Positions 1 through 58,939 of a stretch of DNA of 58,939 bases are shown here, one piece after another; position 1 is the stretch's first letter; every line of letters starts with the position of its first letter. The notes below the pieces were generated by a model. It had not been told where the DNA came from. It made no database searches and saw nothing but the letters and a program-made list of their open reading frames with translations. This stretch comes from an uncultured Bacteroidales bacterium (GTDB lineage Bacteria; Bacteroidota; Bacteroidia; Bacteroidales; UBA10428), in assembly GCA_964492185.1 (NCBI GenBank), contig CAZBJH010000004.1, forward strand, positions 1 to 58,939, read 5' to 3'. The position numbers and the translations under genes were made by a program.

Positions 1-180
1 AAGTGAGCTCTTTAACTTACTTTTTTAAGTGAGTTAAAGAACTTATTTAAAAGTGAGCTCTTGAACACCTTTAAAAATAATTAACGTTGTGAAAAAAAAT
101 TTTAAACCGCGGTATACTAATGTATTCGGGGATTTAAAATTTTGGCAGCAACGCGGATACCGAACATTATTGACAGACAC
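1..180 (-). repeat. Family-A type I module (MITE-like), truncated by the window edge. It carries 3 tandem ~24-nt AAGTGAG-type units at 1-73 and ends ...GGATACCGAACATTATTGACAGACAC followed by TA.
   Basis: Alignable by eye to 13577-13794, 30392-30585, 36669-36910 (opposite orientation) and 47967-48141 (same orientation). Strand '+' is defined as reading 5'-GTGTCTGTCCATAATGTCCGATATC. Confidence 0.85.
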
Positions 181-207
181 TAATTAGTGTCTGTCAATGA
201 ACTCGCA
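161..207. repeat. Back-to-back family-A termini forming a palindrome: TTGACAGACAC-TA-AT-TA-GTGTCTGTCAA, with 14-bp perfect arms at 170-197.
   Basis: The perfect inverted repeat is read directly. The same architecture recurs at 46582-46625 and 30571-30607. Confidence 0.85.
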
Positions 208-330
208 GTGTCTGTTCATAAAGTTTCATTTGCAAGGCTTGCGCAGTCCGAAAATGCGGAGTTTACTAGTCGTAAATGAGCAATTTTCGGGCAAGCGTAA
301 CGCGGCAAATGGGACTTTATGGACAGACAC
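187..330 (+). repeat. Family-A unit made of a truncated type III stub (187-207) plus the type II 123-nt long-hairpin module (208-330). TA flanks it on both sides (185-186 and 331-332).
   Basis: The outer 26-bp stem pairs 208-233 with 305-330 (23 Watson-Crick pairs plus 3 G:T). Homologous copies are at 20642-20764, 30633-30756 and 52332-52454 (reverse). Confidence 0.85.
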
Positions 331-333
331 TAA

Positions 334-1593
334 TTAGTGTGTTACTTCCTTCCCGGTGATTATCCTGTTCAACACATTTTCGATCGTACGAAATTTAAGT
401 TGAATTTCTTCACTTTCTTTCCCGGGAACAGAATCAGAAGTAATACCTGCCCCGGAATACAAAACAGTCGAACCGCCGACAATCTTCATGCAACGAAGGT
501 TAACAAACAATTCAACAGGGTTTTCAATGTTTACCGGTCCAAGATAACCGGCATAAAACTCACGTGAAAACTTTTCATGCCTGGTAATAAATTCATAAGC
601 AGGCTTAACTGGTATACCACAAATAGCAGGTGTGGGGTGTATGCGATTGAGAAGTTCGGCACATTTGGGCAGGTCATTTTTATTTACACTCGCGGTAAAC
701 CCGGAACTCAAATGCATTATATTACCTGCAACAGCCGTTTGCGGGGGAGATACGGTATAATTCTCCAGGCCCGACTGTTGAAAAGCATCTTCAATATAAC
801 AAGTAACAAACTCCTGTTCCGTATATTCCTTATTTGTCCATTTTTCTTCACTACCATTTGACCGGTAACGCTTCGTGCCGGCCAGAGCAACTGTTTTTAA
901 TGTGTTTTTATTAAGAGTAACCAGAAGTTCGGGGCTGCTCCCTGTCCATGTACCAATGCCCGGCAAGGATACCATGGATACAAAAGCATTTTTATATTCT
1001 CCGGCCATACTCAGGAACATCTCCACAATATCAAATGCTGCCGGTAAACTGATCTCTTTCCTGGCAGCCAGTACAACTTTATCAAAATCACCCGACCTGA
1101 TATGTTTCAGGGCCTTCCCCACAACTGATCCGTATTTTCCCAGCTCACCTTTAGGTGGTGTCTTAATACAGCTTTTGTAAAATGAGGGAACAAAATCTTG
1201 ATTCTCCTGTTGATTCTCCTGCAAATCTCCCTGCAATTGTGAATAAATATCATCTGTGCCGGGATCATCCTGGAATAACCTTCCTTCACCTTCATCATAA
1301 CGTATTCCGGAACGGATAAAAACAGAGCCTGAATTTGTGAAATTTTCAAACGGACTGAAAAGAAATCCGGGTGACGATTTTTGGAACCGAAAGCTAAAAT
1401 TATTCTCTGAGGAGGAACCTAAAATGGCACTAACTGTCCTTTTGCCAGGGCGGCGATAGAAAACAACAGGCATACTGCCTTTATATCCCGTATGCAAAAA
1501 TGTCTTAAGTATAACTTTTTTTTCAATATGATCAACCTTAATCATTCCCATTTTCTTATTCCTCTCCCCAATTAGAGTCTGGCCCACAAACAA
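334..1593 (-). CDS. menF: Isochorismate synthase (chorismate-binding enzyme); the start codon is uncertain.
   Basis: Contains chorismate-binding C-terminal motifs (GTWTGSSPELLV, FVNLRCMKI, GAGITSDSVPGKESEE) and is the last gene of a men cluster. Confidence 0.75.
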   Translation of the reverse strand: MFVGQTLIGERNKKMGMIKVDHIEKKVILKTFLHTGYKGSMPVVFYRRPGKRTVSAILGSSSENNFSFRFQKSSPGFLFSPFENFTNSGSVFIRSGIRYDEGEGRLFQDDPGTDDIYSQLQGDLQENQQENQDFVPSFYKSCIKTPPKGELGKYGSVVGKALKHIRSGDFDKVVLAARKEISLPAAFDIVEMFLSMAGEYKNAFVSMVSLPGIGTWTGSSPELLVTLNKNTLKTVALAGTKRYRSNGSEEKWTNKEYTEQEFVTCYIEDAFQQSGLENYTVSPPQTAVAGNIMHLSSGFTASVNKNDLPKCAELLNRIHPTPAICGIPVKPAYEFITRHEKFSREFYAGYLGPVNIENPVELFVNLRCMKIVGGSTVLYSGAGITSDSVPGKESEEIQLKFRTIENVLNRIITGKEVTH

Positions 1594-1605
1594 AACTAAA
1601 ATAAA

Positions 1606-2727
1606 TCAAAAATCATGAAGATAAAAAACGTTTCCCGTTTTATCCGGATACCATTGCCGGGGCCGTTTAATTTTGCCACTTAATGTTCTCTCCAGATATG
1701 GTACAACATTTATTATTCCGGGTTGTTCAAGCTTTTCGAGCTGCATCCTGATAATATTGCATACCCTTGTCTTATCAATATCATCATAATTTTCATTTTC
1801 AATGATTAGTGCCGGTTTCTCCCCCAGCTTTTCATCGGGCACCCGGGATATGAGGAATGGAAAACTTAAGTGTTTTGATAACTTTTTCTCAACCTGCTCC
1901 GGTATTATCTTGACGCCTCCCGAATTAATAACATTATCAATCCTGCCTAACCATAAAAAACGGTTAGCTTTTATAGTAACCAGGTCATTTGTAACTACCT
2001 CTTTATTAGTGCTTATAAAACAGACCGACAAACATCCCCTTTGATCGGTGTCGATTTTTATACCTTCAAGAACTTCAAACCAGTATGATCGTCCCGGGCC
2101 ATTTAACGGACGAACTGCAATATGTGAACTGGTTTCGGTCATGCCAAACGTTTCCACCACTCTGCATGTAAGTCCGGAGATCTTTTGAAACATTGAATCC
2201 GTTATTTTTGCACCCCCGACAATAATTGTCCCGGCCATATTTTTATCTGTAAGTGAAGATAATGCATTCCCGAGTTGAAAAGGGGTAAGGGCTGCAAAAT
2301 CTATAAAAGAATCCAGCTCCACGAAGGGATCTCCCGAAGGTTTAACTGTTATAAGGTTCAATCCTGATACGAATGCCCTGACGATCATCATCTTCCCTGC
2401 TATGAACTTTACCGGTAAGCATAACAATGCCTTCTGGCCGGGACGAAGCTGAAAATACCTTTGGGTTCTGAGCGCCGATTCTGCCAGTTCGTGTTTGAAA
2501 ATACCTACCTCTTTGGGCTTTCCGGTAGTACCTGAGGATTTAACTCTTATCTGATCATCATTTGATAACAATTCTTCAATAAAAAACCAGATATCCTTTT
2601 CCCAGGATTCCTTATGGTTATCAGCACGGGTTAAACGGCAGGCCTCCAACAGTTCACGTTTGTCGTATCTTTTGTCATTAATGGTAACGCATTTAAATAT
2701 TTCTTCTATACTGGCCTTATCTTCCAT
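1606..2727 (-). CDS. menE: O-succinylbenzoate-CoA ligase (AMP-binding family).
   Basis: Contains the SSGTTGKPK AMP-binding motif, and the ~370-aa size and men-cluster context fit. Confidence 0.8.
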   Translation of the reverse strand: MEDKASIEEIFKCVTINDKRYDKRELLEACRLTRADNHKESWEKDIWFFIEELLSNDDQIRVKSSGTTGKPKEVGIFKHELAESALRTQRYFQLRPGQKALLCLPVKFIAGKMMIVRAFVSGLNLITVKPSGDPFVELDSFIDFAALTPFQLGNALSSLTDKNMAGTIIVGGAKITDSMFQKISGLTCRVVETFGMTETSSHIAVRPLNGPGRSYWFEVLEGIKIDTDQRGCLSVCFISTNKEVVTNDLVTIKANRFLWLGRIDNVINSGGVKIIPEQVEKKLSKHLSFPFLISRVPDEKLGEKPALIIENENYDDIDKTRVCNIIRMQLEKLEQPGIINVVPYLERTLSGKIKRPRQWYPDKTGNVFYLHDF

Positions 2728-2769
2728 ATTACAGGTACTTGCATAAATTTCATCCTTTCATTCCACACT

Positions 2770-3807
2770 CTATTCTCCCCATTCGCCATGAGGATCATAA
2801 AACAATTCATCTCCCCTGAGATAAAGCGGTGATTTGATATTATTTTCGTATATCTGACCGGTTCCCAATCCATGTATTTTTGTATGATCATGCTTATATG
2901 TCCATTGTGCAATGGCATTCAATCCGATATTTGATTCAAGAGCCGAAGTAATCCACCACCCGGTTCCCAGCTGTCCGGCAATATCCATCCATTCTTCCGT
3001 TCTACTGAATCCTCCCAGCAGTCCCGGTTTCAAAATGATATAATGCGGTTTAATCTCATTAAGCAATTGCCTTTTCTCCTCAATACTAAAATTGCCGATC
3101 AACTCTTCATCAAGTGCAATGGGAATGGGAGAATTTCTGCATAATTCATTCATTAATGCATAATTCCCGGCGGCAATGGGCTGTTCAATGGAATGAATAT
3201 TATACGGGGATAACTTTTCCAGGAAAGCCATTGCTTTATCAGGAGGAAATGCACCATTGGCATCCAGCCTTATTTGTACAATGTTTTCATTGTGCTTTTC
3301 CCTGACCGACCTGATAATTTGGAGTTCCTCATCAAAATCAACCGCCCCTACCTTAATTTTTATGCACCGGTACCCGGCTTCAAGCTTTTCCCGGACCTGC
3401 TTTTTCATGAAATCAATATCCCCCATCCATATTAATCCGTTTATCCTTATTCCTTCACCGCCACCGGTAAACCCTGAAGGGAACAATACCCGCGAGCCTC
3501 CGGAAGAATAGTCTTTTAAAGCTGTCTCAAGACCAAACCTAATGGAAGGGTAGTCATTCAACTCATCCATGTCAATTTGCCCGTGTTTTAAGCGATTTAG
3601 GGTACCCGTGAGTTTTATTTCAAAGCCGGACTGATCATCAATGCTCAAACCCGGAATGGGTGAACACTCGCCGATACCACAGGGTGAGGAAACAAGGTCA
3701 TCTCCTACCCTGATAATCCAGGAATCCTTTTGCAGCAAACTGCCACGTGATGTAACAGCCGGGCTTTTAAAATACAAGGTATATTTTCGAAAACCGGCAT
3801 CAGGCAT
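2770..3807 (-). CDS. menC: o-Succinylbenzoate synthase (enolase superfamily).
   Basis: Contains the KIKVG and RLDANGAF motifs typical of the MR/MLE enolase superfamily. It overlaps menA by 8 nt. Confidence 0.75.
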   Translation of the reverse strand: MPDAGFRKYTLYFKSPAVTSRGSLLQKDSWIIRVGDDLVSSPCGIGECSPIPGLSIDDQSGFEIKLTGTLNRLKHGQIDMDELNDYPSIRFGLETALKDYSSGGSRVLFPSGFTGGGEGIRINGLIWMGDIDFMKKQVREKLEAGYRCIKIKVGAVDFDEELQIIRSVREKHNENIVQIRLDANGAFPPDKAMAFLEKLSPYNIHSIEQPIAAGNYALMNELCRNSPIPIALDEELIGNFSIEEKRQLLNEIKPHYIILKPGLLGGFSRTEEWMDIAGQLGTGWWITSALESNIGLNAIAQWTYKHDHTKIHGLGTGQIYENNIKSPLYLRGDELFYDPHGEWGE

Positions 3808-4717
3808 AAATGGAAAGTATTAACCCCAGTCCAAGTGTAACTGAAAAAAATAATGTGCTTATTGAAAGTCTTTTAAGATAAGGATCCAGCAATTTAGGCT
3901 CTTTAATCCGTACAACATTATTCAGATTAATAACAAAGAAAGGAATAGTGACAAGGAACAGTAACTGAATAAATGAGAAATAATTACGGAATAAAAATAT
4001 CCCTGTCAGTGCAATTGCTACTGTGATAAGTGTAACCTGGTAGATCTTGGCAGGCACTTCACCTATTCTTACCACAAGGGTTTTTTTCCCGGCCTTTTTA
4101 TCCGAAACACGGTCGCGAAGATTATTAATATTCAACACACCCACACTTAGGAATCCCAGGCTTGCAGCCGGTAAAAAAACATCAAAATCAAGGAAGTTCG
4201 TATGAAGAAAAAATGTTCCTGCCACATTTACAAGTCCAAACCACAAAAAAACAAAAAGGTCGCCCAGCCCTATATAACCATAGGAATTGCTGCCGACTGT
4301 ATATTTAACAGCCGATAATATCGCCCCGATACCCAGCATGACAAACAACAATGCATATGAAATTCCTGCTTCTTTAGTACCGGTTATGATAAGTAATAAT
4401 CCTGATAAGAAAGAAACGGATATCAGGATACCAATTGCGGTTTTCATGCTTTTTACCGATAAAACTCCGCTTTGTGTTGCCCTCACCGGACCTATCCTTT
4501 CCTCACCATCCGTTCCTTTCATACCGTCGCCATAATCATTGGCCACATTTGACAGAAGCTGAAGGCTCACAGCTGTAATTGTGGCAAGAATAAAAATACT
4601 CCAGTTAAAGTATTCATAATAAGCTGCCAGGAAACTTCCCAAAAGTGTTCCTGAAAGAGCCAGGGGCAGAGTTCGCGGGCGCATCACCTCGATCCATATT
4701 TTGGCTTTTCTTATCAT
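3800..4717 (-). CDS. menA: 1,4-dihydroxy-2-naphthoate polyprenyltransferase (UbiA family).
   Basis: A polytopic membrane protein with the NDYGDGMKGTD (NDxxD) UbiA motif. Confidence 0.85.
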   Translation of the reverse strand: MIRKAKIWIEVMRPRTLPLALSGTLLGSFLAAYYEYFNWSIFILATITAVSLQLLSNVANDYGDGMKGTDGEERIGPVRATQSGVLSVKSMKTAIGILISVSFLSGLLLIITGTKEAGISYALLFVMLGIGAILSAVKYTVGSNSYGYIGLGDLFVFLWFGLVNVAGTFFLHTNFLDFDVFLPAASLGFLSVGVLNINNLRDRVSDKKAGKKTLVVRIGEVPAKIYQVTLITVAIALTGIFLFRNYFSFIQLLFLVTIPFFVINLNNVVRIKEPKLLDPYLKRLSISTLFFSVTLGLGLILSIYA

Positions 4718-4726
4718 AACGATTTT

Positions 4727-5551
4727 TTAGGGCAAATTGGTAAATTTGTTAAAATCCGGATCACGTTTTTCCAGGAAGGCATTTTTCCCTTCCTGTGCTT
4801 CTTCGGTCATGTAATACAACATAGTAGCATTACCGGCAAACTCTTGCAAGCCGGCTTGTCCGTCAAGCTCCGCGTTAAGTCCCGTTTTAATCATTCGAAG
4901 TGCGACGGGACTGTGTTTCATTATTTTTTTACACCATTCTATTGTTGTTTCTTCCAATTTATTCAAAGAAACAACCTTATTCACCAAACCCATCTCCATA
5001 GCTTCATGTGCCGAATATTGTTCACAAAGAAACCAAATCTCACGTGCCTTTTTTTGTCCTACGATACGGGCCAGGTAAGAAGATCCGAATCCGGCATCGA
5101 AGCTGCCTACCCTGGGGCCTGTCTGACCGAAAACAGCATTTTCCGATGCTATCGTAAGGTCACAAATAACATGAAGTACATGCCCCCCGCCAATAGCATA
5201 GCCATTAACCATGGCGATAACAGGTTTTGGAATGGACCGGATCTGCCGCTGAAAATCCAGGATATTCAGCCTGGGCACTCCATCTTTTCCAATATATCCG
5301 GCGTATGACTTAACATTCTGATCACCGCCACTGCAAAAAGCTTTATCACCTGCCCCGGTTAATACCACAACACGTATTCTTTGATCATCCCGGCAATGCT
5401 CCATAGCCCCGATCAGCTCCCCGGTGGTATCCGGCGTAAACGCGTTGCGGTAACGCGGGCGGTTTATCGTGATTTTAGCTATACCCTCGTGAAATTCAAA
5501 AAGAATATCATTGAAATCACGTATTTTTTCCCAGGAAATATGATTACTCAT
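4727..5551 (-). CDS. menB: 1,4-dihydroxy-2-naphthoyl-CoA synthase (crotonase fold).
   Basis: The sequence ITINRP...[18 protein letters not shown] and the 274-aa length are typical of MenB. Confidence 0.9.
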
Positions 5552-7238
5552 ACTGAATGTTTTTAAATAATTTATAGAGGCCTTTCAATGTTTGTGCATT
5601 TGGTGAAGAAAGGGTATCCACTTCAAGTACAACAGCTCTGTCTGATGACTGAAACAATTGATCAAGGGCTTTGTTTAAGGAATGTTCGCTATCTGCCATT
5701 AAATAAGATAGTCCCGACGCCAGGACATGTTGCCGAATTGAAAAATCCAACGGGGTTTCGAGATATTCTTCAATACCTACTGTACCATCACCGGTATCAA
5801 GGATCCTGAAAATATCTCCCCCCCGGTTATTAATTACAATAATCCTTAAATTTTCAGGCATGTTTTTTATGCCGAGTGCATTTGAATCATAGAAAAAAGA
5901 AAGGTCTCCCAATATTAAAAGTGATAAGCTGTCCCTTCCATAACAAATACCTGCTGCAGTGGAAATACAACCGTCAATCCCCGAGGTTCCGCGGTTACTG
6001 TAACAATAAACTCCCTGCTTCACGGTAAACAACTGGGCATATCTCACGGGACTGCTGTTACCCAGATGCAGATCACAGTTTCGCGGTATCCTTCTCATAA
6101 TACATTGAAAAGCTTTCAGATCACACCATGGGATACTCTGCAAATAATCCTCCTGTTCAAATTCCAGTACACTGTTCATCCTTAAAATATCCTTTTGAAA
6201 GGAACTATCCCGGTTTTTCGGCATGTATCTATGAAACAATTTTAAAAAATGAGACGGCTCCGCCTGTATCACACTGCTCAATCCCATATATGTATCTGTA
6301 GCTGAGTATTCTTTTTGAACAAGCCAAATTTGAGCGGGTTTGACCTTTCGGAGAAATTGTTTTATCATTTTTGATACTGTCACCGGTCTTATAACCACTA
6401 CCAGACCAGGGACAAAAGAAGTATCTTCAGTCGTTCCGAGGGCAAAAAACAGACGTTCAACAGCAGTAATAAATGTATCCTGTTGCATATTCGCCAGGTT
6501 CTCAGCAAGAACAACAACAGAATTATCTTCCGAAAGAACTTTAAGATTTTGATCCAACTCTTTATCATAACCTCCCATGCCACAAATGATCATCTTCTTT
6601 TTCAAAGACTTCCAGCTCTCTATCAATGAAGCAGGCAATTCGCCTGTAGAACTGTCAGGGACAATATGCTCAATTATCCTGACACTTTTGGATGGTTCCG
6701 GCAGTTCCGTGTACAAAGGCTCTCGCAAAGGTACATTTATATGGACAGGGCCGGGCAAACCCGCCAGGGAAATGTTAACAGCATCTGCAACCATCCGATT
6801 GGAGTACCACAGATCCTGTTCATTTAGGGTTTCAACCGGAAGCTGGTAATCTGATTTAACATGCCGGCCGTATATGTTTTGTTGACGAATTGTTTGGTTA
6901 TCAGACTGATCAATGATTTCAGGAGGCCGGTCCGCTGTAATAAGCAAAAGCGGTACATGTTGATAGTAAGCCTCTGCAACTGCGGGTGAGAGGTTCAATA
7001 CGGCGGTACCCGAACTGCAAACCACAGCTACCGGCTTTCCGGTACCAATGCTGATACCCATTGCAAAATACCCTGCCACGCGTTCGTCAACAACACTCAG
7101 GCATTCTATCCTGATGCTTCGTGCAAGTGCTTTGATTAACGGGGCATTTCTCGATCCGGGGCAGATCACTGCCTTTTGTATACCCTTTAAAAGGAGAATC
7201 TCAGCAAGATCACTTATTCCCTGACGATAATGTGGCAT
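5544..7238 (-). CDS. menD: SEPHCHC synthase (2-succinyl-5-enolpyruvyl-6-hydroxy-3-cyclohexene-1-carboxylate synthase), a ThDP-dependent enzyme.
   Basis: Contains the ThDP-binding motif [14 protein letters not shown]...NNRGG. It is 564 aa and overlaps menB by 8 nt. Confidence 0.88.
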
Positions 7239-7263
7239 AACGACAGTGGTATTTATCTTAGGG

Positions 7264-7674
7264 TTATACTTTTTTTCGTTTAATTACATTGGTTACAAGG
7301 CAGGAACTTAATAATTTCTGCTTATCGTCATATATTTTCACTTCCCAGCAGTGAGTTGTATCTCCCCAATGTGTATTTACAGCTATACCGTCTACTATTC
7401 CGTCTGTCGCGGTCTTCTGATGCTGACCGGATACGCCGGCACCGAAAACCAGGTAATCATCATTGTTGAGAAGAACATATGAGCCAACGCTTGCCAGAGT
7501 CTCCGCGAATGCCAGAGTAGCTCCCCCGTGCAAATATCCCATTGGTTGCCGCGTGCGGCTGTCAACAGGCATAGTTGCTTTTATCCCTTCCTTGGTAATT
7601 TCAGTAAAACGGATACCCAGATGAGAGATCATTGTATTTTCACAGAGTTTGTTTATCCTGTCAACTTCAATCAT
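7264..7674 (-). CDS. PaaI/YbdB-type hotdog-fold thioesterase, a likely DHNA-CoA thioesterase.
   Basis: The YLHGGATLAFAETLAS motif and 136-aa size fit this family, and it is the first gene of the men operon. Confidence 0.7.
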   Translation of the reverse strand: MIEVDRINKLCENTMISHLGIRFTEITKEGIKATMPVDSRTRQPMGYLHGGATLAFAETLASVGSYVLLNNDDYLVFGAGVSGQHQKTATDGIVDGIAVNTHWGDTTHCWEVKIYDDKQKLLSSCLVTNVIKRKKV

Positions 7675-7731
7675 AACACGTTTTGTATAGGGGGGTACAT
7701 CACAACAAATTTAAGTTATTTTAATGACCCG

Positions 7732-9729
7732 TCAATTTTGTTCGGGGTAAATATACAGGAGATTAAAACTGCAATATCGCTTAGAAAGTTTATTTACCAT
7801 TTTGTCATAATTCTTATCATAAGATATAGATCCCTTTCTTGAATTCACAAAAACGAGCAGGTCATTTTGTCCCGGCTTTATCATAACACTTTCAGGATTT
7901 TGATGATCAAGTATATGCGTTTTACCAATATATTTCTTCCCCGTGCCCGAGACTACGGCTTTAATACTCATGAGAGTTTGTTCATTTGCCAGAATAGTGG
8001 CTTTACACTTGAATTGTTGTGTCAACAATATTATTTTATCCACCCATCTGACAAAGCCAGTCTCGTGCTGTGCAAATTCGGGAGCAAACAAATACAGGTT
8101 TTGCATATTATGCAATGATGATGTAGGGGTTTTAACCACAAAGATCATCTTATCGGTTTTTTTCAGCAATTTCTTCAATATGGTACCAAATAAAACTTCT
8201 ATCGTGGTAGATTTTTCATTCCACCCGATCACCATCACTGAGGACATCAGCTCTTTAGAAGCACGGGAGATACCGTTGGTCACCGTTGTATCCAGCCTTG
8301 ATGCAATTTCAAATTTCGTGTCAGAATGAAGCATGTCAACAGCCTTTTGGATCCTTTCTTTACTTTTGCCGATATCCTTTTGTGACTGATCTTTTCCTGT
8401 AAACACCGAAAGCGGATAAATGGGAACATTATTGTCCGCATTTTTCACCAGTAATGAAAAATCAAGCAGATTACTGATATTATCAGGATTGGCCACCGGA
8501 ACGAGGATAACCTCTTTATCCTCTTTCTTCATGGTCTGGTTTTTTTCCGATACAACGATCTCCCTGGCCGAATTCTGGGTAAAATAAGAACTAATAATAC
8601 TGGTCACCAGTATCAGAATAACAGTATGATTGATCATGATCTCATCGAGAACACCCAGGTTAAATCCTATTAGAATTATTGCAATTGCCGAAGCAGCACG
8701 CGATACGCTCAAACCAAAAATAAGATTGTTTTCCACACCTGAGAACTTGAAGGTAAGTGATGAGATCTTCACGGCAAGGTATTTACCTGCAAGGGCAGTA
8801 ATAATTAAGGCCACCAGGGTAATTATTAAATACGGATCTGCAAAATACACGGCGAAATTGGCAAGTATCCCCACTGAGATCAAAAATATGGGAATAAATA
8901 GGGAATTACCTATGAACTCAATCCTCTTAAACAGTGCAGACGACCTGATAACAAATTTATTCAGAATAATACCGCAGAAAAACGCCCCTATTATAGGCTC
9001 AATATCTAATAATTCAGCGACTACTGTACATAAGAACAAGACAGCCAATACAAAAATATACTGCATATTAAGGTCACCATCATAATAATTAAAGAACCAC
9101 CTGGTAATCTTTGGTATGATTAAAAATATAAACCCAAAGAGCAATAGAAAATTGATTATCAACTGTAACAAATGATTTATATGAAAGTAAGACCCGCCCA
9201 CCTCGGTAATAACCTCCATGGACATCAGTGCCAGCACGTCGGCAATTATAGTGCCACCGATAAGAATGGTTATTATAGGCCACGTCACTATACCCATCCT
9301 GCTGATGATAGGATAAGATATAAGGGTATGTGAAGAAAGCATCGATGAGATCAACAATGAGGCAATAATGCCAAATCCCAGAATATAAAAGCAAATCACA
9401 TAACCCAAAAGGAAAGGTAATGTAAAAGATACCACACCGAAAAATATGCTTTTCTTTTTATTCCCAATAAAATCAATCAGGTCAATCTCCAGGCCGGCTA
9501 AAAACATCAGATATTGTAAACCAATTGTACCCAAAATGGAGAATTCGAGGTCAGGCGAAAGAAGATTAAACCCATTAGGGCCAATAAGCGCCCCACTGAT
9601 CAGTAATCCGACAATGGCAGGAATACGCAAACGCTCAAATACCATTGGCGCGATCAATAGAATGAGGAATATAAGAGCAATTATAAAAAGTGGCCCTTCA
9701 AAAGGAACTGATATATTTAAATTATGCAA
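7732..9729 (-). CDS. Cation:proton antiporter (Na+/H+ exchanger/Kef-like) with a ~250-aa soluble C-terminal domain.
   Basis: The first ~400 aa contain about 12 hydrophobic helices typical of CPA antiporters. The C-terminal soluble half is USP-like by inference. Confidence 0.7.
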   Translation of the reverse strand: MHNLNISVPFEGPLFIIALIFLILLIAPMVFERLRIPAIVGLLISGALIGPNGFNLLSPDLEFSILGTIGLQYLMFLAGLEIDLIDFIGNKKKSIFFGVVSFTLPFLLGYVICFYILGFGIIASLLISSMLSSHTLISYPIISRMGIVTWPIITILIGGTIIADVLALMSMEVITEVGGSYFHINHLLQLIINFLLLFGFIFLIIPKITRWFFNYYDGDLNMQYIFVLAVLFLCTVVAELLDIEPIIGAFFCGIILNKFVIRSSALFKRIEFIGNSLFIPIFLISVGILANFAVYFADPYLIITLVALIITALAGKYLAVKISSLTFKFSGVENNLIFGLSVSRAASAIAIILIGFNLGVLDEIMINHTVILILVTSIISSYFTQNSAREIVVSEKNQTMKKEDKEVILVPVANPDNISNLLDFSLLVKNADNNVPIYPLSVFTGKDQSQKDIGKSKERIQKAVDMLHSDTKFEIASRLDTTVTNGISRASKELMSSVMVIGWNEKSTTIEVLFGTILKKLLKKTDKMIFVVKTPTSSLHNMQNLYLFAPEFAQHETGFVRWVDKIILLTQQFKCKATILANEQTLMSIKAVVSGTGKKYIGKTHILDHQNPESVMIKPGQNDLLVFVNSRKGSISYDKNYDKMVNKLSKRYCSFNLLYIYPEQN

Positions 9730-9929
9730 ATTGTAAATAATTATTTGACCTTTATAATATTATTACGACAGATTATAATGCTTTTATTACGAATTGTTTG
9801 TTACCATCTGCTAATCTGCCTTATTGCAAAAATACGAATACTTAATGAATACAAAGGCATTGATTCAGGATTATAAAAATAAAACCAGATCATCATAATC
9901 TCCCTAATCACCTTTCATTCTATTATTTA

Positions 9930-9996
9930 GGGCCTGTTGAAAAAACCCGTAGTACATCATATACAAGGCGGCAAAGCGAAGGTGTATTATAATTAC
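9930..9996 (-). repeat. Family-B repeat fragment, TA-flanked on the left (9928-9929).
   Basis: GGGCCTGTTGAAAAAACCCGTAGTACATCATATACAAGGCGGCAAAGCGAAGGTGTATTATAATTAC aligns with the reverse complement of 58862-58928. Confidence 0.7.
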
Positions 9997-10240
9997 AACT
10001 CACAAAAGCTACTATTACCACTTAAAAATTCCGTGAAACTTCACCCCTTATTTGAAAGTTTCATCCCTCATTTCACATTTCCACCACAGATATTTTTTTA
10101 GCATACCAAAAAATTGATAAATACGCTGGATTGGTTTTATATTAGCAGTGTTATTATTCATACTAAAACAAACCACATTTGACAAATTACACTGTGGTAG
10201 TTATAAAACAGTTTACCCGACTAATAATTCCATAAAGTTC

Positions 10241-10273
10241 AAAAACCCCGGTATAACTTATGCCGGGTTTTTT
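10241..10273 (+). terminator. Orphan Rho-independent-type hairpin (AAAAACCCCGG ... CCGGGTTTTTT) in a 790-nt non-coding spacer.
   Basis: The GC stem is flanked by an A-run and a T-run, so it could act on either strand. There is no annotated gene upstream on either strand. Confidence 0.4.
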
Positions 10274-10523
10274 ATTATAAAACTATTCATCCCTCAACTT
10301 TGTTATTAACATCACAAATAATATATCTTTCACAAAATACATTTAATTGGCCCCATTTATTAAAACAGCATACATTTATTATCTAACTTTGAAGAAAATA
10401 ACCTGTATTAATTGGCTTAGCCAAGCTAAAGGTTTATAAAAATGAATGAGAATTTTGTTAAATATTGAAAAAACCTGAAGCTTTAATAATACAGAACAAG
10501 ATATAATTCTAATTTGATTCAAA

Positions 10524-12008
10524 ATGAAAATATTATTTATATATCCGCGATTCCCTGATACTTTCTGGAGTTTCAAACATGCTTTGAACTTTATTTCCAG
10601 AAAAGCATTTGTGCCGCCACTTGGCTTAATCACTATATCTGCAATGCTTCCGCCAACATGGAAGAAAAAGCTGGTAGATATGAACGTGAGCGAACTGAAG
10701 GCCAATGATATCCTTTGGGCAGACTATGTCTTTATAAGTGCAATGAACGTGCAAAAAGCATCAGTTGACAAAGTAATTGAAGAATGCAGGAAATACGGTG
10801 TAAAGATCGTTGCCGGCGGACCCTTTTTCACACGGGAATATAATAACTATCCGCAAATAGATCATTTTGTATTGAATGAAGCAGAAATAACCCTCCCAAT
10901 ATTTCTTAAGGACCTTAATTCCGGGATCACTCCAAAAAGAATATATAAAACTGATGTATTTGCAGATATGACATCATCCCCGGTACCTGATTATCATTTG
11001 TTATCAGCGAAAAAATATGCGGCAATGAATATCCAGGTAACAAGGGGATGTCCCTTTGCATGTGATTTTTGTGAAGTCACTTCCCTTTTGGGGCGTAAAG
11101 TCAGAATGAAGCAGACCCGGCAGGTTATTGACGAACTTGAAACCTTATACAAACTCAACTGGCGCGGAATGGTTTTTTTCGTTGATGATAATTTTATCGG
11201 CCGGAGACGAATAATGAAAACCCTTGTGCTACCTGCCATAAAAAAATGGATGCAGGATCATAAATACCCATTCACATTTACCACGCAAACATCCGTTGAC
11301 CTTGCAGATGATGATGAACTGCTGACAATGATGGTTGAATCAGGTTTTAGCTCTGCTTTCATTGGGATAGAAACTCCTGAAGATATTTCACTGCAGGAAT
11401 GTGTAAAATCACAGAACAGGAACAGGGACCTCCTGCATAGCGTTCAAAAGATCCAAAAAGCCGGAATAAATGTCTCGGGTGGATTCATCGTTGGCTTCGA
11501 CAATGATCCTCCTAATATTTTTCAAAAGCAAATCGACTTTATTCAGAAAAGCGGCATAGTTACCGCTATGGTAGGTCTGTTAAATGCCCCAAGGAATACA
11601 AAGCTTTATCAGCGCCTCAAAGCAGAAAACAGGCTTACAAATGAACATAGCGGTAATAATACTGACTACACTATGAATTTCATTCCGAAGATGAACCACG
11701 ATGTTTTGCTGGAAGGATACCGTACGATCATTAAAAATATTTATTCAATAAAACCCTATTATTACAGGATCCGCCGTCAGCTTCTTTTCCGCGAAACCAA
11801 ACCTGCCGGATATAACAGAATTGAATTCTCGCATATAAAAGCTTTCTTCAGATCAATTATTGTTATAGGGATTATTAACAAGGGAAGGTGGGAATTCTGG
11901 AAGCTGTTTATATGGACTTTGCTTAAACGTCCGGCATTACTGGTAGACGCAATAACATTTGCTGTATACGGTTATCATTTCAGGACAATATTCGGGCTCA
12001 GAAAATAA
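10524..12008 (+). CDS. B12-binding domain-containing radical SAM protein (class B rSAM with a DUF4070-like C-terminus).
   Basis: It has an N-terminal B12-binding-like domain and the CPFACDFC (CxxxCxxC) radical SAM cluster motif. Confidence 0.85.
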   Translation: MKILFIYPRFPDTFWSFKHALNFISRKAFVPPLGLITISAMLPPTWKKKLVDMNVSELKANDILWADYVFISAMNVQKASVDKVIEECRKYGVKIVAGGPFFTREYNNYPQIDHFVLNEAEITLPIFLKDLNSGITPKRIYKTDVFADMTSSPVPDYHLLSAKKYAAMNIQVTRGCPFACDFCEVTSLLGRKVRMKQTRQVIDELETLYKLNWRGMVFFVDDNFIGRRRIMKTLVLPAIKKWMQDHKYPFTFTTQTSVDLADDDELLTMMVESGFSSAFIGIETPEDISLQECVKSQNRNRDLLHSVQKIQKAGINVSGGFIVGFDNDPPNIFQKQIDFIQKSGIVTAMVGLLNAPRNTKLYQRLKAENRLTNEHSGNNTDYTMNFIPKMNHDVLLEGYRTIIKNIYSIKPYYYRIRRQLLFRETKPAGYNRIEFSHIKAFFRSIIVIGIINKGRWEFWKLFIWTLLKRPALLVDAITFAVYGYHFRTIFGLRK

Positions 12009-12022
12009 AATTATCTTAATTC

Positions 12023-12629
12023 ATTCCCTCGGGCTGCGGTTTCGAACTGCCCGCGAGGCAGTTCGACCTACTTTTTTGGCTGCCACCCAAAAAAGCAGGC
12101 AAAAAAGGTCACCGTTCCATAAAAATCGCTTGATTTACTACGAAAGGTTTTCTCCCCGCGGAACCCAAACTCACTCCTCCTTCGTCGTCGCTCAGACAGG
12201 GTTCCTCCAAGGCTTCCGCGACGAAAACCTTCCTTGAAATCTACGAGATTTTTCTTAGACGGATCCCGCTACTGCATAACCTTATGCTGGTTTTTAAGAA
12301 AATGGGGGTTGCGGAACAACGGCTTCCTTCTGTCATATCACAGCTTAACATATACAACGTAAGTCCTTACGGTAATATCCTTTTCAAATAAACCAACAAC
12401 AGAACGGGACCCCCGCCTTCAGGATTTTCCGTTAAAAAAAATCAAGGTGATCACCGTTAAAAAAATCGAGCTGTCCGACGTCAGGAGTTCTCGATTTTTA
12501 GGTGAGCACCTTGATTTTTTAGGAAAATCCTGTCAGCGGTGGCATTTTTGCCTACTTTTTTTGCTGTAGAAAAAAGTAGGTCGAACCGCTTGAGGGGCGG
12601 TTCGAAACAATTAGCCCACGAAAGGGCAT
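12023..12629. repeat. 607-bp non-coding element with ~100-bp inverted ends and nested internal hairpins.
   Basis: The left end (12023-12115) aligns with the reverse complement of the right end (12535-12629). Each end carries two hairpins: 12042-12066 and 12067-12099 on the left, and 12551-12580 and 12581-12605 on the right. The interior has a 109-nt near-perfect hairpin at 12422-12530 and a hairpin at about 12141-12236. Confidence 0.8.
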
Positions 12630-12666
12630 TATTTAATAAATTATATGGAATTTTAATAAAACAATA

Positions 12667-13110
12667 TTACTCTATATTAAAGCCTCCCGCTTCTTTAATC
12701 TTATCACTGTCAATAAGGATCAGATTATTGAACAGGGTATTCTTTTCTTCCAGTATCTTTTGAATGGCACGACGTGTATTGTTACGCGGATTGCTGTCGC
12801 GGTTCCTGATACTGTGAGCTATCTCCCTGAACCTGGCATCGGGTTCCCGGTTTCGCCATTTCGGATTTACCCTTGGCTCAAGCTTTTCCAGGTAAGTGTG
12901 CCTGTCGTTATAATAATACCACTTTACTCCTGTGGAACTCAGGAATTTACTGTTAGGACGCTGCATGGAAATATCCAGCCGGGTTACCGGGCAAAAACGC
13001 TTGTTTTGATTTCCGGGCTTTTCTTTATGTGAAGCAAAAAGACTGAGTTCATCGACATGTATAAACCCTGAAACAAAGTTAACCACCCGGCTGAATATAT
13101 TCTCATGCAT
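12667..13110 (-). CDS. Hypothetical protein (147 aa); I recognise no family.
   Basis: It is an isolated ORF not overlapped by a better one. It is basic and rich in R, N and K. Confidence 0.4.
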   Translation of the reverse strand: MHENIFSRVVNFVSGFIHVDELSLFASHKEKPGNQNKRFCPVTRLDISMQRPNSKFLSSTGVKWYYYNDRHTYLEKLEPRVNPKWRNREPDARFREIAHSIRNRDSNPRNNTRRAIQKILEEKNTLFNNLILIDSDKIKEAGGFNIE

Positions 13111-13272
13111 TAGCTGGAGATAAACACAGGGAAGCTACAAAATAATCTATCCCGTGTCAATTAAAAGGCTTTTTATTAATCAACTGGTTATGAACAGCAT
13201 CATTTATTTTTTGTAAAACGCAACAAAACTTCTTAATGCCCGTAAATCATTGAAATATCTAAATAAACAATA

Positions 13273-13518
13273 ATGGAACCACAAATTTGCCCTAAAACCC
13301 CCGGATGCCCTATTTTTAACGGAATACTTAAAGGTACCCAATACACCGAAACATATAAAAAGCTATACTGCGAAGCCGGTGAAGAAGGAAGAACAAGATG
13401 CAAGCGTTACCAGGTTGTCATGGCTGCTGGTAAATGTTCTGATAATATATTACCTAATTCAACCATATCAGTTGAAGAAATTATTTCCCGGATGAAAACA
13501 AATGGTGAGATAGAATAG
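13273..13518 (+). CDS. Small cysteine-rich hypothetical protein (81 aa).
   Basis: Six Cys residues are arranged C-x5-C-P-I-F ... Y-C-x9-C-x-R-Y ... C. It is divergent from 12667-13110. Confidence 0.45.
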   Translation: MEPQICPKTPGCPIFNGILKGTQYTETYKKLYCEAGEEGRTRCKRYQVVMAAGKCSDNILPNSTISVEEIISRMKTNGEIE

Positions 13519-13576
13519 AAAGCAGAAGTACAGTATTTTATAACATATCTGTATTTTGAACATGAATACTAATGTA

Positions 13577-13794
13577 GTGTTTATCCATAATGTCCGATAT
13601 CTGCGTTATTGCTCCATTTTTAAATCCTCGAATACCATAGTATACCGCGGTTTAAAATGTTTTTCACAACGTTAATAATTTTTAAAAGTGTTCAAGAGTT
13701 CAATTTAAAATGAGTTCAAGAGCTCACTTCGTCCGGTTCACGCGCCTTGATCTTGAACATTCTGAACAAACACTTTAAGTTTATGGAAAGAATC
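13577..13794 (+). repeat. Family-A type I module with about 2 tandem units, TA-flanked (13575-13576 and 13795-13796).
   Basis: It starts GTGTTTATCCATAATGTCCGATATCTGCG and ends ...GAACATTCTGAACAAACAC plus a 19-nt solo-terminus tail. It is collinear with 30392-30585. Confidence 0.85.
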
Positions 13795-13828
13795 TAATGT
13801 ATTGTCATTTTAAAAATACGGATGCGTA

Positions 13829-14713
13829 ATGAGAAATTTCGATCTGAATGAACGTTTTCTGAAAAGCCATTGGAAAGAGATCAGTCAGCCGGCCTGCCCC
13901 GGCTTAAAACATTCTTTTAACACTATTCATCACGGAATTCAGTTCCTGGCAATTACAGGTAAATATCTTCTTCCCCCCAGGTCTGACGACAGTAACATCG
14001 CCATGGAGTGGATACCACAGAAAAATGTGGTAGCCACTGAATGGATACATGCCGATACCACTTTCAGGGTTTGTATGCAACCGGATACATTAAAGCTGGA
14101 AATCTTTAACTATAATTGGAGTATCCTGGATAACATTTCATTACAGGGTAAGACAAATTGTGAGGTATACAGTCAGTTAAAAACCATTTTAGCACAACTT
14201 GGTGCTGATGTTTCCGGCTTATCATTTGACCTGCATTACGATATTCCGATGCATCCGACAGACAAAGGTGAAACTTACCAAATAGATGATCCGGAATTAT
14301 TTCATGAAATATCCATTTATTACAGTAATGCAGGTATAATGTTATCCCATTTGAAAGCTAATATCTGGGATGCCGGCCAGCTAAGATGCCGACCCCGGCA
14401 TTTTGATATGTCTTTTATTATCACTCTGGAACGCGAGAATAATGAAGCTGTAAAAACCATTAATGTGGGTTTCGGGCCACCTGACACATATTCCCAGGAC
14501 CCGTATTTCTTTATATCAACACGGTCAAAGTCAGGAACCAACCTAAGCGGCCTTCCAAAACCGGGAGCAGGGAGGTGGAATGATCGTGACTGGCAGGGAG
14601 CTGTTCTTCCTGTCGGTGAAATATTAAAGGCAGGTAATATCAACGACCAGGTAGAGATAGTAATTATGTTTATACGAGAAGGACTGAAATCCGTATACGA
14701 TAAAATACGGTGA
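13829..14713 (+). CDS. Hypothetical protein (294 aa), possibly DUF5996-like.
   Basis: It is a long clean ORF. The family assignment comes only from vague resemblance and is not verified. Confidence 0.5.
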   Translation: MRNFDLNERFLKSHWKEISQPACPGLKHSFNTIHHGIQFLAITGKYLLPPRSDDSNIAMEWIPQKNVVATEWIHADTTFRVCMQPDTLKLEIFNYNWSILDNISLQGKTNCEVYSQLKTILAQLGADVSGLSFDLHYDIPMHPTDKGETYQIDDPELFHEISIYYSNAGIMLSHLKANIWDAGQLRCRPRHFDMSFIITLERENNEAVKTINVGFGPPDTYSQDPYFFISTRSKSGTNLSGLPKPGAGRWNDRDWQGAVLPVGEILKAGNINDQVEIVIMFIREGLKSVYDKIR

Positions 14714-14731
14714 AGTGCCCGTATTATTTTA

Positions 14732-16096
14732 TTATTGTTTGTTTAATATCTCAGCGGCTAATTTTTCTATGTCCATACCTGAAAAATTACCTGAACTCAT
14801 CATCAAAAGGTTCTGCCCTTCACGGGAAACGGATAATATATGCTCATGTAAACTATTAGCCGATGTAAATACCTCCAGTCCCGCTTTTTTGAATGCCCGG
14901 CGGACATCATCCCCAGTAAGAGGCTTAAGCTTCTTATGTTTAAGCGTATCCGGATGGTAATAAACGATGGCTGTATCCGCTGCATCCATTGTTCCGGCAT
15001 ATTCTTCAAGGTATTCCCCTGTCAGGCTGCTGTATGTATGCAGCTCAAAACAGGCGATCAATTCACGGCCGGGATAAAGACTCTTTACCGCATTAATGGT
15101 AGCAACCAATTTCGAAGGTGAATGCGCAAAATCGACATATATACTATTATGCCCGTTCGATGCCAGCTCCTGCAGCCGTTTTCCAGATCCGGTAAAAGAA
15201 CAGACAGCAGAAAAGAACTGTTCATCACTTATACCAAGCAAATTGCAAACCTCTCTGGCTCCGGACAAATTTTCAATATTGTGTGCCCCAAATATCTTTA
15301 AAGGATATGATTCCCCGTTTATCCTTACAACAGTAGTTCCCCGCACAACATCATACTGTAATTGCCCGTATGGTATTTTAACAATGTCCTGTCGCACCTT
15401 TCCGGCCATTCTGACCAGTTCATCATCATCTTCAAAATAAACGAGCGTGCCTTCCGGTTCAATATGGTCAATAAACTTCTCAAACTGCTCCTTATAAATT
15501 TCCCTGGTGGGAAACACGTTGACATGATCCCAGGCAACGCCGCTTATCAATCCTATATGGGGCCTGTAAATTAAAAACTTGGGCCTCGGATCAACAGGAG
15601 ATGCCAGGTATTCATCACCTTCAAATACAGCTGTCGGTGCATCATCATCAAGTCCTACCATAATATCAAATCCTTCAACTACCGACCCTACCATAAAATC
15701 AAATCTTCTGCCCGCTTGTTTGAGTACATGCATTATCATCGAGGTGATGGTGGTTTTTCCATGGCTCCCGCTAATTACCACCCGTGTTTTATTTTTCGTC
15801 TGGTCATAAAGATATTCAGGGTAGGAAAAAATACGAATGCCAAGCTTTTGGGCTTCTATCAGCTCGGGATTATCTTTCCCGGCATGCATACCAACAATTA
15901 CACAGTCCGTGCTTCCGGTGATCTTACCGGGATGCCATCCCGGCCTTGAAGGTAACAACCCACACCCTGCCAGCCGTGATCGTGAAGGCTCATTTATCTC
16001 ATCATCCGAACCCGATACAACATGACCTTTTTTATGAAGGGCAATAGCCAGATTATGCATGGCTGCCCCTCCAATAGCTATAAAATGTATTGTCAT
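14732..16096 (-). CDS. mpl: UDP-N-acetylmuramate:L-alanyl-gamma-D-glutamyl-meso-diaminopimelate ligase (murein peptide ligase).
   Basis: The N-terminus is IHFIAIGGAAMHNLAIALHKKGHVVSGSDD and the Mur-ligase P-loop GSHGKTTITSM is present. Confidence 0.85.
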   Translation of the reverse strand: MTIHFIAIGGAAMHNLAIALHKKGHVVSGSDDEINEPSRSRLAGCGLLPSRPGWHPGKITGSTDCVIVGMHAGKDNPELIEAQKLGIRIFSYPEYLYDQTKNKTRVVISGSHGKTTITSMIMHVLKQAGRRFDFMVGSVVEGFDIMVGLDDDAPTAVFEGDEYLASPVDPRPKFLIYRPHIGLISGVAWDHVNVFPTREIYKEQFEKFIDHIEPEGTLVYFEDDDELVRMAGKVRQDIVKIPYGQLQYDVVRGTTVVRINGESYPLKIFGAHNIENLSGAREVCNLLGISDEQFFSAVCSFTGSGKRLQELASNGHNSIYVDFAHSPSKLVATINAVKSLYPGRELIACFELHTYSSLTGEYLEEYAGTMDAADTAIVYYHPDTLKHKKLKPLTGDDVRRAFKKAGLEVFTSANSLHEHILSVSREGQNLLMMSSGNFSGMDIEKLAAEILNKQ

Positions 16097-16318
16097 TCTT
16101 ATATCACTTAAAGTGTCAGTATGTAAAAGTAAAATAACATATCTCAGAAAACAAATAACAATATCTTCCCTTACTTTAACAAAAAGTAAACTTATTATAT
16201 AAGCTTTCTTCGTCGAAAAATTAATGAATCATTATACATGAACCTTAGGGATAATAACAAAAATTGTATCTTTATAAATATTTACATATATTATTGACAG
16301 GCATCATTAAGGCAACCT

Positions 16319-18430
16319 ATGGCAGTAAAAAATAACCTGAAAAAAGAATTGGGATTGTTTGATGTTTTTGCCATCAGCACAGGGGCAATGTTTAGTTCAG
16401 GGTTTTTCCTTTTACCCGGATTAGCATCACAGTATACAGGTCCATCGGTGTTCCTTGCATATTTTATCGCGGGTTTGCTTATCCTTCCTGCAATGTTCAG
16501 TATGGCAGAAATTGCAACCGCATTGCCCCGATCGGGTGGCGCTTATTTCTTCCTGGACAGGAGCCTGGGGCCTATGATGGGCACTATCGGGGGACTTGGG
16601 ACCTATTTTGCTTTAATGTTTAAAACATCATTTGCAATTATCGGTATTGGTGCTTATGCTGCCATTTTCTGGGAAGTGCCCGTGAAAACGGTGGCCATAA
16701 TGGCCACACTGTTCTTTATGAGTGTAAACCTTATCGGGGCTAAAAAAACATCAAACGTCCAGAACTTTTTTGTAACTTTTTTGCTGCTGGTGCTTGCTGC
16801 TTTTATTATTGACGGGGTTTACACTATTTTTTTTACGGAAAAAATAAATAACCCTGAAGTCAACAGTCATTTCAGCCCATTCCTGACCAATGGTTTCGAG
16901 GGACTTCTTGTTACTGCAGGATTTGTATTTGTTTCATTTATTGGCCTTACCAAGATTGCCAGTGTAGCAGAGGAAATAAAAAATCCCGAACGTAATATTC
17001 CACTTGGCATGCTTTTATCATTAACAATTACCTGCCTGGTTTACGTTCTGGGTGTATTTGTAATGGTAGCGGTCATTGAACCCTCCAAACTTGCCAGCGA
17101 ACTTGCCCCGGCAGCCACTGCCGTTAAAATGACCTTTACCTGGATGCCTGGTAAGCTGGCCGTTTTCCTGATGACAGGTGCTGCCATGGCTGCATTTGCA
17201 TCTACCGGGAATGCCGGTTTATTATCATCGTCCCGTTATCCTTTTGCCATGGGCCGCGATAATCTTTTACCTCCTATTTTCTCCAAAGTAGGAAAAAACG
17301 GCACACCGCTTAATGCTATATTAATCACCACCGGCGGAATTATATTTTTTATCCTGATACTATCCGAAGAAGGTATTGTTAAGTTAGCCAGTGCTTTTCA
17401 ATTAATAATTTTCATGCTGATCAATTTTTCGGTAATTGTTTTTCGCAAAAGCAAAATTGAGTCTTATGATCCCGGGTACCATTCCCCTTTATATCCTGCC
17501 ATGCAGGTCGCCGGAATAATTATCTCCCTGGTACTGATTATCTATATGGGCTGGATGCCTGTTATTTTCAGCTCCGTGGTGATCTTTGCAGGTTACCTGT
17601 GGTATTACTATCGTGTTCGAAAAAGAGTAAAACGCGAAGGTGCAATTTTTCATTGGTTTGCTTTGCTTGGAAAATACCAGTATGACGAACTGGAAAATGA
17701 GTTTATGCTGATACTGAAGGAAAAAGGCCTTCGCCACGGTGATCCTTTTGACGAAACAATAATAAAGGCCAGAATTACCGAAGTAAATAATCCTGTTGGT
17801 TTTGAAGAATTGGTTAACAAAGTTTCTGGAATTTTTGCTACCGAGATGCATGTAAAAAAGAAAACGCTTGTAAAAGAATTTTTATCTTCTTCAGCTATAG
17901 ATCCTGCACTTATCATCCCGCGTGTTTCAATATTATATGCTAAAAATGAAGGGATTGACCACCCTTCGATGCAAATTATTCTGTCAGATGAAGGGATAGA
18001 TAAAAAAGTTAGCAAGGGAAAAATCAACTCGGAGGATTCCATACAGGTGTTTTTCTTTCTTGTCAATGCATCCGGGGAATCAAAGCAACAATTACGCATG
18101 CTCTCACGATTGATCGATATAGTTGAAAGGGAAGGTTTCGTGGATCATTTGCTTAGTTTAAAGAGTCACCGGAAAATAAAAGAATTCTTATTGCAAAATG
18201 AACGTTTTATTACAGTTCAACTATTACCCGGTACTGCCCAGGCAGATATGATAGGAAAACAACTGAAAGATATCAAATATCCGGTAAATGTTTTGGTTGC
18301 CCTTGTAGAACGCGACAATCAAACATTTGCACCTAAAGGCGACACCCTCCTGCTGGAAAAAGATGTAATCACCATTATCGGCGAACCCGGATCAATTAAA
18401 CAACTATTTAAACAATATATGCAATCTTAA
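16319..18430 (+). CDS. APC-family amino acid permease fused to C-terminal cytoplasmic regulatory domains (EIIA-like plus TrkA-C/RCK_C-like).
   Basis: The first ~440 aa form about 12 TM helices. The C-terminal ~260 aa are soluble and end in a TrkA-C-like segment (VLVALVERDNQTFAPKGDTLLLEKDVITIIG). Confidence 0.75.
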   Translation: MAVKNNLKKELGLFDVFAISTGAMFSSGFFLLPGLASQYTGPSVFLAYFIAGLLILPAMFSMAEIATALPRSGGAYFFLDRSLGPMMGTIGGLGTYFALMFKTSFAIIGIGAYAAIFWEVPVKTVAIMATLFFMSVNLIGAKKTSNVQNFFVTFLLLVLAAFIIDGVYTIFFTEKINNPEVNSHFSPFLTNGFEGLLVTAGFVFVSFIGLTKIASVAEEIKNPERNIPLGMLLSLTITCLVYVLGVFVMVAVIEPSKLASELAPAATAVKMTFTWMPGKLAVFLMTGAAMAAFASTGNAGLLSSSRYPFAMGRDNLLPPIFSKVGKNGTPLNAILITTGGIIFFILILSEEGIVKLASAFQLIIFMLINFSVIVFRKSKIESYDPGYHSPLYPAMQVAGIIISLVLIIYMGWMPVIFSSVVIFAGYLWYYYRVRKRVKREGAIFHWFALLGKYQYDELENEFMLILKEKGLRHGDPFDETIIKARITEVNNPVGFEELVNKVSGIFATEMHVKKKTLVKEFLSSSAIDPALIIPRVSILYAKNEGIDHPSMQIILSDEGIDKKVSKGKINSEDSIQVFFFLVNASGESKQQLRMLSRLIDIVEREGFVDHLLSLKSHRKIKEFLLQNERFITVQLLPGTAQADMIGKQLKDIKYPVNVLVALVERDNQTFAPKGDTLLLEKDVITIIGEPGSIKQLFKQYMQS

Positions 18431-18466
18431 GACTGAAATGTAACCAAAGTCTGCTATTAAACACCA

Positions 18467-19189
18467 TTACGCGAAAGGACTGCCATTAAACCGCCGGACA
18501 TCAACATTATCTATCATTGCATTTCCCCTGTATTGAATAAGAAACAATACCAGGTCGGCGATCTCTTCAGGAAGGATCAGGTTTGAAGTGTCCAGATCAG
18601 GACGCATGGTTCGTACCATATCGGTTTTCACGCCGCCGGGTGCAACGGTGTGCACACGGATACCCATGGATTGTGCTTCTTTTGCCAGTACTTTCGAAAA
18701 TCCCATCAGCGCGTGTTTTGAAGCGGCATAGGCCGACTGGTTCACATAACCCAACCGACCTACAACTGATGATACGTTAACTATGACGGGGCGTTCGGCC
18801 TCTTTTAAATGTTCCAGTGCAGCCTGACACAAAAAAAAGGGAGCACGGGCATTCACGGCCATAAGTTCTTCCCAGTCATCAATTGTAGTATCTTCAAAAG
18901 ATTTGACGATACCAAATCCCGCGTTATTGACAAGTATGTCCAGCCGTTTGTATTTCTCAATCACCGCTTCAATGATCATCTTCGGGGTTCCCGTCTGTGA
19001 AAGATCACAGGGTATGATCATAGGATCGGTGTTTAGTTCTTCTAAACGGGCAGATAGTTCCAAAAGGTCGGGTTCACTTCTTCCGACCAGAACAACATTT
19101 GCTCCCTGCTCTGCAAAGCGGATAGCAATACTTTTCCCAATCCCGCGGGAAGCACCAGTAACGACAGCCATATAATGTTTCAAATCCAT
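18467..19189 (-). CDS. SDR-family oxidoreductase. The start is trimmed to MDLKHYMAVVTGASRGIG.
   Basis: Contains the TGASRGIG cofactor motif and the YAASK (YxxxK) catalytic motif. The 37-aa ORF-track extension lacks homology-like features. Confidence 0.85.
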   Translation of the reverse strand: MDLKHYMAVVTGASRGIGKSIAIRFAEQGANVVLVGRSEPDLLELSARLEELNTDPMIIPCDLSQTGTPKMIIEAVIEKYKRLDILVNNAGFGIVKSFEDTTIDDWEELMAVNARAPFFLCQAALEHLKEAERPVIVNVSSVVGRLGYVNQSAYAASKHALMGFSKVLAKEAQSMGIRVHTVAPGGVKTDMVRTMRPDLDTSNLILPEEIADLVLFLIQYRGNAMIDNVDVRRFNGSPFA

Positions 19190-19384
19190 AAGTTTATAAA
19201 TTATTACCTGCATTATTGACTTCACCCGGCGAACAGGCAGCTTTCGCAGCCTTACATTTATCCTGAACCTGCCACCTGAAAAATGCAGGACAGTTACCAT
19301 TTAAAGCAAAAGTATAAAATTGAATTCACCATTGCCATCAAAATGTACTATTTTTATGACCATAATCCTTGATTAAAAACTACT

Positions 19385-20224
19385 ATGAAAATTCATTCAC
19401 TGTTTACCGGCAACTTCATGCTTGACGGGGGAGCCATGTTTGGGGTCGTACCTAAAACATTGTGGGAAAAAGTATACCCGGCCAATGAAAAAAACCTATG
19501 CAACCTGTCCATGCGATTGCTCCTGATCGAGGCTGGCAACAGAAAAATACTTATTGATACCGGTATCGGCAACAAGCAGGATGATAAATTTTTCAGCCAC
19601 TATTACCTCAATGATACACGAACACCCGAAGATTGCCTGGCCCGGCTTCAAATAAAGCCCGGGGAGATCACGGATGTCTTACTGACCCACCTGCATTTCG
19701 ATCATTGCGGAGGGGCAGTTAAAAAAGATAACAATACATTTTTCCTTACATTTCCAGAAGCCTCCCACTGGGTAAGCCGTAAGCAGTGGGAATGGGCCAT
19801 GGATCCAAACCAGCGTGAAAAGGCATCCTTTCTTAAAGAAAACCTCATCCCCATAAAGGAAAGCGGCAAACTGAAATTTATTGAGAATAATCAGGAATTT
19901 TATCCCGGTATTGATTTGAAGCTGTTCAACGGACATACGGAGGGACTGATAGTGCCATTTATTAACACCGGACCTGCAATACTGGTATATGTAAACGACC
20001 TGATACCAACAGCAGCACATATACCATTATCCTGGGTTTGTGGTTTTGATACACAACCATTATTAACGTTTCATGAAAAGGATGAGTTCCTTCGGGAGGC
20101 ATACGGGAAAGGTTATTTTTTATTTTTTGAACATGATGTATACACGGAATGTTGTACATTGAAAAATACTGAAAAAGGGATCAGGATGGATGAGGGTTTA
20201 TCATTAAAAGAAATTGTACTTTGA
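19385..20224 (+). CDS. MBL-fold metallo-hydrolase.
   Basis: Contains the HLHFDHCGG (HxHxDH) motif. Confidence 0.8.
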   Translation: MKIHSLFTGNFMLDGGAMFGVVPKTLWEKVYPANEKNLCNLSMRLLLIEAGNRKILIDTGIGNKQDDKFFSHYYLNDTRTPEDCLARLQIKPGEITDVLLTHLHFDHCGGAVKKDNNTFFLTFPEASHWVSRKQWEWAMDPNQREKASFLKENLIPIKESGKLKFIENNQEFYPGIDLKLFNGHTEGLIVPFINTGPAILVYVNDLIPTAAHIPLSWVCGFDTQPLLTFHEKDEFLREAYGKGYFLFFEHDVYTECCTLKNTEKGIRMDEGLSLKEIVL

Positions 20225-20308
20225 ACGGGCAAATAGCCTGCATTATTATTATGTAAGGTTTAGACACCCTGCCTCTGCCCTGAACCTGATGCATGAAGAA
20301 TATATATA

Positions 20309-20391
20309 TTGTCTGTCCATAATGTCCGATATGTTAGTGTGCCATGATCTCGAACATTCTGAACAAACACTATTACTTTATAGACAAACTC
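20309..20391 (+). repeat. Internally deleted family-A type I module, with both terminal arms retained.
   Basis: TGTCTGTCCATAATGTCCGATATG is joined to ...GATCTCGAACATTCTGAACAAACAC-TA-TTACTTTATAGACAAACTC-TA. Confidence 0.8.
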
Positions 20392-20521
20392 TATATAGAT
20401 TGTATTTTAAAAATATTTCGCGAAATTCGCAAGATTTCCGAAAATCCCGTGTCAAAACATATTATACTGTTTGAATTATCTGCATTTGAAGGAAACATAA
20501 TTGGTTTCGCGGAGCTAAACA

Positions 20522-20599
20522 GGGTCTGCTGAGAAACACGAAATAAATTTATAATGAGGATAATACGAAGATTAATTGTTTGTAAACCAGAGCATTAAT
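20522..20599 (+). repeat. Family-B repeat, a short form.
   Basis: It begins GGGTCTGCTGAGAAACACGAAATAAATTTATA, which is shared with 48227 and 58695. The rest aligns with the reverse complement of 52497-52556. Confidence 0.8.
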
Positions 20600-20601
20600 T
20601 A

Positions 20602-20764
20602 GAGTCCGCCTATAAAGTAGTTAAAATGTTTATACATACATGTGTCTGTTCAGAAGGTTCCATTTGCAAGGCTCGCGCGGTCCGGAAACGCGGAGTTTAC
20701 TTATCGTAAATGAGCAATTTCCGGACAAGCGTAACGCGGCAAATGGGACTTTATGGACAGACTC
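20602..20764 (+). repeat. Family-A type III (20602-20641) plus type II hairpin (20642-20764) unit, TA-flanked (20600-20601 and 20765-20766).
   Basis: It is collinear with 30593-30756 and with the reverse complement of 52332-52494. It ends 18 nt before the RND adaptor start codon. Confidence 0.85.
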
Positions 20765-20782
20765 TAATAATATTATATACAA

Positions 20783-21982
20783 GTGAGAAAGATCGACAGA
20801 AGGATAGTGATCATCACGGCCCTGGTGTTCACTATTGGTTTAGCGTACGGATTGATGAAATTCCTGATTGCACAGAAGGAAGAATCTGTCAGACAACCGA
20901 AAATAGAAGCCCAACGTTATGTCAGGGCACAAAAAGTTGAATATTCCACCATCGTATCGCCGGTAAGCGCACCCGGGAGGGTAAGCTCGGTGTCACAGGT
21001 TGACATAGTGGCCGAAGCATCTGGCAAAATAATAGTCCCGGAGGTCCCACTAAAAAAAGGAGCTGTCTTTTCAAGGGGAGATGTGCTGTTTACAATATAT
21101 CCTGATGAAGCAGAACTCGCGCTGAAAGCCCGAAAAAGCCAGTTTTTAACCTCCCTGGCTAACCTTCTTCCTGACCTGCGGATTGATTATCCTGCAAACC
21201 AGCAACAATTTTTGGATTTTTTTAATAGCATCTCAATTGACGAACCCTTACCTGCCCTTCCCGATATACAGGATGAGCAGATGCATATTTTTCTTGCCAG
21301 CCGGGGTATCTTAAGTGAGTATTATAGTATAGCCAAAGATGAACTACAGTTGCAACGACATACAATACGTGCTCCTTTCAACGGTACATATATACAGGTA
21401 TTACAGGAAGCAGGAGCTTATATCAATACAGGGGGCCGCGTGGCAACAGCCATTCGTACGGATATGCTTGAACTGGAGGTTCCGCTGGAAAAATTTGATG
21501 CCCGATGGGTAAAAGCCGGAGACCGGGTAGAAGTACGATCCGGCGATAGGGATCTCACATGGCAAGGCAATGTTGTAAGAAAAGCCGGATTCGTGGATGA
21601 AGAAACCCAGTCGCAAAGCATATTTGTAAGGATAAAAAACCATAACCCTTCGGCATTACTTTCCGGTGAATATCTTACCGCCAGTTTCCCGGGACATCCC
21701 ATTCAAAATGCTATTGAAATTCCCAGGAATGCAATATTCAATTCAAATGAAGTTTTTCTTATCGACCAGGGACGGCTAAAAAAAGCAGAAATCAATATTA
21801 TCAAAAAAAATGAGCGTACGGTTATCATGAATGGTGTGAACGAAGGAGAAATGATCGTAACCCAGCCACTAATTAATGTATCCGAGGGAACAGCTGTTGA
21901 TATTCTTGGCAATAACAGCGATACAAATGAGAAAGATCTTACCGGTAATAAAACAGGCAGGGAAAATAAGGGGAAAAATTAA
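20783..21982 (+). CDS. Efflux RND transporter periplasmic adaptor subunit (HlyD/MFP family), with a GTG start.
   Basis: It has an N-terminal TM anchor and barrel-sandwich/coiled-coil architecture, and it lies upstream of an AcrB-like gene. Confidence 0.8.
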   Translation: MRKIDRRIVIITALVFTIGLAYGLMKFLIAQKEESVRQPKIEAQRYVRAQKVEYSTIVSPVSAPGRVSSVSQVDIVAEASGKIIVPEVPLKKGAVFSRGDVLFTIYPDEAELALKARKSQFLTSLANLLPDLRIDYPANQQQFLDFFNSISIDEPLPALPDIQDEQMHIFLASRGILSEYYSIAKDELQLQRHTIRAPFNGTYIQVLQEAGAYINTGGRVATAIRTDMLELEVPLEKFDARWVKAGDRVEVRSGDRDLTWQGNVVRKAGFVDEETQSQSIFVRIKNHNPSALLSGEYLTASFPGHPIQNAIEIPRNAIFNSNEVFLIDQGRLKKAEINIIKKNERTVIMNGVNEGEMIVTQPLINVSEGTAVDILGNNSDTNEKDLTGNKTGRENKGKN

Positions 21983-21994
21983 TATTGCAGGTAT

Positions 21995-24900
21995 ATGAGA
22001 AAGATCATCGAGAAATTTGTAGAATACCCCGTTTATGCCAACCTGATTATTGCTTTTGCCATTCTTGCAGGGGGTATAAGCTTCCTTTCCATGAACAAAG
22101 CTTTTTTCCCTGAATCAAAAAGCCGTATTATTACCGTATCGGTTTTTTATCCGGGAGCCTCACCGGTTGAAATGGAGGAAGGGGTTACATCACGCGTCGA
22201 AGAGGCAGTAAGGGGATTGATCGGTATCAAGGAAATCACATCCACATCAGTAGAAAACAGCGCCAGTGTAATAATCGAAACCACGGGAGAGTATCCTATT
22301 GACGAAATACTGATGGAAGTGAAAAACGCGGTGGATGGTATTTCATCCTTGCCTACGGCTGCAGAGAGGCCCATAGTCCAAAAGCGCCGGTCACGTTCAA
22401 GGACCATGTATCTTAGTCTGACAGCCAAAGATGACACTGAAGCAGACCTGCTGACCCTGAAGCAGTTTGGACAGCGTATCGAAGAAGATTTCTACAACTC
22501 CGGCAATATTAGCCAGATATCACTTTGGGGATTCCCCGCCCTGGAGATATCTGTTGAAGTGAAGGAGGATGACCTGCTACGATATGATATCAGCTTCGCG
22601 GAAATAATGCAGGCCATTCAGAACAACAACCAGGATGTATCCGGTGGTGATATAAAATCTGAAGAAGAGGAACTTTTGATAAGGCTTAGGTCCCGTAGTG
22701 CCGACCCCAACAAAATAGGTAATATTATTCTGCGGGGAAAACCTGATGGCGAATACATTCGCATTCACGATATTGCCCTGGTTAAAAAGCAGTTTGCCGA
22801 CACATACAATGAGTCTTATATCAACGGCAAACGCGCTGTATCCATAGGTATTGACAAACTACCCGAGGAGGATATGGAAGCCATGACCAAATATGTGAGG
22901 GAGTACATAGAAGACTTCAATGCACAAAACCATGGTGTTACCCTAAACATGTCCCATGCTTTCCTTGACATTTTATACAGCCGTTTGACTTTACTTACAA
23001 AAAACGGCCTTATAGGACTGGTGCTGGTTATTATTTCCCTTACTATGTTCTTAAATATCCGCCTTTCACTCTGGGTATCCTGGGGCATCCCGTTCAGTTT
23101 TCTCGGAATGTTCATTATTGCATACCTGAACGGGATAACCATTAATATGATGTCGCTTTTCGGCATGATACTGGTCATCGGTATCCTCGTGGATGACGGT
23201 ATTGTTATTGCTGAAAATATATATGTACATTTTGAAAGGGGGAAAAGTGCCAAAAAAGCAGCTGTGGAAGGAACGATGGAAGTACTGCCTGCAGTGCTCA
23301 CTTCGGTGACCACTACCATTGTAGCTTTTATGCCCCTGCTTTTTTTATCAGGTACAACAATGGAAAATATGATTGTGATGGCTACCGTGGTTATCGCCGT
23401 GCTGGTTTTCTCATTGCTTGAAGCATCTTTCATTCTGCCGGCACATTTAAGCAATGAACGTATACTTAGCCATAATACTTTAACGGCAAAAGACCGGGGC
23501 GTAAAAAAATATTTTGAGCGTTCTATGGTTTGGATGCGTGAAAATGTATATGAACATACATTGAACTGGCTCATAAGATGGCGGCATGCTGTTATTGGAA
23601 TCCCAATCGCCCTGATCCTTGTTACGCTTGGGATGTACATGGGAGGTATCATAAAAAAAACCTACTTCCCCATGGTTGATTTTGACAACTTTGAGATCAA
23701 TATAGCCTTTACTCCCGGTGACGGTGTGCGGCAAACCAAAGAACACCTGGTAAAATTTGAAAAAGCAGTGTGGGAAGTAAATGAAGAACTGATGGATGAA
23801 CTGGGTGAAGATATCGACATTATTGAGCGTACCAGCAGGAATATCGGTGATGCATTCGACCGCACCGAAGCCGGGTCGCATGCAGGACGCATCAGGATTT
23901 TCCCGCGCGATCTGGAAGGTTTGCCCTTAACAGGACATGATATTGCCAACAAGATCAGGCAAAAAATAGGCCCTGTGCCCGAAGCCAGAAAATTTACTGT
24001 GGCAGGAAGAAACCGCTGGGGATCCCCGGTATCGGTAGGATTGATGAGCCGTAATATTGATGAGTTGGATTCAGCCAGGAATCTTTTAATGAGCAAGCTT
24101 GAGGAGCTTCCTCAACTAAAGGATATTACTGAAAATGTTGCTTTGGGAAAACAGGAAATACGGCTCAACCTTAAACCCAGGGCCTATTTTCTGGGGCTTG
24201 ATGAAAATACTATTGCCCGCCAGGTTCGTCAGGGATTTTATGGCGGACAGGCTCAACGCCTGCAGGAAGGAAGAGACGAACTTCGTGTTTGGGTAAGATA
24301 TCCCAAATCAGGACGCCTTACTATAGGCCAGATGGAAAAAATGAAGATAAAAACCCCGCGGGGAAATTTTCCGCTTATCGAGCTTGCCGATTATCACCTT
24401 GAAAGAGGCCCCGTGGCGATCAAAAGATATAACGGGGCTCGTGAGATAAGGGTAGAGGCGGAAACCGTAGATCCTTTCGCCGAGATACCCTCTATTATTG
24501 AGCAGATCGAAGTGCAAATAATGCCAGAACTAATGGCAAGATTCAGTGGAATAAGGTATATGTTCCATGGCCAGCAACGATTCAGTGAAGAGGCCATAGA
24601 CAAGATCATAAAGTATTTCCTGATCGCTTTCGTGGTTATCATTTTCCTGATGATCCTTCACTTTCGCAGTATATCACAAGTTACTATTATTGTCGCCATG
24701 ATCCCCCTTTCCATGCTCGGTGTTTTCTGGGGACACGGGATCCACGGCAAGCCCCTCTCGCTGATGAGCCTTTGGGGTATGGTAGCCCTGACAGGTGTGA
24801 TCATTAATAATGCTATTGTTTTTCTTGCCAAATATGACGGACTGCTGGAGCAGGGGTACAAAGTTAAAGAGTCTGTTGTGGAAGCAGGTAAAGCAAGGCT

Positions 24901-25174
24901 GCGTCCCATCCTGCTCACTACCATAACCACCAGCATCGGACTATTCCCAATTATACTTGAAAAAAGCGTACAAGCCCAGTTTCTGATACCTATGGCAATC
25001 AGTCTTGCTTATGGTGTGGCTATCGGAACAGTGTTTGTGCTTATCTTTTTCCCTGTGCTGATCATGCTGCTCAATGACACAAGGGTATGGCTTACATATT
25101 TATGGACGGGAAAACGGCCTGAACCTGAAGATGTGGAAACAGTGATCATTCACCAGAGAAATAAATCAAACTAA
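21995..25174 (+). CDS. Efflux RND transporter permease (AcrB/AcrD/AcrF family).
   Basis: It is 1059 aa with the 12-TM, two-large-loop architecture typical of HAE1 RND pumps. Confidence 0.9.
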   Translation: MRKIIEKFVEYPVYANLIIAFAILAGGISFLSMNKAFFPESKSRIITVSVFYPGASPVEMEEGVTSRVEEAVRGLIGIKEITSTSVENSASVIIETTGEYPIDEILMEVKNAVDGISSLPTAAERPIVQKRRSRSRTMYLSLTAKDDTEADLLTLKQFGQRIEEDFYNSGNISQISLWGFPALEISVEVKEDDLLRYDISFAEIMQAIQNNNQDVSGGDIKSEEEELLIRLRSRSADPNKIGNIILRGKPDGEYIRIHDIALVKKQFADTYNESYINGKRAVSIGIDKLPEEDMEAMTKYVREYIEDFNAQNHGVTLNMSHAFLDILYSRLTLLTKNGLIGLVLVIISLTMFLNIRLSLWVSWGIPFSFLGMFIIAYLNGITINMMSLFGMILVIGILVDDGIVIAENIYVHFERGKSAKKAAVEGTMEVLPAVLTSVTTTIVAFMPLLFLSGTTMENMIVMATVVIAVLVFSLLEASFILPAHLSNERILSHNTLTAKDRGVKKYFERSMVWMRENVYEHTLNWLIRWRHAVIGIPIALILVTLGMYMGGIIKKTYFPMVDFDNFEINIAFTPGDGVRQTKEHLVKFEKAVWEVNEELMDELGEDIDIIERTSRNIGDAFDRTEAGSHAGRIRIFPRDLEGLPLTGHDIANKIRQKIGPVPEARKFTVAGRNRWGSPVSVGLMSRNIDELDSARNLLMSKLEELPQLKDITENVALGKQEIRLNLKPRAYFLGLDENTIARQVRQGFYGGQAQRLQEGRDELRVWVRYPKSGRLTIGQMEKMKIKTPRGNFPLIELADYHLERGPVAIKRYNGAREIRVEAETVDPFAEIPSIIEQIEVQIMPELMARFSGIRYMFHGQQRFSEEAIDKIIKYFLIAFVVIIFLMILHFRSISQVTIIVAMIPLSMLGVFWGHGIHGKPLSLMSLWGMVALTGVIINNAIVFLAKYDGLLEQGYKVKESVVEAGKARLRPILLTTITTSIGLFPIILEKSVQAQFLIPMAISLAYGVAIGTVFVLIFFPVLIMLLNDTRVWLTYLWTGKRPEPEDVETVIIHQRNKSN

Positions 25175-26496
25175 TGCAAAGAATAAATATAAGGACTATA
25201 AGCATCATTATTTGTTTTTCGGGATTGATTTTTTCAACCTATGCCCGGGATAATACTAATAATGAACTGGGATTATCAGCAGCTATTCAAAAAACCCTGG
25301 AAAACAATTATGGAATAATAATATCAAATAGTGATGCAGATATAGCCGCGATAAACAATCACTGGGGTAACGCCGGAGGCTATCCTTCTGTCGGGTTTGA
25401 CCTGAGTTCAGTCAATAATTATGAGATAAGCAACCGGGAAAATGCCCTAACCAACAGGCTATCTGGGAGTATAGGCCTGCAATGGGTGTTGTTTGACGGA
25501 TTTCGTGTAAGGTCGACAAAAGAACAACTCAGCCGCCTTGAGGACCTGGCTCTTGGCAACAGCGCCGTAGTGGTTGAATCGGCAATTGAAGATGTGATCA
25601 TGGCATATTATGCGGTATTGCTGGAACAACAAAGATTGAAGGTGCTCGAAACGGCAATGAAGCTTTCAAGGGACCGTTATGATTATGAGCTGGCCAGGAA
25701 AGAACTTGGCGGTTCGGTTACCTATAATGTACTGCAGGCACAGAATGTCTATCTCTCCGATAAAGCCGAATTTATCAGTCAGGAAGCAGCCCTGAGGCAA
25801 GCCATTCGTAATCTTAATTTCATAATGGGCGAAGAGCCGGGCATGCAATGGACATTGACAGAAAGCTTTGCTGCCCCCGAGAAAGAATACCAAACGGCTG
25901 TATTACTCGATAAAATGGAATCATCCAACAGTGTATTGAAAAACCAGTATATCAACCTCATGCTTCAAAAAAGCAAGCTGAAGATCAGTCAAAGCGAACG
26001 CTATCCGACTCTTTCAATGTCTGCCGGTGTGGATGATACCTATATCAGGGTAAATCCTGAAAAAAGTGATCCCTCTGCATCAGGCAGTTTTAATACCTAT
26101 GGAAACCTTACTTTGTCATACAACCTGTTTACGGGTGGAAACAGGAAAAGAGCCATTGAAGTGGCACAGATAAACCGGGAAATTGCAGAGATCGAAATTC
26201 AACAAATGACACACAACCTCACCAATCAGCTTTTCTCTGTTTATGATCAGTACGAAGTTAATAAATTACTACTTGAAGTAGCAAGGGAAAGTCTTGAAGC
26301 CGCGGAACTGAATATGCAGATCGCTGAAGACAAATACAGATCAGGAGTTATCAATTCATTCAATTACAGAGACATACAACTAATCTATATTAATGCCGCG
26401 CTTACAAAGCTCCGGGCGATTTACAACCTCATCGGAACCAACACATCGCTTACCCGCCTGACAGGTGGTTTTATCACTGAATCTGCCGTGGAATAA
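25174..26496 (+). CDS. TolC-family outer membrane efflux protein.
   Basis: It has a signal peptide and a duplicated coiled-coil/OEP repeat. Its start overlaps the permease stop codon. Confidence 0.8.
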   Translation: MQRINIRTISIIICFSGLIFSTYARDNTNNELGLSAAIQKTLENNYGIIISNSDADIAAINNHWGNAGGYPSVGFDLSSVNNYEISNRENALTNRLSGSIGLQWVLFDGFRVRSTKEQLSRLEDLALGNSAVVVESAIEDVIMAYYAVLLEQQRLKVLETAMKLSRDRYDYELARKELGGSVTYNVLQAQNVYLSDKAEFISQEAALRQAIRNLNFIMGEEPGMQWTLTESFAAPEKEYQTAVLLDKMESSNSVLKNQYINLMLQKSKLKISQSERYPTLSMSAGVDDTYIRVNPEKSDPSASGSFNTYGNLTLSYNLFTGGNRKRAIEVAQINREIAEIEIQQMTHNLTNQLFSVYDQYEVNKLLLEVARESLEAAELNMQIAEDKYRSGVINSFNYRDIQLIYINAALTKLRAIYNLIGTNTSLTRLTGGFITESAVE

Positions 26497-26561
26497 GATC
26501 CGTCCCCGGAATGTTAACTGACGCGGGAGTCCGTTTGTGCTTCAAATGGAGGTGCACAAGA

Positions 26562-26978
26562 TCAAAGGATACTATCTTTCAGATAAAGAATAAACGGGAA
26601 AAATGCAGTTAAAAACAGCACGACAGCCTGCAGGATATCAAAACGAATTATTCTCTTCTTCCATGCCGGCTTTTTTTGAACAATGAAAGAAAATGCAATC
26701 CGAAAAACCAGCTGGGACAGGAAAAATAGAAAAATCCCTTTTGCATGGGAATTATATATATCTGCCTGACGGAACTTCCCTCTAATCAATGCTGAGAAAG
26801 CCCGGGACAATCCTGTACTTACGGTATCATCACCTGTAATATGGGAATACGCGGAATGTATCGGATGGTTTATTTTTTCGATCGAAAACAGACCCGAATA
26901 GATTAAGATCAACAAAAGGATAACAGCCAGAATAATATTGACAATAATATACGATGATGAGCGACCGCGATCAATCAT
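26562..26978 (-). CDS. Small membrane protein, DUF2752-like.
   Basis: It is 138 aa with 3-4 TM segments and has an ATGA overlap with the upstream gene. Confidence 0.5.
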   Translation of the reverse strand: MIDRGRSSSYIIVNIILAVILLLILIYSGLFSIEKINHPIHSAYSHITGDDTVSTGLSRAFSALIRGKFRQADIYNSHAKGIFLFFLSQLVFRIAFSFIVQKKPAWKKRIIRFDILQAVVLFLTAFFPFILYLKDSIL

Positions 26979-27538
26979 TCATGTTGTGTCGTATCTTCCA
27001 GCTCATCAACAAATTCGCGTAGTGCTTTTCCGGCAGCCCTGCCAACCTTTGCTGCCTTTTCTTCATCAGGAAGATCCTTTAAGGCTTTATCCACATCCTT
27101 TTCAATATTTTCCATGTTATCTTCAAGGTCATCCTCCAGTTCTTCAAGAGTTTCTTCCAGATCTTTGCCAAACTCCTTCTCAAATTCCACTTCAAAATCC
27201 TCCTCCCAGTCTCCTGAACGCGATTCGATATTCTCCAGTTTTTGCCTTATCTTTTCCCATCTGGGGGCTTTGTCCGAAAATACAACCATTGTCCATATGA
27301 GTGCAAAACAAAACCCTACTATGGAAACAGAAAGCGCAGCAGTGGTAATGCCTGTTGCCCCGTTAGCATTTCTGGCCTGTGAGAAACCTACTGCCCCCAA
27401 AATGATACCAATAGCACCGAATATCAAACCGGCAATAAAAGTACAAGGTATCAATCCAAGTGGAATAGCAAGAATACCCAATACCAAACCGGCTATTCCC
27501 AATCCCTGACCGGCATTTGTTTTTTGTTGTACTGCCAT
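26975..27538 (-). CDS. Membrane protein (DUF4190-like N-terminus) with a highly acidic coiled-coil C-terminal tail. The start is trimmed to MAVQQKTNAG.
   Basis: It has Gly-rich TM helices followed by an E/D-rich tail. A terminator at 27689-27723 argues against the longer ORF. Confidence 0.55.
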   Translation of the reverse strand: MAVQQKTNAGQGLGIAGLVLGILAIPLGLIPCTFIAGLIFGAIGIILGAVGFSQARNANGATGITTAALSVSIVGFCFALIWTMVVFSDKAPRWEKIRQKLENIESRSGDWEEDFEVEFEKEFGKDLEETLEELEDDLEDNMENIEKDVDKALKDLPDEEKAAKVGRAAGKALREFVDELEDTTQHE

Positions 27539-27688
27539 GACCGATGATCTGTTTATGTTACGATGATTATTAATTACCCTACAAGATAAAAAGAAATAAT
27601 CAATTAAAATCAAACGATGATGAATTTTTAACCTGCCATTCCATGCAGGCGGGTTGAATATCGGCAGTCCTGTAATAACAAGCAAACA

Positions 27689-27723
27689 CACAAAAAGGGG
27701 TTAACAATTAAGTCAACCCCTTT
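27689..27723 (-). terminator. Rho-independent terminator downstream of the 27745-28071 gene.
   Basis: A 9-bp stem AAAGGGGTT/AACCCCTTT (27694-27702 and 27715-27723) is followed by a T-run on the minus strand. Confidence 0.6.
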
Positions 27724-27744
27724 AAGCTTCAGGTAAATTGAGCA

Positions 27745-28071
27745 CTATTTATCAGCAAATTCGTTTCCCGCTTTTGAATCCAGAGGCAAGTCATAATAGT
27801 ATGCAGAAAAAGCATACTGTACCACTTCAAAACTATAATCCCTAAAAATATTATAAAAAGTAAGAACCTCCTCCTCCGGTTCACAATTATTAAATCTCCG
27901 GATCATTTCAATGTTTACTACAACCCTGATCGAATCATTCAGCTCCAGAATCTCCTTATCGTGTTTCGCAACTCCTTCATCATTCAACCGGTTTGAAATA
28001 TTATCCTGTCCTTGTGCAAAAACTAACAGGAACAAACCGATCAATAGTAAAAAGACTTTAGATCGTTTCAT
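27745..28071 (-). CDS. Small secreted hypothetical protein (108 aa).
   Basis: It has an N-terminal signal peptide (MKRSKVFLLLIGLFLLVFAQG). Confidence 0.5.
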   Translation of the reverse strand: MKRSKVFLLLIGLFLLVFAQGQDNISNRLNDEGVAKHDKEILELNDSIRVVVNIEMIRRFNNCEPEEEVLTFYNIFRDYSFEVVQYAFSAYYYDLPLDSKAGNEFADK

Positions 28072-28211
28072 TAATTCAGGTGTTTGGTTGTAATACTGTT
28101 TTTTTGTTTCTTACTTATTATATGCTAACTGCATTAAAATGGTTAGAAAATTTACACCAATGAAGTAATACAATTGATAAAAACAGATTTATCCTAACCA
28201 AAAAACGGACT

Positions 28212-30353
28212 CTACAATAATACCCCGAGTATCTTTTTGGCAGCAACTGCAACCGATGTGCCGGGCCCGAATATTCCCACTACTCCGGCATTGTACAAAA
28301 AATCATAATCCTGTGCAGGAATAACACCACCGGCAATGACCATAATATCTTCCCTCCCCAATGCTCTCAGTTCATTAATAACTCGCGGTATAAGTGTTTT
28401 GTGTCCACCGGCCAGACTTGATATCCCCAATATATGAACATCATTCTCCACGGCTTGTCTTGCTGCTTCAGCCGGTGTCTGGAACAGCGGTCCGATATCC
28501 ACATCAAAACCTATATCAGCATAGCCCGTTGAAACAACTTTAGCACCTCTGTCGTGTCCGTCCTGCCCCATCTTTGCAATCATAACCCTTGGACGGCGTC
28601 CTTCACTTTCAGCAAATTTATCACACAGCCAGCGGGCTTCTTCAAAATCATTATCGTTGGCCGATTCAGAAGAATAAATGCCTGAAACAGACCGGATGAC
28701 AGCTTTATACCGTCCCGCCACCTTTTCAATTGCCGAAGTTATCTCACCCAGGGTGGAGCGAGCTTTAGCCGCCTCAACCGCAAGTTCCAGTAAATTGCCT
28801 TTCTCTGTTCGTGCAGCCTCTGTTATGCTATCCAGAGCCCTTTGAACCGCAAGGTTATCTCGTTCCTTTTTTAGATTTTCCAGTCTTCTGAGCTGGGATA
28901 AGCGCACGGCTTCATTATCGACTTCAAGGAGATCAATCGGATCTTCTTCATCAAGCCGGTACATGTTTATACCAAGAATAATATCTTTTTTCGAATCGAT
29001 CCGCGCCTGCTTGCGCGCCGCTGCTTCTTCAATACGCGTTTTCGGAATGCCGGTCTCAATTGCTTCGGTCATTCCCCCAAGATCTTCTATCTCCTGAATT
29101 AGTTCCCATGCCTTATGTGCCAGCTCATTGGTGAGAGATTCAACATAATAGGATCCGCCCCACGGATCAACAGATTTTGTTATGGCTGTCTCTTCCTGTA
29201 AAAAAAGTTGTGTGTTCCTGGCTATCCTGGCAGAGAAATCAGTTGGAAGGGCCATTGCTTCATCCATGGCATTGGTGTGTAATGACTGGGTATGGCCCAG
29301 AACTGCCGCCATTGCCTCATTACAGGTACGAGCCACGTTATTGAAGGGATCCTGCTGAGTGAGGCTCCAGCCTGATGTTTGCGAATGAGCCCGCAGTACA
29401 AGTGATTTTGGATTTTTAGGGTTAAACTTTTTCACAATTTTTGCCCACAGCATACGTGCCGCTCTCAATTTGGCAATTTCCATAAAATGGTTCATCCCGA
29501 TACCCCAGAAAAACGATAAACGGGGAGCAAAAGAATCGATATCCATACCTGCATTAATCCCTGTTCGCAAATATTCAAGTCCGTCTGCCAGAGTATAGGC
29601 CAGTTCAATATCAGCTGTGGCACCCGCCTCCTGCATATGATAACCAGAAATGCTAATGGAATTAAACTTAGGCATATTCTGTGATGTATACCTGAAAATA
29701 TCAGCAATAATTCGCATGGATGTCGCGGGAGGATAGATATAGGTATTCCTGACCATGAATTCCTTCAGAATATCATTCTGTATAGTGCCGGTTAGTTCTT
29801 CAAGCTTTGCCCCCTGCTCCTGGGCAGTGACTATATAAAAGGCCATAACGGGCAATACTGCTCCGTTCATGGTCATGGAAACCGACATTTCATTTAAGGG
29901 GATCTGATCAAACAACACTTTCATATCAAGAATTGAATCAATAGCTACTCCTGCTTTACCAACATCTCCAACCACTCTTTCGTGATCCGAATCATATCCC
30001 CGATGAGTTGCCAGATCAAAAGCCACTGACAATCCTTTCTGACCGGCAGCCAGGTTTCGCCTGTAGAAAGCATTCGATTCTTCCGCTGTTGAAAAACCGG
30101 CATATTGCCTGATGGTCCATGGCCTCATAACATACATGGTTGAATAAGGCCCCCGTAAATACGGCGGGATACCTGCTGCATAATTCAAATGTTCAAGATC
30201 CTGCATATCACCGGCATAGTATACCGGCTTCACCTTTATCTGTTCTGCCGTTATCCATTCCCTTTCAGATGGACCTTCTTCAATGCCTTTACCAGCCTCC
30301 ACCTTATAATCTTTATTCGACAGAATATCAATCTTCCCGAAATCTGGTCTCAT
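28212..30353 (-). CDS. mutB: Methylmalonyl-CoA mutase large (catalytic, B12-binding) subunit.
   Basis: It is 713 aa with a mutase TIM-barrel domain and a C-terminal B12-binding DxHxxG motif ([11 protein letters not shown]). Confidence 0.92.
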
Positions 30354-30391
30354 ATAATTACTGTATTTGTATCCATTTTAAGACTATCATA

Positions 30392-30585
30392 GTGTCTGTC
30401 CATAATGTCCGATATCCGCGTTGCTGCTCACATTTTAAATCCTCGAATACTTTAGTATACCGCGGTTTAAAATGTTTTTCACAACGTTAATAATTTTTAA
30501 AGGTGTTCAAGAGCTCACTTCGTTCGGTTCGCGCACCTTGATCTCGAACATTCTGAACAAACACTACGAGTTTATAGACAGACTC
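30392..30585 (+). repeat. Family-A type I module (1 tandem unit). The core is 30392-30564, followed by a 19-nt solo-terminus tail, with TA at 30390, 30565 and 30586.
   Basis: GTGTCTGTCCATAATGTCCGATATCCGCG...GAACATTCTGAACAAACAC-TA-CGAGTTTATAGACAGACTC-TA. Confidence 0.9.
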
Positions 30586-30592
30586 TATGATA

Positions 30593-30756
30593 GAGTCTGT
30601 CTATAAACTGGGAAAATTGTTTAACCGGTCATGTGTCTGTTCATAAAGTTACATTTGCAAAGCTTGCGCAGTGCGGAAATGCGGAGTTTACCAGTCCGTA
30701 AATGAGCAATTTCCAGACAAGCGTAACGCGGCAAATGGGACTTTATGGACAGACAC
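30593..30756 (+). repeat. Family-A type III (30593-30632) plus type II hairpin (30633-30756) unit, TA-flanked (30591-30592 and 30757-30758).
   Basis: It is collinear with 20602-20764. Its right end abuts the mutA stop codon at 30759-30761. Confidence 0.9.
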
Positions 30757-30758
30757 TA

Positions 30759-32618
30759 TCATATACCCAGAATCGAATTAAAACGACTCAGTTCTTCAAC
30801 TATATTTGATTTTATATGAATAAAATAATCAATTCCCATTTGCTTCAATTCTTCCTTATTCTCCGGTGCACCTGCCACAACAATAATTTTCCCCCTTAGC
30901 TGATCCACAACCTCCGGAATAAAGCCGGAATATTCGTTGTCGGAACTGCAAACAACAACAATATCCGCGCCGGAGGAATCAGCAGCATCTATGCCCTCCT
31001 GAACATAAGTAAAGCCGGTATTGTCAATAATCCTGTATCCTGCACATGCAAAGAAATTGCCCGTGAAGGTAGCACGGGCTTTCCTCCAGATAGGATTTCC
31101 AATGGTCAGTAAGAACACAACCGGCTGTTTTCCCGATCGTTCGGTAGCCAGCCTAAGGCGTTCAATTTCTTCCGCCACTCTGCCCTGGTGCAGGGGCTTG
31201 ATTATAGTACCGTTGTGTTTTATGTGTCTGTCCGTTATTGCAGTATCAATCTGATCTGACATTATCTCTTCAGGATTGGCATATTTATTTGTTCCAATCA
31301 GCACTTCTTTTCGATCAGCAACATTCTTCACACGTGCCCGGGCAACCTGGTAAATACTGTCCTGGATTTTACCCTTCAGCAAACCTTTATGGAAGCCTCC
31401 CAGGTCTTCAATTTCAAGAAACAACTTCCAGGCTTCTTCAATAATTGAAGATGTCAGGTTTTCAATATAATAAGAACCCGCGGCGGGATCAATAACCTTA
31501 TCAAAATATGCCTCTTCCTTTAATATGATCTGTGTATTTCTGGCAATACGTTCAGAAAATTCCGAAGGCTTACTAAATGCACTGTCAAACGGGTGTACAT
31601 ATAATGAGTCTGTTCCCCCGATAATGGCTGACATTGATTCGGTAGTCGCCCTGAGCACATTCACATAAGGATCATAAATGGTTTTATTCCAACCGGAAGT
31701 TACAGAATGAATATACATAGCGGCATCCCGGATAAAAGACGGATGATAAGCATGAATAATTTTAGACCAAAGATAGCGGGCAGCCCTTATTTTGGCTATC
31801 TCCATGAAATAATTACAACCAACACCGAAAACAAACTGTATTGCCGGGAAAATATAATTGATTTTTAAACCTGCAACAGTCAGGCGGCTGATATACTCCA
31901 CGGCTTCGGACAAACTAAAAGCCAGTTCCTGCACGATGCCCGAGCCGGCATTGCTGAAATGGCAGCCATTAACGGTCAGTACCTTATAATCCGGAAGTTC
32001 ATTACGAGTCAGTGAGATCATATCAACCAGGACATTAAAATCATCCCGCTCAGATCGTTTAAAGTTACCTGTTAACAGGAGGTCGCCAAGAGGATCATAA
32101 TTCACCGAGCCGGAGATTTTGTTTTTATCAGATCCATGGTCATTTATATAGTCAATTAAGTACCCTATCATTTCCGAGGGGTTCAAAATACCGTTGAAAT
32201 GAATACCTGTTTTCCCGGGATCTATACCCTTCAGCAATTTTTTTAATTCCGCCTTGTTGATAGTTTTTTCTACCGGGAACGTGAATCCGAGAGCTGTAAC
32301 ACCTCTTGAAACAATAAACCGCGCCTTTTTATTTGCTTCCGTTATATTTCCGGCCTGTATATCCTGTCTTATCTCCCAGCTATTGTTTTTTTGCCTGCTT
32401 CCCCTGATAAAAGGATATCTGCCAGGCCTGCCTTCCAGGAAATCTTTGTCCTTCAAATGTTCATTCCGGTAATAGGGTTTAACCCTGATCCCTTCTAATG
32501 TATTCCATACAAGTTTTTTCTCATAATCAGCACCCTTCAGATCCTGAAGGATCTTTTCTTCCCACTCACGGGTACTCACCCCGGGAAATTCGATAAACAA
32601 CGTTTCTTTATTTTCCAT
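30759..32618 (-). CDS. mutA: Methylmalonyl-CoA mutase small subunit.
   Basis: It is a 619-aa paralogue of the large subunit (ERIARNTQIILKEE, AAGSYYIE) that lacks the DxHxxG motif. Confidence 0.85.
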   Translation of the reverse strand: MENKETLFIEFPGVSTREWEEKILQDLKGADYEKKLVWNTLEGIRVKPYYRNEHLKDKDFLEGRPGRYPFIRGSRQKNNSWEIRQDIQAGNITEANKKARFIVSRGVTALGFTFPVEKTINKAELKKLLKGIDPGKTGIHFNGILNPSEMIGYLIDYINDHGSDKNKISGSVNYDPLGDLLLTGNFKRSERDDFNVLVDMISLTRNELPDYKVLTVNGCHFSNAGSGIVQELAFSLSEAVEYISRLTVAGLKINYIFPAIQFVFGVGCNYFMEIAKIRAARYLWSKIIHAYHPSFIRDAAMYIHSVTSGWNKTIYDPYVNVLRATTESMSAIIGGTDSLYVHPFDSAFSKPSEFSERIARNTQIILKEEAYFDKVIDPAAGSYYIENLTSSIIEEAWKLFLEIEDLGGFHKGLLKGKIQDSIYQVARARVKNVADRKEVLIGTNKYANPEEIMSDQIDTAITDRHIKHNGTIIKPLHQGRVAEEIERLRLATERSGKQPVVFLLTIGNPIWRKARATFTGNFFACAGYRIIDNTGFTYVQEGIDAADSSGADIVVVCSSDNEYSGFIPEVVDQLRGKIIVVAGAPENKEELKQMGIDYFIHIKSNIVEELSRFNSILGI

Positions 32619-32696
32619 AACTTTAATCAGGTGTTCAGGTTGGTAAAAAATTTGTTAAAAATAATGGTATTGCCTGGTAATAGAAACAGATTCTGC

Positions 32697-33410
32697 TTAT
32701 AAACGATATATCAATCCGAAACTAATATTCATGTTTTGCAAATCCAATTCCAGGTCAGATTCCGTAATATCAATGTTATCACTTCCTACCGTGACCTCTT
32801 CCCTGATCAGGGTCTGCACGGCGCTGAAATAATATGAGAAAGCCATTCGTATTCCTGTTTGCCGGTTAAGGTTATAGCGTAAGGCGCTACCGGCCTTCCA
32901 GGCAAATGACAGATCCTGGCCACGAATGGCTCTTATATAGCTGTCCTTGTTGTCAACTGCAATAATCTCCAGTTTCGGAGGCAGAATAAATGCAACTCCC
33001 CCGTTTGCATTTAAATCAATAAACAGATTTCCCATTGGAAGGGTAACCTGCGGGCCTGCCAGTAATGAAACTGTAAACCATGTTCCGGCATTCATGGAAA
33101 TCTGATCTCCAGTGGCAGATATACCCCGTGGTATGGTTTCCTCAAGCAATTCCCGTGCAGCGCCTGCATTGACCTGATTTGAGCCGAAAGTAAAATTACC
33201 GTTAAAACCAAAATAGCGGTTCAGATAATATGCACCATGATAATCAGCCAGGAATCCGCGCCTGGCAAAACCATTGCTTGTAAGGTCTTCGCTTTCCGCG
33301 TACTGGCCTCTGGGATTTGTCGCTCCGAAAGAAATTGACATATAGTGGCGCTGAGCACAGATGAAAGAAGAGGAAAATAATAACAACAATCCGGAGATAA
33401 TAATTTTCAT
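32697..33410 (-). CDS. Outer membrane beta-barrel protein.
   Basis: It has a signal peptide (MKIIISGLLLLFSSSFICAQ) and an alternating beta-strand pattern. Confidence 0.6.
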   Translation of the reverse strand: MKIIISGLLLLFSSSFICAQRHYMSISFGATNPRGQYAESEDLTSNGFARRGFLADYHGAYYLNRYFGFNGNFTFGSNQVNAGAARELLEETIPRGISATGDQISMNAGTWFTVSLLAGPQVTLPMGNLFIDLNANGGVAFILPPKLEIIAVDNKDSYIRAIRGQDLSFAWKAGSALRYNLNRQTGIRMAFSYYFSAVQTLIREEVTVGSDNIDITESDLELDLQNMNISFGLIYRL

Positions 33411-33425
33411 GATCAATAAGTTTAT

Positions 33426-33465
33426 GTGTCCGTCTATAAAGTTGGCAAAATATTTAACCGGTCAT
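33426..33465 (+). repeat. Family-A type III module that overlaps the last 12 nt of fumC.
   Basis: GTGTCCGTCTATAAAGTTGGCAAAATATTTAACCGGTCAT aligns with 30593-30632 and 47887-47926. Confidence 0.8.
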
Positions 33466-34839
33466 TTTATCCGGATCTACCCAACGGTCAAAATCTTCTT
33501 CAGTAACCAGTCCCAGTTCCAGTGCAGCCTCCCTGAGGGTAGTGCCTTCTTTATAAGCTTTTTTTGCAATTTTTGCAGCATTTTCATACCCGATATGGGT
33601 ATTCAATGCAGTAACCAGCATCAATGAGTTTTCAAGATTTCTTTTTATAAGGCTATGGTTAGGCTCAATGCCAACTGCACAATTATCATTGAACGACAGG
33701 CAGGCATCACCCAGTAATCTGGCTGACTGCAACAGATTATGGATCATCACCGGTTTAAATACATTAAGTTCAAAATTACCGTTCATACCCCCGGTAGCTA
33801 TAGCAACATCATTTCCTGCAACCTGCACACATACCATCGTTAGTGCCTCTGCCTGTGTAGGATTAACCTTTCCCGGCATAATGGATGAGCCGGGCTCGTT
33901 TGCCGGAATGATGATCTCGCCTATACCGCTCCTGGGTCCGGAAGCCATTATACGAATATCATTAGCTATTTTCATAAGGCTCACCGCCAACTGCCTTAAT
34001 GCCCCCGAACATTCAACAATAGCATCATGTGCTGCAAGCGCTTCGAATTTATTCTCTGCCGACCGGAAAGGAAGATTGGTTAATTCCGCGATTTTCAAAG
34101 CTACAAGCTCTGAATAGCCCTTAGGTGTGTTGATCCCCGTACCAACGGCAGTGCCTCCCAGTGCCAGTTCTGAAAGGTGTGGCAGTGTGTTCTTCAGGGC
34201 TTTTATTCCATGGTCGAGTTGCGAAACATATCCTGAAAATTCCTGTCCAAGGGTCAGCGGTGTGGCATCCATCCAGTGTGTTCGACCGATTTTTACTATG
34301 TTATGAAATTCTGCAGATTTTTTCTTAAGTGTATCTTTCAGCTTTTCAATGCCGGGAAGCGTTATCTCCATGATCATTTTATAAGCTGCAATATGCATGG
34401 CTGTCGGGAATGTATCATTGGATGACTGTGATTTGTTCACATCATCATTTGGATGTATGAATTTTATATCATCATCAGGCTGACCGCCATGCAATACTTG
34501 TGAACGGTTGGCTATCACCTCATTAACATTCATGTTTGATTGCGTTCCCGACCCGGTCTGCCAGATAACCAGCGGGAAATGGCTGTCAAGCCTGCCATCA
34601 AGAATCTCATCACATACCCTGGAGATCAATGTAGCCTTTTCATTCTCCAGCACTCCAAGCTCAGCATTCGTAATAGCAGCTGCCTTTTTCAGGTAAGCAA
34701 AAGCCCTGATAATCTCCCCTGGCATTTTCTGATCACCTATCCTGAAATTATCCTTCGACCTCTGTGTTTGGGCTCCCCAGTATTTATCAGCAGGTACTTT
34801 TACCTGGCCCATTGTATCGCGTTCTATCCTGTATTGCAT
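33454..34839 (-). CDS. fumC: Class II fumarate hydratase.
   Basis: Contains the [13 protein letters not shown] signature and is 461 aa. Confidence 0.92.
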
Positions 34840-34891
34840 AATGTCCGGTATCTGCGTTGCTGCTCACATTTTGCCAACTTTATTGACAAAC
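34837..34891 (+). repeat. Chimeric family-A mini-element: the type I 5' arm is fused to an inverted type III 5' arm.
   Basis: CATAATGTCCGGTATCTGCGTTGCTGCTCAC joins ATTTTGCCAACTTTATTGACAAAC. The junction lies in the heptamer ACATTTT, which both parent modules share. CAT at 34837-34839 is the fumC start codon. Confidence 0.75.
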
Positions 34892-34904
34892 TTTAAATAA
34901 TGCA

Positions 34905-35994
34905 TTATTTGTTACCAAATTCCATTAAATATGCTTTGATAAATTCATTCAATTCCCCGTCCATAACCGCCTGCACATTGCCGGTTTCATGATTGGTCCT
35001 CAAATCCTTCACCAACTTGTACGGATGCATAACATAATTACGGATTTGTGATCCCCATTCGATCTTTTTCTTTTGCCCTTCAACGGCTGCCTGCTTTTCT
35101 TTCTTTTTTCTCAACTCGATTTCATATAAATGAGAACGCAATATCCGCATGGCATTATCGCGGTTCTTTCCCTGTGAACGGGTTTCCGTGTTTTCCACTG
35201 TCAGACCGCTAGGTAAATGCTTTACCCTGACCCCTGTTTCCACTTTGTTCACATTTTGCCCACCGGCACCGCCTGATCTGAATGTATCCCACTCCAGATC
35301 AGCAGGGTTAATGACGATCTCTATATTCTCATCTATAACCGGGGAAACGAAAACCGAAGCAAATGAAGTATGCCGGCGTGCATTTGAATCAAAAGGTGAA
35401 ATCCTCACCAGCCGGTGCACACCGCTTTCCCCCTTCAGGTAGCCATATGCATACTCACCTGTTAACTCAAGTGTCACCGACTTGATACCGGCATCATCAC
35501 CCTGCAGGTAACTGATCTCCTTCACAGTATAATCATTACGTTCACCCCAGCGAATATACATGCGCATCAGCATTTCCGCCCAATCCTGGCTTTCAGTCCC
35601 TCCTGCACCGGCATTTATTTTCAGTATGGCGCTAAAAGCATCTTCCTTATCCCCCAGCATATTTTTGAACTCAAGATCTTCGATCTGACGAAGCACTTTG
35701 TTATATTGAGCTATCACTTCATCCTCACCTGCTTCCCCCTCTTCAAAAAAGTCTAATAAAACATGCAAATCATCAATACCTGTCGAAATTTTTTCAAATC
35801 CTCCGGTCCATGACTTAAGGCCTGCAATTTCTTTTAACTTAACTTCAGCCTCTTTGGGGTCATTCCAAAAATCCGGTGATTGGGACAATTCTTCTTTTTC
35901 CTTTATCAGTCTGTACTTGCCATCAATGTCAAAGATGCCTCCTTAGCGCTTCCCTGCGCCCGACTAATTCTTTGATCTGTTCGTTTGTAACCAT
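34905..35994 (-). CDS. prfB: Peptide chain release factor 2, requiring a +1 programmed frameshift (frame 0 is 35994-35932, frame +1 is 35930-34905).
   Basis: The GGQ ([11 protein letters not shown]) and SPF motifs are present. The upstream 21-codon [24 protein letters not shown] ends in CTT TGA C. Confidence 0.9.
35928..35943 (-). promoter_or_regulatory. prfB: prfB +1 frameshift site: AGGAGG-CAT-CTT-TGA-C.
   Basis: On the minus strand, the SD-like AGGAGG (35943-35938) lies 3 nt upstream of the slippery CTT (35934-35932). The in-frame TGA (35931-35929) and then C follow. Confidence 0.9.
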
Positions 35995-36165
35995 AATATC
36001 CCTGTTTTAATAATGCAGTAAATTTAACAATTAAATTCAAATGATCGATACCGTTCCGGAGCCATAATTGCCAACTGAAATTACAGCTTATGCAGCCTTA
36101 CATATCCTGCCGGCCTCTCTGCAAATAGAGTCTGCTATCTGTAAATACAAACAAATCCTTACAAA

Positions 36166-36630
36166 TTACCCAAGCTCCAGGTTGTCAATAATTTCATCTG
36201 ATAGTTGCTTCTCATAACCACGCTGGGCAGCAAAATGCAGCAGCTTCATTTTTATTCTGTAAAGGTCTTTCTCTTTGGTTGAAATATGCCTGAATTTACT
36301 GAGAAGCATATCCGATATCATTCCTTTGTATTCTTCTTCGTTAATATGTTTAAAAGCATTTTCAACATTTTCCGGATCAATTTGCTTCCCTTTTAAATGA
36401 TATCTTATTTTAATCCTGCCCCATTTATTCACCCGTATCTTTTCACGTACAAACAATTCTGCATACCTTCCGTTATCTACAAAACCATTTTTTTTAAGGT
36501 TATCAAGGATCTCATTAATGGCAAATTCCTCCATTCCCCAGCTTTTCAGCTTTAATATTACATCATATGAGCATTTTTCCTGCCGGCTGCAAATCTTCAT
36601 GATCCTGCTTAATGCTTTATTCTTTTCCAT
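36166..36630 (-). CDS. recX: Recombination regulator RecX.
   Basis: It is 154 aa with a three-fold helical repeat pattern typical of RecX (CSRQEKCSYDV..., NGFVDNGRYAELFV). Confidence 0.75.
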   Translation of the reverse strand: MEKNKALSRIMKICSRQEKCSYDVILKLKSWGMEEFAINEILDNLKKNGFVDNGRYAELFVREKIRVNKWGRIKIRYHLKGKQIDPENVENAFKHINEEEYKGMISDMLLSKFRHISTKEKDLYRIKMKLLHFAAQRGYEKQLSDEIIDNLELG

Positions 36631-36668
36631 AAATTAAAATTACATAATAATTCCAACCATACGAACCA

Positions 36669-36910
36669 GTGCCTGTCCATAATGTCCGATATCTGCATTG
36701 CTGCTCAATCGAACGAAGTGAGCTCTTGAACTCACTTTTAAATGAGTTCAAGAACTCACTTAAAAGTAAGCTCTTGAACACTTTTAAAAATAATTAACGT
36801 TGTGAAAACTTTTTAAATCCTCAAATACTTTAGTATACCGCGGTTTAAAATGTTCACGCGCCTTGATCCCGAACATTCTGAACAAACACTACGAGTTTAT
36901 CAACAGACTC
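36669..36910 (+). repeat. Family-A type I module with rearranged internal order (A-C'-B-D) and 3 tandem units.
   Basis: Segment 36708-36808 (tandem units plus TTAACGTTGTGAAAA) is inverted and lies before the B hairpin (36809-36853), unlike in the other copies. Confidence 0.8.
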
Positions 36911-36953
36911 TACCTACCATCCATGCATGCATCCTGCCTAACGCAACGAGCTC

Positions 36954-37829
36954 TCAACTGCCCGATTTCCATGCCCCTTTCACAAACCTGTCTTTACCAT
37001 GAATATCCCTGATCACCCTAACCTGCATATAACCCTCATCCTGAAAAATATCCTTTACTTCCTTCCCGAAAGATTCATTTATCTCAACATACACCACACC
37101 CGGTTTCTTAAGTATCTGTTTTCCTATATATGCAATTTTTCCGTACCATAATAAAGGGTTATTATCAGGAACAAATAATGCTTCTTCCGGCTCATAGTTC
37201 AGCACATTAGGCTGCATATCAGCCTTTTCCTTTTCTCTTACATATGGGGGATTGCTTATCAGTATATCATATCTTTGCGAAAAATGCTCTTCGCGGGCCG
37301 ACAAAAAATCAAGAAGTGAAAAACTGATTCCCACATTGTTAAGTTTTGCATTCCCTGATGCAACTTCAAGGGCATTTTCTGAAATATCACATGCATCAAT
37401 AACAGCTCCGGGAAGATTTCTTGCCAGACAAACAGCAATGCAGCCACTTCCCGTGCCAACATCCAGTATGCAGGGACCGGTACCTGCACAATCCTTCACT
37501 ACCCTGTCAACCAGCTCTTCGGTCTCCTGCCGGGGAATCATCACATGATCATTAACCCGGAAAGTAAGGCCGTAAAACTCAGTTTCTCCAAGTATATACT
37601 GTATCGGCCTGTGCCTTTTCAATCGTTCGGTAAATACATATATTTTTGCCATATTGTCCCTGGTAACAGGTTTTCCCTTATTTATATGAAGGTCAATCCT
37701 GGTATATCCGGCAAGATGTCCCAGGATCAGGTAAACAAATTGGTCAATTTCTTTATCAGGATAAATGTTTTTCAACGAATATTTAATATATTCCACCGCT
37801 GATTGTATTGTATGGTCAACTTCTTTCAT
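36954..37829 (-). CDS. prmC: Release-factor glutamine N5-methyltransferase. The start is trimmed to MKEVDHTIQ.
   Basis: Contains the NPPY motif (ISNPPYV) and the SAM-binding motif LDVGTGSGCIAV. Confidence 0.85.
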   Translation of the reverse strand: MKEVDHTIQSAVEYIKYSLKNIYPDKEIDQFVYLILGHLAGYTRIDLHINKGKPVTRDNMAKIYVFTERLKRHRPIQYILGETEFYGLTFRVNDHVMIPRQETEELVDRVVKDCAGTGPCILDVGTGSGCIAVCLARNLPGAVIDACDISENALEVASGNAKLNNVGISFSLLDFLSAREEHFSQRYDILISNPPYVREKEKADMQPNVLNYEPEEALFVPDNNPLLWYGKIAYIGKQILKKPGVVYVEINESFGKEVKDIFQDEGYMQVRVIRDIHGKDRFVKGAWKSGS

Positions 37830-37855
37830 ATTCAAATTTAACAAACAATTCAAGA

Positions 37856-38908
37856 GTGAGAAATACGGCAGATGATGAAAAATATATAAGTAGGTGCATT
37901 GAGCTTGCAAAAATGGGGCTGGGAAGTACTTCACCCAACCCCATGGTTGGGTCGGTTATAGTACATAATAAAAGGATCATTGGTGAAGGATATCATTACA
38001 GGGCGGGCGGTCCCCATGCCGAAGCAATTGCCATACGATCAGTTAAGGACAAGTCTGTCCTTAATAACTCAACTCTTTATGTCAATCTCGAACCTTGTGC
38101 ACACACGGGAAGAACACCACCATGCAGTGATCTGATCATTCAACATGCAATTCCCCGTATAGTGATAGGGACCATCGATCCCAATTCGCTTGTATCCGGA
38201 AAAGGTATCAAACGGTTAAAAGCTGCCGGAAGAACGGTGAAAACCGGCATCCTGGAAAAAGAATGCCGCCTTTTAAACAAAAGATTTTTCACTTTCCACG
38301 AAAAAAAGCGCCCTTATATAATTCTGAAATGGGCCCAAACGGCTGACGGTTTTATAGACGTAATCAGGGATAAAAACAGCCCCATTGGTATAAACTGGAT
38401 ATCCAACGAAATATCGCGCATGCTTGTTCATAAATGGCGTTCGGAAGAAGATGCCATTATGGTGGGTACAAACACTGCAGAGATCGACAATCCTATGTTA
38501 TCAACCCGCGAGTGGTATGGAAAATCACCCTTGCGTGTCGTGCTTGACAAAAATCTTAGGTTGCCCGGGCACAGCAGGCTTTACGACAAATCATTACCAA
38601 CCATTGTTTTTACGGAAAAAGATGCTGCACCTGAAAAGAATTTGCTTTACCGGAAGATCTCCTTTGGTGAAAACTTTTTCTCTGAAATGCTTACTTCACT
38701 TTGTGATATTGAAAAACAATCCCTGATAATCGAAGGAGGCAGGCAACTAATTAACAGTTTTATAAATCGTGATCTATGGGATGAAGCCAGAATTTTCGAG
38801 GGGACAAAGACTTTCAATCAGGGTATCATGGCCCCTGTTATTCCCGGTAAAGCAGATGAAATACAATATATAGGAGAAGACAGATTGATAATTTGCCATA
38901 ATAGCTGA
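37856..38908 (+). CDS. ribD: Bifunctional riboflavin biosynthesis deaminase/reductase RibD. The GTG start is proposed, and a TTG at 37808 is also possible.
   Basis: It has the CMP/dCMP deaminase zinc motif HAEAIAI...EPCAHTGRTPPC and a C-terminal RibD_C reductase domain. Confidence 0.88.
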   Translation: MRNTADDEKYISRCIELAKMGLGSTSPNPMVGSVIVHNKRIIGEGYHYRAGGPHAEAIAIRSVKDKSVLNNSTLYVNLEPCAHTGRTPPCSDLIIQHAIPRIVIGTIDPNSLVSGKGIKRLKAAGRTVKTGILEKECRLLNKRFFTFHEKKRPYIILKWAQTADGFIDVIRDKNSPIGINWISNEISRMLVHKWRSEEDAIMVGTNTAEIDNPMLSTREWYGKSPLRVVLDKNLRLPGHSRLYDKSLPTIVFTEKDAAPEKNLLYRKISFGENFFSEMLTSLCDIEKQSLIIEGGRQLINSFINRDLWDEARIFEGTKTFNQGIMAPVIPGKADEIQYIGEDRLIICHNS

Positions 38909-39029
38909 ACATTCTGGTATTTGGCTATCGGTTTTCAGACTATTTTTTCATTTTTTTGTATATTTGGTTGTAACCATCCGGCGCAATAATTAGTATAAGT
39001 GTTTGCTTTGAATACTAAACCACTTAACT

Positions 39030-41372
39030 ATGAAAAACCTGGCCTTAATTACTTTTACCATCTATCTTTTTTCTATCATGCCTGCATCCGGGCAAAAGCC
39101 CCGGCATTACTATAAAGCAGGTGAGGAATTTATGGAAACCGGTCGTGTACAAGACGCGATTGACCAGTTTACAAAAGCCATTGAACTCGATCCCAATTAT
39201 GTTGATGCATATGTTGAGCGTGCACTGGCCCATGAAGAAAGTAATGATCTTGAAAAAGCAAAAGAGGACCTTGAACGTGCACTTGTTTTTGATAATGAAG
39301 AAGAAGAAATCCATTACCTGGCAGCACGCGTTGCATATAAAATGAAAAATTATGATGCTTCAGGCCAACACCTGGATAAAGCATTGAAAACCGACCCCAA
39401 ATTACTCGAGGCACTTCAACTTCAGTCTAAGGTTTTACTTAAGCTGAATAACCCTGATAATGCATTGATAGCAGCAAAAAAATCTGTTATTGTTAAAAAT
39501 AATGCAGAAAGCAACTACTGTCTGGGCATGGTAAACGAAGCACTGAAAAACTATAAAGAAGCAGGGAGAAATTACGAAAAAGCCATATCAAAAGACAAAG
39601 AATACCTGCCTGCATGCCTGGCTCTTGCTTCGCTGCATCTTAAACTTGGTAAAACAGAAGATGCACTTGACCAGTGCAATAAAGTGATTACTCTGAAACC
39701 AAAAAACACTGAAGCCCGATTGATAAGAAGCAGGATCTATGCAAAACAGCTTGAATATCCGAAAGCAATTGACGATATCTCGAAAAATATCCTTGTTGAT
39801 GCTGATAATCCTGCCTGGTACCTGGCCCGCGGATCTTATTACCAGGAATTCACACAGCATATGAGTGCCGTTAATGATTTTACAAAAGTAATACTTCTGG
39901 ATGAATCGAATGCTGAAGCCTATTACAAAAGGGCACATTCATACGAACAGACAGGTAATTTTGAAGCAGCTATCAAAGATTATAAAAAGATCAATGAATT
40001 ATCCGAATACGACCCGCTGGCAAAAAAAATGCAGGATAAAGCTGAAGAAAGGCTCTTCAGGCTTAATAAAGAAAGAAATGAGCCGGAAGTTGTATTTATT
40101 GATCCGGTAATAAAAAATCCGGGTATCATTGAATTTCCTAAAGGAAAAGAATTTATACAGATTAATGGCGTTATACAGGATGAAAGTGCTGTCAAGCGCC
40201 TGCAGATCAACAATAAGGATATACCATTTATCCGCTCGGGAAATAATTATAAATTTACGGCAAACATTGAACCCGGCAGTTCAAAAGTCATTACAGTCAC
40301 TGCTGTTGACGTGTATGATAACCTGTATAATGCAAGCTATTCAATCAAGCGTACGGAAATTGATCCTCCTGCAATTACATTACTGGCTCCCTATGCTTCA
40401 GATAATAATGAGATCTATCTTGATAATCCCGGACAATCAATCTTTATTGAAGGAAAAATCAACGATGACAGCCGCATTAAATCCATCCTGATTGATGGTG
40501 TTGCAGCAAGCTATGCAATCAATGAGAATAACCCCGGGTTCACTGCCAATGTGAACATCGCCAACAAAAATGCCATAACAGTTAAAGTCGTTGATGAATA
40601 CGGTAATGAAACCGTTCTGGAATATACAATTAATCGCGACGGAGTGTCACTGGCAGAAAACAATCCTATGGGAAAAACATGGATAGTGTTTGTTGAAAAT
40701 TCAAATTACCGTTCATTTGCCAGTCTTGAAGGACCCCAAAAAGATGTTACCTTAATGCGGTCAGCGCTTGCACGATACAAGATTAACAAGGTGATCCATA
40801 AAAAAGATCTTACCAAACAGGAGATGGAGAAATTTTTTGCCATCGATTTGCGTAACCTGGTAAAAAGCAATAATGTGAATACGCTCCTTGTATGGTATGC
40901 CGGACACGGCAAATTTATCAATGAAACCGGATACTGGATTCCTATTGATGCAAAGCGAGATGATGAATTCACCTATTTTAACATCAACAGCCTCAGGGCT
41001 TCATTACAATCCTACGTAAATCTTACACACACACTGGTTGTAACTGATGCCTGTGAATCGGGGCCGACCTTTTATCAGGCTATGCGTGGAAAACCAACAA
41101 TTATGAGTTGCGATGACTGGAAAGCCACAAAATTCAAGTCCTCCCAGGTATTCTCATCAGCTGGTTACGAACTTGCCGTGGACAATTCACAGTTTACCCG
41201 TACCTTCGCCAACACTCTGGTAAATAATCCCAACTCCTGCATACCTATTGAAGCGATAGTTGAAAAAGTAAGTCTGGCAGTACAGAGAAACAACCAGCAA
41301 AAACCGGTATTTGGAAAAATTACCGGTTTGGAGGATGAAAACGGGACTTTTTTCTTCGTGGCAAAAGAATAA
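39030..41372 (+). CDS. Secreted TPR-repeat protein with two Ig-like domains and a C-terminal caspase (peptidase C14) domain.
   Basis: It has a signal peptide, about 8 TPR repeats, and the catalytic dyad contexts VWYAGHGKF (His) and VVTDACESGP (Cys). Confidence 0.8.
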   Translation: MKNLALITFTIYLFSIMPASGQKPRHYYKAGEEFMETGRVQDAIDQFTKAIELDPNYVDAYVERALAHEESNDLEKAKEDLERALVFDNEEEEIHYLAARVAYKMKNYDASGQHLDKALKTDPKLLEALQLQSKVLLKLNNPDNALIAAKKSVIVKNNAESNYCLGMVNEALKNYKEAGRNYEKAISKDKEYLPACLALASLHLKLGKTEDALDQCNKVITLKPKNTEARLIRSRIYAKQLEYPKAIDDISKNILVDADNPAWYLARGSYYQEFTQHMSAVNDFTKVILLDESNAEAYYKRAHSYEQTGNFEAAIKDYKKINELSEYDPLAKKMQDKAEERLFRLNKERNEPEVVFIDPVIKNPGIIEFPKGKEFIQINGVIQDESAVKRLQINNKDIPFIRSGNNYKFTANIEPGSSKVITVTAVDVYDNLYNASYSIKRTEIDPPAITLLAPYASDNNEIYLDNPGQSIFIEGKINDDSRIKSILIDGVAASYAINENNPGFTANVNIANKNAITVKVVDEYGNETVLEYTINRDGVSLAENNPMGKTWIVFVENSNYRSFASLEGPQKDVTLMRSALARYKINKVIHKKDLTKQEMEKFFAIDLRNLVKSNNVNTLLVWYAGHGKFINETGYWIPIDAKRDDEFTYFNINSLRASLQSYVNLTHTLVVTDACESGPTFYQAMRGKPTIMSCDDWKATKFKSSQVFSSAGYELAVDNSQFTRTFANTLVNNPNSCIPIEAIVEKVSLAVQRNNQQKPVFGKITGLEDENGTFFFVAKE

Positions 41373-41381
41373 TAAACTCAC

Positions 41382-44300
41382 ATGACATATTCCTTTTCAG
41401 GAATCAGCGATAACAATGCACGTTTAAAATGGCTTGCATTGTTACCGCTTATATTGGTTTTAACAATATCACAGGCCCTTTCGCAGGTGTATTATTTCGA
41501 TAATTACAGTACACAGGACGGACTTGGGCAATCGACCGTTTATTCCATTGTGCAGGACAGCAGCGGATATGTATGGCTGGGCACGCTTGACGGCGTATCA
41601 CGGTTCAATGGCAAAGATTTTGAAAACTATACTGCTGCCAACGGACTTGCCCCCGGTGGTGTTAAGACAATTCTTATTGACAAAAAATACCGGTTCTGGT
41701 TCGGGCATCATAATGGCGGCCTTACGAGATATGACGGACAACAATTTACACAAGTAAGTGATTCAATTTTACCCAATGATAAAGATATTACCACGCTTAT
41801 TGAAGATGCCAAAGGGAAATTATGGATAGGAACATACGGTAACGGGGCTTTTGTTATTCAAAATCCGGGGTCCGAACCTGAAAATTTTGATATTATTAAT
41901 TATAAGGGAGGAAGGCTGAGTGATATCGTTTTTGGAGGCACGATAGCCCTTAGTAACGATCTTTTTTTAATTACCGATGTTGGAATAAAACGTTACCGTG
42001 AAGAGTTGAGAACATTCATTAATTTCCAGCCCGAAGGACATCCCACCTATTTTTTTAAAACCACCATGTTTGAAGACAGCAAGGGAAATGTTTGGTATGG
42101 CACCCGGAACGGAGGACTTATAAAACAACACAGGACAGGCGAAGAATTTAATATTTACGATACCCGTGACGGACTGGAAACCAATTTTATATGGACAATA
42201 TTTGAAGACAGCAGGGGAAGCATCTGGACGAGCAACCTTGACGACAGGAATATTAACGGTGGATTGACCAGGATTACAAATTCACACTTTCAGCGATACA
42301 ATAAAAATAACGGGCTTACTGATAATAAGATACATTGCCTTTATGAGGATTACGAGGGGAACATTCTTATCGGTACTCGCAATAACGGACTTTGTATTTT
42401 TAAAGGTGACCATTTAATAACTTACCGCGAAGGTGAGGAAAGTTTGCTGGACAATAACATCTCATGTGTGTTTGAAGACCCCTACGGCAGGATATGGGCA
42501 GGAGGAGATGAAGGAATTAACATAATAAGCCGCCCCCTTGAAAAAGATCAGAAGATCGAATATGTATATGACCGTAACAGTATCCTTCGCAACCCGGTTA
42601 AATTCATTGATTCAGATCAAAACGGTAACATCTGGATCGGAACAGAAGGAGGTGGGATATACACTGTTCCTGCAGGTAAAAGACAGATGGAATTCGACCC
42701 TGTGTTAAATTATTATGTCTTCCCCGGCGATCAGGACAGGATCATCACAATGCTACTTACCGACAAAAACAATATCCTGTGGATAGGTACTTCTGAAGGA
42801 TTGGTTGAATACCACCCGGGTAATGAGATGAAAATACGACGAAGGCAGGAAGACGGATTATCTGGCAACAACATCTCGGCCATCTATTCCGATCCCCGTT
42901 CAAACTTATGGATCGGATCTATCAACAGTGGGGTAAGTTTTTACAATGCTCAAACCGGTAAGTTCAGCCCGGTTGTTAATATTCCCGCTATCACACCTAC
43001 CTGTTTTATAATGGATAACCTCGGTAAGCTATGGATAGGTACTGAAAGCAGTGGCCTTTTGATTTTTGACGGTGATACCGTGATCCGCAGTATCAGGACT
43101 GATGACGGTATCCTCTCCAACCTCATCAAATTGCTTGCTATTGATAATGATAATAACATATATATTGGCACCAATAAAGGACTGAATAAATACGACCCCG
43201 AAAAAAACAGGTTTTACGGATATTCAAAAAAAGATGGTTTTACAGGCATTGAAACCAACTACCTCGCCTCATGTAATGATAGCAAAGGGAAATTATGGTT
43301 TGGCACAGTAGAAGGACTTACGTGCTATGATCCTGAACGCGACAATAATATCGAGGCCCCACCAAAAACATACATACATGATTTTATTGTGGGCAGACAA
43401 AAAATGCCTTTGAAAAACGGAATTAAACTGAATAGCTCACAAAATTCAATCAGTTTTAACTACCAGTGTGTTAGTCTTGCGGATCCTGACGCTGTTCAAT
43501 ATCTGTACATGCTTGAGGGTAACGACACAGAATGGCTTGGGCCTACATCAAGGACCACAGTTAAATATGACCGTCTGCCCCCGGGCAGCTATACATTTAA
43601 ACTGCTTGCAAAAAATAATACTAACATCTGGAATGAAAAACCGGTAACATTCAGCTTTTTTATCGACAAACCATTTTATTTGAAATGGTATTCCATTATT
43701 TCTTCTGTCGGTATCATTGTGCTTATGATCATCATGTTTATAAAAATACGTGAAAGCCAGCTTATCAGGGAAAAACGTTTCCTTGAGGATAAAGTCAGGG
43801 AACGCACCCTTGCCCTTTCGAATGCAAATGAAGAGCTGGAGAAGAGAAACAGGGAATTTACAGCCAGCATTCGTTATGCCAAGCGGATACAATTCGCCAT
43901 CCTACCTCCGGAGATACCTTTTGAAAACTGTTTTGTTTTCTTTCGGCCCAAGGATATTGTCAGTGGTGATTTCTACTGGAGTACCCGTCACAAGGGAAAA
44001 GAATTCATAGCAGCAGTAGATTGCACTGGGCATGGCGTACCGGGAGCATTTATGTCATTCATCGGATACAACTCGCTAAATAAAATTGTTAAAGAACACA
44101 ATATCACAAAACCTTCTGACATCCTTATTGATCTGAATATTGACGTGGCTACGGCCCTTCACCAGAAAGGAAAAGATATTGTAAATGACGGTATGGATAT
44201 CGGACTTGTCAGCTATGATATGAGCACTAAAATACTTGAGTATGCAGGTGCCTTTAACCCCATGTTACTGATCCAAAATGGTAAAGCAATGGAAACCAGG

Positions 44301-44591
44301 GCTAATCGTTTCTCTATCGGACGTTCAACGGGAAGAGAGAGGGAATTTACCAATCACTCATTTCATGTGGAAAAAGGCGATATGATGTACTTGTTTACCG
44401 ATGGATTTGCCGACCAGTTTGGAGGTGAAAAGGGTAAAAAATTCAAAACAAAAAACCTGAAGGACCTGCTTTACAGTATACATCACAAAAGCAACAATGA
44501 GCAGATTGAATATCTTGAAAATGCCTTCAACCAGTGGAAAGGCGATAATGATCAGATTGACGATGTACTTATCATAGGTCGTAGGTTCTAG
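41382..44591 (+). CDS. Sensor phosphatase with periplasmic two-component-regulator propeller repeats, a Y_Y_Y-like domain, a TM helix, a coiled coil and a cytoplasmic PP2C/SpoIIE domain.
   Basis: It has repeated WIGT/WFGT propeller motifs, a TM helix at about residues 765-785, and the SpoIIE motifs SGDFYW, DCTGHGVPGAFMS and TDGFADQFGG. Confidence 0.8.
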   Translation: MTYSFSGISDNNARLKWLALLPLILVLTISQALSQVYYFDNYSTQDGLGQSTVYSIVQDSSGYVWLGTLDGVSRFNGKDFENYTAANGLAPGGVKTILIDKKYRFWFGHHNGGLTRYDGQQFTQVSDSILPNDKDITTLIEDAKGKLWIGTYGNGAFVIQNPGSEPENFDIINYKGGRLSDIVFGGTIALSNDLFLITDVGIKRYREELRTFINFQPEGHPTYFFKTTMFEDSKGNVWYGTRNGGLIKQHRTGEEFNIYDTRDGLETNFIWTIFEDSRGSIWTSNLDDRNINGGLTRITNSHFQRYNKNNGLTDNKIHCLYEDYEGNILIGTRNNGLCIFKGDHLITYREGEESLLDNNISCVFEDPYGRIWAGGDEGINIISRPLEKDQKIEYVYDRNSILRNPVKFIDSDQNGNIWIGTEGGGIYTVPAGKRQMEFDPVLNYYVFPGDQDRIITMLLTDKNNILWIGTSEGLVEYHPGNEMKIRRRQEDGLSGNNISAIYSDPRSNLWIGSINSGVSFYNAQTGKFSPVVNIPAITPTCFIMDNLGKLWIGTESSGLLIFDGDTVIRSIRTDDGILSNLIKLLAIDNDNNIYIGTNKGLNKYDPEKNRFYGYSKKDGFTGIETNYLASCNDSKGKLWFGTVEGLTCYDPERDNNIEAPPKTYIHDFIVGRQKMPLKNGIKLNSSQNSISFNYQCVSLADPDAVQYLYMLEGNDTEWLGPTSRTTVKYDRLPPGSYTFKLLAKNNTNIWNEKPVTFSFFIDKPFYLKWYSIISSVGIIVLMIIMFIKIRESQLIREKRFLEDKVRERTLALSNANEELEKRNREFTASIRYAKRIQFAILPPEIPFENCFVFFRPKDIVSGDFYWSTRHKGKEFIAAVDCTGHGVPGAFMSFIGYNSLNKIVKEHNITKPSDILIDLNIDVATALHQKGKDIVNDGMDIGLVSYDMSTKILEYAGAFNPMLLIQNGKAMETRANRFSIGRSTGREREFTNHSFHVEKGDMMYLFTDGFADQFGGEKGKKFKTKNLKDLLYSIHHKSNNEQIEYLENAFNQWKGDNDQIDDVLIIGRRF

Positions 44592-44638
44592 TATATCAGC
44601 ATTCCAACCCCATTTTACTAACAATCCCTCTCTTACAC

Positions 44639-46561
44639 CTATCCCACACTCGACAAAACCGCCCTCTTTACCAGCTTTTTTGCTGCCTCATAAATACCGT
44701 CAATATCCAGTCCGCATTCCTTAAGTAATTCAGCTTGTGATCCCTGATCCATAAACCTGTCGGGAATACCCAGCCGTTTTAATCTGGCCGTATAAGCTTT
44801 ATCACACATATACTCTGCCACAGAACTTCCAAAACCTCCTGATAAGGCACCTTCTTCAATGGTCATAACAAACTTAAAACTCCGGAATACCTCATCCAGC
44901 AACTTTTTATCAAGAGGCTTAATAAAACGCATATCGTAATGTGCAACGCTTATATTATCCATTTCCAGCCTGTCAATTGCCAGGGCAGCAGTATTACCAA
45001 TATGCCCTACAGATAATACGACCATATCCGTTCCTCTTTTCAGTAAGCGGCCTTTGCCAACGGGTATCTCCCTGAAAGGCCGTTTCCAGTCAGGCATAAC
45101 CCCCTGTCCGCGAGGATAACGAATAACAAAGGGATCGTGGTTTTTAAGCTGGGCGGTATACATCAGGTTTCGCAATTCTTCCTCGTTCATTGGTGCTGAA
45201 ACGATCATATTCGGGATAGTTCTCATAAATGACAGATCATATGCACCATGATGTGTTGCCCCGTCACCTCCCACAAGCCCTGCACGATCAAGACAAAACA
45301 CAACAGGCAATCTCTGAATTGCCACATCATGAATTACCTGGTCATACGACCTTTGAATGAAGGATGAATATATATTACAAAAAGGGATCAGTCCCTGTGT
45401 TGCCAGTCCGGCAGAAAAAGTGACCGCGTGCTGTTCAGCAATTCCCACATCAAATGTTCGTTCGGGCATCACATCCATCATGATCTTCAGTGATGAGCCG
45501 CTGGGCATGGCCGGGGTAATACCCACGATTTTCGGATTATTTTTAGCCAGCTCGAGCAGTGTGTTTCCAAATACATCCTGATAAAGAGGCGCTTGAGGCT
45601 TTTCTGATTTTACCGCCAGAATTTCCCCCGTATTCTTGTTAAACCTGCCGGGCGCGTGAAACCTGGTCTGGTTCAGCTCAGCCTGCTTAAAACCCTTTCC
45701 CTTCTTCGTAAGAATATGAAGAAGCTTGGGCCCCCGGATATCCTTCATATCTTCCATAAGCCTGGCAAGGTGCACTACATCATGTCCGTCTACCGGACCA
45801 AAATACCGGAAATTCAATGATTCAAACAGATTGCTCTGCCTCAGCAAAACAGATTTCAGGCCGTTTTCAAGTTTCTGCGCATACCCCCGGGCATTGGGAG
45901 CAATGTTGTTTATCTTACCCAACAAATTCCAGATATCGGTTTTTACCCTGTTATATGTTTTTGATGTGGTAATATCCACGAGGTACTCCTTCAAAGCGCC
46001 AACATTGGGATCAATAGCAATATTATTATCATTCAGAATAACAAGCAGGTCAGTATTCTCAGATCCTGCATGGTTCAATCCTTCAAAAGCCATTCCGCCG
46101 GTTAAAGCCCCGTCACCAATAATGGCAACCACGTTTCTTTTCGCCCCCTGCTGCCTGTCGGCAACAGCCATTCCCAGTGCAGCCGATATTGAAGTGGACG
46201 CGTGCCCCGTGCCAAAAGCATCATACTCACTTTCACTCATCTTTGGAAAACCGCTGATACCCCCGTATTTCCTGTTTGTATTAAACATTTTTCGGCGGCC
46301 GGTAAGTATTTTATGGCCATAGGCCTGATGTCCCACATCCCAAACAAGTTTATCAAAAGGAGTATTAAATACATAATGCATGGCAACTGTCAACTCAACA
46401 ACACCCAGGCTGGCACCTAAATGCCCGGGGTTGGACGAAACTTCATCAATAATGAATTGCCGTAACTCACTGCTTAATTCAACAAGTTCTTCTATACTCA
46501 ACTTCTTAAGGTCAGAAGGATACTTAATTTTTTTCAGCAGTTTGTAGTTGCTTTTTGACAT
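44639..46561 (-). CDS. dxs: 1-deoxy-D-xylulose-5-phosphate synthase.
   Basis: Contains VGHQAYGHKILTGR and the ThDP motif IIGDGALTGGMAFEGLN, and is 640 aa. Confidence 0.92.
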   Translation of the reverse strand: MSKSNYKLLKKIKYPSDLKKLSIEELVELSSELRQFIIDEVSSNPGHLGASLGVVELTVAMHYVFNTPFDKLVWDVGHQAYGHKILTGRRKMFNTNRKYGGISGFPKMSESEYDAFGTGHASTSISAALGMAVADRQQGAKRNVVAIIGDGALTGGMAFEGLNHAGSENTDLLVILNDNNIAIDPNVGALKEYLVDITTSKTYNRVKTDIWNLLGKINNIAPNARGYAQKLENGLKSVLLRQSNLFESLNFRYFGPVDGHDVVHLARLMEDMKDIRGPKLLHILTKKGKGFKQAELNQTRFHAPGRFNKNTGEILAVKSEKPQAPLYQDVFGNTLLELAKNNPKIVGITPAMPSGSSLKIMMDVMPERTFDVGIAEQHAVTFSAGLATQGLIPFCNIYSSFIQRSYDQVIHDVAIQRLPVVFCLDRAGLVGGDGATHHGAYDLSFMRTIPNMIVSAPMNEEELRNLMYTAQLKNHDPFVIRYPRGQGVMPDWKRPFREIPVGKGRLLKRGTDMVVLSVGHIGNTAALAIDRLEMDNISVAHYDMRFIKPLDKKLLDEVFRSFKFVMTIEEGALSGGFGSSVAEYMCDKAYTARLKRLGIPDRFMDQGSQAELLKECGLDIDGIYEAAKKLVKRAVLSSVG

Positions 46562-46581
46562 TTTTTATTAATGACTAAATT

Positions 46582-46625
46582 CGGACATTATTGACAGGCA
46601 CTAAATAGTGTCTGTCAATAAACTT
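46582..46625. repeat. Solo pair of back-to-back family-A termini: CGGACATTATTGACAGGCAC-TA-AA-TA-GTGTCTGTCAATAAACTT.
   Basis: It is a near-perfect palindrome with the same architecture as 161-207. It lies in the divergent dxs/OmpA-family spacer. Confidence 0.8.
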
Positions 46626-46806
46626 AACATTCAAAGTTAATAATTATTATCGATAAAAGTTGAGAGTTTTTTCCGCTTATCGTAATTTCAGCCTGTTAAA
46701 AAATAAATCTTCGTAAATTGAGTTTATACGTAAAACAGAAATAATACGGAAAATGAAAACACGATCCCTGATAAATCTCAAAATACGAGGCATAAAAATA
46801 AAAAAC

Positions 46807-47802
46807 ATGAGGAATTTATTTCTAATAATATTTGCCGGACTCCTTTTTTCCTGTGCACCTCCCCGGCAGTTCAGGGCACTTCAGAAAGAAAATGCCAGCT
46901 GCCAGGAGGAGCGGGAACTGTTAAAGAAGAACAATGAAAAGCTGACTGTAGAGAACAATGAACTGGAAGCAAAAATTGCCGGCCTGGAGAAAAAAATACA
47001 GGAATGGGGTAAAGACAGCCTCAAACGGTTTGAAGAACTGAACGCACTTAAACGGCGCTATGAAGACCTGGGTAACCGTTATGAAAACCTTAAGGAAGCA
47101 CAGGAATCCATTCTGGAAGGAAGTGCCAGTGAAGCAAGAGAATTGCTCGGTCAGTTGCAGTCAACCCAGGAGGATCTGCAAAACCGGGAAGATAAGCTGA
47201 ATGAATTATCCCGTGAAATTGACCAGGACAAACGCGAGCTTGAACATCTTAGAAGCGAGCTGGAATCACGGAATGCACGGCTTGTCGAGCTTGAAAATAT
47301 TTTACAGCGCAAAGAAGAAGCAGTGAATGAGCTGAAGAATAAAGTATCGGCAGCGCTTATGGGATTCGAAGGAGAAGGGCTAACAGTCACCCAGAAGAAC
47401 GGTAAAGTATATGTTTCGCTTGAGGAAAAACTTCTTTTTGGCAGCGGCAGTACGGAAGTCGACGCCAAAGGTGTGAGCGCGTTAAAAAAGCTTGCCGGCG
47501 TGCTGGAGAATAACAGGGATATCAACATTATGATCGAAGGTCATACCGATGATGTGCCGGTGATCCCGGGATCGCGCTTTAAAGACAACTGGGGCCTCAG
47601 TGTTCAGCGTGCAACAGCCATTGTAAGGATCCTTCTTGACGGCACCACAATTAATCCCCGCCGCCTGACAGCAGCCGGCAGGAGTGAGTTCATGCCGGTG
47701 GATACGGGCAAAACTGCCGAAGCACGTCAGAAAAACCGCCGAACAGAGATCATACTCACGCCCAACCTTGATGAGCTTTTCAGAATACTGGAAACTAACT
47801 GA
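46807..47802 (+). CDS. OmpA-family lipoprotein with a long coiled-coil region. The start is trimmed to MRNLFLIIFAGLLFSC.
   Basis: It has a lipobox (LLFSC) and a C-terminal OmpA-like domain (NWGLSVQRA...NRRTEIIL). Confidence 0.8.
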   Translation: MRNLFLIIFAGLLFSCAPPRQFRALQKENASCQEERELLKKNNEKLTVENNELEAKIAGLEKKIQEWGKDSLKRFEELNALKRRYEDLGNRYENLKEAQESILEGSASEARELLGQLQSTQEDLQNREDKLNELSREIDQDKRELEHLRSELESRNARLVELENILQRKEEAVNELKNKVSAALMGFEGEGLTVTQKNGKVYVSLEEKLLFGSGSTEVDAKGVSALKKLAGVLENNRDINIMIEGHTDDVPVIPGSRFKDNWGLSVQRATAIVRILLDGTTINPRRLTAAGRSEFMPVDTGKTAEARQKNRRTEIILTPNLDELFRILETN

Positions 47803-47886
47803 CATTCTCATCTTTTAATACATACACTGTAATGATAGCAATCCAGGATCGTCTTATAACAAAAGAAATAATACGCATATTATACA

Positions 47887-47926
47887 GTGTATGTCAATAA
47901 AGTTGGCAAAATGTTCAACCGGTAAT
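47887..47926 (+). repeat. Family-A type III module.
   Basis: GTGTATGTCAATAAAGTTGGCAAAATGTTCAACCGGTAAT aligns with 33426-33465. Confidence 0.8.
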
Positions 47927-47966
47927 ACAGAATAGCCATATATCCTATGCCGTTTATAAAGTCATA

Positions 47967-48141
47967 GTGTTTGTTCAGAATGTTCAAGATCAAGGCGCGC
48001 GAACCGAACGAAGTGAGCTCTTGAACACCTTTAAAAATTATTAACGTTGTGAAAAACATTTTAAACCGCGGTATACGCTAGGGTATTCGAGGATTTAAAA
48101 TTTTGGCAGCAACGCGGATATCGGGCATTATGGAGAGACAC
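47967..48141 (-). repeat. Family-A type I module (1 tandem unit), TA-flanked (47965-47966 and 48142-48143).
   Basis: GTGTTTGTTCAGAATGTTCAAGATC...GGATATCGGGCATTATGGAGAGACAC is the reverse complement of the 30392-30564 arrangement. Confidence 0.88.
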
Positions 48142-48226
48142 TAAATAGTGTAAAGGTAAATTTACGAGGGGCTATTTTTTGGTACCCTGTCAGCATGGAC
48201 TCATATCCCCTTTTGTAAAGTAATTC

Positions 48227-48299
48227 GGGCCTGCTGAAAAACACGAAATAAATTTATATTCAAAACAATTTTGATGCACTACAGACTTTTTCAGCAGAC
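48227..48299 (+). repeat. Family-B repeat, a 73-nt short form with inverted ends GCCTGCTGAAAAA/TTTTTCAGCAGAC.
   Basis: It shares GGGCCTGCTGAAAAACACGAAATAAATTTATA with 20522 and 58695. Confidence 0.8.
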
Positions 48300-48322
48300 A
48301 ATGTTAATCTTTTCGACTTTGC

Positions 48323-50896
48323 TCATAATATTGATTTTATAACATGAAGATGTTGATTTCTCCTTACCTTAATAATTATAAAACCTTGTAAAGAATTTAA
48401 TTTCTTCAGGTTTGATTTTGCATGGAAAGTTTGAATGGTTTGTCCCGAACTATTGTATATAGTTATTACATCACCAGGAATAAGGCCTTTCAGATACTTA
48501 ATGTTGTTATTTGTAATAACTGATATTTGAAAGGATTCATGTTGATTGGGATCAACAGTAACAAGATCGTTGCTGAACTGCCACCAGTTAATATTCATCA
48601 AGAACCCACCACCACCAGAAAATACCAGGTAAAGATCATGAGTGCCGGAAGCAATATCAACATCACATGATGCTGTTTCCCAACTTTGCCATCCACCGGT
48701 TTCGTTTACAGTACAAGTGCCAACAAGCACACCATCCGGGTTATCAAGACATAGCTCAATATTACCGCCATTTGTTTCTGAAGCTACCCTGACATCAAAT
48801 GAAGTTGCTCCATTTTCGAAATCAAGGCTATTAAACCTCACCCAATCTCCGTCCTCAATATAGGCTATATTTAACCCGCCTCCTATATCACTGCAATTCT
48901 CAGTTTCTATCCCGGATTGTGCACTAAATTCCTCAGCTTCATTTTGATTGTATGGGCTTCGGTTGCTCACTATAACATTTATAATTGTTGACCTGGTTTC
49001 ACCAAGCTCTCCCTTATAGCTTGCCGTGATATCTACTTCACCTGCACTTATAGCCTCGATTGCTCCGTTAATTATGGTGGCAATATCAGGGCTTGGGTTA
49101 TCGTAAGTGGCTTTATTAGTTACAATCTCAACATGCCCGTCATTAAATTGAGCTGATATTTCAATAGGTAAAGATTCACCCGTGAATAATTCAACTGAAT
49201 TAGTATTTGCATAAACCTGTTGCACAGAAAGCTCACTTTCTTTATTGACAACAATTATTTTTACCGAATCATTTTTCTCATTGTAACTTGTAGATACTAT
49301 CACCTCACCATAACCCAGGCCCCTTACAATACCATCTGCAATTGAAACCCGGTTTTCGGGATTGAAGGTAAAGGTGGATTCGGATGTTATATCCTGGCTT
49401 GTGCCATCGGCATAAATAGCGGTCACATTAATGTTTGTGCTATTATGCCCTGCAATGGTGTCAATTTTATATTCATCTATGGTAGCGTTTAAAGCAAGAA
49501 GATCCTGTGTATCTGTTTTTTCGGTAAACATCCAATAGTCAAAATGAAACAGGTTTTCCGCGTCAACTCCTTTAAACGAGAAATAGATATCATGTACACC
49601 TGTTACTGAATCAGTGGCTATTGTCTCCAGCTTCCAGTCGTCCAATCCCCCGGTATAGGAAACCGGTACCGTTCCTATCAGCCGTCCATCTGATTGATCA
49701 ATTCGAATTTCAAATGTACCTCCTTTTAAAATTCCAGTCCCGGCTTCGCTTGCGATGCTGGCGGAAAATGCTGCCGGTCCCGATGCGCCAAAATCAACAC
49801 CTCTCACTTTGATCCAGTCGCCGTTTTCTATGTTATTTACATTCATTCCTCCTTCACTGCATTTTTCCGTATAAATACCATTTTGTGCATCCATGGTTTC
49901 AGCTTCAACACGCTGGTAAGGATCAACGTAATCCAGTTGTTCCAATCCATCGACTGTGTTTTCCATCATTTCAATCGAACCATCTTCATTATGCGAGAAC
50001 TGATCAACACAAAGATTGCGTTTATAGGTTGGCTCTATACCGGCTTCATTGGACACATAGCGATTGTGATAAGCCTGATACCAATTACCCTTATAGTTAA
50101 AAATAGCCTGATGGTTATTGTTATTGTTACGCGGTGGTTGTTGTGAAACTATGCCTCCATAGCTAAACCCGGACATTGGATTGACACTTGTAAGGTAATC
50201 TATACGCATACCAGCGCTTGGATTTGTAGAGTAGGTGAAATAATAAGTACCGTTGTGCTTATGCATCCAGGATGCTTCAAAAAAATCCAGCGCGGTGATC
50301 TGTTGCGCGGGTCCATCCAGGCTTATCATATCTTCGTTTAGCCTGGCAACGCGCACATTGTCATCACCATTTCCACCGAAGTATATATAAGCCTGACCGT
50401 CATCATCAATAAAAGTCATGGGATCGAACAACCACATATTATCAGCGGGTAATACACCAGGTGTACTGGTTTTAATTAACAAATCGTCAAGAGGATCTTT
50501 AAATGGTCCTAAAGGGTTGTCAGCTGAGGCTACACCAATACCGGAACCTCCATCACCAAAGTATAAATAAAATTTACCATTGAGTTCAACGACAGAGGGA
50601 GCCCAACTGCGATTGGCCCAGGAGGCATCCCGGGGAACACGGAAAACAACACCATGGTCAGTCCAGTTTTTCATATCGCTACTCGATACACAAACTATCG
50701 ACTGCATGAGATATCCGCCTTCACCGTCATCAGCATTTTCATCGTCATTGGAGCAGTAAAGATATACACGGCCATTATACACCATTGCTCCGGGATCAGC
50801 CAGATACCTATGCGATATAATCGGATAATCGGCTAAAATATTTTGAGAAAAACTTATTAAAATGAAAAAAGCAAGTAACTTCAATTTTTGTATCAT
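48323..50896 (-). CDS. Secreted glycoside hydrolase family 43 enzyme with two CBM6-like modules, Ig-like (Big_2-type) repeats and a T9SS C-terminal sorting domain.
   Basis: It has an N-terminal GH43 five-bladed-propeller-like region after the signal peptide. Two CBM6-like modules are duplicated (YVDPYQRVEAETMD..., YNQNEAEEFSAQSG...). The C-terminal ~80 aa resemble a Por tail. Confidence 0.75.
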   Translation of the reverse strand: MIQKLKLLAFFILISFSQNILADYPIISHRYLADPGAMVYNGRVYLYCSNDDENADDGEGGYLMQSIVCVSSSDMKNWTDHGVVFRVPRDASWANRSWAPSVVELNGKFYLYFGDGGSGIGVASADNPLGPFKDPLDDLLIKTSTPGVLPADNMWLFDPMTFIDDDGQAYIYFGGNGDDNVRVARLNEDMISLDGPAQQITALDFFEASWMHKHNGTYYFTYSTNPSAGMRIDYLTSVNPMSGFSYGGIVSQQPPRNNNNNHQAIFNYKGNWYQAYHNRYVSNEAGIEPTYKRNLCVDQFSHNEDGSIEMMENTVDGLEQLDYVDPYQRVEAETMDAQNGIYTEKCSEGGMNVNNIENGDWIKVRGVDFGASGPAAFSASIASEAGTGILKGGTFEIRIDQSDGRLIGTVPVSYTGGLDDWKLETIATDSVTGVHDIYFSFKGVDAENLFHFDYWMFTEKTDTQDLLALNATIDEYKIDTIAGHNSTNINVTAIYADGTSQDITSESTFTFNPENRVSIADGIVRGLGYGEVIVSTSYNEKNDSVKIIVVNKESELSVQQVYANTNSVELFTGESLPIEISAQFNDGHVEIVTNKATYDNPSPDIATIINGAIEAISAGEVDITASYKGELGETRSTIINVIVSNRSPYNQNEAEEFSAQSGIETENCSDIGGGLNIAYIEDGDWVRFNSLDFENGATSFDVRVASETNGGNIELCLDNPDGVLVGTCTVNETGGWQSWETASCDVDIASGTHDLYLVFSGGGGFLMNINWWQFSNDLVTVDPNQHESFQISVITNNNIKYLKGLIPGDVITIYNSSGQTIQTFHAKSNLKKLNSLQGFIIIKVRRNQHLHVIKSIL

Positions 50897-50926
50897 ATCA
50901 TATTTTGTTATTTATTTATATTGATT

Positions 50927-52195
50927 TTAATCATCTATCCTTGAATCATTACCGGTAGTAGCGTATAATCCAATCATGGCTCCGGTAAAACCACCGGAAA
51001 CATTAGTGCTAAGGATATCACCGGAAACAATTCCTCCTAAATTCCGGAAATCATCGTCATCAGTGGCATATGCAAATCCATATTCATCGCCATTGGCTTT
51101 CACCTGAAGTTTAATCGGTTTCTTAATATCAATTTGGATACTTGTCACTATTTTAGATACAGCCTCTGGTTTTCTATTGCGTTTGCTTTCAGTTCTCTCC
51201 AATAGCAGCATATAATCCTCTCCCTTTTTTGTGATTCCGAATACATAATTCGAAGATTCATTTTGTAAGCAAACAATTCCGGCTAAATCTTTTTCAGAAT
51301 CCGGCTTATAATCAATGGTTGTTGTGAAAGAGAAGCCTTTATGTTGTTGTCTGTAGAAAAGGGTTGATGTAGGTCTAAGCTCCTTAATATTCGCTTCGAA
51401 AGGATTAATTTGCAACCCCTCCCCGGTCAATTCGATAAAACGCTCCCGTGGACCTCTTAACCCAAATGAGTTTCTCAGAAATATCAACACCTCCATCAAC
51501 AATGATTTTATCACTACCTTCAATCACCTGATCTTTATCTAAATCATAATCCCAGATTTTATTACCCGATGTCCATTATAAAGTTCTTTTACAGAATCAT
51601 GCGCATCATTATGAACAACATAAGCTTTGCTATCATCGTCGAAGAAAATGGACGGATCAATCCCGTTAAAATCCACCTTTATAGGTTCGCTCCAACCTTG
51701 CATAGGATCTTTGATCTTCACAATAATATTACCCAAACCACCAGCAAAGGCTGTTGTTATCATATAAAAAGTGCTGTTGCCAGGATTGTATGCAATCGCT
51801 GGTGCATAAACACCATGGCTTATTCCGGCTTTACTCACATCCAGTTGGGATGTTCGGTCAAGTACATGCCCAATTTGAGTCCAGTTTACCAAATCGTGAC
51901 TATGAAAAATCGTAACTCCGGGAAACATCGCAAACGATGAACAAATCAAATAATAATCATCATCCTTCCTGACGATGGAAGGATCCGGATAGCATCCTTG
52001 TAAAACAGGATTATAAAACTCATCCGGTGCCAATATATAATCTTTGTAAACATGGTCGTTCCCCTGATAAACAACCTTCGAGAAAATTGGTATATTCTTT
52101 GGTGATTTACTTTCTGTATCTCCATTTCCCAATATTACCCCAAACAAACTCATCGCCATAATAAGGCTTGTTATTCTAATTCTTACTTGCTTCAT
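50927..52195 (-). pseudogene. Decayed GH43 beta-xylosidase/arabinofuranosidase with frameshifts and an internal deletion.
   Basis: The N-terminal catalytic part (51539-52195) and the C-terminal concanavalin-like domain (50927-51523) are in different frames. A third frame between them reads KIWDYDLDKDQVIEGSDKIIVDGGVDISEKLIW. The combined length is well short of a full two-domain enzyme. Confidence 0.65.
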
Positions 52196-52331
52196 TACTG
52201 CTTTTTTTATTTAAGTTTATTTTAAATTACCGTTTTTAATTAAAATAATACGCATACACCCTCTCAATGGTTAGGGTTTTGAGCTAAAATTTACAATATA
52301 ACCGGACTTATTATCATTTGTTTTCTAAATA

Positions 52332-52494
52332 GTGTCTTTCCATAAAGTCCCATTTGCCGCGTTACGCTTGTCCGAAAATTGCTCATTTACGACAAGTAAA
52401 CTCTGCATTTTCGGACCGCGCGAGCCTTGCAAATGGAACCTTCTGAACAGAAACATGTATGGATAAATATTTCAACTACTTTATAGACTGACTC
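52332..52494 (-). repeat. Family-A type II hairpin (52332-52454) plus type III (52455-52494) unit in reverse orientation, TA-flanked (52330-52331 and 52495-52496).
   Basis: It is the reverse complement of the arrangement at 20602-20764. Confidence 0.85.
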
Positions 52495-52496
52495 TA

Positions 52497-52556
52497 ATTA
52501 ATGTTCTGATTTACAAAAAATTAATCTTCACATCATCCTCATTATAAATTTATTTC
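52497..52556 (-). repeat. Family-B repeat fragment lacking the GGGTCTGCTG terminus.
   Basis: It aligns with the reverse complement of 20540-20599. Confidence 0.75.
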
Positions 52557-53086
52557 CATGCGAGTTTTGGTTGCAATAATAAATTCAGATTTTGAAACAA
52601 GAGTTGGTAAAAAAATTGTAGCCGGATAGCATATCAGTAAAAGCAATTTTATAGCAATTAAGTCGTGAGATTGAGATTTGTCCGGAACTAGAAGAAAAAA
52701 TTGCCGGGGCTAGCCATACCAAACGACATTGCTACAATAAGCAACAACTCACCATTATCCTTGAACATTTTTGTATGATCTGGAAGTTAAGTCTATTTTT
52801 ACCCCATTTCAAGGCCTTAGAGCATCGTTTTTGGGGGTATAAAGACACCTCTAAGAAATAAAGCCCTGAATCCCCGGGCTTTTTTAATGTGCGATCTTTG
52901 CTGTGTTTCTCTTTGAAATAGGAAAGCATTGATACTGTATATATTAATTGAAAATCAAAATTCAACATTCGATATTCCTAAATCTAAAAAATGAATACCG
53001 ATTATTATTAACAGCTTTATTTTGATTATTGTCTTAATGGGTAATATCAATCACGCTTGATATCTGATTACCAGAAAACAGACGCA

Positions 53087-53131
53087 CAAAAAAAAATTCT
53101 GCCAAGCGTTAGGCACGATGGCAGAATTTTA
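53087..53131 (-). terminator. Rho-independent terminator downstream of the 53198-54046 esterase gene.
   Basis: A 9-bp stem ATTCTGCCA/TGGCAGAAT (53096-53104 and 53119-53127) is followed on the minus strand by a run of 9 T. Confidence 0.65.
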
Positions 53132-53197
53132 TTAACTATCTGTTTTTGAGAATTATGCTGGTGCTAATCGAAATTTTTACCAGCCTCAATCCATTTT

Positions 53198-54046
53198 TTA
53201 TTCATCGATGGTATACCCTTGTATGGCAAGCATCTTTTCACCATACCGCTTACCCAGGATGCGGTAACCTTCTGCTGTAAAATGTAGCTTGTCGGGTTTT
53301 GACGGGCATCCTTTTGAAGAAATCACGTACGAATGCGGCAGGATATCAGGCAGTGTGCCGATAAAAACATTCATTCCGGCACATTTTCCATCCTGATCTT
53401 CATTTACTGTTTCACCGGCAAGCAAGGGTGTTTCTTCAGGGTTCAGATTTAAATCACGCGTTAAATTGTCGTAAATCCCTTTCACTTTGATAGTCCAGAG
53501 CGTATCGTTGAGATTGGATTCACCCTGGTGCAAAAGAATTCCCTTGATAACACCATCTTTTTGAGCCAATTTTGCCAAATTCACCAGGTATTGATAAGGA
53601 TTACCTTCATATTCCTCAATCCAACCCTGCATCCAGTCCGGGGCCGTTTCAACATAAGATTTATAGCTTTCCTTCCCGAACAGCTCAATCCTACAACCCG
53701 GTACTGAAACATTAATGACGCCCACGATGATGTTTTCAGGTAAATTTTCCACCATGGTACGCCCGAAAAAATCAGCGGGTGAAAGCCCGGAGGTACAACG
53801 GCAAAGTGGAGGCACTGCTGTGTACCACTTCCCTTTTTCCCTTCCAATGTCAGAACAATCCACCGACTGAAAAACCTGAAAACGGGGATCGACTATCGAA
53901 TCCTGCGCTTTGGCTTTTGCAGCACCGTCCATATTTGATTGCCCAAAACACAGGTAGATATGAAAATTTGGGTCTTGTGAATAAGCTGTAGAAGCAGATA
54001 ATACTACTGCCATTATAATGAATGCTATTGATTTTATGGTTTTCAT
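53198..54046 (-). CDS. SGNH/SASA-type carbohydrate acetylesterase (DUF303 family). The start is trimmed to MKTIKSIAF.
   Basis: It has a signal peptide and the GQSNMDG nucleophile motif. Confidence 0.7.
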   Translation of the reverse strand: MKTIKSIAFIIMAVVLSASTAYSQDPNFHIYLCFGQSNMDGAAKAKAQDSIVDPRFQVFQSVDCSDIGREKGKWYTAVPPLCRCTSGLSPADFFGRTMVENLPENIIVGVINVSVPGCRIELFGKESYKSYVETAPDWMQGWIEEYEGNPYQYLVNLAKLAQKDGVIKGILLHQGESNLNDTLWTIKVKGIYDNLTRDLNLNPEETPLLAGETVNEDQDGKCAGMNVFIGTLPDILPHSYVISSKGCPSKPDKLHFTAEGYRILGKRYGEKMLAIQGYTIDE

Positions 54047-54085
54047 AACCGAATCTATATATAAATCTGACAAACTAATCCATTT

Positions 54086-55648
54086 TTATTTAGCCCATTC
54101 ACGGCCTTCCGCCGTGCGCCTCCACTCAAAATAATCATCAAGTACTTCCAGTGATTCAGCACTGGGAACTTCACCCACGTGAGGTGTAGGACCAAGGTAC
54201 ATCACTGCAGGGCTTTCCTCGCTAAAGGCTGGCCACTCAGGAACATGTTCACCGTTTGGGTTGCCATTCTTTGCAAAATTGGTCCAATAAGTGGCAATGG
54301 CCTCTGAGAGCTCCAGATCCGATGGGGTTGTATTCGGATTTTCCGGGTCAAGTGTCATAAAAACATAAGGCACATCCCGCGCATGAGGTGAACCGTAACC
54401 ATATTGCGGTGAGTCCTCAGGATAATCGGGATGTTGATCGAAATAGTAATAGTAAACCTTTGAATCACCGTTCCTGGAATGTAGCTTTGCCCAGCTCCAG
54501 GTCTGCCATCCGAAAGCAGCATCACGGGCCAGATCGCGGGCTGTTTTGGGTATGCTGTTTTCAGCAACCGGATATGCTTTGAGTAAGGTATCGGCAAACT
54601 TACCATACCGTTGTTTAACACCGGTAATAAACTCCTCCGGATCTTTGGTACGGGTAAAACTAGCTCCTTCATCAGAATTATACCCAATGAGTACCGGCAC
54701 GTCGTTGAATTTTCCTTCTTCATAAAGGGTATATTGATCGTCGGGAATCACGTATCCGTCAACAACCGGCCAGGCACTTCCCATGCCCCAGCCTCCGGGC
54801 AGGCTGTCGGCTTCCATTTCGCGTAATTCGGTGATGGATGAAACCCCGGCTTTTTCGGCAAAAGCAAGCCCATCTACCTCGGCCTGTTCCAGGGTTTTCA
54901 TGTTTTCACCTGGGAAAGTTGTTGGGCGTGTTGGTCCAAACGATCCGCCGCTTTGCGATATAGCCGCGTGAAACAATCCTTTTGCCAGTGGTGATGCACA
55001 TAACATGCTTACAGATATGCCACCGGCCGATTCACCAAAAATGGTTACTTGATTTGGGTCGCCACCAAAAGCCACAATGTTGTTCTGTATCCATTGTAAA
55101 CCGGCAATCTGATCGAGCAAGCCATAATTACCCGATGTATTGTTCGGATTCTCAGCACTTAATTCAGGGTGAGCCAGAAACCCCAACGGGCCAACACGGT
55201 ATGCAATGCTCACGACTACTACGCCTTTTTTAGCGAGGTTTTCGCCTTCGGTAATGTCACCGGCTGTTGAACCAAAACTAAAACCACCTCCATAAATCCA
55301 TACCAACACTGGCAATTTATCCTCCGCGGTCTGCGCGGGTGTCCATACATTCAGGTACAGGCAATCTTCACTCTTTCCATTGGAAGGATTTCCTCCCTGC
55401 ATGGGAGAGGGTGCAAATTCAATTGTTTGCTTCACTCCTTCCCACGGTTTCAGTGGTTGTGGGGCTTTCCAGCGCAATTCACCAACCGGTGGAGCTGCAA
55501 AAGGTATTCCTTTATATACTATCATGCTATCCTGAACAATGCCTTGTATCATTCCACCTTCAACCTCAACTTGTCCGGGTTGCTGTTTTGTACATGAAAC
55601 AATAGTAACAATCAGCAATATAGCCGATAAAAAATTGAATTTTTTCAT
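54086..55648 (-). CDS. Type-B carboxylesterase (lipoprotein).
   Basis: It has a lipobox (IVSC), the GESAGG nucleophile elbow and an oxyanion-hole WIYGGGF motif. Confidence 0.85.
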   Translation of the reverse strand: MKKFNFLSAILLIVTIVSCTKQQPGQVEVEGGMIQGIVQDSMIVYKGIPFAAPPVGELRWKAPQPLKPWEGVKQTIEFAPSPMQGGNPSNGKSEDCLYLNVWTPAQTAEDKLPVLVWIYGGGFSFGSTAGDITEGENLAKKGVVVVSIAYRVGPLGFLAHPELSAENPNNTSGNYGLLDQIAGLQWIQNNIVAFGGDPNQVTIFGESAGGISVSMLCASPLAKGLFHAAISQSGGSFGPTRPTTFPGENMKTLEQAEVDGLAFAEKAGVSSITELREMEADSLPGGWGMGSAWPVVDGYVIPDDQYTLYEEGKFNDVPVLIGYNSDEGASFTRTKDPEEFITGVKQRYGKFADTLLKAYPVAENSIPKTARDLARDAAFGWQTWSWAKLHSRNGDSKVYYYYFDQHPDYPEDSPQYGYGSPHARDVPYVFMTLDPENPNTTPSDLELSEAIATYWTNFAKNGNPNGEHVPEWPAFSEESPAVMYLGPTPHVGEVPSAESLEVLDDYFEWRRTAEGREWAK

Positions 55649-55691
55649 TTTTACTGATATTTTGGTTTAATGTTATTTATTCTGCCATAGA

Positions 55692-56387
55692 TTAGGAAAA
55701 AAACGAAAATATAAAAGGTGGCGCCAGGTTGTCCATAATCAAGTTTGCTCTGCCATCGTATATCCAGTTTGATGGCAACTCTCCACTTCCGTCAACCAAA
55801 TAAAGCACCGGGTATTTTTTTGTTGCATCATATCCTGGCGGGGTATACACGTAAAGTTCCCGTTCACCATTGGTCACATCCGAATGATAGATATCGCGTG
55901 TTACGTTTCCGTGAGGTACATTTTTCGTATCGTAGTATGCAGGGCCATCACCATGCACAATCAACTGACTGTAAGGGGGCATGGCAGTGAAAGCAGCATA
56001 GGTGTTGCTCGGATCGGTAATTTGCACACCATCAACATTAAAATGATAAGCATACATATCGGGTTTAAGCGGGCCAACGGTTAATGTCCAGATGCCATCC
56101 TCTCCTTCAATAAAAGGGATCGGCTCCCTGGGATTTCCAAGAGCAGTGAGTATAGCCACACCGGTTAGGTGAACCTTTGTTGCTTCAGGCGCTTTCAGCC
56201 GAAAGGTAAGCATACCACCATCCTTCACATCAGGTGATTCTATGAGTGCACTAAAAGGTATGAGGTTTTCGGTGTTTTCCTGGGGATTGTAATCCAGGTT
56301 TACATTGGCTTGCTGCCCATTCACTTCAATTGATATTAACAGACAAAAAAAAGCCAGGAGATTATGTAAAATTTTATTCATTTTCAT
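55692..56387 (-). pseudogene. 3'-truncated esterase (CE1/esterase-D-like with an N-terminal Ig/E-set domain).
   Basis: The ORF ends shortly after YPVLYLVDGSGELPSNW...ANLIMDNL, so the catalytic Ser/His region is missing. Only 43 nt separate it from the next gene. Confidence 0.5.
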
Positions 56388-56549
56388 AACAATGGATAAA
56401 AGATAGGTTTAATATCAACAATTTTACAAAAAAAGAAACAGTTATCATAATACTATACTTTTTTATTTTTACATCCATATTACTGTAAGTTTTTTTTTCG
56501 TAATACAGTATCATTTCTTATTTTTCAAAAAATCATAAAAAAAAGCGTT

Positions 56550-58526
56550 ATGAAATTAAGAATAAATACTCCCTGGATTTTACTGCTTCTAATGGCAATG
56601 TCAATCGGCCAACTTTCCGCCGAAGTTCGATTACCCGGCATTGTAAGCGACGGAATGATTTTACAACGGGATGAAAAAGTAAAAATCTGGGGCTGGGCTG
56701 ATACCGGCGAAAAAATTACAATAACCTTTTTAGACGAAACGTATCAAACCAAGACCAATGAAAACGGGAAATGGGAAGTAACTCTTAAACCAGCACCTGT
56801 CGGAGGCCCGTTTGAAATGACCATTAAAGGAAACAACCTGATTACATTAAAAAACATTCTTTTTGGGGATGTTTGGATATGTTCCGGGCAATCGAACATG
56901 ACCCATTATTTTGGACGGCACCAGGAACGGTTTGCCAAAGAAATTGCTGATGCAAACTACCCGGAGATAAGACAGTTTTATGTACCTACGAACCCTGTTA
57001 TTTCCGGTCCGGCTAAAGATATCCCGGAACAGCATTGGGCAGAGGCCACCCCTGAAACCGTGTTGGATTTTACCGTGATTGGTTACTTTTTTGCTAAAAA
57101 GTTGTACGACAAATATAAAATCCCTATGGGTATCATTAATACAGCCGTAGGCGGTACACCCATTGAATCATGGACAAGCGAGGAAGGATTTAAAGAATTC
57201 CCTGATATTATGGAACGGGTTACCCAATTGCAGGATACCGCTTATGTAAATGAGGTCAACCGAAAACTACAGGAAGCAAGGAAAAAGGTTGAAAAAAGTG
57301 CTCCACCACAAGCAGAAGACCGTGGCCTTGCCGGGGAAACAAAATGGTACGAACCGGGATATAAACCGCTGAACTGGAAAAGGATCAACATACCCGGATA
57401 CTGGGAAGATCAGGGTGTACGAAATTTTGATGGTGTGATGTGGTACAGGCGTATGGTGGATGTACCCGAATCCATGACTGGTAAGGAAGCCATGGTAAAA
57501 CTTGGGCGCATCATCGATGCTGATGAACTGTACATTAACGGTGAAAAGGTTGGCAACACCACCTATCAGTACCCACAACGGGATTATACCATGCCTGCTG
57601 ACATATTAAAGCCCGGAAAAAACCTTTTCGTGGTGAGGGTTACCAACAATGGCGGCAAAGGCGGATTTGTGCCGGACAAACCTTATTATCTGCTTGCCGG
57701 TGGTGATAAGGTTGATTTGAAAGGCGACTGGTATTATAAAGTGGGGAAAGTAGCCCCAAGGCACAATATCTCTGGTAACAAGTTAGGGGTTCGACCTATA
57801 TTTGCCCAGAACGAACCCACGGCCCTCTACAATGGTATGATAGCACCTTTTACCAACTATGCAGTAAAGGGCTTCTTATGGTATCAGGGCGAGAGCAATG
57901 CCGGTAACCCGGATGCATATCGCGAGTTACTGCCCAATCTCATTCATGATTGGAGAAACCATTGGGGTTTAGGCGACCTGACATTCCTTATTGCTCAACT
58001 TCCAAATTACATGGATGTGAATTATTCTCCCGAAGAAAGCAATTGGGCTGAAATGCGCGAGATACAATTTGAAACCGCCCAAACCCTCAAAAATACCGGT
58101 ATTGGCATAAACATTGAGTTGGGCGATTGGAATGATATCCATCCAGGAAATAAAAAACCGGTGGGTGAACGGTTGGCCCTGGCCGCCATGCGGATCACCT
58201 ATGGTGAAAAAGACATGGTAACCTCAGGGCCAATATTCAAATTTTACCGAAAAGAAGACGTAAAAATAATTCTTTCGTTTGATCATGTAGGTTCTGGCCT
58301 GGTAGTAAACAACGATGAGGAACTTTCACATTTCGCCATTGCCGGTGAGGATAAAGAATTTATTTGGGCTGAGGCAAAAATTGTGAATAACGAAGTGGTT
58401 GTTTGGAGTGACGAAATTAAGGACCCGAAATACATCCGGTATGCCTGGGCGGATAATCCGGATTTTGCCAATCTTTACAATGAAGAAGGACTTCCGGCGT
58501 CTCCGTTTATGGTGAAGATAGAGTAA
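56550..58526 (+). CDS. Sialate/xylan 9-O-acetylesterase-like enzyme (SASA family with an inserted galactose-binding-like domain).
   Basis: It has a signal peptide and the SGQSNM motif, and is 658 aa. Confidence 0.78.
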   Translation: MKLRINTPWILLLLMAMSIGQLSAEVRLPGIVSDGMILQRDEKVKIWGWADTGEKITITFLDETYQTKTNENGKWEVTLKPAPVGGPFEMTIKGNNLITLKNILFGDVWICSGQSNMTHYFGRHQERFAKEIADANYPEIRQFYVPTNPVISGPAKDIPEQHWAEATPETVLDFTVIGYFFAKKLYDKYKIPMGIINTAVGGTPIESWTSEEGFKEFPDIMERVTQLQDTAYVNEVNRKLQEARKKVEKSAPPQAEDRGLAGETKWYEPGYKPLNWKRINIPGYWEDQGVRNFDGVMWYRRMVDVPESMTGKEAMVKLGRIIDADELYINGEKVGNTTYQYPQRDYTMPADILKPGKNLFVVRVTNNGGKGGFVPDKPYYLLAGGDKVDLKGDWYYKVGKVAPRHNISGNKLGVRPIFAQNEPTALYNGMIAPFTNYAVKGFLWYQGESNAGNPDAYRELLPNLIHDWRNHWGLGDLTFLIAQLPNYMDVNYSPEESNWAEMREIQFETAQTLKNTGIGINIELGDWNDIHPGNKKPVGERLALAAMRITYGEKDMVTSGPIFKFYRKEDVKIILSFDHVGSGLVVNNDEELSHFAIAGEDKEFIWAEAKIVNNEVVVWSDEIKDPKYIRYAWADNPDFANLYNEEGLPASPFMVKIE

Positions 58527-58694
58527 AAAAGATCTTTTTCATAACGGGTATTGGCTGCCCGGGTGGTTGTGGATAATTGACTTAAAACTACATGCTTAAA
58601 CGGGCTTAAACGGTAAGAAGAATATACGCTATACGTTTAAATGGTCAAATTCCGGATATGTTAATACTCAAAGCAGAGGAACTGATAATAATTA

Positions 58695-58928
58695 GGGTCT
58701 GCTGAAAAACACGGAATTAATTTATAACCAACACAATAGGGTAACTAATTGATAGTTAAGTGCAAGGTTTTTGACGCGTATTTATAAAATCCTTTGCACT
58801 TATTAAGGATAATAATTCGTTAGTCTGTAGCACATCATCTACCGCGTTGGCTGCAGCTCGCGGTATTATTATACAGCTTCGCATTGCCGCCTTGTATCTG
58901 GTGCACTACAAGCTTTTCCAGCAAACCC
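58695..58928 (+). repeat. Family-B repeat, the full-length 234-nt form with inverted ends, TA-flanked (58693-58694 and 58929-58930).
   Basis: The left end is GGGTCTGCTGAAAAAC and the right end reverse-complements to GGGTTTGCTGGAAAAG. It has internal hairpins AAGTGCAAGG..CCTTTGCACTT and TACCGCG..CGCGGTA. It is followed by TT-TA-GAGTC, a family-A terminus cut by the window edge. Confidence 0.8.
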
Positions 58929-58939
58929 TATTTAGAGTC

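Follow-up and report, generated by a model that had tools for sequence, protein, structure and literature searches.

The window analysed here, a 58,939-nucleotide contig from an uncultured Bacteroidales bacterium, contains mutA and mutB, the genes for the two subunits of methylmalonyl-CoA mutase, separated by a 365-nt composite of repeated sequences. Related repeats, designated family A, lie in other intergenic spacers of the window, which raises the question of what these sequences are and how they came to lie between the two genes. An earlier note made from the DNA letters had divided them into three module types, I, II and III, which share a 14-nt terminus and abut through the dinucleotide TA, and had proposed that they are mobile elements of the IS630/Tc1-mariner type with some likeness to enterobacterial REP/BIME sequences. 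The analysis reported here makes it very probable that family A consists of high-copy non-autonomous DNA transposons (MITEs), mobilised in trans, whose target duplication is the hexamer TAWWTA rather than the dinucleotide TA.

Family A in the window and in related genomes

The 14-nt terminus GTGTCTGTCCATAA, allowing up to three mismatches, is found 35 times in the 58.9-kb window against 4.5 +/- 2.1 times in shuffled sequences, and none of 100 shuffles reached 35 matches. This enrichment, together with the reading of every copy with its flanks, confirmed that the repeats occupy about a dozen spacers of the window. Furthermore, a repeat search of the window independently recovered the three module types of the earlier note: type I at 1-180, 13577-13794, 30392-30585, 36669-36910, 47967-48141 and, in a deleted form, 20309-20391; type II at 208-330, 20642-20764, 30633-30756 and 52332-52454; and type III starting at 20602, 30593, 33426, 47887 and 52455. 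Family A accounts for about 3% of the window sequence.

The window is a metagenome contig of 41% G+C, which is 99.99% identical to the JGI contig Ga0307422_1000267 over 12.6 kb and 100% identical to a Logan assembly. The family A elements are not an assembly artefact, since they are present in independent JGI, Logan and NCBI assemblies as well as in an isolate genome. Both ends of the window lie inside repeat copies, indicating that the contig broke in repeats. The nearest MutA among 5.8 billion proteins shares 56% identity, and the source organism is therefore without a close sequenced relative.

Outside the window, 20 nt of the type I end matched more than 113 stretches of two sister metagenomes, a number that is a lower bound. 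For the type II core, a 20-nt stretch had matches, among those listed, in at least six other Bacteroidales metagenome-assembled genomes (MAGs) as well as in an isolate, Marinilabilia rubra WTE16 (NZ_QEWP01). Family A is a repeat present at hundreds of sites in an uncultured, Marinilabilia-related Bacteroidales bacterium.

Two main forms with asymmetric ends

About 600 termini were sorted by the sequence just inside them, which yielded six classes that combine in a regular way. Two main forms of element emerge, a 141-nt unit (type I) and a 163-nt unit (III+II). The 141-nt unit is made of blocks a-b-d-e and represents 63 of the 103 type I copies; these 63 have a mean identity of 93.7% to their own consensus, and from this similarity the copies of family A look recent. 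Type I variants of 194-265 nt correspond to the 141-nt unit with a 53-nt internal cassette, c. In other copies this cassette is found on the opposite side of block b in reverse, or is multiplied, as in the element at 36669-36910 of the window; block b is bounded by short inverted repeats, so that the two cassette positions are equivalent by symmetry. The longest variants among the elements reach 265-344 nt. The 163-nt unit (56 copies) comprises type III followed by the 123-nt type II hairpin core. Type III had been described as a module of its own with two termini, which was not borne out, as in 56 instances it forms the outer End-2 of the III+II element.

The ends of both main forms are built on the same asymmetric plan. 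End-1 is a single terminus, GTGTCTGTCCATAA. End-2 comprises an outer terminus, GAGTYTGTCWATAA, whose class consensus is GAGTYTGTC(T/A)ATAA, and an inner direct copy, GTGTYTGTTCAGAA, located 21 or 40 nt further in and in the same orientation; the linker between them measures 7 nt in the 21-nt module named e and 26 nt in the 40-nt type III. The termini are inverted, as in MITEs, with GTGTCTGTCCATAA opposite GAGTYTGTCWATAA or GTGTYTGTTCAGAA at the other end of the element. Chimeras are rare, with two copies in which type III is joined to a type I body and a single copy in which e is joined to the type II core (187-330 of the window), while truncated solo ends and internally deleted copies are common. 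No open reading frame is common to the copies in the window and the 138 related loci, and the elements are small and non-coding, again as in MITEs.

Within the window, the first copy is a type I element on the minus strand that is cut by the window start (1-180, with End-1 at 167-180). It stands head to head with the chimera at 187-330 (plus strand), a 144-nt element composed of the 21-nt outer end e and the 123-nt type II core, and the two have in common the target duplication TAATTA at 181-186. The same hexamer is repeated at 331-336, where it includes the stop codon of the open reading frame at 334-1593 (minus strand). The next copy, at 13577-13794 (plus strand), is a 218-nt type I element with additional internal cassette sequence, bordered by a perfect 7-bp duplication, TAATGTA, at 13570-13576 and 13795-13801. 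The 83-nt internally deleted type I copy at 20309-20391 (plus strand), which retains blocks a-d-e, has TATATA at both flanks (20303-20308 and 20392-20397). Two 163-nt III+II elements lie at 20602-20764 (plus strand), flanked by TAATTA and TAATAA, and at 52332-52494 (minus strand), flanked by TAAATA and TAATTA.

Family A sequence is present at both ends of fumC. Within a solo type III outer end at 33426-33465 (plus strand) lie the three final codons of fumC, which is encoded on the minus strand, together with its stop. At the other end, a truncated chimera at 34837-34893 (minus strand), in which a type I End-1 without its first 9 nt is joined to a type III outer end, directly adjoins the start codon of fumC; TAAATA follows at 34894-34899. 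The 242-nt type I element at 36669-36910 (plus strand) has decayed flanks and contains the internal cassette in triplicate, to the left of block b (a-C'-c-C'-b-d-e). Further on, two solo termini at 46582-46628 are remnants placed head to head across TAAATA (46602-46607), and another solo type III outer end lies at 47887-47926 (plus strand). The type I copy that had been placed at 47967-48141 is indeed present, with its left limit to be moved, as a degenerate outer end at 47946-47966 extends the element to 47946-48141 (minus strand); TAAATA follows at 48142-48147. Finally, GAGTC at 58935-58939 (plus strand) begins a further family A outer terminus, which the end of the window truncates.

The flanks are a 6-bp target-site duplication

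Flank statistics were computed on the window and the 138 related loci (1.28 Mb in total), from which overlaps between two assemblies had been removed by sequence, and 160 non-redundant simple elements were retained. Ahead of each of the four classes of outer terminus stands the sequence T(90%) A(90%) W W T(90%) A(95%). Around 95 of the 160 elements the direct repeat of 6 bp is perfect, compared with 23 when partners were shuffled. The middle dinucleotides of the left and right copies are paired accordingly (AT/AT 31, TT/TT 26, AA/AA 24, AC/AC 4, GT/GT 4, CT/CT 3), with few off-diagonal pairings. Perfect 7-bp repeats were seen twice, around the window element at 13577-13794 and at locus L111. 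Moreover, exact duplication was observed for at least 13 different hexamers, ten rare ones among them, and hexamers that deviate from TA are duplicated whole, as in TGTTTA at locus L068 and TAAATT at locus L128. The exact duplication of rare hexamers indicates that the repeat derives from the target and not from the element, and that it is a true target-site duplication. The flank of family A is thus a target-site duplication of 6 bp, occasionally 7 bp, with the consensus TA-WW-TA. The M. rubra copy conforms, with TATTTA on either side. Past the hexamer, flanks with no adjoining element resemble the background, the sole deviation being a depletion of G at position -7.

It follows that the TA flanks, which had been taken as the signature of insertion, are the outermost two bases of a 6-bp TAWWTA repeat. 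Likewise, the joints TA-AT-TA (181-186) and TA-TGA-TA (30586-30592), previously parsed as paired TA sites, are single duplications of 6 and 7 bp that neighbouring elements have in common. Such junctions are frequent, 29% of the outer termini abutting another element across a single common hexamer, as would follow from a target that every insertion restores on either side of the element.

A different origin can be envisaged for these junctions, namely conservative site-specific recombination, in which the head-to-head junction would be a dif- or lox-like core and the hexamer an attL/attR crossover. The junctions of the type GACAGACAC-TAATTA-GTGTCTGTC, with their 14-nt inverted arms around a 6-bp spacer, do have the geometry of a core site, a spacer of 6-7 bp fits the overlap region of tyrosine recombinases, and the proportion of termini engaged in such junctions is in line with this idea. 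However, the variety of exactly duplicated hexamers, and the presence of asymmetric ones in both orientations relative to the element (TATTTA 25 times, TAAATA 15 times), fit a duplicated target better. Besides, the sequence past the hexamer is unlike the arms, so that the target offers no second binding site, and no recombinase gene is associated with the elements. The core-site model is therefore disfavoured by the hexamer variety and by targets devoid of arm-like sequence, and we hold it to be improbable.

The composite between mutA and mutB

The product of mutA (30759-32618, minus strand) has MM_CoA_mutase as its sole domain and homologues that bear a small-subunit annotation, while mutB (28212-30353, minus strand) encodes an MM_CoA_mutase domain and a B12-binding domain. 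The 365-nt I+III+II composite was found where it had been reported, between the stop codon of mutA, a TGA read from the minus strand at 30759-30761, and the start of mutB at 30353. It is composed of two elements on the plus strand, a 194-nt type I element at 30392-30585 with blocks a-b-c-d-e, in other words the 141-nt unit plus the 53-nt cassette c, and a 164-nt III+II element at 30593-30756. The left and right copies of the 7-bp duplicated target, both TATCATA, occupy 30385-30391 and 30757-30763, the latter including the mutA stop codon, and the joint between the two elements (30586-30592) is the same heptamer with its central base changed, TATGATA.

Read in the direction of transcription, the order is GGGTATA TGA TA, the III+II element, TATCATA, the type I element, and then TATGATA GTCTTAAAATGGATACAAATACAGTAATTAT ATG. 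The heptamer is thus present three times on the mutA-mutB strand, as TATGATA, TATCATA and TATGATA, and the first of these includes the mutA stop. The 7-bp flank is imperfect in that the middle copy differs at the central base (on the forward strand, TATGATA versus TATCATA). The simplest history would be that a single 7-bp target, TATCATA, received two insertions, after which the middle copy changed at its central base.

The mutA-mutB spacer now measures 405 nt and would measure 38 nt with both elements removed. In two related MAGs with about 80% MutB identity the gap between the genes is 44-46 nt and contains no element, a comparison which at this distance speaks of presence or absence at the family level and not of an exact empty site. 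The two insertions would have brought the spacer to its present length from an ancestral one of about 38-46 nt. That the composite splits the mutA-mutB operon can be retained as a description, the orthologous spacer being empty and short in the two MAGs. These same MAGs carry a III+II copy directly after the mutB stop codon, where the window has none, and the TAG that ends their mutB takes its TA from the duplication and its G from the start of the terminus.

On the mutA-to-mutB strand, the composite is predicted to fold into three long hairpins (-142 kcal/mol, z = -11.4), and a consensus scan predicts a terminator-like 19-bp stem at 30569-30609 on this strand. A candidate hybrid promoter facing mutB combines TGGACA, in the End-1 terminus, with a native TAAAAT (10/12 matches), as judged by a sigma-70 consensus that may not be that of the host. 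Bacteroidota promoters deviate from the sigma-70 consensus, and thus the terminator stem and the hybrid promoter are leads only.

Placement near genes and the case for a functional RNA

The orientation of the elements relative to the flanking genes is unbiased, with 33 in the same and 37 in the opposite direction (20 and 27 for type I, 13 and 10 for type II). An oriented regulatory element was rejected on account of this absence of bias. Divergent spacers, which hold two promoters, are depleted, with only 7 of 105 elements. Among 181 array sides that face the 3' end of a gene, 32 have a stop codon formed by TA and the G of the terminus, and in 23 the duplication opens with the stop codon. A rough count puts the occupied share of TAWWTA sites at about half for those that overlap a stop codon and at about 11% for the other intergenic ones. 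The target supplies TAA, or a TA that the G of the terminus completes, and insertions into genes or promoters would be lost, so that the surviving copies would concentrate at stop codons. We read this placement as the outcome of target preference and purifying selection, and it does not prove a function.

The 123-nt type II core was aligned over 54 copies, with a mean column identity of 92%. RNAalifold found no covariation in this hairpin among the 54 copies (covariation term -0.91 kcal/mol, compensatory change in 1 of 38 pairs). At the gathering score, Rfam 15 gave 0 matches in the window, and at E below 1 the composite had only chance-level matches to miRNA and snoRNA families (E >= 0.07). 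The candidate of a structured RNA was set aside, given the lack of covariation in the 54 type II copies and of an Rfam family.

These data bear on the broader proposal that family A consists of functional RNA or regulatory modules, such as terminators, mRNA stabilisers or small RNAs, maintained by selection, with mobility as a secondary trait. The strong fold and the terminator-like stem predicted at mutA-mutB would suit such a role; about a third of the sides facing a gene 3' end touch a stop codon, the type II consensus is about 96% kept across lineages, and frequent one-sided changes in the hairpin preserve G-U pairs. On the other hand, compensatory covariation and an Rfam family are both lacking, the balance of orientations is unexpected for an RNA element or a terminator, and copies that are truncated or internally deleted are common. 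Selection for an RNA or regulatory function as the primary cause of the family appears slightly less plausible still than the recombinase, and we give it little weight.

The conservation of type II across lineages deserves mention as a separate observation, as it is unexplained by the MITE model. The consensus of the window organism differs from that of the MAGs at 5 of 123 positions (95.9% identity), while the mutB DNA is 74.5% identical; the scan relied on an exact 20-mer, so that no more than 20 of the 123 positions are biased in this comparison. Such a difference would require that the element spread horizontally or that the entire hairpin be under constraint.

Search for a transposase

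That no transposase is encoded in the window was confirmed, and none lies within or next to the termini in the 1.28 Mb either. An autonomous partner with matching termini was sought in the window, in the 138 loci (1.2 Mb) and in plasmid, phage and viral collections, and none was found. Terminus pairs spaced 600-5000 bp apart gave 10 candidates, all of which enclose housekeeping genes and no transposase; the genes inside wide terminus pairs include those for a trypsin-like protease, a sigma-70 factor, TIM and thymidylate kinase, as well as fumC. The open reading frames that recur between loci are only ordinary paralogues, and solo termini with an unusual interior lead into unrelated sequence with no transposase. 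The ten window open reading frames located beside elements encode RecX, RF2, fumarase, a GH43 protein or an outer-membrane barrel, or belong to no family, and none is a transposase or RAYT. The plasmid and phage collections contain no match to the composite, and the termini alone gave none or chance matches only; viral contigs gave 0 matches to the End-1 terminus.

Among the assemblies compared, no clean pair of filled and empty alleles was found, and their overlaps are essentially identical. The single assembly difference, L036 versus L085, corresponds to a recombination or a collapse between tandem copies.

Family A as MITEs probably mobilised in trans

The earlier proposal of short non-coding mobile elements with inverted termini, lodged in spacers, is well supported by their size, their termini, the target duplication and the copy number. 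Regarding the mechanism, a transposase supplied in trans would bind the termini, cut the target at TA-N2/3-TA with a stagger of 6 bp, sometimes 7 bp, and join the element, the target being duplicated in the process. Each insertion would recreate the target hexamer on both sides of the element, allowing later insertions to adjoin earlier ones. Such regeneration of the target would account for the head-to-head arrays, or mosaics, in which neighbours have one common hexamer.

A bolder proposal, which we advance tentatively and regard as rather unlikely in its entirety, is that family A and a family B of 234-nt elements are footprints of a transposase undescribed for Bacteroidota. Such an enzyme would recognise a TA-N2/3-TA target, cut it with a 6- or 7-bp stagger and act on an asymmetric two-site end. 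It might belong to a new IS family or be a Tn552/Mu-like enzyme acting on MITEs. Insertions would land on stop codons and rebuild them, and the 123-nt hairpin would either be needed for mobility or have spread horizontally among genera.

Identifying family A as MITEs has several consequences. MITE families of Bacteroidota are poorly catalogued, and family A is a dense one with an uncommon signature, a 6- or 7-bp TAWWTA duplication that regenerates itself. Its insertions overlap stop codons and have entered the operon that encodes both subunits of one enzyme. Its presence in the cultured M. rubra makes the transposase and any effects on expression open to experimental study. In practical terms, knowledge of these repeats helps to close metagenome assemblies of these lineages, and they could serve as a marker for strain typing.

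Comparison with known systems

The IS630/Tc1-mariner assignment put forward in the earlier note supposes MITEs that duplicate the dinucleotide TA. Family A resembles such elements in being short and non-coding, in its inverted termini and in the palindromic AT-rich context of its target, and the tabulation over 1.28 Mb does place TA beside 93% and 91% of the termini (register 2). Nevertheless, the repeat extends to 6 bp: the four positions outside the TA match equally well, per-position identity reaching 0.83-0.89 in register 6 only, and the other registers matching where TA meets TA. Furthermore, the variable middle bases are duplicated exactly, the non-TA hexamers TGTTTA and TAAATT are duplicated whole, and a TA-only duplication would need every target to be TAWWTAWWTA. 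IS630/Tc1-mariner MITEs are defined by a 2-bp TA duplication whereas family A duplicates 6 bp, and no IS630-like gene or IS630-type transposase was seen in the DNA examined, which makes this assignment very unlikely. Weakest of all is the spread of REP/BIME-like extragenic palindromes by a RAYT (HUH) transposase, suggested by the density, the hairpin-forming units and the mosaic of short repeated modules between housekeeping genes, as REPs are RAYT-linked 20-40-nt palindromes without target duplications and HUH single-strand transposition (IS200/IS605, RAYT) yields none, whereas family A has units of 141-265 nt, clear 6-bp duplications and no RAYT-like open reading frame in the window or in the 1.2 Mb of related loci.

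Another point of comparison is provided by Tn552, Mu, Tn7, the Tn402-type elements and IS21, which generate duplications of 5-7 bp and carry several binding repeats per end, as End-2 of family A carries two direct copies. For Tn552, a variable duplication of 6 or 7 bp has been reported. Unlike in this group, no gene for an rve-type transposase or an ATPase was found with family A, and its termini have no canonical TG start. The possible kinship with Tn552 or Mu is a lead only.

The closest likeness is to bacterial MITEs such as Correia/NEMIS of Neisseria, RUP of Streptococcus pneumoniae and Nezha of cyanobacteria. Like them, the family A elements are non-coding and, at 141-265 nt, short, and they have terminal inverted repeats, target duplications and AT-rich targets; they likewise have hundreds of copies in spacers, form hairpins, interrupt assemblies and occur in nested or tandem arrangements. 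The duplication made by Correia and RUP is TA. Family A differs from these MITEs in its 6-bp, rarely 7-bp, TA-WW-TA duplication, in its unequal ends, with one terminus facing two direct copies, and in having no known partner IS. Without a match in Rfam, family A is an apparently uncurated, new family of MITEs.

Family B, a second family of miniature elements

Besides family A, the high-copy MITEs of this genome, a second MITE family (family B) was found, with a unit of about 234 nt and 19 copies across the loci. In the window it is represented by a full copy at 58695-58928, short derivatives at 48227-48299 and 20522-20595, and a fragment at about 9930-9985. Its ends, GGGTCTGCTGAAAAAC...GTTTTTCAGCAGACCC, resemble those of family A, the pattern G-GTCTG----A-AA being common to both, and its target duplication is the same 6/7-bp TAWWTA, as in the metagenome stretches L074 (TATTTA|TATTTA) and L089 (TAACCTA|TAACCTA). 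Moreover, adjoining family B and family A termini have a single hexamer in common. Family B was probably moved by the transposase of family A or by a related one.

Internal variation of type I elements

Type I elements can contain one to four copies of a 53-nt internal cassette, c, which holds 24-nt GTTCAAGAGCTCAC-type sub-repeats and lies to the right of the internal block b or, when inverted, to its left. This arrangement, compared between the window copies at 30392-30585 and 36669-36910 and also in L074, L110 and L109, could have arisen by nested mini-insertion, inversion or recombination. One site differs between two sister metagenome assemblies (L036 2480-2800 versus L085 4030-4460), with two tandem type I copies in one and a single recombinant copy in the other, which reflects either real recombination between copies or assembly collapse.

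Elements at gene boundaries

At 55 of the 181 sides facing a gene 3' end (all loci), the stop codon lies within the target duplication or is formed by TA and the first G of the terminus. The last three codons and the stop of fumC (minus strand; 33454-33465) are supplied by a solo type III end, the 40-nt outer end of the III+II element, and a truncated chimeric element adjoins the fumC ATG (34837-34839).

At the mutB stop and just past it, the window reads TTG TAG AGTCCGTTTTTTGG, that is, TA + GAGTCCGT (28195-28215); this weak resemblance may mark a decayed solo terminus. A full III+II element occupies the corresponding position in related MAGs.

In the mutA-mutB interval, head-to-head termini are predicted to form a terminator-like 19-bp stem (30569-30609, minus strand). 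A promoter facing mutB (30375-30402, minus strand) is predicted from TGGACA of the single-terminus end (End-1) and a native TAAAAT, matching 10 of 12 positions of the sigma-70 consensus, from which Bacteroidota promoters differ.

Elsewhere in the window, a GH43 glycoside hydrolase (50927-52195, minus strand) lies in two adjacent ORFs, for the catalytic domain (51539-52195) and the C-terminal beta-sandwich (50927-51523), a split that points to a frameshift, to a pseudogene or to an error in sequencing.

Conservation of the type II core between lineages

When L003-L025 are compared with the window plus L026 onwards (alignment A1), consensus sequences for the 123-nt hairpin core of type II from other Bacteroidales MAGs and from the window organism share 95.9% identity, whereas mutB DNA identity between the same MAGs and the window organism is only 74.5%. 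This difference in sequence identity suggests that the element spread horizontally, or that it is under constraint over its whole length.
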